Notes under the pieces: generated by a model
What the model saw: only the letters and a program-made list of their open reading frames with translations
What the model was told of the DNA's origin: nothing
Databases searched by the model: none
In this document: one piece after another, positions 1 to 64,000 of the stretch
How positions within the stretch are numbered: position 1 is the first letter of the stretch
How the letters are laid out: each line of letters starts with the position of its first letter
Translations under genes and position numbers: made by a program
Source: Escherichia coli
Lineage (GTDB): Bacteria; Pseudomonadota; Gammaproteobacteria; Enterobacterales; Enterobacteriaceae
NCBI RefSeq assembly: GCF_003334385.1
Contig: NZ_QOWN01000020.1
Strand: one strand, 5' to 3'
Length of the DNA stretch: 64,000 bases

Positions 1-7
1 TATCACT

Positions 8-1270
8 ATGAGTTTTGCGACCATTTCTGTTATCGGACTGGGTTATATCGGGCTGCCAACGGCAGCAGCGTTTGCCTCACGGCAAAAACAGGTAATTGGT
101 GTCGATATCAACCAACATGCGGTTGATACCATCAATCGTGGCGAAATCCATATCGTCGAACCTGATTTGGCGAGTGTAGTAAAAACTGCCGTAGAAGGCG
201 GTTTTTTACGAGCGAGCACGACGCCAGTTGAAGCGGATGCCTGGCTGATTGCTGTACCCACGCCGTTTAAGGGCGATCATGAGCCAGATATGACCTACGT
301 TGAATCGGCTGCTCGCTCCATTGCGCCAGTGCTGAAAAAAGGCGCGCTGGTGATCCTTGAATCCACCTCGCCGGTGGGGTCAACCGAGAAGATGGCAGAA
401 TGGTTAGCAGAGATGCGTCCGGATCTCACTTTCCCGCAGCAGGTGGGCGAGCAGGCGGACGTCAACATTGCTTACTGCCCGGAACGCGTGTTACCAGGAC
501 AGGTAATGGTCGAGCTGATTAAAAACGATCGCGTGATTGGTGGTATGACGCCGGTTTGTTCGGCCCGCGCCAGCGAACTGTACAAAATTTTCCTCGAAGG
601 TGAGTGTGTCGTCACTAACTCGCGGACGGCGGAAATGTGTAAGCTCACCGAAAACAGCTTCCGCGATGTGAATATCGCTTTTGCTAATGAATTGTCGCTG
701 ATTTGTGCCGATCAGGGGATTAACGTCTGGGAACTGATTCGCCTGGCGAATCGTCACCCTCGCGTTAATATTCTTCAGCCTGGCCCTGGCGTGGGCGGTC
801 ACTGCATTGCTGTTGATCCGTGGTTTATCGTGGCACAGAACCCCCAGCAGGCGCGGCTTATCCGTACCGCGCGCGAAGTGAACGATCACAAACCGTTCTG
901 GGTTATCGATCAGGTGAAAGCGGCGGTGGCTGATTGCCTGGCGGCTACCGATAAACGCGCCAGTGAACTGAAAATCGCCTGCTTTGGTCTGGCGTTTAAA
1001 CCGAATATTGATGACCTGCGCGAAAGCCCGGCGATGGAAATCGCTGAACTGATCGCCCAGTGGCATAGCGGCGAAACTCTGGTTGTTGAGCCTAACATCC
1101 ACCAGTTGCCGAAAAAACTGACCGGGCTTTGTACTCTGGCGCAGCTTGACGAGGCGCTGGCAACGGCAGACGTGCTGGTGATGCTGGTCGATCATAGTCA
1201 GTTCAAAGTTATCAATGGCGACAATGTCCATCAGCAGTATGTCGTCGATGCCAAAGGAGTCTGGCGCTGA
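8..1270 (+). CDS. wecC: UDP-N-acetyl-D-mannosaminuronate dehydrogenase (ECA biosynthesis)
   Basis: 420-aa ORF; N-terminal Rossmann motif [10 protein letters not shown]; UDP-sugar dehydrogenase family; stop overlaps rffG start (TGATG). Confidence 0.95.
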
Positions 1271-2337
1271 TGAGAAAAATTCTGATAACAGGTGGTGCCG
1301 GGTTTATTGGCTCGGCGCTGGTGCGTTATATCATCAACGAAACGAGCGACGCGGTGGTAGTGGTCGATAAGCTGACCTACGCCGGAAACCTGATGTCGCT
1401 GGCACCGGTCGCGCAAAGCGAGCGCTTTGCCTTTGAGAAAGTTGATATCTGCGATCGGGCAGAACTGGCACGCGTATTCACTGAGCATCAGCCAGACTGT
1501 GTCATGCATCTGGCAGCCGAAAGCCATGTTGACCGTTCTATTGACGGCCCGGCAGCGTTTATTGAAACCAACATTGTCGGGACTTATACATTGCTTGAAG
1601 CGGCGCGGGCTTACTGGAATGCGCTGACGGAAGATAAAAAATCAGCGTTCCGTTTTCATCATATCTCCACTGACGAAGTATATGGTGACCTGCACTCGAC
1701 GGATGATTTCTTCACCGAAACCACGCCGTATGCGCCGAGCAGCCCTTATTCCGCGTCAAAAGCCAGCAGCGACCATCTGGTGCGCGCCTGGCTGCGGACC
1801 TATGGTCTGCCGACGCTTATCACCAACTGCTCGAATAACTACGGCCCTTACCACTTTCCGGAAAAACTGATCCCGCTGATGATCCTCAACGCGCTGGCGG
1901 GTAAATCGCTGCCGGTATATGGCAACGGGCAGCAAATCCGTGACTGGCTGTATGTGGAAGATCACGCCCGCGCGCTGTATTGCGTGGCGACCACCGGGAA
2001 AGTCGGTGAAACCTATAATATTGGTGGTCACAACGAGCGTAAGAATCTCGATGTTGTGGAAACCATTTGCGAGCTGCTGGAAGAACTGGCTCCGAACAAG
2101 CCGCACGGCGTGGTGCACTATAGTGAATTGATCACCTTTGTCGCTGACCGTCCGGGGCATGATCTGCGTTATGCCATTGATGCTTCGAAAATTGCCCGTG
2201 AACTTGGCTGGCTGCCGCAGGAAACCTTTGAAAGTGGAATGCGTAAAACGGTGCAGTGGTATCTGGCTAATGAAAGCTGGTGGAAGCAGGTGCAGGACGG
2301 CAGCTATCAGGGCGAGCGTTTAGGTCTGAAAGGCTAA
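1270..2337 (+). CDS. rffG: dTDP-glucose 4,6-dehydratase
   Basis: 355-aa ORF; [11 protein letters not shown]-binding motif; short-chain dehydratase family; position in ECA cluster. Confidence 0.95.
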
Positions 2338-2355
2338 TTTTCAGCGGAGGCAAAC

Positions 2356-3237
2356 ATGAAAGGTATTATCCTGGCGGGCGGTTCCGGCACCCGATTGCAT
2401 CCTATTACGCGCGGCGTATCGAAGCAACTGTTGCCGATTTACGATAAGCCAATGATTTACTATCCGCTGTCGGTGCTGATGCTGGCCGGTATCCGCGAAA
2501 TTCTCATCATCACTACGCCGGAAGATAAAGGTTATTTCCAGCGCCTGCTGGGCGATGGTAGTGAGTTCGGTATCCAGCTGGAATATGCCGAACAGCCCAG
2601 CCCGGACGGTCTGGCGCAGGCCTTTATCATCGGTGAAACCTTCCTTAATGGTGAACCTTCTTGTCTGGTGCTGGGCGATAACATCTTCTTCGGTCAGGGC
2701 TTCAGTCCGAAGCTGCGTCATGTTGCGGCGCGCACCGAAGGGGCGACGGTTTTTGGCTATCAGGTGATGGACCCGGAACGCTTTGGCGTGGTGGAGTTTG
2801 ACGACAATTTCCGCGCTATCTCGCTGGAAGAAAAGCCAAAACAGCCGAAGTCAAACTGGGCGGTGACCGGGCTTTATTTCTACGACAGTAAAGTCGTGGA
2901 GTACGCAAAGCAGGTGAAGCCGTCGGAGCGTGGTGAACTGGAGATTACCTCCATCAACCAGATGTACCTCGAGGCGGGCAACCTGACCGTTGAACTGCTC
3001 GGGCGCGGATTTGCCTGGCTGGATACCGGCACTCACGACAGCCTGATTGAAGCCAGCACCTTTGTACAGACGGTGGAAAAACGCCAGGGCTTTAAGATTG
3101 CCTGCCTGGAAGAGATTGCCTGGCGTAACGGCTGGCTCGATGACGAGGGTGTGAAGCGTGCTGCCAGTTCATTAGCGAAAACTGGCTACGGCCAATATCT
3201 GCTGGAGTTACTTCGTGCCCGTCCGCGCCAGTATTGA
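2356..3237 (+). CDS. rffH: glucose-1-phosphate thymidylyltransferase
   Basis: 293-aa ORF; GGSGTRL nucleotidyltransferase motif; RBS-like GGAGG upstream. Confidence 0.95.
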
Positions 3238-3889
3238 GCCACTAACCTGGGAAAACGCCTTCTTTGGTGTTAACAGCGCCATCGTGCGCATTACGTCTGA
3301 AGCACCGCTCCTGACGCCAGACGCGTTAGCGCCGTGGTCACGGGTGCAGGCCAAAATTGCGGCATCAAATACGGGTGAACTGGATGCCCTGCAACAGTTG
3401 GGATTCTCCCTGGTAGAAGGTGAAGTTGATTTGGCGCTACCCGTGAACAATGCCAGTGATAGCGGTGCTTTAGTGGCACAAGAGACCGATATTCCCGCAT
3501 TACGTCAGTTAGCCAGCGCCGCATTTGCGCAAAGCCGTTTTCGTGCGCCGTGGTATGCGCCTGACGCCAGCAGTCGCTTTTATGCACAGTGGATTGAAAA
3601 TGCCGTGCGCGGCACCTTTGATCATCAATGTCTGATTTTACGTGCGGCGTCCGGCGATATTCGCGGCTATGTCTCTTTACGGGAACTCAATGCGACAGAT
3701 GCGCGAATTGGCCTGCTGGCTGGACGCGGTGCAGGTGCTGAGCTGATGCAAACGGCGCTAAACTGGGCGTATGCTCGCGGTAAAACAACTTTGCGGGTGG
3801 CGACCCAAATGGGCAACACCGCCGCGCTTAAACGATACATACAAAGTGGTGCGAATGTAGAAAGCACCGCGTACTGGTTATACAGGTGA
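3215..3889 (+). CDS. wecD: dTDP-fucosamine acetyltransferase (GNAT)
   Basis: 224-aa ORF overlapping rffH 3' end by 23 nt; synteny in ECA cluster; an internal alternative start is possible. Confidence 0.8.
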
Positions 3890-3893
3890 TCAC

Positions 3894-5024
3894 ATGATTC
3901 CATTTAACGCACCGCCGGTGGTGGGAACCGAACTCGACTATATGCAGTCGGCAATGGGTAGCGGCAAACTGTGTGGCGATGGCGGTTTTACCCGTCGCTG
4001 CCAGCAGTGGCTGGAGCAACGTTTTGGCAGCGCCAAAGTGTTACTGACGCCGTCCTGCACCGCTTCGCTGGAGATGGCGGCGCTGCTGCTCGATATCCAG
4101 CCTGGCGATGAAGTGATCATGCCGAGCTACACCTTTGTCTCCACCGCCAATGCCTTTGTGCTGCGTGGCGCAAAAATCGTTTTTGTGGATGTTCGCCCGG
4201 ACACCATGAACATCGACGAAACGCTGATTGAAGCGGCGATCACCGACAAAACGCGCGTTATCGTGCCGGTCCATTACGCGGGTGTGGCCTGCGAAATGGA
4301 CACCATTATGGCGTTGGCGAAAAAGCATAATTTGTTTGTGGTAGAAGATGCCGCTCAGGGCGTGATGTCCACTTACAAAGGGCGTGCACTGGGAACCATT
4401 GGTCATATTGGCTGCTTTAGCTTCCATGAAACCAAAAACTACACGGCGGGCGGTGAAGGCGGCGCGACGCTGATTAACGATAAAGCGTTAATCGAACGAG
4501 CCGAGATCATCCGTGAAAAGGGCACTAACCGCAGCCAGTTCTTCCGTGGTCAGGTCGATAAATATACCTGGCGCGATATTGGCTCCAGCTATTTGATGTC
4601 CGATCTGCAAGCTGCATACCTGTGGGCGCAACTGGAAGCAGCGGATCGTATCAACCAGCAACGTCTGGCGCTGTGGCAAAACTACTACGATGCGTTAGCG
4701 CCTCTGGCGAAAGCCGGGCGTATCGAGCTGCCGTCGATTCCCGATGGCTGCGTGCAGAACGCGCATATGTTCTACATTAAACTGCGGGATATTGATGACC
4801 GGAGCGCGTTGATTAACTTTCTGAAAGAAGCGGAAATCATGGCGGTGTTTCATTACATTCCGCTGCACGGTTGCCCTGCGGGGGAACACTTTGGTGAGTT
4901 CCACGGTGAAGATCGCTACACCACCAAAGAGAGCGAGCGCCTGCTGCGCCTGCCGCTGTTCTACAACCTGTCGCCCGTCAATCAGCGTACGGTAATTGCG
5001 ACTTTGTTGAACTACTTTTCCTGA
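3894..5024 (+). CDS. wecE: dTDP-4-amino-4,6-dideoxygalactose transaminase (DegT/PLP family)
   Basis: 376-aa ORF; DegT/DnrJ-type aminotransferase features; synteny. Confidence 0.93.
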   Translation: MIPFNAPPVVGTELDYMQSAMGSGKLCGDGGFTRRCQQWLEQRFGSAKVLLTPSCTASLEMAALLLDIQPGDEVIMPSYTFVSTANAFVLRGAKIVFVDVRPDTMNIDETLIEAAITDKTRVIVPVHYAGVACEMDTIMALAKKHNLFVVEDAAQGVMSTYKGRALGTIGHIGCFSFHETKNYTAGGEGGATLINDKALIERAEIIREKGTNRSQFFRGQVDKYTWRDIGSSYLMSDLQAAYLWAQLEAADRINQQRLALWQNYYDALAPLAKAGRIELPSIPDGCVQNAHMFYIKLRDIDDRSALINFLKEAEIMAVFHYIPLHGCPAGEHFGEFHGEDRYTTKESERLLRLPLFYNLSPVNQRTVIATLLNYFS

Positions 5025-5025
5025 T

Positions 5026-6276
5026 ATGTCGTTGGCAAAAGCGTCCTTGTGGACGGCGGCCAGTACACTGGTCAAGATTGGTGCCGGGTTACTGGTCGGT
5101 AAGTTGCTGGCGGTGTCATTTGGTCCGGCGGGGCTTGGGCTGGCGGCAAATTTCCGCCAGTTGATTACCGTGCTCGGCGTGCTTGCCGGGGCTGGCATCT
5201 TTAACGGTGTAACCAAATACGTTGCCCAGTACCATGATAATCCGCAACAGCTGCGCCGCGTGGTCGGCACTTCATCAGCGATGGTACTTGGTTTCTCTAC
5301 GCTGATGGCGCTGGTTTTTGTGCTGGCAGCTGCGCCAATCAGCCAGGGATTGTTTGGTAATACCGACTATCAGGGGCTGGTGCGTTTAGTGGCGCTGGTG
5401 CAAATGGGGATCGCCTGGGGCAACCTGTTACTGGCGCTGATGAAAGGCTTTCGCGATGCCGCAGGTAATGCGTTATCGCTGATTGTCGGCAGCTTGATTG
5501 GCGTTCTCGCGTACTACGTCAGTTACCGTTTGGGCGGTTATGAAGGGGCGTTGCTGGGTCTGGCGCTGATTCCCGCGCTGGTGGTAATTCCTGCCGCCAT
5601 CATGTTGATCAAACGTGGTGTCATCCCGTTAAGCTATCTGAAACCCAGCTGGGATAACGGTCTGGCAGGGCAGTTGAGCAAATTTACGCTCATGGCGTTG
5701 ATTACGTCGGTGACCTTGCCTGTTGCTTACATCATGATGCGTAAACTGCTGGCGGCGCAGTATAGCTGGGATGAGGTGGGGATCTGGCAAGGGGTGAGCA
5801 GTATTTCCGATGCCTACCTGCAATTTATTACGGCATCGTTCAGCGTATATTTGCTGCCCACGTTGTCGCGGCTAACGGAAAAGCGCGATATCACCCGGGA
5901 AGTGGTTAAATCGCTGAAATTCGTCTTACCGGCAGTGGCGGCGGCGAGTTTTACCGTCTGGCTGCTGCGTGATTTTGCTATCTGGCTGCTGTTGTCGAAT
6001 AAATTTACCGCTATGCGCGATCTCTTTGCCTGGCAGTTAGTGGGTGATGTGTTAAAAGTGGGCGCTTATGTCTTTGGTTATCTGGTGATCGCCAAAGCGT
6101 CACTGCGGTTTTATATTCTGGCGGAAGTCAGCCAGTTCACTTTATTGATGGTATTTGCCCACTGGCTAATCCCTGCGCATGGTGCACTGGGCGCGGCGCA
6201 GGCATATATGGCAACTTATATCGTCTATTTTTCTCTTTGTTGTGGCGTGTTTTTACTCTGGCGTAGGCGGGCATGA
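5026..6276 (+). CDS. wzxE: ECA lipid III flippase (Wzx family)
   Basis: 416-aa polytopic hydrophobic ORF; start 2 nt after wecE stop; synteny. Confidence 0.93.
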
Positions 6277-7352
6277 CTGTACTGATTCACGTACTGGGAT
6301 CGGATATCCCTCACCATAACCGAACCGTTTTGCGGTTTTTCAATGACGCGCTGGCCGCGACGAGCGAGCACGCGCGCGAGTTTATGGTTGTTGGCAAGGA
6401 CGACGGCTTAAGTGATAGCTGTCCGGCGCTTTCTGTGCAATTTTTCCCTGGGAAAAAATCGCTGGCGGAAGCGGTCATCGCGAAAGCAAAAGCTAACCGT
6501 CAGCAGCGTTTTTTCTTCCACGGTCAGTTCAATCCCACACTGTGGCTGGCTCTGCTGAGTGGTGGCATTAAGCCCAGCCAGTTTTTCTGGCATATCTGGG
6601 GGGCAGACCTGTATGAGCTTTCCAGTGGCTTGAGATATAAGCTTTTTTACCCACTACGTCGCCTGGCGCAAAAGCGAGTCGGCTGTGTATTTGCCACCCG
6701 CGGCGATTTGAGCTTTTTTGCCAAAACGCACCCAAAGGTGCGGGGCGAACTGCTGTACTTCCCGACGCGGATGGACCCTTCGCTCAATACGATGGCGAAC
6801 GATCGGCAACGTGAAGGGAAAATGACCATTCTGGTGGGGAACTCCGGCGACCGCAGCAATGAGCATATTGCTGCCTTGCGCGCCGTTCATCAGCAATTTG
6901 GCGATACGGTAAAAGTGGTGGTGCCGATGGGATATCCGCCTAATAACGAAGCGTACATTGAGGAAGTTCGTCAGGCGGGGCTGGAGTTATTCAGCGAAGA
7001 AAATCTACAAATTCTGAGCGAAAAACTGGAATTTGACGCCTATCTGGCGCTACTTCGTCAGTGCGATCTTGGTTACTTTATTTTTGCCCGCCAGCAGGGC
7101 ATTGGTACGCTGTGCTTACTGATTCAGGCGGGCATTCCTTGTGTGCTTAACCGGGAAAATCCGTTCTGGCAGGATATGACGGAACAACATTTGCCGGTGC
7201 TGTTTACTACCGACGATCTCAACGAGGATATTGTGCGTGAAGCGCAGCGCCAGTTGGCGTCGGTGGATAAAAACACCATTGCCTTCTTTAGCCCTAACTA
7301 TCTACAAGGCTGGCAGCGGGCGTTGGCGATTGCCGCCGGGGAGGTCGCATGA
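6273..7352 (+). CDS. wecF: TDP-Fuc4NAc:lipid II 4-alpha-L-fucosaminyltransferase
   Basis: 359-aa ORF; 4-nt overlap with wzxE (ATGA); synteny. Confidence 0.92.
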
Positions 7353-8701
7353 GTCTGCTGCAATTCAGTGGCCTGTTTGTTGTCTGGCTGCTCTGCACGC
7401 TGTTTATTGCCACGCTGACCTGGTTTGAGTTTCGCCGTGTGCGCTTTAACTTCAATGTCTTCTTTTCATTGCTGTTTTTGCTCACCTTTTTCTTCGGCTT
7501 CCCGCTGACCAGCGTGCTGGTATTTCGCTTTGATGTTGGTGTCGCGCCGCCAGAAATCTTGTTGCAGGCGTTGCTTTCTGCGGGCTGCTTCTACGCGGTT
7601 TACTATGTCACCTACAAAACCCGCCTACGCAAACGCGTTGCTGATGTACCGCGCCGTCCGCTGTTTACCATGAACCGCGTGGAGACCAATCTTACGTGGG
7701 TGATCCTGATGGGTATCGCGCTGGTAAGCGTCGGCATCTTCTTCATGCACAACGGCTTTTTGCTGTTCCGGCTTAACTCCTACAGTCAGATCTTTTCCAG
7801 TGAAGTCTCCGGCGTGGCGTTAAAACGCTTCTTTTACTTTTTCATCCCGGCGATGCTGGTGGTCTACTTTCTGCGCCAGGACAGCAAAGCGTGGCTGTTT
7901 TTCCTCGTCAGCACGGTCGCCTTTGGCTTGCTGACTTATATGATTGTCGGCGGCACTCGCGCCAATATCATCATCGCATTCGCTATCTTCCTGTTTATTG
8001 GCATTATTCGCGGCTGGATTTCGTTGTGGATGCTGGCGGCGGCGGGCGTGCTGGGGATTGTTGGCATGTTCTGGCTGGCACTAAAACGCTATGGAATGAA
8101 TGTGAGCGGCGATGAAGCGTTCTATACGTTTCTCTATCTCACTCGCGACACCTTCTCGCCGTGGGAGAATCTGGCGTTGCTGTTGCAGAACTACGACAAC
8201 ATCGACTTCCAGGGCCTGGCTCCAATTGTCCGCGATTTCTATGTCTTTATCCCTTCCTGGCTGTGGCCGGGTCGCCCGAGTATGGTGCTGAACTCAGCCA
8301 ACTACTTTACCTGGGAAGTGCTGAATAACCACTCCGGACTGGCGATCTCGCCTACGCTTATAGGCTCACTGGTGGTGATGGGCGGCGCGTTGTTCATCCC
8401 GCTCGGGGCGATCGTGGTTGGTCTGATCATCAAATGGTTCGACTGGCTGTATGAGCTGGGCAACCGCGAGCCTAATCGCTATAAAGCTGCGATATTGCAC
8501 AGTTTCTGCTTTGGGGCGATCTTCAATATGATCGTGCTGGCGCGTGAAGGGCTGGATTCGTTTGTCTCACGCGTGGTCTTTTTTATCGTGGTCTTCGGCG
8601 CATGTCTGATGATCGCAAAACTGTTGTACTGGCTTTTTGAAAGCGCCGGACTCATTCATAAACGTACAAAATCATCGCTCCGGACGCAGGTTGAAGGATA
8701 A
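7349..8701 (+). CDS. wzyE: ECA polymerase (Wzy family)
   Basis: 450-aa polytopic membrane ORF; 4-nt overlap with wecF; synteny. Confidence 0.92.
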
Positions 8702-8703
8702 CA

Positions 8704-9444
8704 ATGAATAACAACACCACGGCACCAACCTATACGCTGCGTGGCTTACAGTTGATTGGTTGGCGTGATATGCAGCACGCCCTCGATTATCTGTTTGCTG
8801 ACGGGCAGCTTAAGCAGGGAACGCTGGTTGCCATTAATGCTGAAAAAATGCTGACTATTGAAGATAACGCCGAGGTCAGGGAGTTAATTAACGCTGCCGA
8901 ATTTAAATATGCGGATGGCATCAGCGTTGTACGTTCAGTACGTAAAAAGTACCCGCAGGCGCAGGTTTCCCGCGTTGCCGGTGCCGATCTCTGGGAAGAG
9001 CTGATGGCGCGCGCAGGCAAAGAAGGGACGCCGGTATTTCTTGTGGGCGGTAAACCTGAAGTGCTGGCGCAAACTGAAGCTAAACTGCGCAACCAGTGGA
9101 ATGTGAATATCGTTGGCAGTCAGGATGGTTATTTTAAACCCGAGCAGCGTCAGGCGCTGTTTGAACGCATTCATGCCAGCGGTGCGCAAATCGTCACCGT
9201 TGCGATGGGATCGCCAAAGCAGGAGATCATCATGCGCGACTGCCGTCTGGTACATCCAGATGCGCTGTATATGGGCGTTGGCGGGACTTACGATGTTTTC
9301 ACCGGTCACGTAAAACGCGCACCGAAAATCTGGCAAACGCTGGGGCTGGAGTGGCTCTACCGCCTGCTTTCGCAGCCGAGCCGCATTAAGCGTCAGCTTC
9401 GTTTGCTGCGTTATTTACGCTGGCACTACACCGGCAACCTATGA
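8704..9444 (+). CDS. wecG: UDP-ManNAcA:lipid I transferase (WecB/TagA/CpsF family)
   Basis: 246-aa ORF immediately after wzyE; last gene of ECA operon. Confidence 0.92.
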
Positions 9445-9634
9445 TTTTCCTCTCTTTGTAAAGCGACGGAGTGGTCACTCCGTCGCCTGTCTGCTTTTTT
9501 ATTACACAAAGCATTCAAATTTTTAATGCTTTATTTGCCATTTCTCCTGAATTACGAAAACATTTGCAACACTCGATGTACCCATAACGATAACCGGTAA
9601 CACCGGAAAGCATGCAAACACAACACGAGGATTT

Positions 9635-11020
9635 ATGGCAGATAACAAACCAGAGCTACAGCGTGGGCTGGAAGCTCGACATATCGAACTCATCGCCCTG
9701 GGGGGCACCATTGGCGTCGGCCTGTTTATGGGGGCCGCCAGTACCCTGAAATGGGCCGGGCCATCCGTATTGTTGGCCTATATCATCGCCGGGCTGTTCG
9801 TCTTTTTCATCATGCGTTCAATGGGCGAAATGTTGTTCCTCGAACCGGTTACCGGTTCGTTCGCCGTTTATGCGCATCGTTATATGAGCCCGTTCTTTGG
9901 CTATCTCACCGCCTGGTCTTACTGGTTTATGTGGATGGCGGTGGGGATCTCTGAAATCACCGCCATTGGCGTTTATGTCCAGTTCTGGTTCCCGGAGATG
10001 GCGCAGTGGATACCCGCATTGATCGCAGTGGCGCTGGTGGCGTTGGCGAATCTGGCGGCGGTGCGGTTGTACGGCGAAATCGAGTTCTGGTTCGCGATGA
10101 TCAAAGTCACCACGATTATCGTGATGATTGTCATTGGCCTGGGCGTGATTTTCTTTGGCTTTGGCAATGGCGGGCAGTCGATTGGTTTTAGCAATCTCAC
10201 AGAGCATGGCGGTTTCTTTGCGGGTGGCTGGAAAGGGTTCCTGACCGCTCTGTGTATTGTGGTGGCGTCCTACCAGGGCGTGGAGCTGATTGGCATTACT
10301 GCCGGTGAAGCGAAGAATCCGCAGGTGACGCTGCGCAGTGCCGTAGGCAAGGTGCTGTGGCGGATCCTGATTTTCTACGTAGGCGCGATTTTCGTTATCG
10401 TCACCATCTTCCCGTGGAATGAAATAGGCAGCAACGGCAGCCCGTTCGTACTGACTTTTGCCAAAATCGGTATTACCGCAGCGGCGGGCATTATCAACTT
10501 TGTGGTGCTGACGGCTGCGCTCTCTGGCTGTAACAGCGGCATGTACAGTTGCGGACGTATGCTCTACGCACTGGCGAAAAACCGTCAGTTACCGGCGGCA
10601 ATGGCGAAAGTTTCCCGTCACGGCGTACCGGTTGCGGGTGTGGCAGTATCTATTGCTATTCTGCTAATTGGCTCATGCCTGAACTACATCATTCCCAATC
10701 CGCAGCGTGTGTTTGTCTACGTCTACAGTGCCAGCGTGCTTCCGGGGATGGTGCCATGGTTTGTGATATTGATAAGCCAGCTGCGTTTTCGGCGTGCACA
10801 TAAAGCGGCGATTGCCAGCCATCCGTTCCGCTCAATCCTGTTCCCGTGGGCCAATTACGTAACAATGGCATTCCTGATTTGCGTTTTGATCGGCATGTAC
10901 TTTAATGAAGATACGCGTATGTCGCTGTTTGTTGGCATCATCTTTATGCTGGCGGTGACGGCGATTTATAAAGTTTTTGGCCTTAATCGCCACGGGAAAG
11001 CGCATAAACTGGAGGAATAA
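9635..11020 (+). CDS. yifK: amino acid permease (APC family)
   Basis: 461-aa ORF, 12-TM-like hydrophobic profile; N-terminus [24 protein letters not shown] typical of APC permeases. Confidence 0.93.
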
Positions 11021-11072
11021 GCAGCAAAACGCACAAACCGTAACCAAACGCGCAATTTATTTAAAAAGGGAC

Positions 11073-11101
11073 TAGACAGAGGGGTGGGAAGTCCGTATTA
11101 T
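11073..11101 (+). promoter_or_regulatory. sigma70 promoter of argX-hisR-leuT-proM tRNA operon (TAGACA-17bp-TATTAT) with GC-rich discriminator
   Basis: -35-like TAGACA at 11073-11078, 17-bp spacer, -10 TATTAT at 11096-11101, followed by CCACCCCCGC discriminator about 20 nt upstream of tRNA-Arg. Confidence 0.6.
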
Positions 11102-11122
11102 CCACCCCCGCAACGGCGCTAA

Positions 11123-11199
<77 letters not shown>

Positions 11200-11256
11200 T
11201 TTAGTCCCGGCGCTTGAGCTGCGGTGGTAGTAATACCGCGTAACAAGATTTGTAGT

Positions 11257-11333
11257 GGTGGCTATAGCTCAGTTGGTAGAGCCCTGGATTGTGATTCCAG
11301 TTGTCGTGGGTTCGAATCCCATTAGCCACCCCA
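11257..11333 (+). tRNA. hisR: tRNA-His (anticodon GTG) with encoded G-1
   Basis: GGTGGCTATAGCTCAGTTGGTAGAGC...TTGTGAT...GGTTCGAATCC...CCACCCCA; extra 5' G characteristic of tRNA-His. Confidence 0.97.
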
Positions 11334-11353
11334 TTATTAGAAGTTGTGACAAT

Positions 11354-11440
11354 GCGAAGGTGGCGGAATTGGTAGACGCGCTAGCTTCAGGTGTTAGTGT
11401 CCTTACGGACGTGGGGGTTCAAGTCCCCCCCCTCGCACCA
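11354..11440 (+). tRNA. leuT: tRNA-Leu (anticodon CAG), class II with long variable arm
   Basis: 87-nt GCGAAGGTGGCGGAATTGGTAGACGCG...CTTCAGGT...GGTTCAAGTCC...CGCACCA. Confidence 0.97.
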
Positions 11441-11482
11441 CGACTTTAAAGAATTGAACTAAAAATTCAAAAAGCAGTATTT

Positions 11483-11559
11483 CGGCGAGTAGCGCAGCTT
11501 GGTAGCGCAACTGGTTTGGGACCAGTGGGTCGGAGGTTCGAATCCTCTCTCGCCGACCA
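11483..11559 (+). tRNA. proM: tRNA-Pro (anticodon TGG)
   Basis: 77-nt CGGCGAGTAGCGCAGCTTGGTAGCGC...GGTTTGGGACC...GGTTCGAATCC...CGCCGACCA. Confidence 0.97.
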
Positions 11560-11564
11560 ATTTT

Positions 11565-11594
11565 GAACCCCGCTTCGGCGGGGTTTTTTGTTTT
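11565..11594 (+). terminator. rho-independent terminator of the tRNA operon
   Basis: GC hairpin CCCCGC-TTCG-GCGGGG followed by TTTTTTGTTTT. Confidence 0.85.
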
Positions 11595-11705
11595 CTGTGC
11601 ATTTCGTCACCCTCCCTTCGCAATAAACGCCCGTAATAACTCATTGCCCCACGGTATGATTTCGCCCTTAACGTATTGAAGGATGACTTCAGGCAAGGAG
11701 TGACC

Positions 11706-12941
11706 ATGCTGCAACAGGTTCCAACGCGTGCTTTTCATGTGATGGCGAAACCGAGTGGTTCCGATTGTAATCTGAACTGTGACTACTGTTTTTATCTCGA
11801 AAAACAATCCCTTTACCGCGAAAAGCCAGTCACGCATATGGACGATGACACGCTGGAAGCGTATGTCCGTCACTATATCGCTGCCAGCGAACCGCAAAAC
11901 GAAGTGGCTTTTACCTGGCAGGGCGGCGAACCAACGCTACTCGGGCTGGAGTTTTACCGCCGTGCCGTAGCGCTACAGGCGAAATATGGTGCTGGCAGGA
12001 AGATAAGTAACAGCTTCCAGACTAACGGCGTGCTGCTGGATGACGAATGGTGCGCGTTTCTCGCGGAGCATCATTTTCTTGTTGGTTTATCGCTGGATGG
12101 CCCGCCTGAGATCCACAATCAATATCGCGTGACTAAAGGTGGCAGACCCACGCATAAGCTGGTGATGCGTGCCCTGACGTTCCTGCAAAAACATCATGTC
12201 GACTATAACGTGCTGGTCTGCGTTAATCGCACCAGCGCGCAGCAACCGTTGCAGGTATATGATTTTTTGTGCGATGCGGGAGTGGAATTCATCCAGTTTA
12301 TTCCGGTGGTCGAGCGCCTGGCTGATGAAACGGCTGCCCGCGAAGGACTGAAATTGCATGCGCCTGGTGATATTCAGGGTGAGCTAACGGAATGGTCTGT
12401 GCGCCCCGATGAATTTGGTGAATTTCTGGTGGCGATTTTTGACCACTGGATCAAACGCGACGTCGGCAAGATTTTCGTGATGAATATCGAATGGGCGTTT
12501 GCCAATTTTGTCGGTGCGCCGGGTGCGGTTTGCCATCATCAGCCAACCTGTGGGCGCTCGGTGATTGTTGAGCACAATGGCGACGTTTACGCCTGCGATC
12601 ACTATGTTTATCCGCAATATCGGCTGGGGAATATGCACCAGCAAACAATTGCAGAAATGATCGATTCCCCGCAACAGCAGGTGTTTGGTGAAGATAAATT
12701 TAAGCAGTTACCGGCGCAGTGTCGTAGTTGTAACGTGTTAAAAGCGTGCTGGGGAGGCTGCCCGAAACACCGCTTTATGCTCGATGCCAGCGGCAAGCCT
12801 GGGCTGAATTATTTATGTGCCGGGTATCAGCGTTATTTTCGCCATCTGCCGCCGTATCTTAAAGCAATGTCTGATTTGCTGGCGCATGGCCGCCCGGCCA
12901 GCGACATTATGCATGCGCATTTGCTGGTGGTGAGTAAGTAA
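11706..12941 (+). CDS. aslB: anaerobic sulfatase-maturating enzyme homolog (radical SAM)
   Basis: ORF with CNLNCDYC (CxxxCxxC) radical-SAM motif near N-terminus and additional Cys clusters; start trimmed to ATG at 11706 (MLQQVPTRAF...); adjacent to sulfatase gene. Confidence 0.9.
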   Translation: MLQQVPTRAFHVMAKPSGSDCNLNCDYCFYLEKQSLYREKPVTHMDDDTLEAYVRHYIAASEPQNEVAFTWQGGEPTLLGLEFYRRAVALQAKYGAGRKISNSFQTNGVLLDDEWCAFLAEHHFLVGLSLDGPPEIHNQYRVTKGGRPTHKLVMRALTFLQKHHVDYNVLVCVNRTSAQQPLQVYDFLCDAGVEFIQFIPVVERLADETAAREGLKLHAPGDIQGELTEWSVRPDEFGEFLVAIFDHWIKRDVGKIFVMNIEWAFANFVGAPGAVCHHQPTCGRSVIVEHNGDVYACDHYVYPQYRLGNMHQQTIAEMIDSPQQQVFGEDKFKQLPAQCRSCNVLKACWGGCPKHRFMLDASGKPGLNYLCAGYQRYFRHLPPYLKAMSDLLAHGRPASDIMHAHLLVVSK

Positions 12942-12975
12942 AAAAGCGGCCATTTTGTGGCCGCCTGCGGTTGAT

Positions 12976-13081
<106 letters not shown>

Positions 13082-13108
13082 AAGGCAGATCTCAGCGATA
13101 GCGCCGGC

Positions 13109-14764
13109 TTAGTCAGATTTAATCTGCGCGCGTGGTGGATATTTTTTCAGGATCTCCATATACGCGTGCATTTCGGTCTGTAGCGGTACACCCATCGGAA
13201 TATGGCGCACGCCGATGGAGTCGCTTTCCTGCGGATCGGTGTAGAGGTTAAACACCGACGATCCCGCCGTTTGCATTACTGTGCCGGTGAATCCACCCTG
13301 ATATCCGCTCTGGGTATAAGCGTAAGGTTGCTGAATCAGGACGTGATACTTGAACTCATCCATACGCACAGCAGCGAGTTTACCGTTGAGGAAGTAGTGC
13401 TCGGCCTTACGGTTAGACTGACCATTTGTTCCCAGGAAGAAGGATGTCTGGTCCACACCATCGATAAAGGTGGTTTTCGGCACTAAATTCGCCACTTTCG
13501 CTCCAGGATGCCCTGCCAGATCCAGCGCGGTAGGGAAGAGATCTGCCAGATCGACAATACCGTCAGATTTACGCGGTTGGATCATCCCTTTCCAGTAAAC
13601 GAAAGTCGGTACGCGAACGCCGCCTTCCCAGGTCGAACCTTTCGCACCACGGAACGGGGTGCGTCCGTGCGGCGGTACTTCGGCTTCCGGTCCGTTATCG
13701 GAGGTAAAGACGATCAGCGTGTTATCAAGCTGACCGTTTTTCTCCAGTGTTTTATACAGATTAGCGAACACATCGTTCATCTCCACCATGCAGTCGCCAT
13801 ACGAGGTGCGTGCCGGAGAGCTACCCGCATATTTAGCGTTCGGGTAGTTATCGAAGTGACAGCCGCGAGTGCCGTAATAGAGGAAGAAAGGCTTATCGCT
13901 CTTCGCCATCTTGTCGAGGAACTTAACGCCATATTCCATCCAGCGTTGATCCAGATCTTCCATATATTTCGGCGTAATGTCGGCAATGGCCTGTTGTTCG
14001 CCGCCGCGCACTGCATGAACATCATCTTTGCTGAACGGTAATTGCTTGATGTATTCAGAACGGTCCGGACTCAGGGCCACTTCCGGATTGACGTGAACGT
14101 CGCGCCATTCGGTGTACATATCAGACACCGAGTTAAAGCCACGGAAATCATCAAAGCCAACGTTCTGCGGCTGCGACTCTTTGTTTTCCCCCATATGCCA
14201 TTTCCCGATAGCCTGGGTGACGTAACCTTGGTCGTGCAGCAATTGCGGCAGGGTGGTTAACCCTTGCAGACCTCCCGGTTGCCCGTACATTGGCGGCATC
14301 AGAATGCCGTGGTGGATGGAGTATTGTCCGGTGAGAATGGTGGCGCGGGTTGGGGAAGAGCTTGGTTGAGAATACGCCGACGTTAAAATCAGCCCCTGGC
14401 TGGCAACTGCATCGATATCTGGTGTAGGGTTACCCACCGCCACGCCGCCACCGTTAAAACCGACGTCCATCCAGCCCACATCGTCCAGCAGGAAGATAAC
14501 CACATTGGGCTTCTTACCGGTTTTTTTCTCAAGTTCTGCCAGCTTCTGCTGGGTTTCTTTATCCTGCGCCGGATGCTGCATTACTGGCATCATGTTGTCG
14601 GCAATAGTGGTCGCCGGTTTAACCAGATACTGGTTTGGGTGATCGTATCCGGCAAAGCCTTTGCGTGCGGTGGCAGTTGACGGGGTATCTGCTGCGCTGG
14701 CCATGAGAGGAAGAGCGGCGGCGACAGCAACAACAAGACGTTTGGGTGAAAACGAAATTTCCAT
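13109..14764 (-). CDS. aslA: arylsulfatase (Ser-type sulfatase, periplasmic)
   Basis: 551-aa ORF with N-terminal signal peptide and a sulfatase signature S-x-P-x-R (SSPTR) with Ser in the formylglycine position. Confidence 0.92.
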
Positions 14765-15188
14765 GCAAAATGCTCCGGTTTCATGTCATCAAAATGATGA
14801 CGTAATTAAGCATTGATAATTGAGATCCCTCTCCCTGACAGGATGATTACATAAATAATAGTGACAAAAATAAATTATTTATTTATCCAGAAAATGAATT
14901 GGAAAATCAGGAGAGCGTTTTCAATCCTACCTCTGGCGCAGTTGATATGTAAGGCAGGTTTATTATATCGCGTTGATTATTGATGCTGTTTTTAGTTTTA
15001 ACGGCAATTAATATATGTGTTATTAATTGAATGAATTTTATCATTCATAATAAGTATGTGTAGGATCAAGCTCAGGTTAAATATTCACTCAGGAAGTTAT
15101 TACTCAGGAAGCAAAGAGGATTACAGAATTATCTCATAACAAGTGTTAAGGGATGTTATTTCCCGATTCTCTGTGGCATAATAAACGA

Positions 15189-15395
15189 GTAGATGCTCAT
15201 TCCATCTCTTATGTTCGCCTTAGTGCCTCATAAACTCCGGAATGACGCAGAGCCGTTTACGGTGCTTATCGTCCACTGACAGATGTCGCTTATGCCTCAT
15301 CAGACACCATGGACACAACGTTGAGTGAAGCACCCACTTGTTGTCATACAGACCTGTTTTAACGCCTGCTCCGTAATAAGAGCAGGCGTTTTTTT
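15189..15395 (+). ncRNA. glmZ: small RNA GlmZ (activator of glmS translation)
   Basis: Sequence recognised as GlmZ (GTAGATGCTCATTCCATCTCTTATG...); ends in hairpin GCCTGCTC-CGTAATAAG-AGCAGGCG plus T7; convergent with hemY. Confidence 0.85.
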
Positions 15396-15442
15396 ATGTG
15401 TCAGGAAGGCCCCGGAGGTGCTTGCCCCCGGGTGAGAAGGAA

Positions 15443-16639
15443 CTACTGTGGTGGGTTGTTCTGCAACGTTAACATCAAACCGTCGTGACGCATCGCTGCA
15501 GCTTCTTCCGGCTTGTGCAGTCTGTCCAGCGCGTCGGCAAGCCATGCGTAATCGTAGGCGTCCGGACGTTGTTTCAGCGCTGCGCGGAAGGCGAGCGATG
15601 CTTCCTGCCATTCTCCGTGCTTCATCAGTGACTGGCCCAGTGTGCTCCACAACAGCGGGCGATCGCCGACGTTTTTGATCTGCTGGCGCAGCACTTTTTC
15701 CAGCTGTTCCGGATTGTTGGTTTTCAGTCGAGGAATCGGCAGCAGTAGGCGATCGTCGTACTGGCGTTTCAGGCCATCGATGATAATTTGCTGGGCAGTA
15801 TCATGATCGTCACATTCAATAAGATGTTCCGCCATTGCCACCTGCAACGCTACCTGATGACGCGTTTTCCGGCTTTGGTTTTTCCACCAGTTACGCAAAC
15901 CTTCACTACCGTTATCGGCACGCGCCTGATCCATCAGGCCAATCCATGCCTGTTGTTCCAGCATTGCACGATGTTCTTCATCACCAACATGGGCTTTCGC
16001 CATTGATGGGATGATATCCAGCAGAGAACTCCATGCACCTGTGCGGATATACGCCTGTTCCGCCAGACGTAATACTTCCGGATGGCGTGGCGTAACTTCC
16101 AGCAGCTTATCCACGCCGTGGCGTGCAGCATGGTTTTCATTACGGGCCAGTTGCAGACGTACACGGGTGATTTCTACCGGAATGGTGTCATTGCCGGCCA
16201 GCTCCGCTGCGCGTTCCAGATGTTGGTTGGCGCGCGCTTCATCACCACGTTGTTGCGCGGCTTCGGCAGCCAGTAGATAGTTCACCACCGGTTGTTCAGC
16301 GTGATCGGCATTTTTCGCCATCAGCTTTTCAACTTGCTGATAATCGCCTTCCGCCAGTTTCAGCAGCGCCTGTTCGGTCTGCTTACGTGCACGGCGACGC
16401 TTACGCCCGACAAACCACCCACGGGTGTGCGCGCCAGTGCGGAAGATCCGCCGCAGTAGCCACTCAATGGCAAACAGCACTACCATCGCCAGAATCAATA
16501 TGATCGCCAGGCCCGTGACGCTGGTTTCGATATTGTAGTTGTCGGTCTGGATCAGCACATAACCCTGATGACCGGCAATCATCGGGCCAACCACTATCCC
16601 CGCAATCAGCAACACAAAGAGTAATAACACTTTTAGCAT
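15443..16639 (-). CDS. hemY: HemY protein (TPR-containing inner membrane protein of hemCDXY operon)
   Basis: 398-aa ORF, N-terminal TM helices, synteny downstream of hemX. Confidence 0.93.
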   Translation of the reverse strand: MLKVLLLFVLLIAGIVVGPMIAGHQGYVLIQTDNYNIETSVTGLAIILILAMVVLFAIEWLLRRIFRTGAHTRGWFVGRKRRRARKQTEQALLKLAEGDYQQVEKLMAKNADHAEQPVVNYLLAAEAAQQRGDEARANQHLERAAELAGNDTIPVEITRVRLQLARNENHAARHGVDKLLEVTPRHPEVLRLAEQAYIRTGAWSSLLDIIPSMAKAHVGDEEHRAMLEQQAWIGLMDQARADNGSEGLRNWWKNQSRKTRHQVALQVAMAEHLIECDDHDTAQQIIIDGLKRQYDDRLLLPIPRLKTNNPEQLEKVLRQQIKNVGDRPLLWSTLGQSLMKHGEWQEASLAFRAALKQRPDAYDYAWLADALDRLHKPEEAAAMRHDGLMLTLQNNPPQ

Positions 16640-16641
16640 GG

Positions 16642-17877
16642 TTATTCTCCTTGCGGCGCGGCTGCCGGAGTATCACCTTGCGGTGCAGGTGCAGGTGCAG
16701 GTGCAGGTGCAGGTGCAGGTGCAGGTGCAGGTGCAGGTGCAGGTGCAGGTTTAGCTTCCGTTGTCCCTGCTGCCGGTTGTGCCAGCAGGTTACGCACGCG
16801 AGTCTGCATCAGTTTTTCCAGCATCGCCTGGCTTTGCAGGGTTTCCGGAAGATCCATCGAGATATTTTGCTGGCTTAACTGGTCCACCTCGTCGAGGAAC
16901 GCTTTGGTGGTGGCATCATCAGTATCGTAGTAAGCACGTACCCAGGTGGAGACGTTCTCCAGCGCCTGGCGATAAGTCTCTTCCTGGTGACGCGGTACAG
17001 CTTGTGCTGCGACCAGCAGGCGAGAGCGAATATTTTCGCGCAGATAGATATCCTGATTTGGCGCTAACAGCGGTACGGCGGTGTCATCACGACGGCGAAT
17101 CGTAATGAAGTTGTCCATAAAGTTCTGCCAGCTTTTTTGCAGATTGATACGCCATTCGCTGATGGAACTGGAAAGCTCTTCACCGTCTGAATCCATCGGC
17201 GAACCATCGCTGTCATTATCGGCCAGACGCAGGTTATCTACCTGATTTGAAAGCTGATTAAGCTTAAGGATGATGCCGTCATAATCCACCTGCGATACTG
17301 CAGAAAGGCTGGCGATATCATCGGTAATTGCCCGACGAACGGTAATCAGACTCGGGTCATTCATATCCGCCAGGCTGGCGTCTGCACTTTTCAGCAACGC
17401 TGCAGCGGTCGTGACGTCCTGATCGCTCCACAGCTTCCGTCCGGCGAGTTTCACCAGAAAATCGGCCTGAGCCAGCAGCCAGGTTTTAGCATCGCTGCCG
17501 GAAATGGTGGCGACCTTTTGTTGGACCTCATCCAACTGTTTTGCCAGCGTTTCTTGCTGACGATTCGCCTGCTTAAGCTGTGCAGCTTGTTGCTTAATAA
17601 TGCCTTCCAGCTCGGCTTTTTGGCTCTCCTGGGCTTTTTGCAATGCCGTCAGTTGGTTAGCCAGGGCATCGCTGGTGGCGGTCTGATTGACGGCCTGTTG
17701 TTTACCCCAGCCATACAAACCGACGCCCGCCGCCAGAGCAATAGCGATAGCCACCGCGCTGAGAATCAATGCGGTATTGTTCTTACTCTTTTTTTCTGTT
17801 GCGACAGGTTGTGACGTGGTGTCCACGGCCTCCCTGGTCTCTTCAACCACGGCGGAGGTTTTTTCTTGTTCCGTCAT
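16642..17877 (-). CDS. hemX: HemX protein (inner membrane, coiled-coil, C-terminal Pro-Ala repeat)
   Basis: 411-aa ORF; TM segment near N-terminus, Q/A-rich coiled-coil, C-terminal (PA)11; synteny hemC-hemD-hemX-hemY. Confidence 0.9.
16685..16750. repeat. perfect hexanucleotide tandem repeat (GCAGGT)x11 inside hemX coding sequence
   Basis: Directly visible: 66 nt of uninterrupted GCAGGT units, encoding (Pro-Ala)11 on the minus strand. Confidence 0.98.
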
Positions 17878-17898
17878 TATGGCTTCCTGTTATGAGAG

Positions 17899-18639
17899 TT
17901 ATTGTAATGCCCGTAAAAGCGCATCGTTGTCAGCGTTATCGGCGACCTTAATGTCTTGCCAGCCCAGTTCCCGGGCGAGTTTCGCCAAACGCTCACTGAC
18001 GACCAATAGTCGACAGTGTAGTAACCAGTGCTCACGATACCATTGTGGGATCAGCGACCAGAGTTGCTGCAACATTTCACCGCTGGTAACAACGACCGTC
18101 GTCACCTCGCGGGATTGCCAGCGCATCGCTTCTTCTGCACCATCGTAATGGATTGCGCATCGTTGATAACATTCACAAAAAGTGACCTCAGCACCGCGCG
18201 CCGTCAGGGTATCCCCAATTAGCTCACGACCACCATTGCCACGTAATATCAGCGCACGTTTGCCCGCAATATTTTGTAATTCAGGTAATTGTAGCAAGAC
18301 TTCGCTGATTTCCCGATCCTGCGGGTAGAGAATCTTCTGTCCGCTTACGGTATGTAGTGCCAGTGCGGTGGTGCGTCCAATGGCGAAATAATCAGGTAGT
18401 CGGGGCCATTTACGATCTTGCTGATGCAGCTGTGATTGGGCAAAAGCAACCGCGTGTTGCGAGAGGGCAAACAACAGATCGCTCTCCCCCAGCGCTGCCA
18501 GTTGATCAGCAAGTTGCGGTAATTGTTGACCCGGAGAAAACTCAATCAGCGGAAAATGCCAGGCCACCTGCCCCAGTGTGCGCAGACGGCTCACTAACTC
18601 TTCTCCAGCGGGAGACGGGCGGGTGACAAGGATACTCAT
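17899..18639 (-). CDS. hemD: uroporphyrinogen-III synthase
   Basis: 246-aa ORF; 4-nt overlap with hemC stop; synteny. Confidence 0.93.
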
Positions 18640-19577
18640 GCCGGGGCGTCTCCGTTATAGACTTCAGCGAGGATCTCGCGCGCGCCGTTATTCAGTAGCT
18701 CTTCTGCCAGCGAAATCCCCATTTGTTCGGCATCTTGCGGCGCACCGCGGCGTTCACCGCGAATAATCTGCGAACCGTCCGGCGCGCCGACCAGCGCACG
18801 CAGCCAGATTTCGCCATCAATAAGCTCGGCGTAGCTACCAATTGGCACCTGACATCCGCCTTCGAGACGGGTATTCATGGCGCGTTCTGCGGTAACGCGC
18901 AGTGCAGTTTCGTGGTGATTCAGCGCGGCAAGCAGCTCGCGAGTGCGTGAATCATCAAGGCGGCATTCAATACCCACCGCACCTTGTCCTACCGCCGGAA
19001 GAGAAATCTCGGGTGGCAACGCGGCGCGAATACGTGACTCCAGACCTAAACGTTTTAGTCCGGCTACGGCAAGAATGATGGCATCGTATTCGCCGTTATC
19101 CAGTTTGCTCAGGCGAGTGCCGACGTTGCCGCGCAGGGAGCGGATAATCAGATCCGGACGGCGTTCAGCCAGTTGGCACTGGCGACGTAAACTGGACGTC
19201 CCGACGATACTGCCTGCCGGTAACGCATCCAGACTGTCATAGTTATTGGACACAAAGGCATCGCGAGGATCTTCACGCTCACAAATAGTGACCAGTCCCA
19301 GACCTTGCGGGAATTCAACCGGCACATCTTTCATTGAGTGTACGGCGATATCGGCGCGATTTTCGAGGAGCGCGACTTCCAGCTCTTTTACAAATAAGCC
19401 TTTTCCGCCTACTTTCGCCAGCGGCGTATCAAGAATCACATCGCCGCGCGTCACCATCGGTACCAGTTCAACGACCAGGCCCGGATGGCTCGCCATCAAC
19501 TTGTCTTTGACATAGTGTGCCTGCCAGAGTGCAAGTGGGCTTTGGCGTGTGGCAATTCTTAAAACATTGTCTAACAT
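18636..19577 (-). CDS. hemC: porphobilinogen deaminase (hydroxymethylbilane synthase)
   Basis: ORF trimmed to [20 protein letters not shown] start (313 aa); HMBS family. Confidence 0.93.
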
Positions 19578-19803
19578 GCTTGTTACCGTCATTATCATCC
19601 GTGGTCCATCCTAACATCCTTGCCAGAGTGATGTCAGTGTTGTGGTGAAACGTAGACGCCTGCGCAAACCGTAAAATGAGGTCTGGCAGTGGATCCTGAC
19701 AGGCGTTTCACGCCGTTGTAATAAGGAATTTACAGAGAATAAACGGTGCTACACTTGTATGTAGCGCATCTTTCTTTACGGTCAATCAGCAAGGTGTTAA
19801 ATT

Positions 19804-19819
19804 GATCACGTTTTAGACC
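19804..19819. promoter_or_regulatory. CRP-like half-site pair (TGTTA-N6-TCACG) in cyaA upstream region
   Basis: Sequence match only, one mismatch per half-site to TGTGA-N6-TCACA; about 150 bp upstream of cyaA start. Confidence 0.3.
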
Positions 19820-19963
19820 ATTTTTTCGTCGTGAAACTAAAAAAACCAGGCGCGAAAAGTGGTAACGGTTACCTTTGACATACGAAATATCCCGAATGCC
19901 GCGTGTTACCGTTGATGTTGGCGGAATCACAGTCATGACGGGTAGCAAATCAGGCGATACGTC

Positions 19964-22510
19964 TTGTACCTCTATATTGAGACTCTGAAACAGAGACTGG
20001 ATGCCATAAATCAATTGCGTGTGGATCGCGCGCTTGCTGCTATGGGGCCTGCATTCCAACAGGTCTACAGTCTACTGCCGACATTGTTGCACTATCACCA
20101 TCCGCTAATGCCGGGTTACCTTGATGGTAACGTTCCCAAAGGCATTTGCCTTTACACGCCTGATGAAACTCAACGCCACTACCTGAACGAGCTTGAACTG
20201 TATCGTGGAATGTCAGTACAGGATCCGCCGAAAGGTGAGCTTCCAATTACTGGTGTATACACCATGGGCAGCACCTCGTCCGTAGGGCAAAGTTGTTCCT
20301 CTGACCTGGATATCTGGGTCTGTCATCAATCCTGGCTCGATAGCGAAGAGCGCCAATTGCTACAACGTAAATGTAGCCTGCTGGAAAACTGGGCCGCCTC
20401 GCTGGGTGTGGAAGTCAGCTTCTTCCTGATTGATGAAAACCGCTTCCGTCATAATGAAAGCGGCAGCCTGGGGGGCGAAGATTGTGGCTCCACCCAGCAT
20501 ATACTGCTGCTTGACGAATTTTATCGTACCGCCGTGCGTCTCGCCGGTAAGCGTATTCTGTGGAATATGGTGCCGTGCGACGAAGAAGAGCATTACGACG
20601 ACTATGTGATGACGCTTTACGCGCAGGGCGTGCTGACGCCAAATGAATGGCTGGATCTCGGTGGCTTAAGCTCGCTTTCTGCTGAAGAGTACTTTGGTGC
20701 CAGCCTTTGGCAGCTCTACAAGAGTATCGATTCCCCATACAAAGCGGTACTGAAAACACTGCTGCTGGAAGCCTATTCCTGGGAATACCCGAACCCACGT
20801 CTGCTGGCGAAAGATATCAAACAGCGTTTGCACGACGGCGAGATTGTATCGTTTGGTCTCGATCCATACTGCATGATGCTGGAGCGTGTTACTGAATACC
20901 TGACGGCGATTGAAGATTTTACCCGTCTGGATTTAGTACGTCGCTGCTTCTATTTAAAAGTGTGCGAAAAGCTCAGCCGTGAACGCGCCTGCGTAGGCTG
21001 GCGTCGCGCAGTGTTGAGCCAGTTAGTGAGCGAGTGGGGTTGGGACGAAGCTCGTCTGGCAATGCTCGATAACCGCGCTAACTGGAAGATTGATCAGGTG
21101 CGTGAGGCGCACAACGAGTTGCTCGACGCGATGATGCAGAGCTACCGTAATCTGATCCGCTTTGCGCGTCGCAATAACCTTAGCGTCTCCGCCAGTCCGC
21201 AGGATATCGGCGTGCTGACGCGTAAGCTGTATGCCGCGTTTGAAGCATTACCAGGTAAAGTGACGCTGGTAAACCCGCAGATTTCACCCGATCTCTCGGA
21301 ACCGAATCTGACCTTTATTTATGTGCCGCCGGGCCGGGCTAACCGTTCAGGTTGGTATCTGTATAACCGCGCGCCAAATATTGAGTCGATCATCAGCCAT
21401 CAGCCGCTGGAATATAACCGTTACCTGAATAAACTGGTGGCGTGGGCATGGTTTAACGGCCTGCTGACCTCGCGCACCCGTTTGTATATTAAAGGTAACG
21501 GCATTGTCGATTTGCCTAAGTTGCAGGAGATGGTCGCCGACGTGTCGCACCATTTCCCGCTGCGCTTACCTGCACCGACACCGAAGGCGCTCTACAGCCC
21601 GTGTGAGATCCGCCATCTGGCGATTATCGTTAACCTGGAATATGACCCGACAGCGGCGTTCCGCAATCAGGTGGTGCATTTCGATTTCCGTAAGCTGGAT
21701 GTCTTCAGCTTTGGCGAGAATCAAAATTGCCTGGTAGGTAGCGTTGACCTGCTGTACCGCAACTCGTGGAACGAAGTGCGTACGCTGCACTTCAACGGCG
21801 AGCAATCGATGATCGAAGCCCTGAAAACTATTCTCGGCAAAATGCATCAGGACGCCGCACCGCCAGATAGCGTGGAAGTCTTCTGTTATAGCCAGCATCT
21901 GCGCGGCTTAATTCGTACTCGCGTGCAGCAACTGGTTTCTGAGTGTATTGAATTGCGTCTTTCCAGCACCCGCCAGGAAACCGGGCGTTTCAAGGCGCTG
22001 CGCGTTTCTGGTCAAACCTGGGGGTTGTTCTTCGAACGCCTGAATGTATCGGTACAGAAACTGGAAAACGCCATCGAGTTTTATGGCGCGATTTCGCATA
22101 ACAAACTGCACGGCCTGTCAGTGCAGGTTGAAACCAATCACGTCAAATTACCGGCGGTGGTGGACGGCTTTGCCAGCGAAGGGATCATCCAGTTCTTTTT
22201 CGAAGAAACGCAAGACGAGAATGGCTTTAATATCTACATTCTCGACGAAAGCAACCGGGTTGAGGTATATCACCACTGCGAAGGCAGCAAAGAGGAGCTG
22301 GTACGTGACGTCAGTCGCTTCTACTCGTCATCGCATGACCGTTTTACCTACGGCTCAAGCTTCATCAACTTCAACCTGCCGCAGTTCTATCAGATTGTGA
22401 AGGTTGATGGTCGTGAACAGGTGATTCCGTTCCGCACAAAATCTATCGGTAACATGCCGCCTGCCAATCAGGATCACGATACGCCGCTATTACAGCAATA
22501 TTTTTCGTGA
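19964..22510 (+). CDS. cyaA: adenylate cyclase (class I)
   Basis: 848-aa ORF beginning at TTG (19964-19966), N-terminus [23 protein letters not shown]. Confidence 0.95.
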
Positions 22511-22549
22511 TGAACGTGCCGGAAAGCGAGGCTTATCCGGCATGCAATC

Positions 22550-22870
22550 TTAGCGGAAACTGACTGTTTCACCCGCCTGCTGCGTCGCCGCCTGTTCCAG
22601 CAAATCCCAGAAGGTTTCGCCGCTGCGATCACAAATCCACTCATCGCCTTTCAGGTCAAAATGGTAGCCGCCCTGTTTGGTTGCCAGCCATACCTGGTGC
22701 AGCGGCTCCTGGCGGTTGATAATGATTTTGCTGCCATTCTCAAAGGTAATGGTCAGTACGCCGCCGTTGATTTCGCAGTCGATATCGCTGTCGCCATCCC
22801 AGTCGTCCAGGCGTTCTTCAATGGTCAGCCAGAGTTGATCAGCCAGGCGATGAAATTCACTGTCGTTCAT
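22550..22870 (-). CDS. cyaY: frataxin homolog CyaY (iron-sulfur cluster assembly)
   Basis: 106-aa acidic [34 protein letters not shown]; convergent with cyaA. Confidence 0.93.
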
Positions 22871-23332
22871 TGTTGTATCCTGTTTTTAAGTGATGGCGGC
22901 AGTATAGCGGCATGGGGTCAGGGCTTCAAAGTTTGCACCTCTGCGGCTGCGTTCCGGCACGATTCATCCGTCACCGGAATAATGATGTCTCTGTGTAGCG
23001 AAAGATTTGTCTCTTCATTAGGGCGCAGTTACACCACGTCTTTCCCTGTTTCTGGTAAACATTATGATCAGGTTTACCGAGCGAGCATCCTCACGCTGAC
23101 GGAACTAAAAAAGACAACAAACAAACCACATTGCGATAGTGCATAAAGCCATCCTGGCGCGAGGTGCCGATCACGAAACTACCAGCAAAACATAAATCCC
23201 CACGAGTAAGCGTTATACTCGCAGCATTTCCTCACTTTTCAGACTTCATAAAGAGTCGCTAAACGCTTGCTTTTACGTCTTCTCCTGCGATGATAGAAAG
23301 CAGAAAGCGATGAACTTTACAGGCAATCCATA

Positions 23333-23536
23333 ATGAAAAACGTGTTTAAGGCACTCACTGTATTACTTACTCTCTTCAGCCTGACGGGCTGCGGTCTGAA
23401 AGGTCCGCTCTATTTCCCGCCTGCAGATAAAAACGCACCGCCGCCGACCAAACCGGTAGAGACGCAAACGCAATCCACGGTGCCGGATAAAAACGATCGC
23501 GCCACTGGCGATGGTCCATCCCAGGTGAATTACTAA
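23333..23536 (+). CDS. yifL: small lipoprotein
   Basis: 67-aa ORF with signal peptide and lipobox LTGC; immediately upstream of dapF. Confidence 0.8.
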   Translation: MKNVFKALTVLLTLFSLTGCGLKGPLYFPPADKNAPPPTKPVETQTQSTVPDKNDRATGDGPSQVNY

Positions 23537-23572
23537 AAGTCAGTTTCTGTACCCGCGTGATTGGAGTAAATG

Positions 23573-24397
23573 ATGCAGTTCTCGAAAATGCATGGCCTTG
23601 GCAACGATTTTATGGTCGTCGACGCGGTAACGCAGAATGTCTTTTTTTCACCGGAGCTGATTCGTCGCCTGGCTGATCGGCACCTGGGGGTAGGGTTTGA
23701 CCAACTGCTGGTGGTTGAGCCGCCGTATGATCCTGAACTGGATTTTCACTATCGCATTTTCAATGCTGATGGCAGTGAAGTGGCGCAGTGCGGCAACGGT
23801 GCGCGCTGCTTTGCCCGTTTTGTGCGTCTGAAAGGACTGACCAATAAGCGTGATATCCGCGTCAGCACCGCCAACGGGCGGATGGTTCTGACCGTCACCG
23901 ATGATGATCTGGTCCGCGTAAATATGGGCGAACCCAACTTCGAACCTTCCGCCGTGCCGTTTCGCGCTAACAAAGCGGAAAAGACCTATATTATGCGCGC
24001 CGCCGAGCAGACAATCTTATGCGGCGTGGTGTCGATGGGAAATCCGCATTGCGTGATTCAGGTCGATGATGTCGATACCGCGGCGGTAGAAACGCTTGGT
24101 CCTGTTCTGGAAAGCCACGAGCGTTTTCCGGAGCGCGCCAATATCGGTTTTATGCAAGTGGTTAAGCGCGAGCATATTCGTTTACGCGTTTATGAGCGTG
24201 GGGCAGGAGAAACCCAGGCCTGCGGCAGCGGCGCGTGTGCGGCGGTTGCAGTAGGGATTCAGCAAGGTTTGCTGGCCGAAGAAGTACGCGTGGAACTCCC
24301 CGGCGGTCGTCTTGATATCGCCTGGAAAGGTCCGGGTCACCCGTTATATATGACTGGCCCGGCGGTACATGTCTACGACGGATTTATTCATCTATGA
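23573..24397 (+). CDS. dapF: diaminopimelate epimerase
   Basis: 274-aa ORF (start at second [16 protein letters not shown]); two catalytic Cys motifs (CGNGARC and CGSGACA). Confidence 0.94.
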
Positions 24398-25101
24398 AGC
24401 AACCAGGGGAAGAACTGCAGGAAACACTCACGGAGCTTGATGACCGGGCGGTTGTCGATTATCTGATTAAAAATCCTGAGTTTTTTATCCGTAATGCGCG
24501 CGCAGTAGAAGCGATACGTGTGCCGCATCCGGTACGCGGCACCGTTTCGTTGGTCGAGTGGCACATGGCCCGCGCACGTAATCATATTCATGTTCTGGAA
24601 GAGAACATGGCGCTGTTGATGGAACAGGCTATCGCCAACGAAGGCCTGTTTTATCGCCTACTCTACCTGCAGCGCAGTCTCACCGCCGCCAGCAGTCTCG
24701 ACGATATGCTGATGCGCTTTCACCGCTGGGCGCGCGATCTCGGCCTGGCAGGTGCGAGTCTGCGCCTGTTTCCGGATCGCTGGCGCTTAGGTGCGCCGTC
24801 GAACCACACTCATCTGGCATTAAGCCGTCAGTCTTTCGAACCGCTGCGTATTCAGCGTTTGGGGCAGGAACAGCACTATCTTGGGCCGCTTAACGGACCA
24901 GAGCTGCTGGTGGTGCTACCGGAAGCGAAAGCGGTGGGATCGGTGGCGATGTCGATGCTGGGAAGCGATGCTGATTTGGGTGTCGTGCTGTTTACCAGTC
25001 GCGATGCCAGTCACTATCAACAAGGGCAAGGAACGCAGTTACTTCATGAAATTGCGCTGATGTTGCCGGAGCTTCTGGAGCGTTGGATTGAACGCGTATG
25101 A
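24394..25101 (+). CDS. yigA: DUF484-family protein
   Basis: 235-aa ORF; 4-nt overlap with dapF; synteny in dapF-yigA-xerC-yigB operon. Confidence 0.88.
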
Positions 25102-25994
25102 CCGATTTACACACCGATGTAGAACGCTACCTACGTTATCTGAGCGTGGAGCGCCAGCTTAGCCCGATAACCCTGCTTAACTACCAGCGTCAGCTTGAGG
25201 CGATCATCAATTTTGCCAGCGAAAACGGCCTGCAAAGCTGGCAGCAATGTGATGTGACGATGGTGCGCAATTTTGCTGTACGCAGTCGCCGTAAAGGGCT
25301 GGGAGCAGCAAGTCTGGCGTTACGGCTTTCTGCGCTACGTAGCTTTTTTGACTGGCTGGTCAGCCAGAACGAACTCAAAGCTAACCCGGCGAAAGGTGTT
25401 TCGGCACCGAAAGCGCCGCGTCATCTGCCGAAAAACATCGACGTCGACGATATGAATCGGCTGCTGGATATTGATATCAATGATCCCCTCGCTGTACGCG
25501 ACCGTGCAATGCTGGAAGTGATGTACGGCGCGGGTCTGCGTCTTTCTGAGCTGGTGGGGCTGGATATTAAACACCTCGACCTGGAGTCTGGTGAAGTGTG
25601 GGTTATGGGGAAAGGCAGCAAAGAGCGCCGCCTGCCGATTGGTCGCAACGCTGTGGCGTGGATTGAGCACTGGCTTGATTTGCGCGACCTGTTTGGTAGC
25701 GAAGACGACGCGCTTTTTCTGTCGAAACTGGGCAAGCGTATCTCCGCGCGTAATGTGCAGAAACGCTTTGCCGAATGGGGCATAAAACAAGGGCTGAATA
25801 ATCACGTTCATCCGCATAAATTACGTCACTCGTTCGCCACGCATATGCTGGAGTCGAGCGGCGATCTTCGTGGTGTGCAGGAGCTGCTGGGTCATGCCAA
25901 CCTCTCCACCACGCAAATCTATACTCATCTTGATTTTCAACACCTTGCCTCGGTTTACGATGCGGCGCATCCACGCGCCAAACGGGGGAAATAA
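25098..25994 (+). CDS. xerC: tyrosine recombinase XerC (chromosome dimer resolution)
   Basis: 298-aa ORF; C-terminal tyrosine-recombinase motifs [12 protein letters not shown] and [14 protein letters not shown]. Confidence 0.95.
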
Positions 25995-26710
25995 TGCGTT
26001 TTTACCGGCCTTTGGGGCGCATCTCGGCGCTCACCTTTGACTTGGATGATACCCTTTACGATAACCGTCCGGTGATTTTGCGCACCGAGCGAGAGGCGCT
26101 TACCTTTGTGCAAAATTATCATCCGGCGCTGCGCAGCTTCCAGAATGAAGATCTGCAACGCCTGCGCCAGGCGGTACGGGAAGCGGAACCCGAGATTTAT
26201 CACGACGTGACGCGCTGGCGTTTTCGTTCGATTGAACAAGCGATGCTCGACGCCGGGCTGAGTGCCGAAGAAGCCAGTGCAGGCGCACACGCAGCAATGA
26301 TCAACTTTGCCAAATGGCGCAGCCGAATCGACGTCCCGCAGCAAACTCACGACACCTTAAAACAGCTGGCGAAGAAATGGCCGCTGGTGGCGATCACCAA
26401 CGGTAACGCCCAGCCGGAGCTGTTTGGTTTGGGGGATTATTTTGAGTTTGTGCTGCGCGCTGGCCCGCACGGGCGCTCAAAACCGTTCAGCGATATGTAC
26501 TTTTTGGCTGCGGAAAAACTCAACGTGCCGATCGGCGAGATCTTACATGTTGGGGACGATCTCACCACTGACGTGGGTGGGGCAATTCGCAGCGGAATGC
26601 AGGCTTGTTGGATCAGACCGGAAAATGGCGATCTGATGCAAACCTGGGACAGCCGTTTACTGCCGCATCTGGAAATTTCCCGGTTGGCATCTCTGACCTC
26701 GCTGATATAA
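25994..26710 (+). CDS. yigB: HAD-family phosphatase (FMN/5-amino-6-ribitylaminouracil phosphate phosphatase)
   Basis: 238-aa ORF with HAD motif [10 protein letters not shown] near N-terminus. Confidence 0.9.
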
Positions 26711-26719
26711 TCAGCAAAT

Positions 26720-26735
26720 CTGTATATATACCCAG
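26720..26735. promoter_or_regulatory. LexA (SOS) box upstream of uvrD
   Basis: CTGTATATATACCCAG matches CTG-N10-CAG LexA consensus, about 60 bp upstream of uvrD start. Confidence 0.85.
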
Positions 26736-26793
26736 CTTTTTGGCGGAGGGCGTTGCGCTTCTCCGCCCAACCTATTTTTACGCGGCGGTGCCA

Positions 26794-28956
26794 ATGGACG
26801 TTTCTTACCTGCTCGACAGCCTTAATGACAAACAGCGCGAAGCGGTGGCCGCGCCACGCAGCAACCTTCTGGTGCTGGCGGGCGCGGGCAGTGGTAAGAC
26901 GCGCGTACTGGTGCATCGTATCGCCTGGTTGATGAGCGTGGAAAACTGCTCGCCATACTCGATTATGGCGGTGACGTTTACCAACAAAGCGGCGGCGGAG
27001 ATGCGTCATCGTATCGGGCAACTGATGGGCACGAGCCAGGGCGGTATGTGGGTCGGCACCTTCCACGGGCTGGCGCACCGTTTGCTGCGTGCGCACCATA
27101 TGGACGCCAATCTGCCGCAGGATTTCCAGATCCTCGACAGTGAAGACCAGCTACGCCTGCTTAAGCGTCTGATCAAAGCCATGAACCTCGACGAGAAGCA
27201 GTGGCCGCCGCGGCAGGCAATGTGGTACATCAACAGCCAGAAAGATGAAGGCCTGCGTCCGCATCATATTCAAAGCTACGGTAATCCGGTGGAGCAGACC
27301 TGGCAGAAGGTGTATCAGGCGTATCAGGAAGCGTGTGACCGCGCGGGCCTGGTGGACTTCGCCGAGCTGCTGCTGCGCGCTCACGAGTTGTGGCTTAACA
27401 AGCCGCATATCCTGCAACACTACCGCGAACGTTTTACCAATATCCTGGTGGACGAATTCCAGGATACCAACAACATTCAGTACGCGTGGATCCGCCTGCT
27501 GGCGGGCGACACCGGCAAAGTGATGATCGTCGGTGATGACGACCAGTCAATCTACGGCTGGCGCGGGGCGCAGGTGGAGAATATTCAGCGTTTCCTTAAT
27601 GATTTCCCCGGTGCCGAAACTATTCGTCTGGAGCAAAACTACCGCTCTACCAGCAATATTCTGAGCGCCGCTAACGCCCTGATTGAAAACAATAACGGGC
27701 GTCTGGGTAAAAAACTGTGGACCGATGGCGCGGACGGTGAGCCTATTTCCCTCTATTGCGCTTTTAACGAACTCGATGAAGCGCGTTTTGTGGTTAACCG
27801 CATCAAAACCTGGCAGGACAACGGCGGAGCGCTTGCCGAGTGCGCCATTCTCTACCGCAGCAACGCCCAGTCGCGGGTGCTCGAAGAGGCGTTATTGCAG
27901 GCCAGTATGCCGTACCGTATTTACGGCGGGATGCGCTTCTTCGAACGCCAGGAAATCAAAGATGCGCTCTCGTATCTGCGCCTGATTGCCAACCGCAACG
28001 ACGACGCGGCCTTTGAGCGTGTGGTGAATACGCCAACGCGGGGTATTGGTGACCGGACGCTGGACGTGGTACGTCAGACATCGCGCGATCGCCAGTTAAC
28101 ACTCTGGCAGGCATGTCGTGAGCTGTTGCAGGAAAAAGCCCTCGCCGGGCGAGCTGCCAGCGCCTTGCAGCGATTTATGGAATTAATCGACGCCTTAGCG
28201 CAGGAAACTGCCGATATGCCGCTGCATGTACAGACTGACCGGGTAATTAAAGACTCCGGCCTGCGTACCATGTATGAGCAGGAGAAGGGCGAAAAAGGTC
28301 AGACGCGTATCGAAAACTTAGAGGAACTGGTGACGGCAACGCGCCAGTTCAGCTACAACGAAGAAGACGAAGATTTAATGCCGCTGCAGGCGTTCCTCTC
28401 CCATGCGGCACTGGAAGCAGGTGAAGGGCAGGCGGATACCTGGCAGGATGCGGTGCAGTTGATGACGCTACACTCGGCGAAAGGCCTGGAGTTCCCGCAG
28501 GTGTTTATCGTTGGTATGGAAGAGGGCATGTTCCCAAGCCAGATGTCGCTGGATGAAGGCGGGCGTCTGGAAGAAGAACGCCGTCTGGCCTACGTTGGCG
28601 TAACCCGCGCGATGCAGAAACTGACGCTGACCTACGCGGAAACCCGCCGTCTGTATGGTAAAGAGGTTTACCATCGCCCGTCGCGCTTTATCGGCGAGCT
28701 GCCGGAAGAGTGTGTGGAAGAGGTGCGCCTGCGCGCCACGGTAAGCCGCCCGGTCAGCCATCAGCGGATGGGTACGCCGATGGTCGAGAACGACAGCGGC
28801 TACAAGCTCGGCCAGCGCGTACGCCACGCTAAGTTTGGTGAAGGCACCATTGTCAATATGGAAGGCAGCGGTGAGCATAGCCGTTTGCAGGTGGCATTTC
28901 AGGGCCAGGGTATTAAATGGCTGGTGGCGGCATACGCCCGGCTGGAGTCGGTGTAA
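26794..28956 (+). CDS. uvrD: DNA helicase II (UvrD, SF1 3'-5' helicase)
   Basis: 720-aa ORF from ATG at 26794 (MDVSYLLDSLNDKQREAV); Walker A GAGSGKT; the ORF-track extension to 26605 overlaps yigB and is not credible. Confidence 0.95.
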   Translation: MDVSYLLDSLNDKQREAVAAPRSNLLVLAGAGSGKTRVLVHRIAWLMSVENCSPYSIMAVTFTNKAAAEMRHRIGQLMGTSQGGMWVGTFHGLAHRLLRAHHMDANLPQDFQILDSEDQLRLLKRLIKAMNLDEKQWPPRQAMWYINSQKDEGLRPHHIQSYGNPVEQTWQKVYQAYQEACDRAGLVDFAELLLRAHELWLNKPHILQHYRERFTNILVDEFQDTNNIQYAWIRLLAGDTGKVMIVGDDDQSIYGWRGAQVENIQRFLNDFPGAETIRLEQNYRSTSNILSAANALIENNNGRLGKKLWTDGADGEPISLYCAFNELDEARFVVNRIKTWQDNGGALAECAILYRSNAQSRVLEEALLQASMPYRIYGGMRFFERQEIKDALSYLRLIANRNDDAAFERVVNTPTRGIGDRTLDVVRQTSRDRQLTLWQACRELLQEKALAGRAASALQRFMELIDALAQETADMPLHVQTDRVIKDSGLRTMYEQEKGEKGQTRIENLEELVTATRQFSYNEEDEDLMPLQAFLSHAALEAGEGQADTWQDAVQLMTLHSAKGLEFPQVFIVGMEEGMFPSQMSLDEGGRLEEERRLAYVGVTRAMQKLTLTYAETRRLYGKEVYHRPSRFIGELPEECVEEVRLRATVSRPVSHQRMGTPMVENDSGYKLGQRVRHAKFGEGTIVNMEGSGEHSRLQVAFQGQGIKWLVAAYARLESV

Positions 28957-28960
28957 CGTT

Positions 28961-29064
28961 GCCGGATGCGGTGCTGCGCACCTTATTTGGCCTAAAAAAT
29001 CATTCAGATTCAATAAATTGCAACGTCATGTAGGCCGGATAGGGCGTTTACGCCGCATCCGGCA
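28961..29064. repeat. BIME/REP element pair with central CAATAAATTGCA motif
   Basis: GCCGGATGCGGTGCTGCGCACCTTATTTGGCC and inverted GTAGGCCGGATAGGGCGTTTACGCCGCATCCGGCA. Confidence 0.85.
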
Positions 29065-29102
29065 TCTGCGCCATCTTCAGTATCTGACACAAAACTATCG
29101 TT

Positions 29103-29867
29103 TTAACCTTTCCGCTCGACGGAAATCATGGTGACAAAAGGATAGCGTTGCCACGGGATTGCCCCGCCTTTCATATACATATGTGAAATCGTGCCATCAA
29201 GATAAAGCAGCTGCTCAACGTTCAGTTTCGCTTTGGCATAACAGGCAAAATCATAAAAATTTGTTGCCTGCTGGCTCAACAAAAACACGGCGTTCCCATG
29301 TTTATTAATCCCAACACCGTTACGAATTTTGCTTGAGGCGACGTTGGGATGAATACGCGGATTAATTACACCGTTTTCCATCAACATTGGCCCTGACTGC
29401 ACCGCAAACTGAATCTCTTTACTGGTTTTGAAGGCATCCAGACGAACGATGCCGACTTTATCTCCCGCGACATAAAACACGCCGCCAGGACGGATAAAGA
29501 AATTCCCTTCACCTGAAGCGAGATTTAACGCCACCTTCTGCTGACCGTTTTCGATGTACAAACCGAGCGGCGCATAGCTTTCATCATAGATGCCGCCGTT
29601 CATCGCCATCTGCACCTGACCCTGACTATTAATATCCGCCAGCAGAGCATGTAACGTTCCCCACGCTTCGCCATTGGCTTTTTGCCAGTACATTTTCACC
29701 CGCTCTGTTTGAGGATTAACGGTATACGCCTGTACGGTCAGCGTCGGATCTGAGAGTGCGCAATCATCAGCGGCAACAGCAAACAAGGGAAGTAAGGTGA
29801 GGGCGAGAAAAATCCGTTTGAGATTCAAGGTGATCATTCCTTTACCAATGAGTAGCTGATGCGCCAT
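29103..29867 (-). CDS. yigE: DUF2233-family secreted protein
   Basis: 254-aa ORF with N-terminal signal peptide; synteny between uvrD and corA. Confidence 0.85.
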   Translation of the reverse strand: MAHQLLIGKGMITLNLKRIFLALTLLPLFAVAADDCALSDPTLTVQAYTVNPQTERVKMYWQKANGEAWGTLHALLADINSQGQVQMAMNGGIYDESYAPLGLYIENGQQKVALNLASGEGNFFIRPGGVFYVAGDKVGIVRLDAFKTSKEIQFAVQSGPMLMENGVINPRIHPNVASSKIRNGVGINKHGNAVFLLSQQATNFYDFACYAKAKLNVEQLLYLDGTISHMYMKGGAIPWQRYPFVTMISVERKG

Positions 29868-30236
29868 TATAGGTCCTGGATGTGGGATTTTTTTATCCTG
29901 TTAGCGACCTTGACGAGTACCAAAAAGCGCGAAGTTCAACTATTGTTCTGTGGTGTTCTGTTGCGTGTTGACGGCAAAATTTTGCTGGCGTAACATGCGC
30001 GCACGATCACTCTAAGAGGACATTCGCCTTGGACACACCCAGTAGATACTGGCTCACTATCCTGTCATCCAGGATCAACTCCTAAGGCTATCCCTTTTTG
30101 CTGATAGCCTTAGCGGTTGTCAGCGACCTCAATTTTTCCCGTCGCGCTGAGTCAGGCTGTTTAATGGTCTGAAACCCAATTTGTTTCTGTGTGCCCACCG
30201 AACTGTCCGATATTTTAAGCATTGGGAGTCCCGGTC

Positions 30237-31187
30237 ATGCTGAGCGCATTTCAACTGGAAAATAACCGACTGACCCGGCTGGAAGTCGAAGAGTCACAAC
30301 CCCTTGTAAATGCAGTATGGATTGATCTTGTCGAACCGGACGACGACGAGCGACTGCGCGTACAATCTGAACTTGGCCAGAGCCTGGCAACCCGCCCGGA
30401 ACTGGAAGACATCGAAGCATCGGCACGTTTCTTTGAAGACGACGACGGCCTGCATATTCACTCCTTCTTCTTCTTTGAAGATGCGGAAGATCACGCCGGT
30501 AACTCCACTGTGGCATTTACCATCCGTGATGGTCGTCTGTTTACTCTGCGTGAGCGTGAACTGCCCGCTTTTCGTCTGTATCGTATGCGTGCCCGTAGCC
30601 AGTCGATGGTAGACGGTAACGCCTACGAGTTGCTGCTGGATCTGTTCGAAACCAAAATCGAACAGTTGGCAGATGAAATTGAAAATATCTATAGCGACCT
30701 GGAGCAGTTGAGCCGGGTGATTATGGAAGGGCATCAGGGCGATGAGTACGACGAGGCGCTCTCCACTCTGGCGGAACTGGAAGATATCGGCTGGAAAGTT
30801 CGCCTGTGTCTGATGGATACCCAGCGCGCGCTCAACTTCCTGGTGCGTAAAGCGCGTTTACCGGGTGGGCAACTGGAGCAGGCGCGTGAAATCCTGCGAG
30901 ATATCGAATCCCTGCTGCCGCATAACGAATCCCTGTTCCAGAAGGTGAACTTCCTGATGCAGGCGGCAATGGGTTTTATCAACATCGAGCAGAACCGCAT
31001 CATCAAAATCTTCTCGGTGGTATCCGTGGTATTCCTGCCGCCGACGCTCGTTGCTTCCAGCTATGGCATGAACTTTGAGTTTATGCCAGAACTGAAGTGG
31101 AGCTTCGGCTACCCTGGCGCGATTATCTTTATGATCCTCGCGGGCCTGGCACCGTATCTGTACTTTAAGCGGAAGAACTGGTTGTAA
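30237..31187 (+). CDS. corA: magnesium/cobalt transporter CorA
   Basis: 316-aa ORF (start [10 protein letters not shown]); C-terminal two TM helices and the signature YGMNF motif. Confidence 0.95.
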
Positions 31188-31198
31188 AAAACGAGAGC

Positions 31199-31223
31199 GG
31201 TGGCTTAGTCTGGCTAAGCCACC
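31199..31223. terminator. hairpin between convergent corA and yigF (probable bidirectional terminator)
   Basis: GGTGGCTTAG-TCTGG-CTAAGCCACC palindrome; T-run on minus strand side, weak T-run on plus side. Confidence 0.55.
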
Positions 31224-31229
31224 TGTTAT

Positions 31230-31610
31230 TCAAAGGCTCCAGGTATTTAACCCTTTTACCTCTTTCTCATAGAACCATTTGTTCGTGTTAACAGCAACAT
31301 AGGCTGCTACGGCAATTCCCAGAATGTTAACGCCAATTAGTGCACCAACAAATAGAGATAGAATACCAAGTAATAGAACTATAATTGCTTTTTTCCATAA
31401 CCCCAGGACAAATAAATATATCCAGGAACAGAAGAAAGCAATGAAATTCATTTGAATAGTTAAGCGTTGTCTTACTTTTAATGCTTTAAATGCTGCTTTA
31501 TATTCTGGTGTTGCCCCCCAGAATCCAGGAAAACCATGTTGATCATAAAAATTAAATCGGTATTTCCATTTTTCACTTAATGAACCATCGTTCATATATT
31601 CCTTACTCAT
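31230..31610 (-). CDS. yigF: small inner membrane protein, DUF2628 family
   Basis: ORF trimmed to MSKEYMNDGSL start (126 aa); two hydrophobic helices; AT-rich codon usage. Confidence 0.7.
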   Translation of the reverse strand: MSKEYMNDGSLSEKWKYRFNFYDQHGFPGFWGATPEYKAAFKALKVRQRLTIQMNFIAFFCSWIYLFVLGLWKKAIIVLLLGILSLFVGALIGVNILGIAVAAYVAVNTNKWFYEKEVKGLNTWSL

Positions 31611-31623
31611 AAATACTCCATAA

Positions 31624-32004
31624 CTATTGTTTTGATGAATCAGTAGGTGCAAGCATTAGCATACTGAAAGTGGAAAAATAACAAATCAAAAAAATCATCG
31701 AACCATTGCCTGAACAGGCAAAATCTTCGGCTATCATTGTGATGATAGAGATGATATATACTGCTAATGTACCAAAAACATAAGTTTTTATATAGATGAA
31801 ACCACTATCACGGAGTCGCTGGCAATTCATGTTGATGACGAGATAATGGAGTACGATGGTAGAGACTATAACAAGAAAGCCTGCTTCTCCATCGTTAAAA
31901 AAGATAATAAGAAAGGCAAAAATGAAATTTATTAAAATAAATGAAAATATATAACGACGTCTGGAAATCTTACCGTTAGATGTTGGGATAAATATACGTA
32001 ACAT
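31624..32004 (-). CDS. yigG: small inner membrane protein of unknown function
   Basis: ORF trimmed to [12 protein letters not shown] start (about 126 aa); hydrophobic; AT-rich; start is uncertain. Confidence 0.65.
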
Positions 32005-32098
32005 AAATTTTACATCCTTGTATGAGTCTCCGGTCAGCATGGCAATATGCCCACTCTCATGCAAGAGTCGGCATATTTTTTCAGAATATATTTATTTT

Positions 32099-32989
32099 TT
32101 ATTTGGACGTTCTACGCTGCGTATAAATCGCATCCATCACAAAAATTGCCAGCGCCACCCAAATAAAGGCGAAAGTCACCATCTTATCGGCACCCGGTTT
32201 TTCACCATAAAACGTCACAGCCAGCAGGAACATCAGCGTCGGGCCAATGTACTGGAAAAAGCCTAACGTTGAGAGACGCAAGCGCGTGGCAGCGGCGGTA
32301 AAACACAACAGCGGTACGGTAGTGACAATACCGGCGGCGATCAGCAGTAAATTCAGCGACATCGGGTTTTGCCCCATATGGCTGGTTGAGCTGTCGGCAA
32401 TAGCAAACAGGTAAATTGCCGCCACGGGCAGCAGCCACATGGTTTCGATTAACATGCCGGTTTGCGCTTCAACGGCAATCTTCTTGCGTACCAGACCGTA
32501 GAAGGCAAAACTAAATGCCAGTCCCAGCGCGATAATAGGTAGCGAACCAAAAGTCCACAGCTGGACTAACACGCCACATATCGCCAGAATCACCGCCAGC
32601 CATTGCATCCGGCGGAATCGCTCGCCGAGGAAAATCATCCCCAGCACAATGTTCACCAGCGGGTTAATAAAGTAACCAAGGCTCGCTTCCAGCATATGGT
32701 GATTGTTCACCGCCCAGATAAACAGTAGCCAGTTGCCACCAATCAGCACGGCAGAGACTGCCAGCATAAAAATTTTCTGTGGCGTCTGAATCAGCGTTTT
32801 TAAATAGGACCACTGGCGGCAAATGCTCATCAGCACCACCATAAAGAAAAACGACCAGATCACGCGATGCGTCAGGATTTCATCGGCGGGCACGTAGTAA
32901 ATCAACTTGAAGTACGCTGGCGCTATACCCCAAATAAAATAAGCGGCAAGAGCGAGTAATACGCCCTGCCGCGTTTGTTTTGCATCCAT
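32099..32989 (-). CDS. rarD: RarD, EamA/DMT-family transporter
   Basis: 296-aa polytopic ORF; DMT superfamily features. Confidence 0.9.
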   Translation of the reverse strand: MDAKQTRQGVLLALAAYFIWGIAPAYFKLIYYVPADEILTHRVIWSFFFMVVLMSICRQWSYLKTLIQTPQKIFMLAVSAVLIGGNWLLFIWAVNNHHMLEASLGYFINPLVNIVLGMIFLGERFRRMQWLAVILAICGVLVQLWTFGSLPIIALGLAFSFAFYGLVRKKIAVEAQTGMLIETMWLLPVAAIYLFAIADSSTSHMGQNPMSLNLLLIAAGIVTTVPLLCFTAAATRLRLSTLGFFQYIGPTLMFLLAVTFYGEKPGADKMVTFAFIWVALAIFVMDAIYTQRRTSK

Positions 32990-33040
32990 CGGGAATACTC
33001 ATTTTTAATTGGTAACAGCAGTTTACCTGCTTTTATGTCT

Positions 33041-33508
33041 TCAACCTACCATATAGGTGGCGGTGGCACTGGCAATATAAAGCTGTTCTTCATTGTGTAA
33101 TTCAACGCGGGCGACGGCGACTTTATTGCCTGCACGCAACAGGCTACTAGTAGCAGTAAAACGCTCGCCCCTGCCTGGGCGCAGATAATCAACGCGAAGA
33201 TCAATGGTCCCCATCCGCGATAGCCGCTGGCGTAGTTCATCTTCACTGATGGTTTCGTGGCGGGTTAAGGTACTTCCCACGCACACCAGACCGGCGGCGA
33301 CATCCAGCGCCGACGCAATGACCCCGCCGTGCAAAATGCTTTGCGCCCAGTTGCCCACCATCATTGGCTGATTTTTAAAGGCCAGCTGTGCGAACTCTTT
33401 TTCGTAACGCTCCAGTTCCATCCCCAATGCGCGGTTAAATGGCATGTGATAAACAAACATCTCACCCACTAATTTCAGGGCTTGTTCAGCGGTCAGTACG
33501 GCAGACAT
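33041..33508 (-). CDS. yigI: hotdog-fold thioesterase (PaaI-like)
   Basis: 155-aa ORF from [13 protein letters not shown]; thioesterase-like core. Confidence 0.85.
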
Positions 33509-33672
33509 ATCATCCTTACACTTCATTGGTTAATGAAATGTTGATTTTATGCTTCTTTGTTGTTGGTTTCTACTTTAGGAAGGGATAACTAACGGCTATG
33601 GAGTTAAGTATGTAAAATAGCCCGCAGAAAAATATTCACCTTATCAATAATTCGTTACGGAGAACACGACCG

Positions 33673-34542
33673 ATGCGGACTCTGCAGGGCTGGTTGTTGC
33701 CGGTGTTTATGTTGCCTATGGCAGTATATGCACAAGAGGCAACGGTGAAAGAGGTGCATGACGCGCCAGCGGTGCGTGGCAGTATTATCGCCAATATGCT
33801 GCAGGAGCATGACAATCCGTTCACGCTCTATCCTTATGACACCAACTACCTCATTTACACCCAAACCAGCGATCTGAATAAAGAAGCGATTGCCAGTTAC
33901 GACTGGGCGGAAAATGCGCGTAAGGATGAAGTAAAGTTTCAGTTGAGCCTGGCATTTCCGCTGTGGCGTGGGATTTTAGGCCCGAACTCGGTGTTGGGTG
34001 CGTCTTATACGCAAAAATCCTGGTGGCAACTGTCCAATAGCGAAGAGTCTTCACCGTTTCGTGAAACCAACTACGAACCGCAATTGTTCCTCGGTTTTGC
34101 CACCGATTACCGTTTTGCAGGTTGGACGCTGCGCGATGTGGAGATGGGGTATAACCACGACTCTAACGGGCGTTCCGACCCGACCTCCCGCAGCTGGAAC
34201 CGCCTTTATACTCGCCTGATGGCAGAAAACGGTAACTGGCTGGTAGAAGTGAAGCCGTGGTATGTGGTGGGTAATACTGACGATAACCCGGATATCACCA
34301 AATATATGGGTTACTACCAGCTTAAAATCGGCTATCACCTCGGTGATGCGGTGCTCAGTGCGAAAGGACAGTACAACTGGAACACCGGCTACGGCGGCGC
34401 GGAGTTAGGCTTAAGTTACCCGATCACCAAACATGTGCGCCTTTATACTCAGGTTTACAGCGGCTATGGCGAATCGCTCATCGACTATAACTTCAACCAG
34501 ACCCGTGTCGGTGTGGGGGTTATGCTAAACGATTTGTTTTGA
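33673..34542 (+). CDS. pldA: outer membrane phospholipase A
   Basis: 289-aa ORF with signal peptide and beta-barrel pattern; OMPLA active-site region YNHDSNG. Confidence 0.94.
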   Translation: MRTLQGWLLPVFMLPMAVYAQEATVKEVHDAPAVRGSIIANMLQEHDNPFTLYPYDTNYLIYTQTSDLNKEAIASYDWAENARKDEVKFQLSLAFPLWRGILGPNSVLGASYTQKSWWQLSNSEESSPFRETNYEPQLFLGFATDYRFAGWTLRDVEMGYNHDSNGRSDPTSRSWNRLYTRLMAENGNWLVEVKPWYVVGNTDDNPDITKYMGYYQLKIGYHLGDAVLSAKGQYNWNTGYGGAELGLSYPITKHVRLYTQVYSGYGESLIDYNFNQTRVGVGVMLNDLF

Positions 34543-34674
34543 TGAACGGTTGAGTGGTTGGCAAATCTGGAATCCAGCATCCAGGATTACCCTCTCAGAG
34601 ACTAAAAGCATTGCAGTTTCTCGCGCAGGCGCTGAAAATAGCGCCTGTTTTTATTTCAGGCAATCGGGGTGAAT

Positions 34675-36504
34675 GTGGCGCAGGCGGAAGTGTTGAATCT
34701 GGAGTCCGGAGCTAAACAGGTTTTACAAGAAACCTTTGGCTACCAACAGTTTCGCCCCGGCCAGGAAGAAATTATCGACACTGTGCTTTCCGGCCGCGAT
34801 TGCCTCGTCGTCATGCCCACTGGTGGCGGAAAATCCCTTTGCTATCAAATCCCTGCCTTATTGCTAAACGGCCTTACCGTGGTTGTTTCACCGCTGATTT
34901 CGTTGATGAAAGATCAGGTGGATCAACTGCAAGCCAACGGCGTGGCGGCGGCGTGCCTTAACTCGACGCAAACCCGCGAACAGCAACTTGAAGTGATGAC
35001 AGGCTGCCGCACCGGGCAAATTCGTCTGCTTTATATCGCCCCGGAACGCCTGATGCTGGATAACTTTCTTGAGCATCTGGCGCACTGGAATCCGGTGTTA
35101 TTAGCCGTTGATGAAGCGCACTGTATCTCCCAATGGGGCCACGATTTCCGCCCGGAATATGCCGCGCTCGGTCAGTTGCGCCAGCGGTTCCCGACGCTGC
35201 CGTTTATGGCGCTGACCGCCACAGCCGACGACACCACGCGCCAGGATATCGTGCGCCTGCTGGGGCTGAACGATCCGCTGATTCAAATCAGCAGTTTTGA
35301 CCGTCCGAATATTCGCTACATGCTGATGGAGAAGTTCAAACCGCTCGATCAGTTGATGCGCTACGTGCAGGAACAGCGCGGTAAGTCAGGCATTATCTAC
35401 TGCAACAGCCGCGCGAAAGTAGAAGACACCGCTGCGCGCCTGCAAAGCAAGGGAATTAGCGCGGCGGCCTATCATGCCGGGCTGGAAAATAATGTTCGCG
35501 CCGATGTGCAGGAAAAATTCCAGCGCGATGACCTGCAAATTGTGGTGGCGACGGTGGCGTTCGGCATGGGCATCAATAAACCAAACGTTCGCTTCGTGGT
35601 CCACTTTGATATTCCGCGCAATATCGAATCCTATTATCAGGAAACCGGACGCGCCGGGCGTGATGGCCTGCCCGCGGAAGCGATGCTGTTTTACGATCCG
35701 GCTGATATGGCGTGGCTGCGCCGTTGTCTGGAAGAGAAGCCGCAGGGGCAGTTGCAGGATATCGAGCGCCACAAACTCAATGCGATGGGCGCGTTTGCCG
35801 AAGCGCAAACTTGCCGTCGTCTGGTATTGCTGAACTATTTTGGCGAAGGGCGTCAGGAGCCGTGCGGGAACTGCGATATCTGCCTCGATCCGCCGAAACA
35901 GTACGACGGTTCAACCGATGCTCAGATTGCCCTTTCCACCATTGGTCGTGTGAATCAGCGGTTTGGGATGGGTTATGTGGTGGAAGTGATTCGTGGTGCT
36001 AATAACCAGCGTATCCGCGACTATGGTCATGACAAACTGAAAGTCTATGGCATGGGCCGTGATAAAAGCCATGAACATTGGGTGAGCGTGATCCGCCAGC
36101 TGATTCACCTCGGCCTGGTGACGCAAAATATTGCCCAGCATTCTGCCCTACAACTGACAGAGGCCGCGCGCCCGGTGCTGCGCGGCGAATCCTCTTTGCA
36201 ACTTGCCGTGCCGCGTATCGTGGCGCTCAAACCGAAAGCGATGCAGAAATCGTTCGGCGGCAACTATGATCGCAAACTGTTCGCCAAATTACGCAAACTG
36301 CGTAAATCGATAGCCGATGAAAGTAATGTCCCGCCGTACGTGGTGTTTAACGACGCAACCTTGATTGAGATGGCTGAACAGATGCCGATCACCGCCAGCG
36401 AAATGCTCAGCGTTAACGGCGTTGGGATGCGCAAGCTGGAACGCTTTGGCAAACCGTTTATGGCGCTGATTCGTGCGCATGTTGATGGCGATGACGAAGA
36501 GTAG
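34675..36504 (+). CDS. recQ: ATP-dependent DNA helicase RecQ
   Basis: 609-aa ORF from GTG at 34675 ([14 protein letters not shown]); Walker [13 protein letters not shown] box, C-terminal HRDC region. Confidence 0.95.
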
Positions 36505-36567
36505 TCAGCAGCATAAAAAAGTGCCAGTATGAAGACTCCGTAAACGTTTCCCCCGCGAGTCAAATGT

Positions 36568-37188
36568 ATGTTGATGTTATTTCTCACCGTCGCCATGGTG
36601 CACATTGTGGCGCTTATGAGCCCCGGTCCCGATTTCTTTTTTGTCTCTCAGACCGCTGTCAGTCGTTCCCGTAAAGAAGCGATGATGGGCGTGCTGGGCA
36701 TTACCTGCGGCGTAATGGTTTGGGCTGGGATTGCGCTGCTTGGCCTGCATTTGATTATCGAAAAAATGGCCTGGCTGCATACGCTGATTATGGTGGGCGG
36801 TGGCCTGTATCTCTGCTGGATGGGTTACCAGATGCTACGCGGTGCACTGAAAAAAGAGGCGGTTTCTGCACCTGCGCCACAGGTCGAGCTGGCGAAAAGT
36901 GGGCGCAGTTTCCTGAAAGGTTTACTGACCAATCTCGCTAATCCGAAAGCGATTATCTACTTTGGCTCGGTGTTCTCATTGTTTGTCGGTGATAACGTTG
37001 GCACTACCGCGCGCTGGGGCATTTTTGCGCTGATCATTGTCGAAACGCTGGCGTGGTTTACCGTCGTTGCCAGCCTGTTTGCCCTGCCGCAAATGCGCCG
37101 TGGTTATCAACGTCTGGCGAAGTGGATTGATGGTTTTGCCGGGGCGTTATTTGCCGGATTTGGCATTCATTTGATTATTTCGCGGTGA
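36568..37188 (+). CDS. rhtC: threonine exporter (LysE/RhtB family)
   Basis: 206-aa six-TM ORF, LysE-type family. Confidence 0.92.
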   Translation: MLMLFLTVAMVHIVALMSPGPDFFFVSQTAVSRSRKEAMMGVLGITCGVMVWAGIALLGLHLIIEKMAWLHTLIMVGGGLYLCWMGYQMLRGALKKEAVSAPAPQVELAKSGRSFLKGLLTNLANPKAIIYFGSVFSLFVGDNVGTTARWGIFALIIVETLAWFTVVASLFALPQMRRGYQRLAKWIDGFAGALFAGFGIHLIISR

Positions 37189-37211
37189 TGCCAGACGCGT
37201 CTTCAGAGTAA

Positions 37212-37242
37212 GTCGGATAAGGCGTTTACGCCGCATCCGACA
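37212..37242. repeat. single REP unit between convergent rhtC and rhtB
   Basis: GTCGGATAAGGCGTTTACGCCGCATCCGACA palindromic REP. Confidence 0.8.
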
Positions 37243-37249
37243 TTATTTT

Positions 37250-37870
37250 TCACGCATGCCTCGCCGATGCTAACAGCGCTCCCACCAGCATAAACAACGA
37301 GCCGAAAATCTTATTCAGCGCCTTCATCTGCTTTGGTCCTTTAATCCATAGAGCAATCCGTTGAGCAAGGGTGGCGTAACCGATCATCACAATAATATCG
37401 ACCACAATAGTGGTGACGCCGAGCACGATATACTGCATCAGTTGCGGCTGTTGCGGCATGATGAATTGCGGAAATAGCGCCGCCAGAAACACAATACTTT
37501 TGGGATTGGTGAGATTCACAAAAACTGCGCGCTGGAACAAATGTCGACGCGATTGAGTAGAGGCCAGCGATTTAAGGTCAATTGCACCAGCGGCGCGCCA
37601 CTGCTGGATTCCCAGCCAAATCAAGTAAGCCGCGCCTGCCCACTTCAACACTTCAAACGCAATCACTGAGCGGGAAAATAGCGTCCCCAACCCCACGCCA
37701 ACCAGCACAATATGAATCGCCAGTCCGGTCTGAAGCCCAGCAATAGACGCCACCGCGCCGCGATAACCGTGGTTGAGCGAGGTGGTCATAGTGTTGATTG
37801 CACCAGAGCCTGGCGACAGGCTTAAAATGATCGATGTCAGCAGGTAGGCAAACCACCATTCTAAGGTCAT
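37250..37870 (-). CDS. rhtB: homoserine/homoserine lactone exporter (LysE/RhtB family)
   Basis: 206-aa six-TM ORF, paralog of rhtC. Confidence 0.92.
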
Positions 37871-37980
37871 GATGAACTCCCGGTGTGTCTATTTTTGTGC
37901 CACAATACGCTACTGTCGCAGCGTTGTGTCAGGCACGCTAAAAAAAACGATTTTACGTGGTTTAAGAGGCAGATTACCCG

Positions 37981-39003
37981 ATGTTTCAGCAGCAAAAAGA
38001 CTGGGAAACAAGAGAAAACGCGTTTGCTGCTTTTACCATGGGACCGCTGACTGATTTCTGGCGTCAGCGTGATGAAGCAGAGTTTACTGGTGTGGATGAC
38101 ATTCCGGTGCGCTTTGTCCGTTTTCGCGCACAGCACCATGACCGGGTGGTAGTCATCTGCCCGGGGCGTATTGAGAGCTACGTAAAATATGCGGAACTGG
38201 CCTATGACCTGTTCCATTTGGGGTTTGATGTCTTAATCATCGACCATCGCGGGCAGGGACGTTCCGGTCGCCTGTTAGCCGATCCGCATCTCGGGCATGT
38301 TAATCGCTTTAATGATTATGTTGATGATCTGGCGGCATTCTGGCAGCAGGAGGTTCAGCCCGGTCCGTGGCGTAAACGCTATATACTGGCACATTCGATG
38401 GGCGGTGCGATCTCCACATTATTTCTGCAACGCCATCCAGGTGTATGTGACGCCATTGCGCTAACTGCGCCAATGTTTGGGATCGTGATTCGTATGCCGT
38501 CATTTATGGCACGGCAGATCCTCAACTGGGCCGAAGCGCATCCACGTTTCCGTGATGGCTATGCAATAGGCACCGGGCGCTGGCGCGCGTTGCCGTTTGC
38601 TATCAACGTACTGACCCACAGCAGACAGCGATATCGACGTAACTTACGCTTCTATGCTGATGACCCAACGATTCGCGTCGGTGGGCCGACCTACCATTGG
38701 GTACGCGAAAGTATTCTGGCTGGCGAACAGGTGTTAGCCGGTGCGGGTGATGACGCCACGCCAACGCTTCTCTTGCAGGCTGAAGAGGAACGCGTGGTGG
38801 ATAACCGCATGCATGACCGTTTTTGTGAACTCCGCACCGCCGCGGGCCATCCTGTCGAAGGAGGACGGCCGTTGGTAATTAAAGGTGCTTACCATGAGAT
38901 CCTTTTTGAAAAGGACGCAATGCGCTCAGTCGCGCTCCACGCCATCGTTGATTTTTTCAACAGGCATAACTCACCCAGCGGAAACCGCTCTACAGAGGTT
39001 TAA
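37981..39003 (+). CDS. pldB: lysophospholipase L2 (alpha/beta hydrolase)
   Basis: 340-aa ORF; nucleophile elbow GHSMGG; synteny. Confidence 0.93.
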   Translation: MFQQQKDWETRENAFAAFTMGPLTDFWRQRDEAEFTGVDDIPVRFVRFRAQHHDRVVVICPGRIESYVKYAELAYDLFHLGFDVLIIDHRGQGRSGRLLADPHLGHVNRFNDYVDDLAAFWQQEVQPGPWRKRYILAHSMGGAISTLFLQRHPGVCDAIALTAPMFGIVIRMPSFMARQILNWAEAHPRFRDGYAIGTGRWRALPFAINVLTHSRQRYRRNLRFYADDPTIRVGGPTYHWVRESILAGEQVLAGAGDDATPTLLLQAEEERVVDNRMHDRFCELRTAAGHPVEGGRPLVIKGAYHEILFEKDAMRSVALHAIVDFFNRHNSPSGNRSTEV

Positions 39004-39010
39004 ATTTCTT

Positions 39011-39811
39011 ATGTACCAGGTTGTTGCGTCTGATTTAGATGGCACGTTACTTTCTCCCGACCATACGTTATCCCCTTACGCCAAAGAAACTCTGAAGCTG
39101 CTCACCGCGCGCGGCATCAACTTTGTGTTTGCGACCGGTCGTCACCACGTTGATGTGGGGCAAATTCGCGATAATCTGGAGATTAAGTCTTACATGATTA
39201 CCTCCAATGGTGCGCGCGTTCACGATCTGGATGGTAATCTGATTTTTGCTCATAACCTGGATCGCGACATTGCCAGCGATCTGTTTGGCGTAGTCAACGA
39301 CAATCCGGACATCATTACTAACGTTTATCGCGACGACGAATGGTTTATGAATCGCCATCGCCCGGAAGAGATGCGCTTTTTTAAAGAAGCGGTGTTCCAA
39401 TATGCGCTGTATGAGCCTGGATTACTGGAGCCGGAAGGCGTCAGCAAAGTGTTCTTCACCTGCGATTCCCATGAACAACTGCTGCCGCTGGAGCAGGCGA
39501 TTAACGCTCGTTGGGGCGATCGCGTCAACGTCAGTTTCTCTACCTTAACCTGTCTGGAAGTGATGGCGGGCGGCGTTTCAAAAGGCCATGCGCTGGAAGC
39601 GGTGGCGAAGAAACTGGGCTACAGCCTGAAGGATTGTATTGCGTTTGGTGACGGGATGAACGACGCCGAAATGCTGTCGATGGCGGGGAAAGGCTGCATT
39701 ATGGGCAGTGCGCACCAGCGTCTGAAAGACCTTCATCCCGAGCTGGAAGTGATTGGTACTAATGCCGACGACGCGGTGCCGCATTATCTGCGTAAACTCT
39801 ATTTATCGTAA
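39011..39811 (+). CDS. yigL: HAD-family sugar phosphatase (Cof-like)
   Basis: 266-aa ORF from ATG 39011 (MYQVVASDLDGTLL, HAD motif I DxDGT); the ORF-track N-terminal extension overlaps pldB. Confidence 0.9.
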   Translation: MYQVVASDLDGTLLSPDHTLSPYAKETLKLLTARGINFVFATGRHHVDVGQIRDNLEIKSYMITSNGARVHDLDGNLIFAHNLDRDIASDLFGVVNDNPDIITNVYRDDEWFMNRHRPEEMRFFKEAVFQYALYEPGLLEPEGVSKVFFTCDSHEQLLPLEQAINARWGDRVNVSFSTLTCLEVMAGGVSKGHALEAVAKKLGYSLKDCIAFGDGMNDAEMLSMAGKGCIMGSAHQRLKDLHPELEVIGTNADDAVPHYLRKLYLS

Positions 39812-39886
39812 TCGTTCTTTATTTGGTCAGTTGTCAACCTGATACTTCGCTACAATGGATACCCGTTAATCAAAGAGTTTTCCATT

Positions 39887-40786
39887 GTGGCGCTACTTAT
39901 CATCACCACGATTCTGTGGGCCTTCTCCTTTAGCTTTTATGGCGAGTACCTTGCGGGGCACGTCGATAGCTATTTTGCGGTGCTGGTGCGCGTTGGCCTG
40001 GCGGCACTCGTTTTTCTGCCGTTTCTGCGTACCCGTGGCAATAGCCTGAAAACGGTCGGCCTGTATATGCTGGTGGGCGCGATGCAGCTTGGCGTGATGT
40101 ATATGCTGAGTTTCCGCGCTTATCTCTACCTGACGGTTTCCGAGCTGCTGCTGTTCACCGTGCTGACGCCGCTCTACATCACGCTGATTTATGACATCAT
40201 GAGTAAGCTCCGTCTGCGCTGGGGCTATGCCTTTAGCGCCTTGCTGGCGGTGATTGGTGCCGGGATTATTCGCTATGATCAGGTCACCGACCATTTCTGG
40301 ACTGGCTTGCTGCTGGTGCAACTCTCCAATATCACTTTTGCCATTGGCATGGTGGGTTACAAACGCCTGATGGAAACTCGCCCGATGCCACAGCATAACG
40401 CCTTTGCGTGGTTCTATCTTGGCGCGTTTCTGGTGGCAGTGATTGCATGGTTCTTGCTGGGAAATGCGCAGAAAATGCCGCAAACCACGCTGCAATGGGG
40501 CATTCTGGTGTTTCTTGGCGTGGTGGCTTCCGGGATTGGCTACTTTATGTGGAACTACGGCGCGACGCAGGTGGACGCCGGAACGCTGGGCATTATGAAT
40601 AATATGCACGTTCCGGCAGGGCTGCTGGTAAACCTGGCTATCTGGCACCAACAGCCGCACTGGCCAACGTTTATTACAGGCGCGCTGGTGATCCTGGCCT
40701 CACTGTGGGTGCATCGTAAGTGGGTCGCTCCGCGCTCTTCACAAACGGCAGATGATCGCAGGCGTGATTGCGCGCTGAGCGAATAA
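39887..40786 (+). CDS. bioP: EamA/DMT-family transporter (biotin uptake)
   Basis: 299-aa polytopic ORF (yigM); 3' end overlaps convergent metR. Confidence 0.85.
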
Positions 40787-41627
40787 ACGCTTCCGTAACT
40801 GGCTGACGCTGCTCGCCATCGCGCACGGCGGCGTACAGTCGGCTCCACAAGCCTTCGCCCAGGGTTTTGGTCACCACCAGACCCTGGCGCTCAAAACTCT
40901 CTACTACCCAATGCGGTAGCGCGGCAATACCCATCCGCGCGGCAACCATCTGAATCAACAATAAGGTGTTATCGACGCTTTTCAGTGACGGGCTGACGCC
41001 TGCCGGCTGAAGAAAATGCCGCCAGACATCCAGTCGACTACGCTGCACCGGATAAATTAATAGCGTCTCGCTGGCGAGATCTTCCGGTGTAATTCGCGTT
41101 TTCGCCGCCAGTGGATGGTCAGGTGCTAACACCAGACGCACTTCATAGTCGAACATCGGCGAATAATGCAGGCCACTGCGCGGCAGAATATCGGACGTCA
41201 TTACCAGATCCAGCTCTCCCTGTTGCAAGGCGGGCTGCGGGTCAAATGTCACGCCCGATTTAAAATCCATCTCTACCTGCGGCCAGTTCTTATGGAAATT
41301 TTCTAACGCGGGTGTCAGCCACTGAATACAGCTATGGCACTCAATGGCAATGCGCAGACGCGTCTGCTGCGGTTCATTGCAGGCTTGCAGGGCCTGGCTA
41401 ATTTGCGGCAGTACCTGGTTTGCCAGTTGCAACAGGATTTCTCCCTGCGGTGTAAAGCGTAGCGGCTGGCTCTTACGCACAAATAGCCGGAAGCCAAGGC
41501 GTTGTTCCAGATCGCTAAACTGGTGAGACAGGGCGGATTGCGTCTGATGCAACGTCGCCGCAGCGGCTGCGAGCGAGCCGCAGTTCCGCAACGCTTGTAG
41601 CGTTTTCAGGTGTTTTACTTCGATCAT
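40674..41627 (-). CDS. metR: LysR-type transcriptional activator MetR
   Basis: 317-aa ORF; N-terminal [40 protein letters not shown]; divergent from metE. Confidence 0.95.
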
Positions 41628-41863
41628 GAAAGTCCTTCACTTCGGCATGAATAATTTGCGCTTGAGGAATATACAGTAACCGCCAATTATGGATGTGTAA
41701 ACATCTGGACGGCTAAAATCCTTCGTCTTTTAAATTTATGGTGCGTTGGCTGCGTTTCTCCACCCCGGTCACTTACTTCAGTAAGCTCCCGGGGATGAAT
41801 AAACTTGCCGCCTTCCCTAAATTCAAAATCCATAGGATTTACATATAATTAGAGGAAGAAAAA
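41628..41863. promoter_or_regulatory. divergent metR/metE control region
   Basis: 236-bp intergenic region between divergent metR and metE; expected to hold both promoters and MetR/MetJ sites, but individual sites were not confidently resolved by eye. Confidence 0.5.
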
Positions 41864-44125
41864 ATGACAATATTGAATCACACCCTCGGTTTCCCTCGCG
41901 TTGGCCTGCGTCGCGAGCTGAAAAAAGCGCAAGAAAGTTATTGGGCGGGGAACTCCACGCGTGAAGAACTGCTGGCGGTAGGGCGTGAATTGCGTGCTCG
42001 TCACTGGGATCAACAAAAGCAAGCGGGTATCGACCTGCTGCCGGTGGGCGATTTTGCCTGGTACGATCATGTACTGACCACCAGTCTGCTGCTGGGTAAC
42101 GTTCCGGCGCGTCATCAGAACAAAGATGGTTCGGTAGATATCGACACCCTGTTCCGTATTGGTCGTGGACGTGCGCCGACTGGCGAACCTGCGGCGGCAG
42201 CGGAAATGACCAAATGGTTTAACACCAACTATCACTACATGGTGCCGGAGTTCGTTAAAGGCCAACAGTTCAAACTGACCTGGACGCAGCTGCTGGACGA
42301 AGTGGACGAGGCGCTGGCGCTGGGCCACAAGGTGAAACCTGTGCTGCTGGGGCCGGTTACCTGGCTGTGGCTGGGGAAAGTGAAAGGTGAACAATTTGAC
42401 CGCCTGAGCCTGCTGAACGACATTCTGCCGGTTTATCAGCAAGTGCTGGCAGAACTGGCGAAACGCGGCATCGAGTGGGTACAGATTGATGAACCCGCGC
42501 TGGTACTGGAACTACCACAGGCGTGGCTGGACGCATACAAACCCGCTTACGACGCGCTCCAGGGACAGGTGAAACTGCTGCTGACCACCTATTTTGAAGG
42601 CGTAACGCCAAATCTCGACACGATTACTGCGCTGCCTGTTCAGGGTCTGCATGTTGACCTCGTACATGGTAAAGATGACGTTGCTGAACTGCACAAGCGC
42701 CTGCCTTCTGACTGGTTGCTGTCTGCGGGTCTGATCAATGGTCGTAACGTCTGGCGCGCCGATCTTACCGAGAAATATGCGCAAATTAAGGACATTGTCG
42801 GCAAACGTGATTTGTGGGTGGCATCTTCCTGCTCGTTGCTGCACAGCCCCATCGACCTGAGCGTGGAAACGCGTCTTGATGCAGAAGTGAAAAGCTGGTT
42901 TGCCTTCGCCCTACAAAAATGCCATGAACTGGCACTGCTGCGCGATGCGCTGAACAGTGGTGACACGGCAGCTCTGGCAGAGTGGAGCGCCCCGATTCAG
43001 GCACGTCGTCACTCTACCCGCGTACATAATCCGGCGGTAGAAAAGCGTCTGGCGGCGATCACCGCCCAGGACAGCCAGCGTGCGAATGTCTATGAAGTGC
43101 GTGCTGAAGCCCAGCGTGCGCGTTTTAAACTGCCAGCGTGGCCGACCACCACGATTGGTTCCTTCCCGCAAACCACGGAAATTCGTACCCTGCGTCTGGA
43201 TTTCAAAAAGGGCAATCTCGACGCCAACAACTACCGCACGGGCATTGCGGAACATATCAAGCAGGCCATTGTTGAGCAGGAACGTTTGGGACTGGATGTG
43301 CTGGTACATGGCGAGGCCGAGCGTAATGACATGGTGGAATACTTTGGCGAGCACCTCGACGGATTTGTCTTTACGCAAAACGGTTGGGTACAGAGCTACG
43401 GTTCCCGCTGCGTGAAGCCACCGATTGTCATTGGTGACATTAGCCGCCCGGCACCGATTACCGTGGAGTGGGCGAAGTATGCGCAATCGCTGACCGACAA
43501 ACCGGTGAAAGGGATGCTGACGGGGCCGGTGACCATACTCTGCTGGTCGTTCCCGCGTGAAGATGTCAGCCGTGAAACCATCGCCAAACAGATTGCGCTG
43601 GCGCTGCGTGATGAAGTGGCCGATCTGGAAGCCGCTGGAATTGGCATCATCCAGATTGACGAACCGGCGCTGCGCGAAGGTTTACCGCTGCGTCGTAGCG
43701 ACTGGGATGCGTATCTCCAGTGGGGCGTAGAGGCCTTCCGTATCAACGCCGCCGTGGCGAAAGATGACACACAAATCCACACTCACATGTGTTATTGCGA
43801 GTTCAACGACATCATGGATTCGATTGCGGCGCTGGACGCAGACGTCATCACCATCGAAACCTCGCGTTCCGACATGGAGTTGCTGGAGTCGTTTGAAGAG
43901 TTTGATTATCCAAATGAAATCGGTCCTGGCGTCTATGACATTCACTCGCCAAACGTACCGAGCGTGGAATGGATTGAAGCCTTGCTGAAGAAAGCGGCAA
44001 AACGCATTCCGGCAGAGCGCCTGTGGGTCAACCCGGACTGTGGCCTGAAAACGCGCGGCTGGCCAGAAACCCGCGCGGCACTGGCGAACATGGTGCAGGC
44101 GGCGCAGAATTTGCGTCGGGGGTAA
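41864..44125 (+). CDS. metE: cobalamin-independent methionine synthase
   Basis: 753-aa [30 protein letters not shown]; MetE duplicated-barrel family. Confidence 0.96.
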
Positions 44126-44132
44126 AATCCAA

Positions 44133-44160
44133 ACCGGGTGGTAATACCACCCGGTCTTTT
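44133..44160. terminator. rho-independent terminator after metE (possibly bidirectional with ysgA)
   Basis: ACCGGGTGGTA-ATA-CCACCCGGT hairpin followed by CTTTTCT; A-run on upstream side. Confidence 0.8.
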
Positions 44161-44164
44161 CTCA

Positions 44165-44980
44165 TTACAGCGACTTCTTCCCACCATACTGCTTAAACCA
44201 TTCCAGCATACGCTGCCAGCCATCTTTCGCAGATGCGGCATGATAGCTCGGGCGATAATCAGCATTGAATGCATGCCCGGCATCCGGGTACACGATAATC
44301 TCTGCTTTCGCATTAGCAGCCCGCAGCGCCTGGCGCATGGTTTCAACGCTCTCCTGCGGAATACTGTTATCCAGACCGCCATATAAGCCGAGAACCGGCG
44401 CGTTAAGATCGGTTGCGATATCAACAGGTTGTTTCGGTGAATTCAGCGACTTGTCGCCCGTCAGTTTGCCGTACCACGCCACTGCGGCTTTTAGCTGTGG
44501 ATTATGCGCGGCATACAGCCAGGTGATACGTCCACCCCAGCAGAATCCGGTGATCATTAAACGATGAACATCGCCGCCGTTGCGGGAAGCCCAACTGGCG
44601 ACATGATCGAGATCGGCCAGCACCTGCGAGTCAGGCACTTTTGCTACCAGACCGCTAAGCAACGTGGGGATATCGGCAAAATCATTCGGATCGCCTTCGC
44701 GGAAGTAAAGTTCAGGTGCGATAGCCAGATACCCCTCCAGCGCCAGACGGCGACAAATGTCGCGGATATGTTCATGCACGCCAAAAATTTCCTGCACTAC
44801 AATGACCACTGGCAGTGGGCCATCGCTTTGCTTTGGTCTGGCATGGTAAGCAGGCATGTTATCCCCTTGTGAAGGGATAGAGGTGAAGCCCGCCACAATC
44901 GCGTCGTCCGGGGTCTGAACGATGGTCGAAGCGAGAGGCGATGCAGCAGGTGCAAATCCAGATTGTTGTGTTGTTGCCAT
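44165..44980 (-). CDS. ysgA: dienelactone hydrolase-family protein
   Basis: ORF trimmed to [10 protein letters not shown] start (271 aa); alpha/beta hydrolase, DLH family. Confidence 0.85.
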
Positions 44981-45241
44981 GGTATTCTCCGTACCCTTAT
45001 AAAAATGTTGCGCAATGTTAACTATAGTCAGCATGCAACAAATCACATTGCCTGAATCGGCTCATCTTTTATGCAGTCCTGCAGAATGAAGAGTGATTTA
45101 TGTGATTTGAATCACTTTTGGTGGGTAAATTTATGCAACGCATTTGCGTCATGGTGATGAGTATCACGAAAAAATGTTAAACCCTTCGGTAAAGTGTCTT
45201 TTTGCTTCTTCTGACTAAACCGATTCACAGAGGAGTTGTAT

Positions 45242-46003
45242 ATGTCCAAGTCTGATGTTTTTCATCTCGGCCTCACTAAAAACGATTTACAAGGGGCTAC
45301 GCTTGCCATCGTCCCTGGCGACCCGGATCGTGTGGAAAAGATCGCCGCGCTGATGGATAAGCCGGTTAAGCTGGCATCTCACCGCGAATTCACCACCTGG
45401 CGTGCAGAGCTGGATGGTAAACCTGTTATCGTCTGCTCTACCGGTATCGGCGGCCCGTCTACCTCTATTGCTGTTGAAGAGCTGGCACAGCTGGGCATTC
45501 GCACCTTCCTGCGTATCGGTACAACGGGCGCTATTCAGCCGCATATTAATGTGGGTGATGTCCTGGTTACCACGGCGTCTGTCCGTCTGGATGGCGCGAG
45601 CCTGCACTTCGCACCGCTGGAATTCCCGGCTGTCGCTGATTTCGAATGTACGACTGCGCTGGTTGAAGCTGCGAAATCCATTGGCGCGACAACTCACGTT
45701 GGCGTGACAGCTTCTTCTGATACCTTCTACCCAGGTCAGGAACGTTACGATACTTACTCTGGTCGCGTAGTTCGTCACTTTAAAGGTTCTATGGAAGAGT
45801 GGCAGGCGATGGGCGTAATGAACTATGAAATGGAATCTGCAACCCTGCTGACCATGTGTGCAAGTCAGGGCCTGCGTGCCGGTATGGTAGCGGGTGTTAT
45901 CGTTAACCGCACCCAGCAAGAGATCCCGAATGCTGAGACGATGAAACAAACTGAAAGCCAAGCGGTGAAAATCGTGGTGGAAGCGGCGCGTCGTCTGCTG
46001 TAA
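45242..46003 (+). CDS. udp: uridine phosphorylase
   Basis: 253-aa ORF from [10 protein letters not shown]; PNP/UDP family. Confidence 0.95.
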
Positions 46004-46020
46004 TTCTCTTCTCCTGTCTG

Positions 46021-46050
46021 AAGGCCGACGCGTTCGGCCTTTTGTATTTT
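46021..46050 (+). terminator. rho-independent terminator after udp
   Basis: AAGGCCGA-CGCG-TTCGGCCTT hairpin followed by TTGTATTTTT. Confidence 0.85.
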
Positions 46051-46143
46051 TGCGTAGCGCCTCGCAGGAAATGCCTTTCCAACTGGACGTTTGTACAGCA
46101 CAATTCTATTTTGTGCGGGTAAGTTGTTGCGTCAGGAGGCGTT

Positions 46144-47571
46144 GTGGATTTCTCAATCATGGTTTACGCAGTTATTGCGTTGGTGGGTGTGGCAATTGGC
46201 TGGCTGTTTGCCAGTTATCAACATGCGCAGCAAAAAGCCGAGCAATTAGCTGAACGTGAAGAGATGGTCGCGGAGTTAAGCGCGGCAAAACAACAAATTA
46301 CCCAAAGCGAGCACTGGCGTGCAGAGTGCGAGTTACTCAATAACGAAGTGCGCAGCCTGCAAAGTATTAACACCTCTCTGGAGGCCGATCTGCGTGAAGT
46401 AACCACGCGGATGGAAGCCGCACAGCAACATGCTGACGATAAAATTCGCCAGATGATTAACAGCGAGCAGCGCCTCAGTGAGCAGTTTGAAAACCTCGCC
46501 AACCGTATTTTTGAGCACAGCAATCGCCGGGTTGATGAGCAAAACCGTCAGAGTCTGAACAGCCTGTTGTCGCCGCTACGTGAACAACTGGACGGTTTCC
46601 GCCGTCAGGTTCAGGACAGCTTCGGTAAAGAAGCACAAGAACGCCATACCCTGACCCACGAAATTCGCAATCTCCAGCAACTCAACGCGCAAATGGCCCA
46701 GGAAGCGATCAACCTGACGCGCGCGCTGAAAGGCGACAATAAAACCCAGGGCAACTGGGGCGAGGTAGTATTGACGCGGGTGCTGGAGGCTTCCGGTCTG
46801 CGTGAAGGGTATGAATATGAAACCCAGGTCAGCATCGAAAATGACGCCCGCTCGCGGATGCAGCCGGATGTCATCGTGCGCCTGCCGCAGGGAAAAGATG
46901 TGGTGATCGACGCCAAAATGACGCTGGTCGCCTATGAACGCTATTTTAACGCCGAAGACGACTACACCCGCGAAAGCGCGCTACAGGAACATATCGCGTC
47001 GGTGCGTAACCATATCCGTTTGCTGGGACGCAAAGATTATCAACAGCTGCCGGGGCTGCGAACTCTGGATTACGTGCTGATGTTTATTCCCGTTGAACCC
47101 GCTTTTTTACTGGCGCTTGACCGCCAGCCGGAGCTGATCACCGAAGCGTTGAAAAACAACATCATGCTGGTTAGCCCGACTACGCTGCTGGTGGCGCTGC
47201 GCACTATCGCCAACCTGTGGCGTTATGAGCATCAAAGCCGCAACGCCCAGCAAATCGCCGATCGTGCCAGCAAGCTGTACGACAAGATGCGTTTGTTCAT
47301 CGATGACATGTCCGCGATTGGTCAAAGTCTCGACAAAGCGCAGGATAATTATCGGCAGGCAATGAAAAAACTCTCTTCAGGGCGCGGAAATGTGCTGGCG
47401 CAGGCAGAAGCGTTTCGCGGTTTAGGAGTAGAAATTAAACGCGAGATTAATCCGGATTTGGCTGAACAGGCGGTGAGCCAGGATGAAGAGTATCGACTTC
47501 GGTCGGTTCCGGAGCAGCCGAATGATGAAGCTTATCAACGCGATGATGAATATAATCAGCAGTCGCGCTAG
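46144..47571 (+). CDS. rmuC: DNA recombination protein RmuC
   Basis: 475-aa ORF from GTG (MDFSIMVYAV), N-terminal TM helix and long coiled-coil. Confidence 0.92.
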   Translation: MDFSIMVYAVIALVGVAIGWLFASYQHAQQKAEQLAEREEMVAELSAAKQQITQSEHWRAECELLNNEVRSLQSINTSLEADLREVTTRMEAAQQHADDKIRQMINSEQRLSEQFENLANRIFEHSNRRVDEQNRQSLNSLLSPLREQLDGFRRQVQDSFGKEAQERHTLTHEIRNLQQLNAQMAQEAINLTRALKGDNKTQGNWGEVVLTRVLEASGLREGYEYETQVSIENDARSRMQPDVIVRLPQGKDVVIDAKMTLVAYERYFNAEDDYTRESALQEHIASVRNHIRLLGRKDYQQLPGLRTLDYVLMFIPVEPAFLLALDRQPELITEALKNNIMLVSPTTLLVALRTIANLWRYEHQSRNAQQIADRASKLYDKMRLFIDDMSAIGQSLDKAQDNYRQAMKKLSSGRGNVLAQAEAFRGLGVEIKREINPDLAEQAVSQDEEYRLRSVPEQPNDEAYQRDDEYNQQSR

Positions 47572-47665
47572 CCCATTGGGAGTAGTTAAGCCGGGTAGAA
47601 ATCTAGGGCATCGACGCCCAATCTGTTACACTTCTGGAACAATTTTTTGATGAGCAGGCATTGAG

Positions 47666-48421
47666 ATGGTGGATAAGTCACAAGAAACGACGCACTTTGG
47701 TTTTCAGACCGTCGCGAAGGAACAAAAAGCGGATATGGTCGCCCACGTTTTCCATTCCGTGGCATCAAAATACGATGTCATGAATGATTTGATGTCATTT
47801 GGTATTCATCGTTTGTGGAAGCGATTCACGATTGATTGCAGCGGCGTACGCCGTGGGCAGACCGTGCTGGATCTGGCTGGTGGCACCGGCGACCTGACAG
47901 CGAAATTCTCCCGCCTGGTCGGAGAAACTGGCAAAGTGGTCCTTGCTGATATCAATGAATCCATGCTCAAAATGGGCCGCGAGAAGCTGCGTAATATCGG
48001 TGTGATTGGCAACGTTGAGTATGTTCAGGCGAACGCTGAGGCGCTGCCGTTCCCGGATAACACCTTTGATTGCATCACCATTTCGTTTGGTCTGCGTAAC
48101 GTCACCGACAAAGATAAAGCACTGCGTTCAATGTATCGCGTGCTGAAACCCGGCGGCCGCCTGCTGGTGCTTGAGTTCTCGAAGCCAATTATCGAGCCGC
48201 TGAGCAAAGCCTATGATGCATACTCCTTCCATGTGCTGCCGCGTATTGGCTCACTGGTCGCGAACGACGCCGACAGCTACCGTTATCTGGCAGAATCCAT
48301 CCGTATGCATCCCGATCAGGATACCCTGAAAGCCATGATGCAGGATGCCGGATTCGAAAGTGTCGACTACTACAATCTGACGGCAGGGGTTGTGGCGCTG
48401 CATCGTGGTTATAAGTTCTGA
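47666..48421 (+). CDS. ubiE: ubiquinone/menaquinone C-methyltransferase
   Basis: 251-aa ORF; SAM-binding motif [10 protein letters not shown]. Confidence 0.95.
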
Positions 48422-48434
48422 CAGGAGACCGGAA

Positions 48435-50677
<2,243 letters not shown>

Positions 50678-50755
50678 TTTTTTCATCGCTCAAGGCGGGC
50701 CGTGTAACGTATAATGCGGCTTTGTTTAATCATCATCTACCACAGAGGAACATGT

Positions 50756-51025
50756 ATGGGTGGTATCAGTATTTGGCAGTTATTGATTATTGCCGTCATC
50801 GTTGTACTGCTTTTTGGCACCAAAAAGCTCGGCTCCATCGGTTCCGATCTTGGTGCGTCGATCAAAGGCTTTAAAAAAGCAATGAGCGATGATGAACCAA
50901 AGCAGGCTAAAACCAGTCAGGATGCTGATTTTACTGCGAAAACTATCGCCGATAAGCAGGCGGATACGAATCAGGAACAGGCTAAAACAGAAGACGCGAA
51001 GCGCCACGATAAAGAGCAGGTGTAA
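50756..51025 (+). CDS. tatA: twin-arginine translocase subunit TatA
   Basis: 89-aa ORF from [27 protein letters not shown]; TatA/E family. Confidence 0.95.
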
Positions 51026-51028
51026 TCC

Positions 51029-51544
51029 GTGTTTGATATCGGTTTTAGCGAACTGCTATTGGTGTTCATCATCGGCCTCGTCGTTCTGGGGCCGCAACGA
51101 CTGCCTGTGGCGGTAAAAACGGTAGCGGGCTGGATTCGCGCGTTGCGTTCACTGGCGACAACGGTGCAGAACGAACTGACCCAGGAGTTAAAACTCCAGG
51201 AGTTTCAGGACAGTCTGAAAAAGGTTGAAAAGGCGAGCCTCACTAACCTGACACCCGAACTGAAAGCGTCGATGGATGAACTACGCCAGGCCGCGGAGTC
51301 GATGAAGCGTTCCTACGTTGCAAACGATCCTGAAAAGGCGAGCGATGAAGCGCACACCATCCATAACCCGGTGGTGAAAGATAATGAAGCTGCGCATGAG
51401 GGCGTAACGCCTGCCGCTGCACAAACGCAGGCCAGTTCGCCGGAACAGAAGCCAGAAACCACGCCAGAGCCGGTGGTAAAACCTGCTGCGGACGCTGAAC
51501 CGAAAACCGCTGCACCTTCCCCTTCGTCGAGTGATAAACCGTAA
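51029..51544 (+). CDS. tatB: twin-arginine translocase subunit TatB
   Basis: 171-aa ORF from GTG ([26 protein letters not shown]). Confidence 0.95.
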
Positions 51545-51546
51545 AC

Positions 51547-52323
51547 ATGTCTGTAGAAGATACTCAACCGCTTATCACGCATCTGATTGAGCTGCGTAAG
51601 CGTCTGCTGAACTGCATTATCGCGGTGATCGTGATATTCCTGTGTCTGGTCTATTTCGCCAATGACATCTATCACCTGGTATCCGCGCCATTGATCAAGC
51701 AGTTGCCGCAAGGTTCAACGATGATCGCCACCGACGTGGCCTCGCCGTTCTTTACGCCGATCAAGCTGACCTTTATGGTGTCGCTGATTCTGTCAGCGCC
51801 GGTGATTCTCTATCAGGTGTGGGCATTTATCGCCCCAGCGCTGTATAAGCATGAACGTCGCCTGGTGGTGCCGCTGCTGGTTTCCAGCTCTCTGCTGTTT
51901 TATATCGGCATGGCGTTCGCCTACTTTGTGGTCTTTCCGCTGGCATTTGGCTTCCTTGCCAATACCGCGCCGGAAGGGGTGCAGGTATCCACCGACATCG
52001 CCAGCTATTTAAGCTTCGTTATGGCGCTGTTTATGGCGTTTGGTGTCTCCTTTGAAGTGCCGGTGGCAATTGTGCTGCTGTGCTGGATGGGGATTACCTC
52101 GCCAGAAGACTTACGCAAAAAACGCCCGTATGTGCTGGTTGGTGCATTCGTTGTCGGGATGTTGCTGACGCCGCCGGATGTCTTCTCGCAAACGCTGTTG
52201 GCGATCCCGATGTACTGTCTGTTTGAAATCGGTGTCTTCTTCTCACGCTTTTACGTTGGTAAAGGGCGAAATCGGGAAGAGGAAAACGACGCTGAAGCAG
52301 AAAGCGAAAAAACTGAAGAATAA
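51547..52323 (+). CDS. tatC: twin-arginine translocase subunit TatC
   Basis: 258-aa six-TM ORF. Confidence 0.95.
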
Positions 52324-52364
52324 ATTCAACCGCCCGTCAGGGCGGTTGTCATATGGAGTACAGG

Positions 52365-53677
<1,313 letters not shown>

Positions 53678-53798
53678 TTACGCTAAGTTAATTATATTCC
53701 CCGGTTTGCGTTATACCGTCAGAGTTCACGCTAATTTAACAAATTTACAGCATCGCAAAGATGAACGCCGTATAATGGGCGCAGATTAAGAGGCTACA

Positions 53799-55292
53799 AT
53801 GGACGCCATGAAATATAACGATTTACGCGACTTCTTGACGCTGCTTGAACAGCAGGGTGAGCTAAAACGTATCACGCTCCCGGTGGATCCGCATCTGGAA
53901 ATCACTGAAATTGCTGACCGCACTTTGCGTGCCGGTGGGCCTGCGCTGTTGTTCGAAAACCCTAAAGGCTACTCAATGCCGGTGCTGTGCAACCTGTTCG
54001 GTACGCCAAAGCGCGTGGCGATGGGCATGGGGCAGGAAGATGTTTCGGCGCTGCGTGAAGTTGGTAAATTATTGGCGTTTCTGAAAGAGCCGGAGCCGCC
54101 AAAAGGTTTCCGCGACCTGTTTGATAAACTGCCGCAGTTTAAGCAAGTATTGAACATGCCGACAAAGCGGCTGCGTGGTGCGCCCTGCCAACAAAAAATC
54201 GTCTCTGGCGATGACGTCGATCTCAATCGCATTCCCATTATGACCTGCTGGCCGGAAGATGCCGCGCCGCTGATTACCTGGGGGCTGACAGTGACGCGCG
54301 GCCCACATAAAGAGCGGCAGAATCTGGGCATTTATCGCCAGCAGCTGATTGGTAAAAACAAACTGATTATGCGCTGGCTGTCGCATCGCGGCGGCGCGCT
54401 GGATTATCAGGAGTGGTGTGCGGCGCATCCGGGCGAACGTTTCCCGGTTTCTGTGGCGCTGGGTGCCGATCCCGCCACGATTCTCGGTGCAGTCACTCCC
54501 GTTCCGGATACGCTTTCAGAGTATGCGTTTGCCGGATTGCTACGTGGCACCAAGACCGAAGTGGTGAAGTGTATCTCCAATGATCTTGAAGTGCCCGCCA
54601 GTGCGGAGATTGTGCTGGAAGGGTATATCGAACAAGGCGAAACTGCGCCGGAAGGGCCGTATGGCGACCACACCGGTTACTATAATGAAGTCGATAGTTT
54701 CCCGGTATTTACCGTGACGCATATTACCCAGCGTGAAGATGCGATTTACCATTCCACCTATACCGGGCGTCCGCCAGATGAGCCCGCGGTGCTGGGTGTC
54801 GCACTGAACGAAGTGTTTGTGCCGATTCTGCAAAAACAGTTCCCGGAAATTGTCGATTTTTACCTGCCGCCGGAAGGCTGCTCTTATCGCCTGGCGGTAG
54901 TGACAATCAAAAAACAGTACGCCGGACACGCGAAGCGCGTCATGATGGGCGTCTGGTCGTTCTTACGCCAGTTTATGTACACTAAATTTGTGATCGTTTG
55001 CGATGATGACGTTAACGCACGCGACTGGAACGATGTGATTTGGGCGATTACCACCCGTATGGACCCGGCGCGGGATACTGTTCTGGTAGAAAATACGCCT
55101 ATTGATTATCTGGATTTTGCCTCGCCTGTCTCCGGGCTGGGTTCAAAAATGGGGCTGGATGCCACGAATAAATGGCCGGGGGAAACCCAGCGTGAATGGG
55201 GACGTCCCATCAAAAAAGATCCAGATGTTGTCGCGCATATTGACGCCATCTGGGATGAACTGGCTATTTTTAACAACGGTAAAAGCGCCTGA
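53799..55292 (+). CDS. ubiD: 3-octaprenyl-4-hydroxybenzoate decarboxylase
   Basis: 497-aa [28 protein letters not shown]; UbiD family. Confidence 0.95.
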
Positions 55293-55337
55293 TGCGCGTT
55301 TGTTTTGCCCTATTTATCGATCCGACAGAGAAAGCGC

Positions 55338-56039
55338 ATGACAACCTTAAGCTGTAAAGTGACCTCGGTAGAAGCTATCACGGATACCGTATATCGTGTC
55401 CGCATCGTGCCAGACGCGGCCTTTTCTTTTCGTGCTGGTCAGTATTTGATGGTAGTGATGGATGAGCGCGACAAACGTCCGTTCTCAATGGCTTCGACGC
55501 CGGATGAAAAAGGGTTTATCGAGCTGCATATTGGCGCTTCTGAAATCAACCTTTACGCGAAAGCAGTCATGGACCGCATCCTCAAAGATCATCAAATCGT
55601 GGTCGACATTCCCCACGGAGAAGCGTGGCTGCGCGATGATGAAGAGCGTCCGATGATTTTGATTGCGGGCGGCACCGGGTTCTCTTATGCCCGCTCGATT
55701 TTGCTGACAGCGTTGGCGCGTAACTCAAACCGTGATATCACCATTTACTGGGGCGGGCGTGAAGAGCAGCATCTGTATGATCTCTGCGAGCTTGAGGCGC
55801 TTTCGTTGAAGCATCCTGGTCTGCAAGTGGTGCCGGTGGTTGAACAACCGGAAGCGGGCTGGCGTGGGCGTACTGGCACCGTGTTAACGGCGGTATTGCA
55901 GGATCACGGTACGCTGGCAGAGCATGATATCTATATTGCCGGACGTTTTGAGATGGCGAAAATTGCCCGCGATCTGTTTTGCAGTGAGCGTAATGCGCGG
56001 GAAGATCGCCTGTTTGGCGATGCGTTTGCATTTATCTGA
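55338..56039 (+). CDS. fre: NAD(P)H-flavin reductase
   Basis: 233-aa ORF from [16 protein letters not shown]; FNR-like fold, RPFS flavin-binding motif. Confidence 0.94.
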
Positions 56040-56043
56040 GATA

Positions 56044-56070
56044 TAAAAAAACCCGCCCCTGACAGGCGGG
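56044..56070. terminator. hairpin terminator between fre and the fadBA 3' end
   Basis: A7-CCCGCC-CCTGACA-GGCGGG; T-run is on the minus strand, consistent with termination of fadBA. Confidence 0.65.
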
Positions 56071-56132
56071 AAGAACGGCAACTAAACTGTTATTCAGTGG
56101 CATTTAGATCTATGACGTATCTGGCAAACCAT

Positions 56133-56316
<184 letters not shown>

Positions 56317-56321
56317 AGTGG

Positions 56322-57494
<1,173 letters not shown>

Positions 57495-59684
57495 TTAAGC
57501 CGTTTTCAGGTCGCCAACCGGACGGGCTGGCTCAACCGGAGGATAGTACGGTTCGTTATGACGCGCTTTATTACGCAGACCTTCCGGCACTTCATACAGC
57601 GGGCCGAGGTGCTGATATTGCTGTGCCATATCGAGGTATTTTGCGCTACCGAGGGTGTCCAGCCAGCGGAACGCGCCGCCGTGGAACGGAGGGAAGCCCA
57701 GGCCGTAGACCAGCGCCATATCCGCTTCTGCCGGAGTGGCGATAATGCTTTCTTCCAGACAGCGCACCACTTCGTTGACCATCGGGATCATCATGCGGGC
57801 GATAATCTCTTCTTCGCTGAAATCGCGCTTCGGCTGGCTCACTTCTGCCAGCAGGTCGTCAACGACGGCGTCTTCTTCTTTCTTCGGCTTACCTTTGCTG
57901 TCTTCTTTATAACGCCAGAAACCGAGGCCGTTCTTCTGACCAAAGCGGTTGGCATCAAACAGCGCGTCGATGGTATCGCGATAATCTTTCTGCATCCGCT
58001 GCGGGAAGCCTGCTGCCATGACAGCCTGGGCATGATGCGCGGTGTCAATGCCCACGACATCCAGCAGATATGCCGGACCCATCGGCCAGCCAAACTGTTT
58101 TTCCATTACTTTGTCGATCTTGCGGAAATCCGCGCCGTCGCGCAGCAACTGGCTGAAACCGGCGAAATACGGGAACAGCACGCGGTTGACGAAGAAGCCG
58201 GGGCAGTCGTTAACCACAATCGGCGTTTTGCCCATCTTGCTCGCCCAGGCGACGACTTTCGCGATGGTTTCGTCGGAGCTTTTCTCGCCGCGAATAATTT
58301 CCACCAACGGCATTCGGTGGACCGGGTTAAAGAAGTGCATCCCGCAGAAGTTTTCCGGACGTTCCAGCGCGTTGGCCAGTTCGCGGATAGGAATGGTTGA
58401 AGTGTTAGACGCCAGCACGGTATCCGGGCGTACTTTTTGTTCGGTTTCTGCCAGTACGGCTTTTTTCACTTTCGGATTTTCGACAACCGCTTCTACCACA
58501 ACATCCACGCGGTCAAATCCGGCGTAGTCGAGCGTTGGGTGGATTGTGGAGATCACGCCAGCCAGTTTCAGACCATCGATCTTGCCGCGCTCAAGCTGCT
58601 TGTTCAGCAGTTTCGCAGCTTCGGTCATGCCGAGGGTTAACGACTTGTCGTTGATATCTTTCATGATAACCGGCACGCCTTTCCACGCAGACTGGTAAGC
58701 GATGCCGCCGCCCATGATGCCTGCGCCCAGCACAGCGGCCTGTTTCGGTGTTTCAATGTCTTTGGTGAGTTTCTTCGCTTTGCCTTTTACATATTGATCG
58801 TTAAGGAAAATGCCGACCAGTGCGCGGGCTTCGTTGGTGTGCGCCAGCGGGACAAAACTTTTGTTTTCCAGATTTAATGCTTCTTCACGACCAAAACGGG
58901 CCGCAGCTTCAATGGTTTTTACTGCGGTGATGGGGGCCGGATAATGTTTCCCCGCCGTTTGCGCGACCATCCCTTTAGCGATGGTGAAGCTCATGGTAGC
59001 TTCAATCTTGCTCAGTTTTAGCGGTTCCAGCTTCGGCTGACGTTTTGCTTTCCAGTCGAGGTCACCGTTAATGGCCTGGCGTAAAATCGCCTTCGCGCCT
59101 TCAACCAGTTTTTCTGCTTTGACTACGCCATCCACCAGACCGATTTTCAGCGCCTGATCCGCGCCGACATCTTTACCGGCAGCAATGATTTCCAGCGCAC
59201 TGTCAGCGCCCAGCATACGTGGCATACGTACAGAACCGCCAAAGCCCGGCATGATGCCCAGTTTGGTTTCCGGCAGACCGATGCGCAGATCCGGCGTCGC
59301 CAGACGATAATCGGTCGCCAGCACGCATTCGCAGCCACCGCCCAGCGCATAGCCGTTGACGGCAGCAATGGTCGGCACCGGCAGATCTTCCAGGCGATTA
59401 AACACGCTATTGGCAAAGTGCAGCCACTGACTTAACTGTTCTTCAGGAACGAGGAACAGGGACAAAAATTCGGTGATATCAGCACCGACGATAAAGGCTG
59501 CTTTGTTCGAACGCAGCAGCAGCCCTTTTAGATCTGATTGCTGTTCCAGCACGCCGATGGCCTCGCCGAGGCTGGCGACGGTCGCAGTGTCGAGTTTATT
59601 AACTGAACCTGGGGCATCAAATACCAGTTCGGCAATGCCATCTTCCAGCCAGTCAAGGTACAGGGTGTCGCCTTTGTAAAGCAT
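57495..59684 (-). CDS. fadB: fatty acid oxidation complex alpha subunit (enoyl-CoA hydratase / 3-hydroxyacyl-CoA dehydrogenase)
   Basis: 729-aa ORF from [32 protein letters not shown]; the ORF-track upstream extension is not credible. Confidence 0.96.
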
Positions 59685-59709
59685 GTCAGTCTCCTGAATC
59701 CGCAAGGTG

Positions 59710-59726
59710 ATCTGGTCGTACCAGAT
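59710..59726. promoter_or_regulatory. FadR operator upstream of fadB
   Basis: Near-palindromic ATCTGGTCGTACCAGAT, 26 bp upstream of the fadB start; matches remembered FadR operator consensus. Confidence 0.75.
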
Positions 59727-59873
59727 GAGTCGAAGTGTGTATTTTGTGTTAAAAATATGCAAACAAAAGATTAAAGAAATGCCGATCTGATCACGCTCGG
59801 CAGAAATCACGCTCTGGATGAACGATGTGCTAAGATGCGGAGACTTAAGGTCAAAAAAACAGAAGGGTAAAAA

Positions 59874-61205
59874 ATGGAATCACTGGCCTCGCTCTATAAA
59901 AATCATATAGCTACCTTACAAGAACGGACTCGCGATGCGCTGGCGCGCTTCAAGCTGGATGCGTTACTTATTCACTCCGGCGAGCTGTTCAATGTTTTTC
60001 TCGACGATCATCCCTATCCGTTTAAAGTGAACCCGCAATTCAAAGCGTGGGTGCCGGTAACTCAGGTGCCAAACTGCTGGTTGCTGGTGGATGGCGTGAA
60101 TAAGCCGAAACTGTGGTTCTATCTGCCGGTTGATTACTGGCACAACGTCGAACCGCTGCCGACCTCCTTCTGGACTGAAGATGTAGAAGTGATCGCGCTG
60201 CCAAAAGCCGATGGCATTGGTAGTCTGTTGCCTGCTGCGCGCGGCAATATCGGTTATATCGGTCCGGTGCCGGAACGTGCGCTGCAACTGGGTATTGAGG
60301 CCAGCAACATCAACCCGAAAGGGGTGATCGACTACCTGCATTACTACCGCTCCTTCAAAACCGAGTACGAACTGGCCTGTATGCGTGAAGCGCAGAAAAT
60401 GGCGGTCAACGGTCATCGTGCGGCAGAAGAAGCGTTCCGTTCTGGCATGAGCGAGTTCGATATCAATATTGCCTATCTGACCGCGACCGGTCATCGTGAT
60501 ACCGACGTACCTTACAGCAACATTGTGGCGCTTAACGAACACGCTGCGGTGTTGCATTACACCAAACTGGACCACCAGGCACCGGAAGAGATGCGCAGCT
60601 TCCTGCTGGATGCCGGGGCCGAATATAACGGCTATGCGGCTGACCTGACCCGTACCTGGTCGGCAAAAAGCGACAACGACTACGCACAGCTGGTGAAAGA
60701 CGTAAATGATGAACAACTGGCGCTGATCGCTACCATGAAAGCAGGCGTTAGCTATGTGGATTACCACATCCAGTTCCATCAGCGCATCGCCAAACTGCTG
60801 CGTAAACATCAAATCATCACCGATATGAGTGAAGAAGCGATGGTCGAAAACGATCTCACCGGACCGTTTATGCCGCACGGTATCGGCCATCCGCTGGGCC
60901 TGCAGGTGCATGACGTCGCCGGTTTTATGCAGGATGATAGCGGTACGCACCTCGCGGCACCGGCAAAATATCCGTACCTGCGCTGCACCCGTATTCTCCA
61001 GCCGGGCATGGTGTTAACCATTGAACCGGGTATCTACTTCATCGAATCGCTGCTGGCACCGTGGCGTGAAGGGCAGTTCAGCAAGCACTTCAACTGGCAG
61101 AAAATTGAAGCACTGAAACCGTTCGGCGGCATTCGTATCGAAGACAACGTGGTGATCCACGAAAATAACGTGGAAAACATGACCCGGGATCTGAAACTGG
61201 CGTGA
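59874..61205 (+). CDS. pepQ: Xaa-Pro dipeptidase (prolidase)
   Basis: 443-aa ORF; M24 metallopeptidase fold with HGIGH motif. Confidence 0.95.
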
Positions 61206-61819
61206 TGGAAAGCTGGTTAATTCCTGCGGCACCGGTCACGGTCGTTGAAGAGATCAAAAAAAGCCGCTTCATAACGATGTTGGCGCATACCGATGGCGTT
61301 GAGGCGGCGAAAGCGTTTGTTGAATCGGTGCGGGCAGAACACCCCGATGCCCGCCACCATTGCGTGGCGTGGGTGGCGGGTGCGCCGGATGATTCTCAAC
61401 AGCTGGGTTTCTCTGACGACGGGGAGCCGGCGGGAACGGCAGGTAAACCGATGCTCGCCCAGCTAATGGGCAGCGGCGTCGGGGAAATTACCGCTGTGGT
61501 AGTGCGCTACTACGGCGGCATATTGCTTGGCACCGGTGGGTTAGTGAAAGCGTATGGCGGCGGCGTGAATCAGGCGCTGCGCCAGCTAACGACCCAACGC
61601 AAGACGCCATTAACCGAATATACTTTGCAATGTGAATATAGTCAGTTAACCGGCATTGAAGCGTTGCTGGGGCAGTGTGACGGCAAAATTATCAACAGTG
61701 ATTATCAGGCATTCGTTCTGCTGCGGGTGGCGCTTCCGGCGGCGAAAGTGGCTGAATTTTCCGCAAAGCTGGCGGATTTTAGCCGTGGTTCATTGCAATT
61801 GTTAGCGATTGAAGAATAA
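61205..61819 (+). CDS. yigZ: IMPACT-family protein
   Basis: 204-aa ORF overlapping pepQ stop; IMPACT/UPF0029 family. Confidence 0.88.
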   Translation: MESWLIPAAPVTVVEEIKKSRFITMLAHTDGVEAAKAFVESVRAEHPDARHHCVAWVAGAPDDSQQLGFSDDGEPAGTAGKPMLAQLMGSGVGEITAVVVRYYGGILLGTGGLVKAYGGGVNQALRQLTTQRKTPLTEYTLQCEYSQLTGIEALLGQCDGKIINSDYQAFVLLRVALPAAKVAEFSAKLADFSRGSLQLLAIEE

Positions 61820-61857
61820 TCCCCACTTCGTTTTGCAGAACTAAGGAAGCGGCAGAG

Positions 61858-63309
61858 ATGCATTTTCGCGCCATTACCCGAATCGTTGGACTACTGGTCA
61901 TCTTATTTTCAGGGACCATGATTATCCCTGGGCTGGTAGCACTCATCTACCGGGATGGAGCGGGCCGCGCTTTTACCCAGACCTTTTTTGTCGCCCTCGC
62001 CATTGGCTCTATGCTGTGGTGGCCGAACCGCAAAGAGAAGGGCGAACTGAAATCCCGTGAGGGGTTTCTGATAGTGGTGCTGTTCTGGACCGTGCTGGGT
62101 AGTGTCGGTGCGCTCCCTTTTATCTTCTCGGAAAGCCCGAACCTCACGATTACCGATGCGTTTTTTGAATCTTTCTCTGGCCTGACCACCACCGGGGCCA
62201 CTACGCTGGTGGGGCTGGATTCGCTCCCTCATGCCATCCTCTTTTATCGCCAGATGCTGCAATGGTTTGGCGGGATGGGGATCATCGTGTTGGCGGTTGC
62301 GATACTGCCTATCCTCGGCGTGGGTGGGATGCAGCTCTATCGCGCAGAAATGCCCGGCCCGCTGAAAGATAACAAAATGCGCCCGCGAATTGCGGAAACG
62401 GCGAAAACCCTGTGGTTGATTTATGTCTTGCTGACCGTCGCCTGTGCGCTGGCGTTGTGGTTTGCCGGAATGGATGCCTTTGATGCCATCGGCCATAGCT
62501 TTGCGACTATCGCTATTGGCGGCTTCTCGACACATGATGCCAGTATCGGTTATTTCGACAGCCCGACTATTAACACTATCATTGCTATCTTCCTGCTGAT
62601 CTCCGGCTGTAACTACGGTCTGCACTTTTCACTGTTAAGTGGGCGTAGTCTGAAGGTTTATTGGCGCGATCCGGAATTTCGCATGTTTATCGGCGTACAG
62701 TTTACGCTGGTGGTTATTTGTACACTCGTACTGTGGTTTCATAATGTCTACAGTTCGGCGCTGATGACAATTAACCAGGCGTTTTTCCAGGTGGTATCGA
62801 TGGCGACAACCGCCGGGTTTACGACTGACAGCATTGCCCGCTGGCCGCTCTTTTTGCCGGTACTGCTTTTATGTTCAGCTTTTATCGGCGGTTGCGCCGG
62901 GTCAACGGGCGGTGGCCTGAAAGTGATCCGCATCCTGCTGCTGTTTAAGCAGGGGAACCGTGAGCTGAAACGACTGGTGCATCCGAACGCCGTCTATAGC
63001 ATTAAGCTGGGGAATCGCGCACTGCCGGAACGTATCCTCGAAGCCGTTTGGGGATTTTTCTCCGCCTATGCATTGGTGTTTATTGTCAGTATGCTGGCGA
63101 TTATCGCCACGGGCGTGGATGACTTTTCTGCCTTTGCCTCAGTTGTTGCGACATTGAATAACCTGGGGCCAGGGCTTGGCGTGGTTGCTGATAACTTTAC
63201 CAGTATGAACCCGGTGGCTAAATGGATCCTGATTGCCAACATGCTGTTTGGTCGTCTTGAGGTCTTTACATTGCTGGTGCTCTTTACCCCGACTTTCTGG
63301 CGTGAATGA
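61858..63309 (+). CDS. trkH: potassium uptake protein TrkH
   Basis: 483-aa polytopic ORF with repeated pore-loop segments (TTTGA, GGMG-like). Confidence 0.95.
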   Translation: MHFRAITRIVGLLVILFSGTMIIPGLVALIYRDGAGRAFTQTFFVALAIGSMLWWPNRKEKGELKSREGFLIVVLFWTVLGSVGALPFIFSESPNLTITDAFFESFSGLTTTGATTLVGLDSLPHAILFYRQMLQWFGGMGIIVLAVAILPILGVGGMQLYRAEMPGPLKDNKMRPRIAETAKTLWLIYVLLTVACALALWFAGMDAFDAIGHSFATIAIGGFSTHDASIGYFDSPTINTIIAIFLLISGCNYGLHFSLLSGRSLKVYWRDPEFRMFIGVQFTLVVICTLVLWFHNVYSSALMTINQAFFQVVSMATTAGFTTDSIARWPLFLPVLLLCSAFIGGCAGSTGGGLKVIRILLLFKQGNRELKRLVHPNAVYSIKLGNRALPERILEAVWGFFSAYALVFIVSMLAIIATGVDDFSAFASVVATLNNLGPGLGVVADNFTSMNPVAKWILIANMLFGRLEVFTLLVLFTPTFWRE

Positions 63310-63320
63310 TGGAGTAATAC

Positions 63321-63866
63321 GTGAAAACATTAATTCTTTTCTCAACAAGGGACGGACAAACGCGCGAGATTGCCTCCTACCTGGCTTCGGAACTGAAAGA
63401 ACTGGGGATCCAGACGGATGTCGCCAATGTGCACCGCATTGAAGAACCACAATGGGAAAACTATGACCGTGTGGTCATTGGTGCTTCTATTCGCTATGGT
63501 CACTACCACTCTGCGTTCCAGGAATTTGTCAAAAAACATGCGACGCGACTGAATTCGATGCCGAGCGCCTTTTATTCCGTAAACCTGGTGGCGCGCAAAC
63601 CGGAGAAGCGTACTCCACAGACCAACAGCTACGCGCGGAAGTTTCTGATGAACTCGCAATGGCGTCCCGATCGCTGCGCGGTCATTGCCGGGGCGCTGCG
63701 TTACCCACGTTATCGCTGGTATGACCGTTTTATGATCAAGCTGATTATGAAGATGTCAGGCGGTGAAACGGATACGCGCAAAGAAGTTGTCTATACCGAT
63801 TGGGAGCAGGTGGCGAATTTCGCCCGAGAAATCGCCCATTTAACCGACAAACCGACGCTGAAATAA
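63321..63866 (+). CDS. hemG: protoporphyrinogen IX dehydrogenase (menaquinone-dependent, flavodoxin-like)
   Basis: 181-aa [25 protein letters not shown] with flavodoxin-like N-terminus. Confidence 0.94.
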
Positions 63867-63915
63867 GCATAAAGAATAAAAAATGCGCGGTCAGAAAATT
63901 ATTTTAAATTTCCTC

Positions 63916-63943
63916 TTGTCAGACCGGAATAACTCCCTATAAT
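63916..63943 (+). promoter_or_regulatory. rRNA operon P1 promoter (rrnA-like): TTGTCA-16bp-TATAAT with upstream AT-rich UP element and GCGC discriminator
   Basis: TTGTCA at 63916-63921, 16-bp spacer, TATAAT at 63938-63943, followed by GCGCCACC; AT-rich tract 63888-63910; window ends before the 16S gene. Confidence 0.8.
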
Positions 63944-64000
63944 GCGCCACCACTGACACGGAACAACGGCAAACACGCCGCCGGGTCAGCGGGGTTCTCC

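Follow-up and report, generated by a model that had tools for sequence, protein, structure and literature searches.

About 60% of the REPs of Escherichia coli lie between convergent genes, and a REP occupies 207 of 704 convergent spacers (~30%), as reported in a recent study (10.64898/2026.03.23.713779). The SEnd-seq catalogue of Ju, Li and Liu (2019, Nat Microbiol), given again in Table S16 of that study, places 78 REPs within 306 overlapping bidirectional terminators. For REP325 in yjdM-yjdN, the source of naRNA4, the same work describes experiments in which the repeat acted as a partial, partly Rho-dependent terminator and also stabilised the mRNA upstream of it. Row 318 of Table S16 lists an overlapping bidirectional termination site of 41 nt, labelled REP289, at MG1655 positions 4008395-4008435, found in log and stationary phase, classed as 'gene_convergent_transcription' and with rhtC:rhtB:recQ as affected genes. 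The shared 3' end of the rhtC and rhtB transcripts at REP289 is, in other words, already published. The threonine and homoserine export roles of RhtC and RhtB are likewise established, and both genes are used in threonine-production strains, where a 'native terminator' has been cloned alongside.

Here, we analyse REP289 within a 64,000-nucleotide stretch of DNA (hereafter, the window), which is E. coli DNA carrying the well-known rhtC/rhtB locus. As in the other SEnd-seq overlapping bidirectional terminators, a stem-loop sits in the 41-nt overlap between convergent genes and the site was detected in two growth phases; nothing sets REP289 apart from the 78 other REP-containing terminators. REP325 belongs to the same repeat family and a dual role in the 3' UTR has been proposed for it as for REP289, but REP325 comprises 12 hairpins between tandem genes and its role is experimental, whereas REP289 is one hairpin between convergent genes and its role would follow by analogy. 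The rhtC/rhtB layout is common rather than special, since a REP lies in about 30% of the intergenic regions between convergent E. coli genes. The anatomy of the locus, the identity of the repeat, its folding and the overlapping mapped 3' ends come from our analysis or from published data. We consider it likely that REP289 is a single shared bidirectional 3'-end element of two anciently diverged convergent exporters of the RhtB family. In this conserved convergent slot, REP289 is a filler particular to its lineage rather than a regulatory device that has itself been conserved.

Results

Two anciently diverged exporters end tail to tail

The positions of all features are collected in Table 1. 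The coordinates, the equal lengths and the 61-bp gap between stop codons that had been given in a preliminary description of this DNA agreed exactly with the ORF list and the sequence. The gene names, and those of the neighbours recQ and pldB, were taken from the RefSeq annotation of identical or near-identical DNA. The locus differs from that of MG1655 by a single synonymous base change in 1451 bp, and its DNA was matched in all 5426 complete E. coli genomes (in 5425 with 80% or more of the length covered), with the annotated order recQ, rhtC, rhtB, pldB.

Table 1. Features of the rhtC-rhtB locus, in window coordinates.
Feature	Position	Strand	Basis
rhtC, threonine exporter, LysE/RhtB family, 206 aa	36568..37188	+	ORF list, NCBIfam, Pfam, RefSeq annotation
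Small 5-bp hairpin GAUGC-CAGAC-GCGUC overlapping the rhtC stop codon; uncertain part of the element	37187..37201		RNA fold
61-bp spacer separating the stop codons of rhtC and rhtB	37189..37249		Read from the sequence; identical in MG1655
Published zone of overlapping opposite-strand 3' ends, 41 nt	37206..37246		SEnd-seq, row 318 of Table S16
Extended hairpin in rhtC-sense RNA: REP stem plus AGAGUAAG/CAUUAUUU pairing, then UUUUCA	37206..37248	+	RNA fold
REP289, single Y-type palindromic unit	37212..37241	canonical orientation GTCGGATGCGGCG...CTTATCCGAC-TTAC on the rhtB (-) strand	Inverted repeat, exact core copies, Rfam, Table S16
U-rich tract TTATTTTT 3' of the REP, running into the rhtB stop codon (TCA, 37250-37252)	37243..37250	+	Sequence
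rhtB, homoserine/homoserine-lactone exporter, LysE/RhtB family, 206 aa	37250..37870	-	ORF list, NCBIfam, Pfam, RefSeq annotation

Both proteins passed the models for the superfamily, the subfamily and the individual exporter: RhtC scored 413.8 bits against the NCBIfam equivalog NF007591 (cut-off 288) and RhtB scored 403.4 bits against NF007812 (cut-off 209), while TIGR00949, the model of the RhtB family (TC 2.A.76), gave 236 and 204 bits, respectively, against a curated cut-off of 184, and the Pfam LysE model PF01810, likewise above its curated cut-off, gave 204 bits (1.9e-60) and 186 bits (8.9e-55). RhtC and RhtB are the type members of the family and show no difference from it.

The preliminary description had called the two genes a paralog pair whose duplication might be dated by pairwise alignment. 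Their homology held up, with 20% identity over 182 aa in BLASTP (E 8e-11), but the two are not each other's nearest relatives. Among the six LysE-superfamily proteins of MG1655 that were compared, RhtC scored higher against YahN (94.7 bits) and LeuE (66.2 bits), and RhtB against LeuE (72.8 bits), EamB (53.9 bits) and YahN (50.1 bits), than the two scored against each other (45.4 bits, below their nearest paralogs), and profile scores ranked in the same way. A recent local duplication was rejected on these two grounds, and the alignment permits no date other than "ancient": the duplication is ancient because identity is 20% and neither protein is the other's nearest paralog, and RhtC and RhtB split long before the Enterobacteriaceae, since the orthologues in that family are 81-100% identical to E. 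coli RhtC and RhtB. The equal length of the proteins is a coincidence, because the LysE-superfamily proteins of MG1655 range from 195 to 223 aa. By a rough calculation, the chance that any two of six family members lie next to each other is ~0.007 (15 pairs x ~2/4300), which suggests that the adjacency of rhtC and rhtB is unlikely to have arisen by chance. An ancient tandem origin or functional clustering is plausible, but sequence can demonstrate neither.

The spacer holds a single Y-type REP

The spacer contains one imperfect inverted repeat, GTCGGATAAGGCGT/ACGCCGCATCCGAC, with 14-nt arms that are 86% complementary, and the single REP palindrome that had been noted in the gap is borne out as a Y-type unit. 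Exact copies of its 26-nt core occur at 12979 (-) and 56189 (+) and copies with one mismatch at 29036 and 56288, so that the window holds 5 matches in 64 kb against 0.00 expected from shuffles, and a 121-nt query around REP289 matched each E. coli genome at a median of 4 places. REP289 thus has the dispersed extragenic copies of a REP and lies, as REPs do, 3' of genes, here between two stop codons. It also conforms to the Y-type consensus, an imperfect palindrome of ~30-35 nt reading GCCGGATG..CGCC..ATCCGGC, and aligns with the other window copies as a Y-type unit GTAGGCCGGATAAGGCG...CGCCGCATCCGGCA. Relative to those copies, GCCGGAT reads GTCGGAT and ATCCGGC reads ATCCGAC; both arms have changed and pairing is kept, such that one C-G pair of the outer stem is compensated to T-A. 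In addition, one substitution alters the GTAG/CTAC tail from GTAGGCCGGAT to GTAAGTCGGAT, so that GTAGG reads GTAAG. Rfam returned a partial match to the REP325-derived naRNA4 (36.7 bits, E 2.7e-4) and, across 36000-38500 at E<=1, only one chance-level match besides this REP-related one.

Further REP copies in the window lie at 12977-13006, 29034-29063 and 56187-56315, the last of which forms a BIME-like array where Y-type (GCCGGAT) units alternate with Z-type (GCCTGAT) units. Unlike such BIME clusters, REP289 is a single unit.

The repeat folds on both strands and is not a canonical terminator

In the rhtC sense, the RNA of 37205-37252 folded at -21.4 kcal/mol (z -6.94), and in the rhtB sense the fold reached -22.4 kcal/mol (z -3.9); in neither case did any of 200 shuffles fold as well. 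A REP being a palindrome, the repeat is predicted to form a stable stem-loop in both RNAs, of about -17 to -22 kcal/mol.

We rejected the reading of this stem-loop as a canonical intrinsic (Rho-independent) terminator. A simple consensus terminator scan called no site at REP289 on either strand, the stem, like those of other E. coli REPs, is imperfect and carries a 2x2 internal bubble, and the U-tract has interruptions on the + strand and is missing from the - strand. The core stem is followed by AUUAUUUUU in rhtC-sense RNA and by UUACUCUG in rhtB-sense RNA (U at 6 of the first 8 nt versus 4 of 8). A score of the d'Aubenton-Carafa type, indicative of non-canonical character only, was negative on both strands. 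There is no room for a second, independent terminator in the 61-bp spacer, whose sole other structure is the small hairpin at the rhtC stop codon. Its variants in Escherichia, GATGC..GCATC, GATGC..GCGTC and GACGC..GCGTC, change both arms and keep the pairing; with three variants only, this is a weak indication that pairing may be conserved there.

Mapped transcripts of both genes end just beyond the stem

Using an offset of 3971189 between MG1655 and window coordinates, we placed the SEnd-seq ends of row 318 on the hairpin. The + strand RNAs end near 37246, ~5 nt beyond the stem and 4 nt before the rhtB stop codon, and the - strand RNAs end near 37206, ~6 nt beyond the stem and 17 nt before the rhtC stop codon. 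The site also has the convergent genes and the spacer stem-loop of its SEnd-seq class. Since the mapped ends stop short of both stop codons, neither mature RNA extends antisense into the opposite gene. The suggestion in the preliminary description that termination is shared at the REP therefore stands as far as shared 3'-end formation is concerned; SEnd-seq does not separate true termination from exonuclease trimming. The Term-seq supplements of Adams et al. 2021 contain no 3' end at REP289, only ends internal to rhtC and rhtB, and neither gene is named in the SMRT-Cappable-seq supplements. With an independent Term-seq dataset lacking an end at REP289, we take the mapped ends with some caution.

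In the mechanism that we propose, the stem-loop would fix the 3' ends of the recQ-rhtC and rhtB transcripts 5-6 nt past the stem, with the consequence that the mature RNAs would overlap only across the ~41-nt REP. REP289 might do so by halting or pausing RNA polymerase, by blocking 3'-to-5' exonucleases, or by both. Because the ends are symmetric despite the asymmetric tails, exonuclease trimming fits as well as termination, and the share that each has at REP289, like any benefit to the cell, is something we infer.

The convergent slot is conserved while its filling changes

Across 80 related genomes, the order recQ-rhtC> <rhtB-pldB was kept in about 75, and the spacer was not conserved. The adjacency of the genes was followed within the Enterobacteriaceae; all matches from the single genome scan had at least 85% identity. 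The stop codons abut (0 bp) or overlap by 4 bp in 12 genomes (Pluralibacter, Cedecea, some Enterobacter), and the spacer is 12 bp in one Buttiauxella genome, 31-114 bp in 41 genomes and MG1655, and 594-1172 bp in 19 genomes (Klebsiella, Kluyvera, some Citrobacter, Pseudocitrobacter and others), with intermediate lengths at two loci (197 bp in Citrobacter sedlakii, 327 bp in Klebsiella oxytoca). Spacers of 31-114 bp nearly always carry a strong, lineage-specific hairpin. The E. coli-type REP is confined to Escherichia, where it is retained at the slot in E. coli, E. whittamii, cryptic Escherichia lineages and E. albertii; nearly all other genera with spacers of this length have a strong hairpin of unrelated sequence. 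The rhtB of E. albertii (L004, 4619-4970) is an internally deleted remnant and the REP beside rhtC is kept, which dates the REP to before E. coli and E. albertii diverged. In Tenebrionibacter (L064), rhtB is absent between rhtC and pldB.

Within E. coli itself the slot exists in two forms. The REP allele is present in 4769-4779 of 5426 complete genomes (88%). In 646 of 5426 (12%), including the ST131 strain EC958, a gene of the Rpn family takes its place, a share behind which over-sampling of ST131 may lie. In these genomes (for EC958: L082, NZ_CP138232.1, 1947-3002, corresponding to window 37189-37249), a 287-aa rpn gene with spacers of 37 bp and 158 bp replaces the 61-bp REP spacer; its product belongs to the recombination-promoting nuclease family (TIGR01784, 180 bits), the gene has no PADLOC match, and the hairpin that separates rhtC from rpn is a different one, TTCCCCCTGATA..TATCAGGGGGAA.

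In other genera, too, the majority of long spacers contain a gene for an Rpn-family nuclease, encoded on the same strand as rhtB and either intact (L014, L016, L020, L030, L034, L035, L043, L044, L048, L052, L062, L065, L066, L074) or decayed (L019, L029, L050, L055, L063, L068). The proteins from Klebsiella, Kluyvera, some Citrobacter, Pseudocitrobacter and others are 63-80% identical to that of EC958, and further lineages hold frameshifted or shrinking rpn remnants of 327-1077 bp, among them the fragment retained in the 327-bp spacer of K. oxytoca. Because such decayed remnants exist, and because Kluyvera species with short spacers keep the rhtC-proximal GCCCACTC..GGGTGGGC hairpin of rpn-bearing Kluyvera, the comparison suggests that an old resident rpn gene may have been lost repeatedly from the slot.

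Discussion

The preliminary description had raised the possibility of transcriptional interference, which would be a regulatory link between rhtC and rhtB. We found no evidence in support of it beyond the geometry of two convergent genes 61 bp apart, and we regard it as very improbable: the mapped transcripts, as catalogued, end before the partner gene, expression is modest (DESeq baseMean of 132 for rhtB and of 596 for rhtC), and the same layout works in relatives with a 0-bp or a 1.1-kb spacer. A related account, in which converging rhtC and rhtB polymerases meet head-on at the stem-loop and are released by trailing polymerases, draws on the membership of REP289 in the bidirectional SEnd-seq set and on a model from the SEnd-seq group, where head-on collision is needed against read-through and the nascent stem-loop positions the collision (10.1101/2022.10.23.513370). 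The same expression levels imply that simultaneous convergent polymerases should be rare, however, and the test site of that model is given as ynaJ-uspE, not REP289, which leaves collision-driven termination unlikely in our judgement. More weight belongs to the view that REP289 is an exonuclease barrier only, which we think a real though lesser possibility. Polymerase would then read through in both directions and end diffusely downstream, for example by Rho acting on untranslated antisense RNA in the partner gene, with PNPase, RNase II or RNase R trimming the transcripts back. In favour of this view, the ends lie 5-6 nt past the stem on both strands, with a U-rich tail on one side only, the hairpin is not called as an intrinsic terminator, and REPs are classically known for protecting the mRNA upstream of them, as shown for REP325 (10.64898/2026.03.23.713779). 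That study also reports, on the other hand, that REP-ended mRNAs did not have longer half-lives genome-wide and that REP325 attenuated transcription as well, and the + strand tail AUUAUUUUU would make some release at this point more likely.

Two further accounts concern what the repeat does for the cell, if anything. REP289 might brake the translation of RhtB, with the terminating ribosome stalling, trans-translation following and RhtB output falling while RhtC is unaffected. REPs less than 16 nt from a stop codon have been described as lowering translation, and this was proposed for 260 of 496 REPs (Liang et al. 2015 as cited in PMC12306157); by this spacing rule rhtB qualifies, as its REP starts 8 nt past the stop codon (3 nt with the extended stem), and rhtC, at 23 nt, does not. 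As about half of all REPs satisfy the rule, the spacing is not distinctive, and we consider the brake doubtful. A selected two-in-one device, in which a shared bidirectional insulator is combined with a strand-specific brake on RhtB 8 nt from its stop codon and the REP/rpn dimorphism sets lineage-specific export of threonine and homoserine, seems to us improbable. We consider it as doubtful as the brake that REP289 arose by selfish or neutral insertion and serves no selected function at this site, such that any palindrome or none would suffice. Enterobacteriaceae spacers do run from a 4-bp stop overlap to ~1.17 kb with unrelated sequences, 12% of complete E. coli genomes have an rpn gene instead of the REP, and REPs are described as mobile repeats that accumulate between convergent genes (10.64898/2026.03.23.713779). 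Against pure neutrality, a strong hairpin recurs in nearly all spacers of 31-114 bp, with another between rhtC and rpn in the rpn allele, and the REP core is invariant across Escherichia species while its flanks vary.

The comparative data bear in two ways on our preferred reading, a single shared bidirectional 3'-end element. The recurrence of hairpins speaks for a general requirement that some structure be present at the 3' end, whereas the turnover of hairpin sequences and the existence of spacerless genera argue against a regulatory role specific to the REP. The 12 of 80 related genomes in which the stop codons abut or overlap by 4 bp, and the 646 of 5426 E. coli genomes without a REP at the slot, weigh against the preferred reading, as the function of REP289 is dispensable or replaceable there. 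In ten genomes with a 0-bp gap (L046, L054, L061, L067, L069, L070, L072, L075, L076, L079), we observed that the 3' coding end of rhtB contains, ~3-35 nt from its terminus, an inverted repeat of 8 bp (GGCGCGC..GCGCGCC) that is absent in E. coli; this repeat may serve as an end structure for rhtC transcripts in these genera.

Both genes, their REP and the common end point of their transcripts were already catalogued, and the locus is ordinary; alone it has little significance, and about a third of E. coli convergent gene pairs have this appearance. It could nevertheless be a convenient natural test bed for the roles of REPs, since the same convergent slot holds a REP in 88% of complete E. coli genomes, rpn and other hairpins in 12%, unrelated hairpins in other genera, and no spacer at all in Pluralibacter and Cedecea.

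Two minor observations concern the datasets used. The published Term-seq ends internal to the ORFs lie each near the 5' end of its own gene, 43 nt into rhtC (window 36611, +; MG1655 4007800; scored as not Rho-dependent) and 131 nt into rhtB (window 37739, -; MG1655 4008928), and could be sites of premature termination or processing. Finally, an assembly labelled Chryseobacterium sp. 18061 (L069, CACSKA010000013.1) carries a recQ-rhtC-rhtB-pldB block of the Enterobacteriaceae type, with 75-89% protein identity to E. coli, and is probably contaminated or mislabelled.

Follow-up and report, generated by a model that had tools for sequence, protein, structure and literature searches.

The bioP (yigM) and metR genes and their 3' ends

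The genes bioP (yigM) and metR are arranged tail to tail in the stretch of Escherichia coli DNA analysed here (64,000 nt, referred to as the window). According to the list of open reading frames, the two ORFs (39887..40786 on the + strand and 40674..41627 on the - strand) have 113 bp in common, which comprise the last 37 codons of both, stop included (Table 1). RefSeq/PGAP annotates both CDSs, overlapping by exactly these 113 bp, in E. coli SCU-104, whose segment is 100% identical, and so does RefSeq in K-12 MG1655 (bioP 4011076..4011975, metR 4011863..4012816). All 5426 complete E. coli genomes contain the yigM/metR locus. The gene names, the coordinates and the 37-codon extent given in an earlier note on this DNA agree with these annotations, and the names are also borne out by the NCBIfam profiles: MetR matches NF011950 over residues 1-317 (741 bits, cut-off 382) and YigM matches TIGR00950 over residues 11-273 (306 bits, cut-off 230), which makes both partners independently recognised genes.

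Table 1. Features of the yigM/metR locus, in window coordinates
Feature	Position	Strand	Description
bioP (yigM) CDS	39887..40786	+	299 aa, GTG start; EamA/DMT-type biotin transporter; RefSeq
metR CDS	40674..41627	-	317 aa, ATG start; LysR-type regulator; RefSeq
Rho-dependent termination peak	40515	+	mapped from MG1655 4011704; inside yigM, ~270 nt before the stop
Convergent coding overlap	40674..40786	both	113 bp; YigM residues 263-299 + stop; MetR residues 281-317 + stop
metR stop TAA, with in-frame back-up stop	40674-40676; back-up stop 40671-40673	-	antisense of YigM Phe262-Ile263-Thr264
yigM-like segment	40674..40720		YigM 263-278 (second half of last membrane helix); MetR tail 303-317 antisense
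Doubly constrained core	40721..40738		TGGGTCGCTCCGCGCTCT; YigM W279-V-A-P-R-S284; MetR S298-A-E-R-P302
metR-like segment	40739..40786		MetR 281-297 (regulatory domain end, last helix); YigM tail 285-299 antisense
yigM stop TAA	40784..40786	+	antisense of MetR Phe281 (TTT) positions 2-3 + Ile282 (ATT) position 1

The function of YigM in biotin transport has been published (Finkenwirth et al. 2013; Côté et al. 2016, PMC5120140). In an AF2 model of the protein with a mean pLDDT of 91, the last helix consists of residues 259-280, and the pLDDT drops to 61 and then to 54 over residues 281-299. For MetR, residues 1-92 are matched by PDB entry 5fo5, and residues 87-296 align with the solved regulatory domain of a MetR-like protein from Neisseria (PDB 4ab5). 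The AF2 model of MetR, which was built from a shallow alignment of 24 sequences, reached a mean pLDDT of only 43 and was set aside. The MetR proteins of Enterobacterales are conserved up to the motif ...HLPFV[RK]xAxRP, which is followed by a variable Pro/Ala/Ser-rich tail of 5-16 residues.

Two other reading frames close to these genes were also recorded. One is an ORF of 255 aa that runs antisense to nearly all of yigM (39893-40660, - strand) in the codon-aligned frame (phase 0). Phase 0 has the lowest antisense stop frequency in the window (0.0195 per codon), and the ORF is most likely a by-product of the yigM codon content and no gene. The other is a longer version of the yigL ORF (38885-39811, + strand), which starts with a GTG 126 nt upstream, within pldB, and codes for 308 aa. 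The RefSeq version of YigL starts just past the pldB stop and contains 266 aa, and the longer frame is probably not used.

The overlap itself has been noticed before. Côté et al. (mBio 2016, PMC5120140) mention that yigM "overlaps substantially" with metR, and they report that a metR deletion mutant lost YigM function, was synthetic lethal with bioA and was sensitive to the BioA inhibitor MAC13772. The overlap is handled in the passages concerned as a confounder of deletion genetics, without an evolutionary analysis and without reference to fixed stops or non-overlapping orthologs. The yigM-metR overlap is a real and ordinary one, which has been both annotated and published. By design, Keio deletions start at codon 2 and reach as far as the seventh-last codon. 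A Keio-style ΔmetR allele would thus be expected to take out YigM from about residue 270 on. In the opposite direction, a ΔbioH ΔyigM::Km strain grows on mineral salts medium with biotin (Finkenwirth et al. 2013), which hints that the loss of C-terminal MetR codons is tolerated; metR, the overlap and methionine are not mentioned in that paper.

Conservation of the overlap among relatives

One scan of species-representative genomes yielded 80 species of Enterobacteriaceae with YigM proteins 81-99% identical to the query, and overlap lengths were obtained for these species by ungapped comparison. Not a single indel was found across the 80 species, and the overlap measured 113 bp in 70 of them, 116 bp in seven, 98 bp in two and 68 bp in one. 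YigM consists of 299 aa in 79 of the 80 species and also in Yersinia, Pectobacterium and Dickeya, and MetR of 317 aa in 70 species, 318 aa in seven and 312 aa in two (loci L021 and L041). Outside the family, Yersinia kristensenii shows the same geometry as E. coli (overlap of 113 bp, YigM of 299 aa, MetR of 317 aa), and the overlaps are slightly shorter in Dickeya (98 bp, MetR of 312 aa) and Pectobacterium (95 bp, MetR of 311 aa). The gene lengths therefore agree with those of the orthologs, and there is no lineage-specific 3' extension from a frameshift or a lost stop. Shorter YigM proteins do occur: some Salmonella clusters stop at 284 or 285 aa, one gut Enterobacteriaceae genome (L033) codes for 284 aa, and YigM homologs of about 50% identity, which are not located beside metR, are 282-294 aa long.

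The earlier note had considered a misassigned stop or start of one of the genes, and an overlap of this kind might indeed be an annotation artefact, produced by such an error, a frameshift or a sequencing error, with the real genes lying apart. The shorter YigM orthologs of Serratia, Mixta and some Salmonella would fit this explanation, but several findings speak against it, and we reject it as highly improbable on the basis of the conservation data. The choice of the start codons has no bearing on an overlap between two 3' ends, the stops of yigM and metR are both the first ones in frame, and the geometry is identical without any indel in 70 of the 80 species as well as in Yersinia. That the reference contains a frameshift or a sequencing error is very unlikely, given the 5426 complete E. 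coli genomes with the locus. Furthermore, the last helix of YigM (to residue 280) falls within the overlap, the conserved cores of the two proteins alone have at least 11 nt in common (40722-40732), and the deletion of metR disrupts YigM function, as described by Côté et al. (2016).

Two unusual variants were encountered among the sequences compared. In E. coli Z135-6 (L002, NZ_CP159632.1 2012589-2014408, corresponding to about 40110-41210 of the window), other DNA has taken the place of the last two-thirds of bioP and of the 3' part of metR, and with them of the entire overlap. This DNA carries a hypothetical ORF of 636 bp, and bioP and metR are annotated as partial pseudogenes. The second is a frameshifted YigM variant of 358 aa (P0081), whose sequence is nearest to a Salmonella entry (P0076). 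After ...WVHRKW, it continues for about 80 more codons in another frame antisense to metR, an example of the openness of the metR antisense frames.

Constraint along the 113 bp

Across the overlap, the first codon positions of the two genes face each other, and the second positions of either gene face the third positions of the other. This arrangement is termed phase 1 in bioRxiv 10.1101/2025.11.07.687268. Because of this pairing, every change at a wobble position of yigM or metR is a second-position change in the partner. We counted Fitch substitutions per site on 81 sequences. Outside the overlap, both genes behave alike, with 13-14 changes at third and less than one at second codon positions. 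Within the overlap, the three segments listed in Table 1 differ. In 40674-40720, the yigM pattern prevails, with 10-13 changes per site at yigM third positions versus 0-4 at second positions. In 40739-40786, the changes concentrate at the third positions of metR, and its second positions show almost none. At about 40720-40740, the periodicity changes over from that of yigM to that of metR. The core between the two segments (40721-40738) is frozen and hardly varies at any codon position, and its first 12 nt (40721-40732) show 0-1 substitutions per site.

The same division is evident from dN/dS values obtained as Nei-Gojobori estimates. The values are low for both conserved parts (0.17 for YigM 264-279 and 0.05 for MetR 281-297), and the segments opposite to them reach apparent values of 6.5 (YigM tail 285-299) and 1.9 (MetR tail 303-317). 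In the dual zone, the values are 0.43 for YigM 280-284 and 0.19 for MetR 298-302, and dS decreases to about 0.15, compared to about 1.0 outside the overlap. Wobble changes were also compared with expectations from residue-matched resampling. In the dual zone, we observed one change versus 64 expected for metR (MetR 298-302, P<5e-5) and five versus 49 for yigM (YigM 280-284, P=5e-5). Opposite the YigM tail, metR wobble changes were likewise reduced (MetR 281-297, 122 observed versus 208 expected, P=1e-4), whereas those of yigM opposite the MetR tail were not significantly reduced (YigM 264-279, 119 versus 143, P=0.13). Selection in both frames is thus evident at 40721-40738, and in the other ~95 nt one frame at a time is clearly constrained. 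The arginine at MetR position 301, in the frozen core, is encoded by the rare codon CGA in 80 of the 81 sequences.

Mutual antisense constraint, which the earlier note had proposed as a possible consequence of the overlap, is accordingly supported for the core of 12-18 nt, which is frozen in both frames, and receives additional support from the lowered synonymous change of metR under the YigM tail. The question of whether the C-terminal tail of the transporter is conserved as protein, on which that note had made its case depend, received a divided answer. The last ~15 residues of YigM are no conserved part of the protein as judged by sequence comparison, which follows from the shorter YigM proteins of Serratia (287 aa), Mixta (282 aa), some Salmonella (284 or 285 aa), genome L033 and the homologs of about 50% identity, and is in line with their high dN/dS. 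The overlap persists despite this unconserved tail, because about half of it encodes part of the last transmembrane helix of YigM. The overlap with this helix and the W-V-A-P motif is real.

We therefore consider it very likely that yigM and metR form a genuine and ancient tail-to-tail overlap of two functional genes, which is mostly passive, and that both ORFs are presumably translated up to the annotated stops. On the chromosome, the two proteins abut with their conserved ends, the last transmembrane helix of YigM extending through W279-V-A-P282 and the regulatory domain of MetR through A299-E-R-P302, and these ends have about 12-18 nt in common. Because there is no spacer, each ribosome would read on into the antisense of the conserved coding sequence of the partner until it meets a stop. 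The resulting tails of about 15 residues would change with every synonymous change of the partner and thus evolve fast as protein. This passive reading is backed by the geometry, the conservation, the codon-phase pattern, the fixed stops and the orthologous loci without overlap, the latter two of which are described below. Two findings are not accounted for by it: synonymous change in metR opposite the YigM tail falls short of expectation by 42%, and TTT-ATT at the yigM stop is frozen.

Stop codons set by the partner gene

Each of the two genes owes its stop to conserved residues of the other. MetR Phe281-Ile282 makes the yigM stop T[A/G]A: a Phe codon followed by a codon beginning with A forces a stop in yigM, because TTT is read as TAA and TTC as TGA. 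The sequence at F281-I282 is TTT-ATT in 80 of the 81 sequences, which keeps the end of yigM as GAA-TAA. Conversely, YigM Phe262-Ile263-Thr/Ile264 makes both the metR stop and its back-up. The metR stop is the antisense of Ile263 (ATT or ATC) and an A-initial codon 264, and the second stop, which derives from Phe262-Ile263, is in use in the MetR variants of 318 aa with an overlap of 116 bp.

Stops at earlier positions depend on particular synonymous codons. The YigM of 284 aa in L033 results from a MetR V296 codon GTT or GTC followed by AAG or AGG, and the MetR proteins of 312 aa in L021 and L041 result from a T at the third position of YigM codon 268, which is GTT in one and ATT in the other, followed by an Ile codon. 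Among all sequences, GTT or GTC at metR V296 occurs once in 20 cases before an A-initial codon, where it would truncate YigM, and 10 times in 61 otherwise, a difference that comes from too few independent lineages to show avoidance.

The length of the tails does not call for a special explanation. In the phase-1 antisense frame of the 42 long ORFs of the window, we found 0.043 stops per codon, or one every ~23 codons, and a mean open run of 21 codons. A run of 15 codons stays free of stops in this frame with a probability of 0.52, and a run of 37 codons with a probability of 0.20. From this stop rate, tails of 15 codons are the chance expectation once the genes abut.

An alternative to passive run-on tails is that the two C-terminal peptides have a function, with true dual-coding selection acting over the full 113 bp. 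Several observations are compatible with this: metR wobble change under the YigM tail amounts to only 58% of expectation, the invariant TTT-ATT preserves YigM E299 and the TAA stop, the lengths of 299 and 317 aa are kept in most species, and certain codons preserve residues of the partner. The latter are the rare CGG at MetR R286 (69 of 81 sequences), which preserves YigM S295, and in yigM the codons GTG at V268 (78 of 81), which keeps MetR S313 and would create a stop if changed to GTT or GTC, and CAT at H276 (80 of 81), which keeps MetR D305. Against this stand the apparent tail dN/dS above one, the fact that most tail residues vary at the synonymous rate of the partner, the absence of a significant reduction in yigM wobble change under the MetR tail, the tails lost or shortened in natural lineages, the variable Pro/Ala/Ser-rich MetR tails of Enterobacterales and the low pLDDT of the YigM tail. 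The metR deficit has to be read with care as well. Its ratio for codons 281-297 (0.585) lies under those of all 425 contiguous 17-codon windows outside the overlap, but metR codons 25-47 in the helix-turn-helix region, where there is no overlap, show a comparable dip with ratios as low as 0.59, and the deficit is for this reason only suggestive of a constraint by the YigM tail. Selection on both tails over their whole length is accordingly unlikely, although the tails are not fully neutral, since a few of their positions show signs of constraint.

Natural loci without overlap

Two relatives carry yigM and metR in convergent orientation without sharing any coding sequence. In Serratia liquefaciens, where MetR has 316 aa and YigM has 287 aa and ends with ...WVAPKIVSK*, the genes converge over a spacer of 32 bp, which contains a terminator-like 10-bp GC-rich hairpin followed by a T-run. 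In Mixta calida, MetR (307 aa) and YigM (282 aa, ending with ...WVLR*) are 476 bp apart. Rare codons that are fixed in the overlapping species are exchanged for common ones in both genera: the Arg codon equivalent to MetR R301 is CGC in Serratia and CGT in Mixta, compared to CGA in the species with the overlap. I282 of Serratia MetR is encoded by ATC. A duplication relic was sought in Serratia by comparing the end of metR with the complementary strand of the yigM 3' end, but the score did not exceed those of shuffled sequences. By parsimony, the common ancestor of Enterobacteriaceae, Pectobacteriaceae and Yersiniaceae would have had the overlap, and Serratia and Mixta would have resolved it later; this argument uses five loci from outside the Enterobacteriaceae together with family assignments and a family tree that we take to be correct.

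The Serratia hairpin (GGGCAGC...GCTGCCC, L090 3458-3481) lies between an A-rich and a T-rich run and sits exactly at the place of the enterobacterial gene overlap. From its sequence, it looks like a bidirectional terminator for both genes.

Transcription across the overlap

Because each stop codon lies inside the other gene, the mRNAs of yigM and metR are complementary over at least 113 nt, and the transcriptional interference suggested in the earlier note may result. The complementarity raises the possibility that the overlap is kept for regulation, in that convergent transcription or the RNA duplex of at least 113 nt couples the expression of MetR and the biotin transporter by polymerase collision, RNase III cleavage or an excludon-like mechanism. 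The necessary complementarity of the mRNAs is one argument in its favour. Another is that a terminator scan found no intrinsic terminator-like site in 39700-41900, and collision-driven bidirectional termination has been documented at convergent genes of E. coli (Ju et al. 2019; bioRxiv 10.1101/2022.10.23.513370). In addition, supplementary file 2 of Adams et al. (2021) has an entry for Rho-dependent termination on the yigM strand, in a region peaking at MG1655 position 4011704 (Rho score 5.07, P=1.3e-12, 800-nt windows). The reads upstream and downstream amounted to 98 and 21 without and 300 and 326 with bicyclomycin, which suggests that much of the + strand transcription stops before or around the overlap, so that read-through antisense to metR would be actively limited.

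Other observations weaken the case for regulation. RNA folding of the overlap predicted no unusual stability compared to shuffled sequences for either strand (z = +0.60 and -0.83), there was no Rfam match inside the overlap, and neither yigM nor metR has an entry in the table of curated Term-seq 3' ends (Adams et al. 2021). With neither a hairpin nor a terminator-like site nor curated 3' ends, the locus does not qualify as an overlapping bidirectional terminator of the SEnd-seq class. Serratia and Mixta manage without the overlap, and the two protein frames fully account for the substitution pattern. We consequently rate a regulatory origin of its maintenance as unlikely.

In the metR-metE intergenic region (41668-41842, - strand), two sub-threshold Rfam matches were recorded, Ysr49 with 27.7 bits and V_AS5 with 26.7 bits (gathering scores 95 and 96, respectively). 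They are probably due to chance or to the conserved metR leader and met regulatory region.

Taken more broadly, a function that maintains the overlap, either as an element of the YigM tail or as an antisense coupling of biotin uptake to the methionine/SAM regulon, has a low probability in our view. Judging from its sequence, the C-terminal tail of YigM could be a selected cytoplasmic element; signs of this are the invariant terminal Glu with the TAA stop and the conserved residues R291, R293, S/C295 and A296. The obligatory antisense pairing of the 3' ends could in turn link biotin uptake to the methionine/SAM regulon. Biotin synthesis consumes SAM.

Relation to known overlaps and significance

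Long convergent overlaps are a known class, and the yigM-metR pair is a well-conserved member of it. The convergent orientation is the only one with real overlaps of more than 60 bp, and 54 candidates for real overlaps were reported from 338 genomes, mostly conserved in close species only (Pallejà, Harrington and Bork 2008, PMC2478687). The yigM-metR pair, which is not named in the text of that paper, resembles the long convergent overlaps described there and by Rogozin et al. (2002) in joining two well-characterised genes over more than 60 bp and in its origin by 3' extension into the partner. Unlike most of those candidates, which are confined to very close species, it spans the Enterobacteriaceae, Pectobacteriaceae and Yersinia. 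Its phase 1 is also the one reported as commonest for convergent overlaps of more than 4 nt (bioRxiv 10.1101/2025.11.07.687268). The holD-rimI pair is likewise a real overlap, conserved in Escherichia, Salmonella and Yersinia, and the nucleotides of its common stretch are highly conserved (PMC2478687). It differs in being co-directional and 32-56 bp long, whereas yigM-metR is convergent, 113 bp long and doubly constrained in a short core only. Bidirectional terminators of the ynaJ-uspE type (Ju et al. 2019; Wang et al., bioRxiv 10.1101/2022.10.23.513370) likewise have convergent transcripts overlapping at their 3' ends and lack a canonical intrinsic terminator, but they contain an RNA hairpin in the termination region, whereas the yigM-metR overlap is coding in both frames and has no unusually stable structure. 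Neither metR nor yigM is named in the texts of these two papers.

The locus is a tidy textbook case of a long convergent overlap that has lasted for a long time with only ~12-18 nt being truly dual-coding. The remainder consists of run-on tails with stops set by conserved residues of the partner. The locus opens no new question. Its practical consequence concerns genetics: a deletion or insertion in the 3' third of metR or yigM damages the partner, as was seen with the metR deletion mutant, in which biotin uptake is lost. Since lesions at the 3' end hit both genes, the phenotypes of metR or yigM/bioP knock-outs need to be checked for this effect.

Follow-up and report, generated by a model that had tools for sequence, protein, structure and literature searches.

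The stretch of DNA analysed here (the window, 64,000 nucleotides) spans wecC through hemG of the Escherichia coli chromosome. According to the list of open reading frames, it closes with a non-coding tail of 134 bases, 63867 to 64000, directly 3' of the hemG stop codon. An earlier note on this DNA, made from the letters of the window, had placed the promoter region of a ribosomal RNA (rrn) operon immediately downstream of hemG; the gene indeed ends at 63866, one base before the tail begins. The features of hemG and of the tail are as follows.

63321 to 63866, plus strand: hemG coding sequence, 181 amino acids, menaquinone-dependent protoporphyrinogen IX dehydrogenase, annotated as hemG under 100%-identical matches.
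63874 to 63888, plus strand: FIS-consensus 15-mer GAATAAAAAATGCGC, centred at -71, an exact match to GNNNAWWWWWTNNNC; predicted site.
63892 to 63912, plus strand: UP element, -60 to -40, the A+T-rich contact tract of the alpha C-terminal domains.
63916 to 63921, plus strand: -35 hexamer TTGTCA, matching the consensus at 5 of 6 positions; the same in the P1 promoters of K-12 rrnA, rrnB, rrnC and rrnG.
63922 to 63937, plus strand: spacer of 16 bp, one bp under the 17-bp optimum; contains the variant base 63923 (-29).
63938 to 63943, plus strand: -10 hexamer TATAAT, the consensus; conserved in 7 of 7 K-12 rrn P1 promoters.
63944 to 63951, plus strand: discriminator GCGCCACC, 8 bp, -8 to -1, G+C-rich (12% A+T), as in rrnB P1.
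63945, plus strand: non-template C at -7, inside the discriminator.
63952 to 64000, plus strand: predicted transcription start A63952 and the first 49 nucleotides of the P1 transcript, by identity with rrnB and rrnA P1.

The promoter elements that the earlier note had described were all recovered. Its AT-rich, UP-element-like tract corresponds to 63892-63912, where the A+T content reaches 86%, compared with 47% over the whole window, and where the distal UP-subsite consensus AAAWWTWTTTT is matched at 11 of 11 positions (63895-63905). The near-consensus TTGTCA-16-TATAAT combination lies at 63916-63943 and scores 11 of 12 in a consensus promoter scan, and the GC-rich discriminator is the 8-bp sequence listed above. 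The base directly after the discriminator is an A, matching the layout of rrnB P1, and transcription would be expected to start at this base, A63952, nine bases past the -10 hexamer. The window ends at +49 of the predicted P1 transcript, between P1 and P2.

To place these elements among known promoters, the seven rrn promoter regions of K-12 were aligned with the window. K-12 rrnA P1, in the hemG-rrsA intergenic region (NC_000913.3, about 4035154-4035530), occupies the same place after hemG and has the same UP element, -35 hexamer, -10 hexamer, discriminator and leader; from 63850 to 64000 the two sequences are identical except for one spacer base, which bears out the earlier identification of an rrn P1 promoter. 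This base, 63923 at position -29, is A in the window but G in K-12 rrnA, as it is in rrnB, rrnC and rrnG. rrnB P1, the model for stringent and growth-rate-regulated promoters, is identical to the window from TGCGCGGTCAG (63884) to +49 apart from the -29 base, whereas the sequence upstream of -68 is unrelated, being the 3' end of murI in rrnB and the 3' end of hemG in the window. rrnC P1 is likewise identical from 63884 to the window end except at -29, and the leader at 63952-64000 is the same in K-12 rrnA, rrnB and rrnC. The promoter regions of rrnE, rrnH and rrnD share with rrnA only the -10 hexamer, the first discriminator bases GCGCC, the tandem P1-P2 layout, P2 and the boxA leader; they differ in the -35 region, the UP element, the P1-P2 leader and the end of the discriminator, which is TCC in these promoters and ACC in the window.

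The sequence that follows P1 could be read in near-identical genomes. E. coli strain 203740 (NZ_CP025913.1) is collinear with the window over all 64 kb at 99.77% identity with a single gap, and the last 701 bp of the window are 100% identical to it; the same 701 bases were matched in 5426 of 5426 complete E. coli genomes, many at 100%, with trkH and hemG annotated beneath. In strain 203740, P1 is followed by a P2 promoter, TTGACT-16-TATTAT, whose -35 hexamer follows that of P1 at a distance of 118 bp, in keeping with the earlier expectation of a P2 about 100 bp further on, and then by the boxA antitermination leader TGCTCTTTAACAA. The 16S rRNA gene begins 243 bp past the equivalent of 64000, with the 5' sequence AAATTGAAGAGTTTGATC, which projects from this strain to about 64243 in window numbering, and the gene order after P2 and boxA is 16S, tRNA-Ile, tRNA-Ala, 23S, 5S and mobB. 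Rfam covariance models, applied to strain 203740 independently of the annotation, returned the SSU at 1577 bits, the LSU at 2874 bits and 5S at 92.8 bits, and also confirmed the two tRNAs between 16S and 23S. At the equivalent junction of K-12 MG1655 the annotation reads hemG-rrsA. By projection from these near-identical genomes, the 16S gene should follow the window end in this genome too, as the earlier note had proposed in placing it just beyond the window. When 60000-64000 was scanned with Rfam (E<=1), no RNA family turned up within 63867-64000, as expected because the 16S gene lies past the window end; the sole match in the scanned region, a lncRNA inside trkH, was judged to be a chance match.

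The assignment to rrnA in particular follows from the placement: hemG lies upstream, ending at 63866, and a tRNA-Ile/tRNA-Ala spacer lies downstream in strain 203740. rrnA is among the operons with an Ile/Ala tRNA spacer (PMC4696680). The sequence elements, the identity with K-12 rrnA P1 and the downstream operon of near-identical genomes were all directly observed, and 63867-64000 is almost certainly the P1 promoter of the rRNA operon rrnA of E. coli, truncated at +49 where the window stops; from the sequence identity we infer where transcription starts, which proteins bind and how the promoter is regulated in this strain. The promoter explains why coding sequence stops at 63866, a point also made in the earlier note.

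Strain 203740 offers two further observations. The P1-P2 interval of its rrnA (tgagaatctcaacagagaaaag, L001 7200-7235), which lies beyond the window end, resembles that of K-12 rrnG, unlike that of K-12 rrnA (tgagaactccggcagagaaagc), and this suggests gene conversion between rrn operons. In the annotation of this strain, a frameshifted, partial pseudogene of the DKNYY family lies between cyaY and lptM (L009 22996-23174; about 22970-23150 in the window).

Two further points concern the base at -29 and the interval between hemG and the promoter. Among 5429 records, 255 have the exact 90-bp allele at 63850-63939 as their best match, the rest being almost all 1-2 bases off, and this exact version is present in no more than about 5% of complete E. 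coli genomes; the A at -29 is probably a neutral minority allele of the rrnA P1 spacer. Between the hemG stop and rrnA P1 (63867-63915), a hairpin scan for an intrinsic terminator found none, and 63840-63930 folds no more stably than shuffled sequences do (z-score -0.33). Without a terminator, read-through from trkH-hemG could reach the rrnA promoter region. We regard it as very unlikely that either the G-to-A change at -29 alters the strength of rrnA P1 or its sensitivity to ppGpp/DksA, or read-through from trkH-hemG feeds or interferes with rrnA expression.

It is more improbable still that the promoter is genuine but has no intact rRNA operon downstream of it in this genome, as after a rearrangement or deletion of rrnA of the kind known from engineered rrn-deletion strains. 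The window stops at +49, before P2 and 16S, and 55 of the 5426 complete genomes have no single aligned, contiguous place that covers at least 80% of a query running from the 3' end of hemG to the 5' end of 16S. However, this query has one contiguous place in the other 5371 genomes (99%), and the rRNA gene whose lack downstream the earlier note had named as evidence against its reading is thus present there; all 64 kb of the window align collinearly, at 99.77% identity, with a normal wild strain; and if rrn operons had recombined with one another, P1 would still be followed by an rRNA operon. Linkage of hemG and 16S is therefore very common, though not necessarily universal, in E. coli. At the level of the whole collection, a query of rrn P1, leader and 16S also matches at 4-10 places on a few plasmid records.

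There is only the slightest probability that the promoter is the P1 of another rrn operon, put beside hemG by an assembly error or by recombination. The core from 63884 onward is common to rrnB and rrnC P1, and a short query matches each genome at a median of 3-4 places. Against this, the junction of hemG, intergenic sequence and P1 (63850-63939) occupies one contiguous place, with at least 80% of the 90-bp query covered, in 5413 of 5426 genomes; the bases upstream of the shared block, 63867-63883, are specific to rrnA in the K-12 alignment; and the downstream tRNA-Ile/tRNA-Ala spacer of strain 203740 is of the rrnA type (PMC4696680).

The scans of the window also bear on whether the promoter elements exceed chance. 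Sites scoring at least 11 of 12 number only 2 on both strands of the 64-kb window (mean 0.7, s.d. 0.8 in 100 dinucleotide shuffles), and the composite pattern of UP subsite, -35 and -10, present a single time in the window, is absent from all 100 shuffles, which confirms that the promoter elements are beyond chance. That the match is a chance one without promoter function, in an A+T-rich intergenic tail or in a 3' untranslated or terminator region of hemG, is accordingly a reading we can all but set aside: consensus scans by themselves are no proof of function, and 62000-64000 holds 4 promoter-like sites where 1.8 were expected, but against it stand the rarity of sites of at least 11 of 12 and the absence of the composite from the shuffles, the sequence identity with the experimentally characterized K-12 rrnA and rrnB P1 promoters (PMC4446441, PMC7822876), and the lack of a terminator-like hairpin in the hemG-P1 interval, with the fold z-score given above. 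The other site of at least 11 of 12 is TTGGCA-16-TATAAT, in the region 26684-26735, where yigB ends and uvrD is about to begin. The palindrome GCTGATATAATCAGC (26701-26715) overlaps this site, and a LexA-box-like CTGTATATATACCCAG follows the site; it is the promoter of uvrD, which is under SOS regulation.

Upstream of the UP element of rrnA P1, the FIS-consensus 15-mer is of interest for its location. In a relaxed FIS scan, the -71 site scores highest in the window, and in K-12 rrnB, used as a positive control, the three best scores fall at -71, -102 and -143, which we take to be the published FIS sites of rrnB P1. These positions are said to come from Ross et al. 1990, and Hirvonen et al. 2001 reportedly footprinted FIS sites at all seven rrn P1 promoters. 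FIS site I of rrnB P1, a consensus site, is thus centred at the same position as the candidate at 63874-63888, although the sequences of the two sites differ. The strict consensus GNNNAWWWWWTNNNC itself is about as frequent in the window as chance predicts (12 sites versus 10.4 expected); because the motif is not enriched, we rely on its position and not on its presence, and from that position FIS would be expected to bind at -71. Further candidates of the relaxed scan, at -111 and -123 as against -102 and -143 in rrnB, lie inside the hemG coding sequence, and the 3' end of hemG probably contains additional FIS sites.

The paradigm of growth-rate and stringent control is provided by the rrn P1 promoters. 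In E. coli, each rrn operon has two promoters in tandem, P1 and P2, separated by about 120 bp, with a UP element, a discriminator and FIS sites. P1 is the source of high-level synthesis during fast growth, and its activity depends on the UP element and the G+C-rich discriminator as well as on FIS, H-NS, Lrp, DksA, ppGpp and the initiating NTP (PMC4696680). In rrnB P1, the UP element extends from -60 to -40 and the discriminator from -8 to -1, transcription starts 9 bases downstream of the -10 hexamer with ATP as the initiating nucleotide, and the mechanism of DksA/ppGpp action and the sensitivity of the promoter to DksA/ppGpp and to the ATP concentration have been described (PMC7822876); the UP element is bound by the alpha C-terminal domains (PMC7822876, PMC4446441). 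rrnA P1 has also been studied directly: its sequence is described as very similar to that of rrnB P1, and the two promoters behaved similarly in atomic force microscopy assays with DksA and ppGpp (PMC4446441).

The mechanism established for rrnB P1 and common to rrnA P1 can be applied to the promoter of the window by sequence identity. The sigma-70 RNA polymerase would act on the near-consensus TTGTCA and TATAAT hexamers, with two alpha C-terminal domains docking on the UP element at -60 to -40 and so providing very high recruitment, and FIS bound at -71, and probably at the sites in the 3' end of hemG, would add further activation during fast growth. Three features may together make for a short-lived open complex: the short spacer of 16 bp, the 8-bp discriminator rich in G+C, and a distance of 9 bases between the -10 hexamer and the start, for which scrunching is needed. 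Because such a complex is short-lived, output would track the concentration of the initiating ATP and would be shut down by ppGpp/DksA, which amounts to stringent and growth-rate control; the promoter of the window is thus predicted to be under negative ppGpp/DksA control and to depend on the concentration of the initiating NTP. Transcription would pass P2, some 120 bp further on, and the boxA antitermination leader before it reaches 16S, tRNA-Ile, tRNA-Ala, 23S and 5S. The promoter is the already known rrnA P1, a member of a promoter class that is among the best studied in bacteria, and holds nothing new. The copy in the window adds nothing to existing knowledge of the class and serves only as an annotation anchor, identifying the window as the wecC-to-hemG chromosomal segment that ends at rrnA.

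Several RNA features were recorded elsewhere in the window. A tRNA cluster, Arg(CCG)-His(GUG)-Leu(CAG)-Pro(UGG), at 11123-11559 is the argX-hisR-leuT-proM operon. Three small RNAs scored above the Rfam gathering score, namely the GlmZ sRNA at 15189-15395 (218 bits), the 'Erse' small RNA at 48789-49040 (319 bits), which lies inside the ubiJ coding region, and naRNA4/CssrE at 56186-56263 (92 bits), in the fre-fadA intergenic region.
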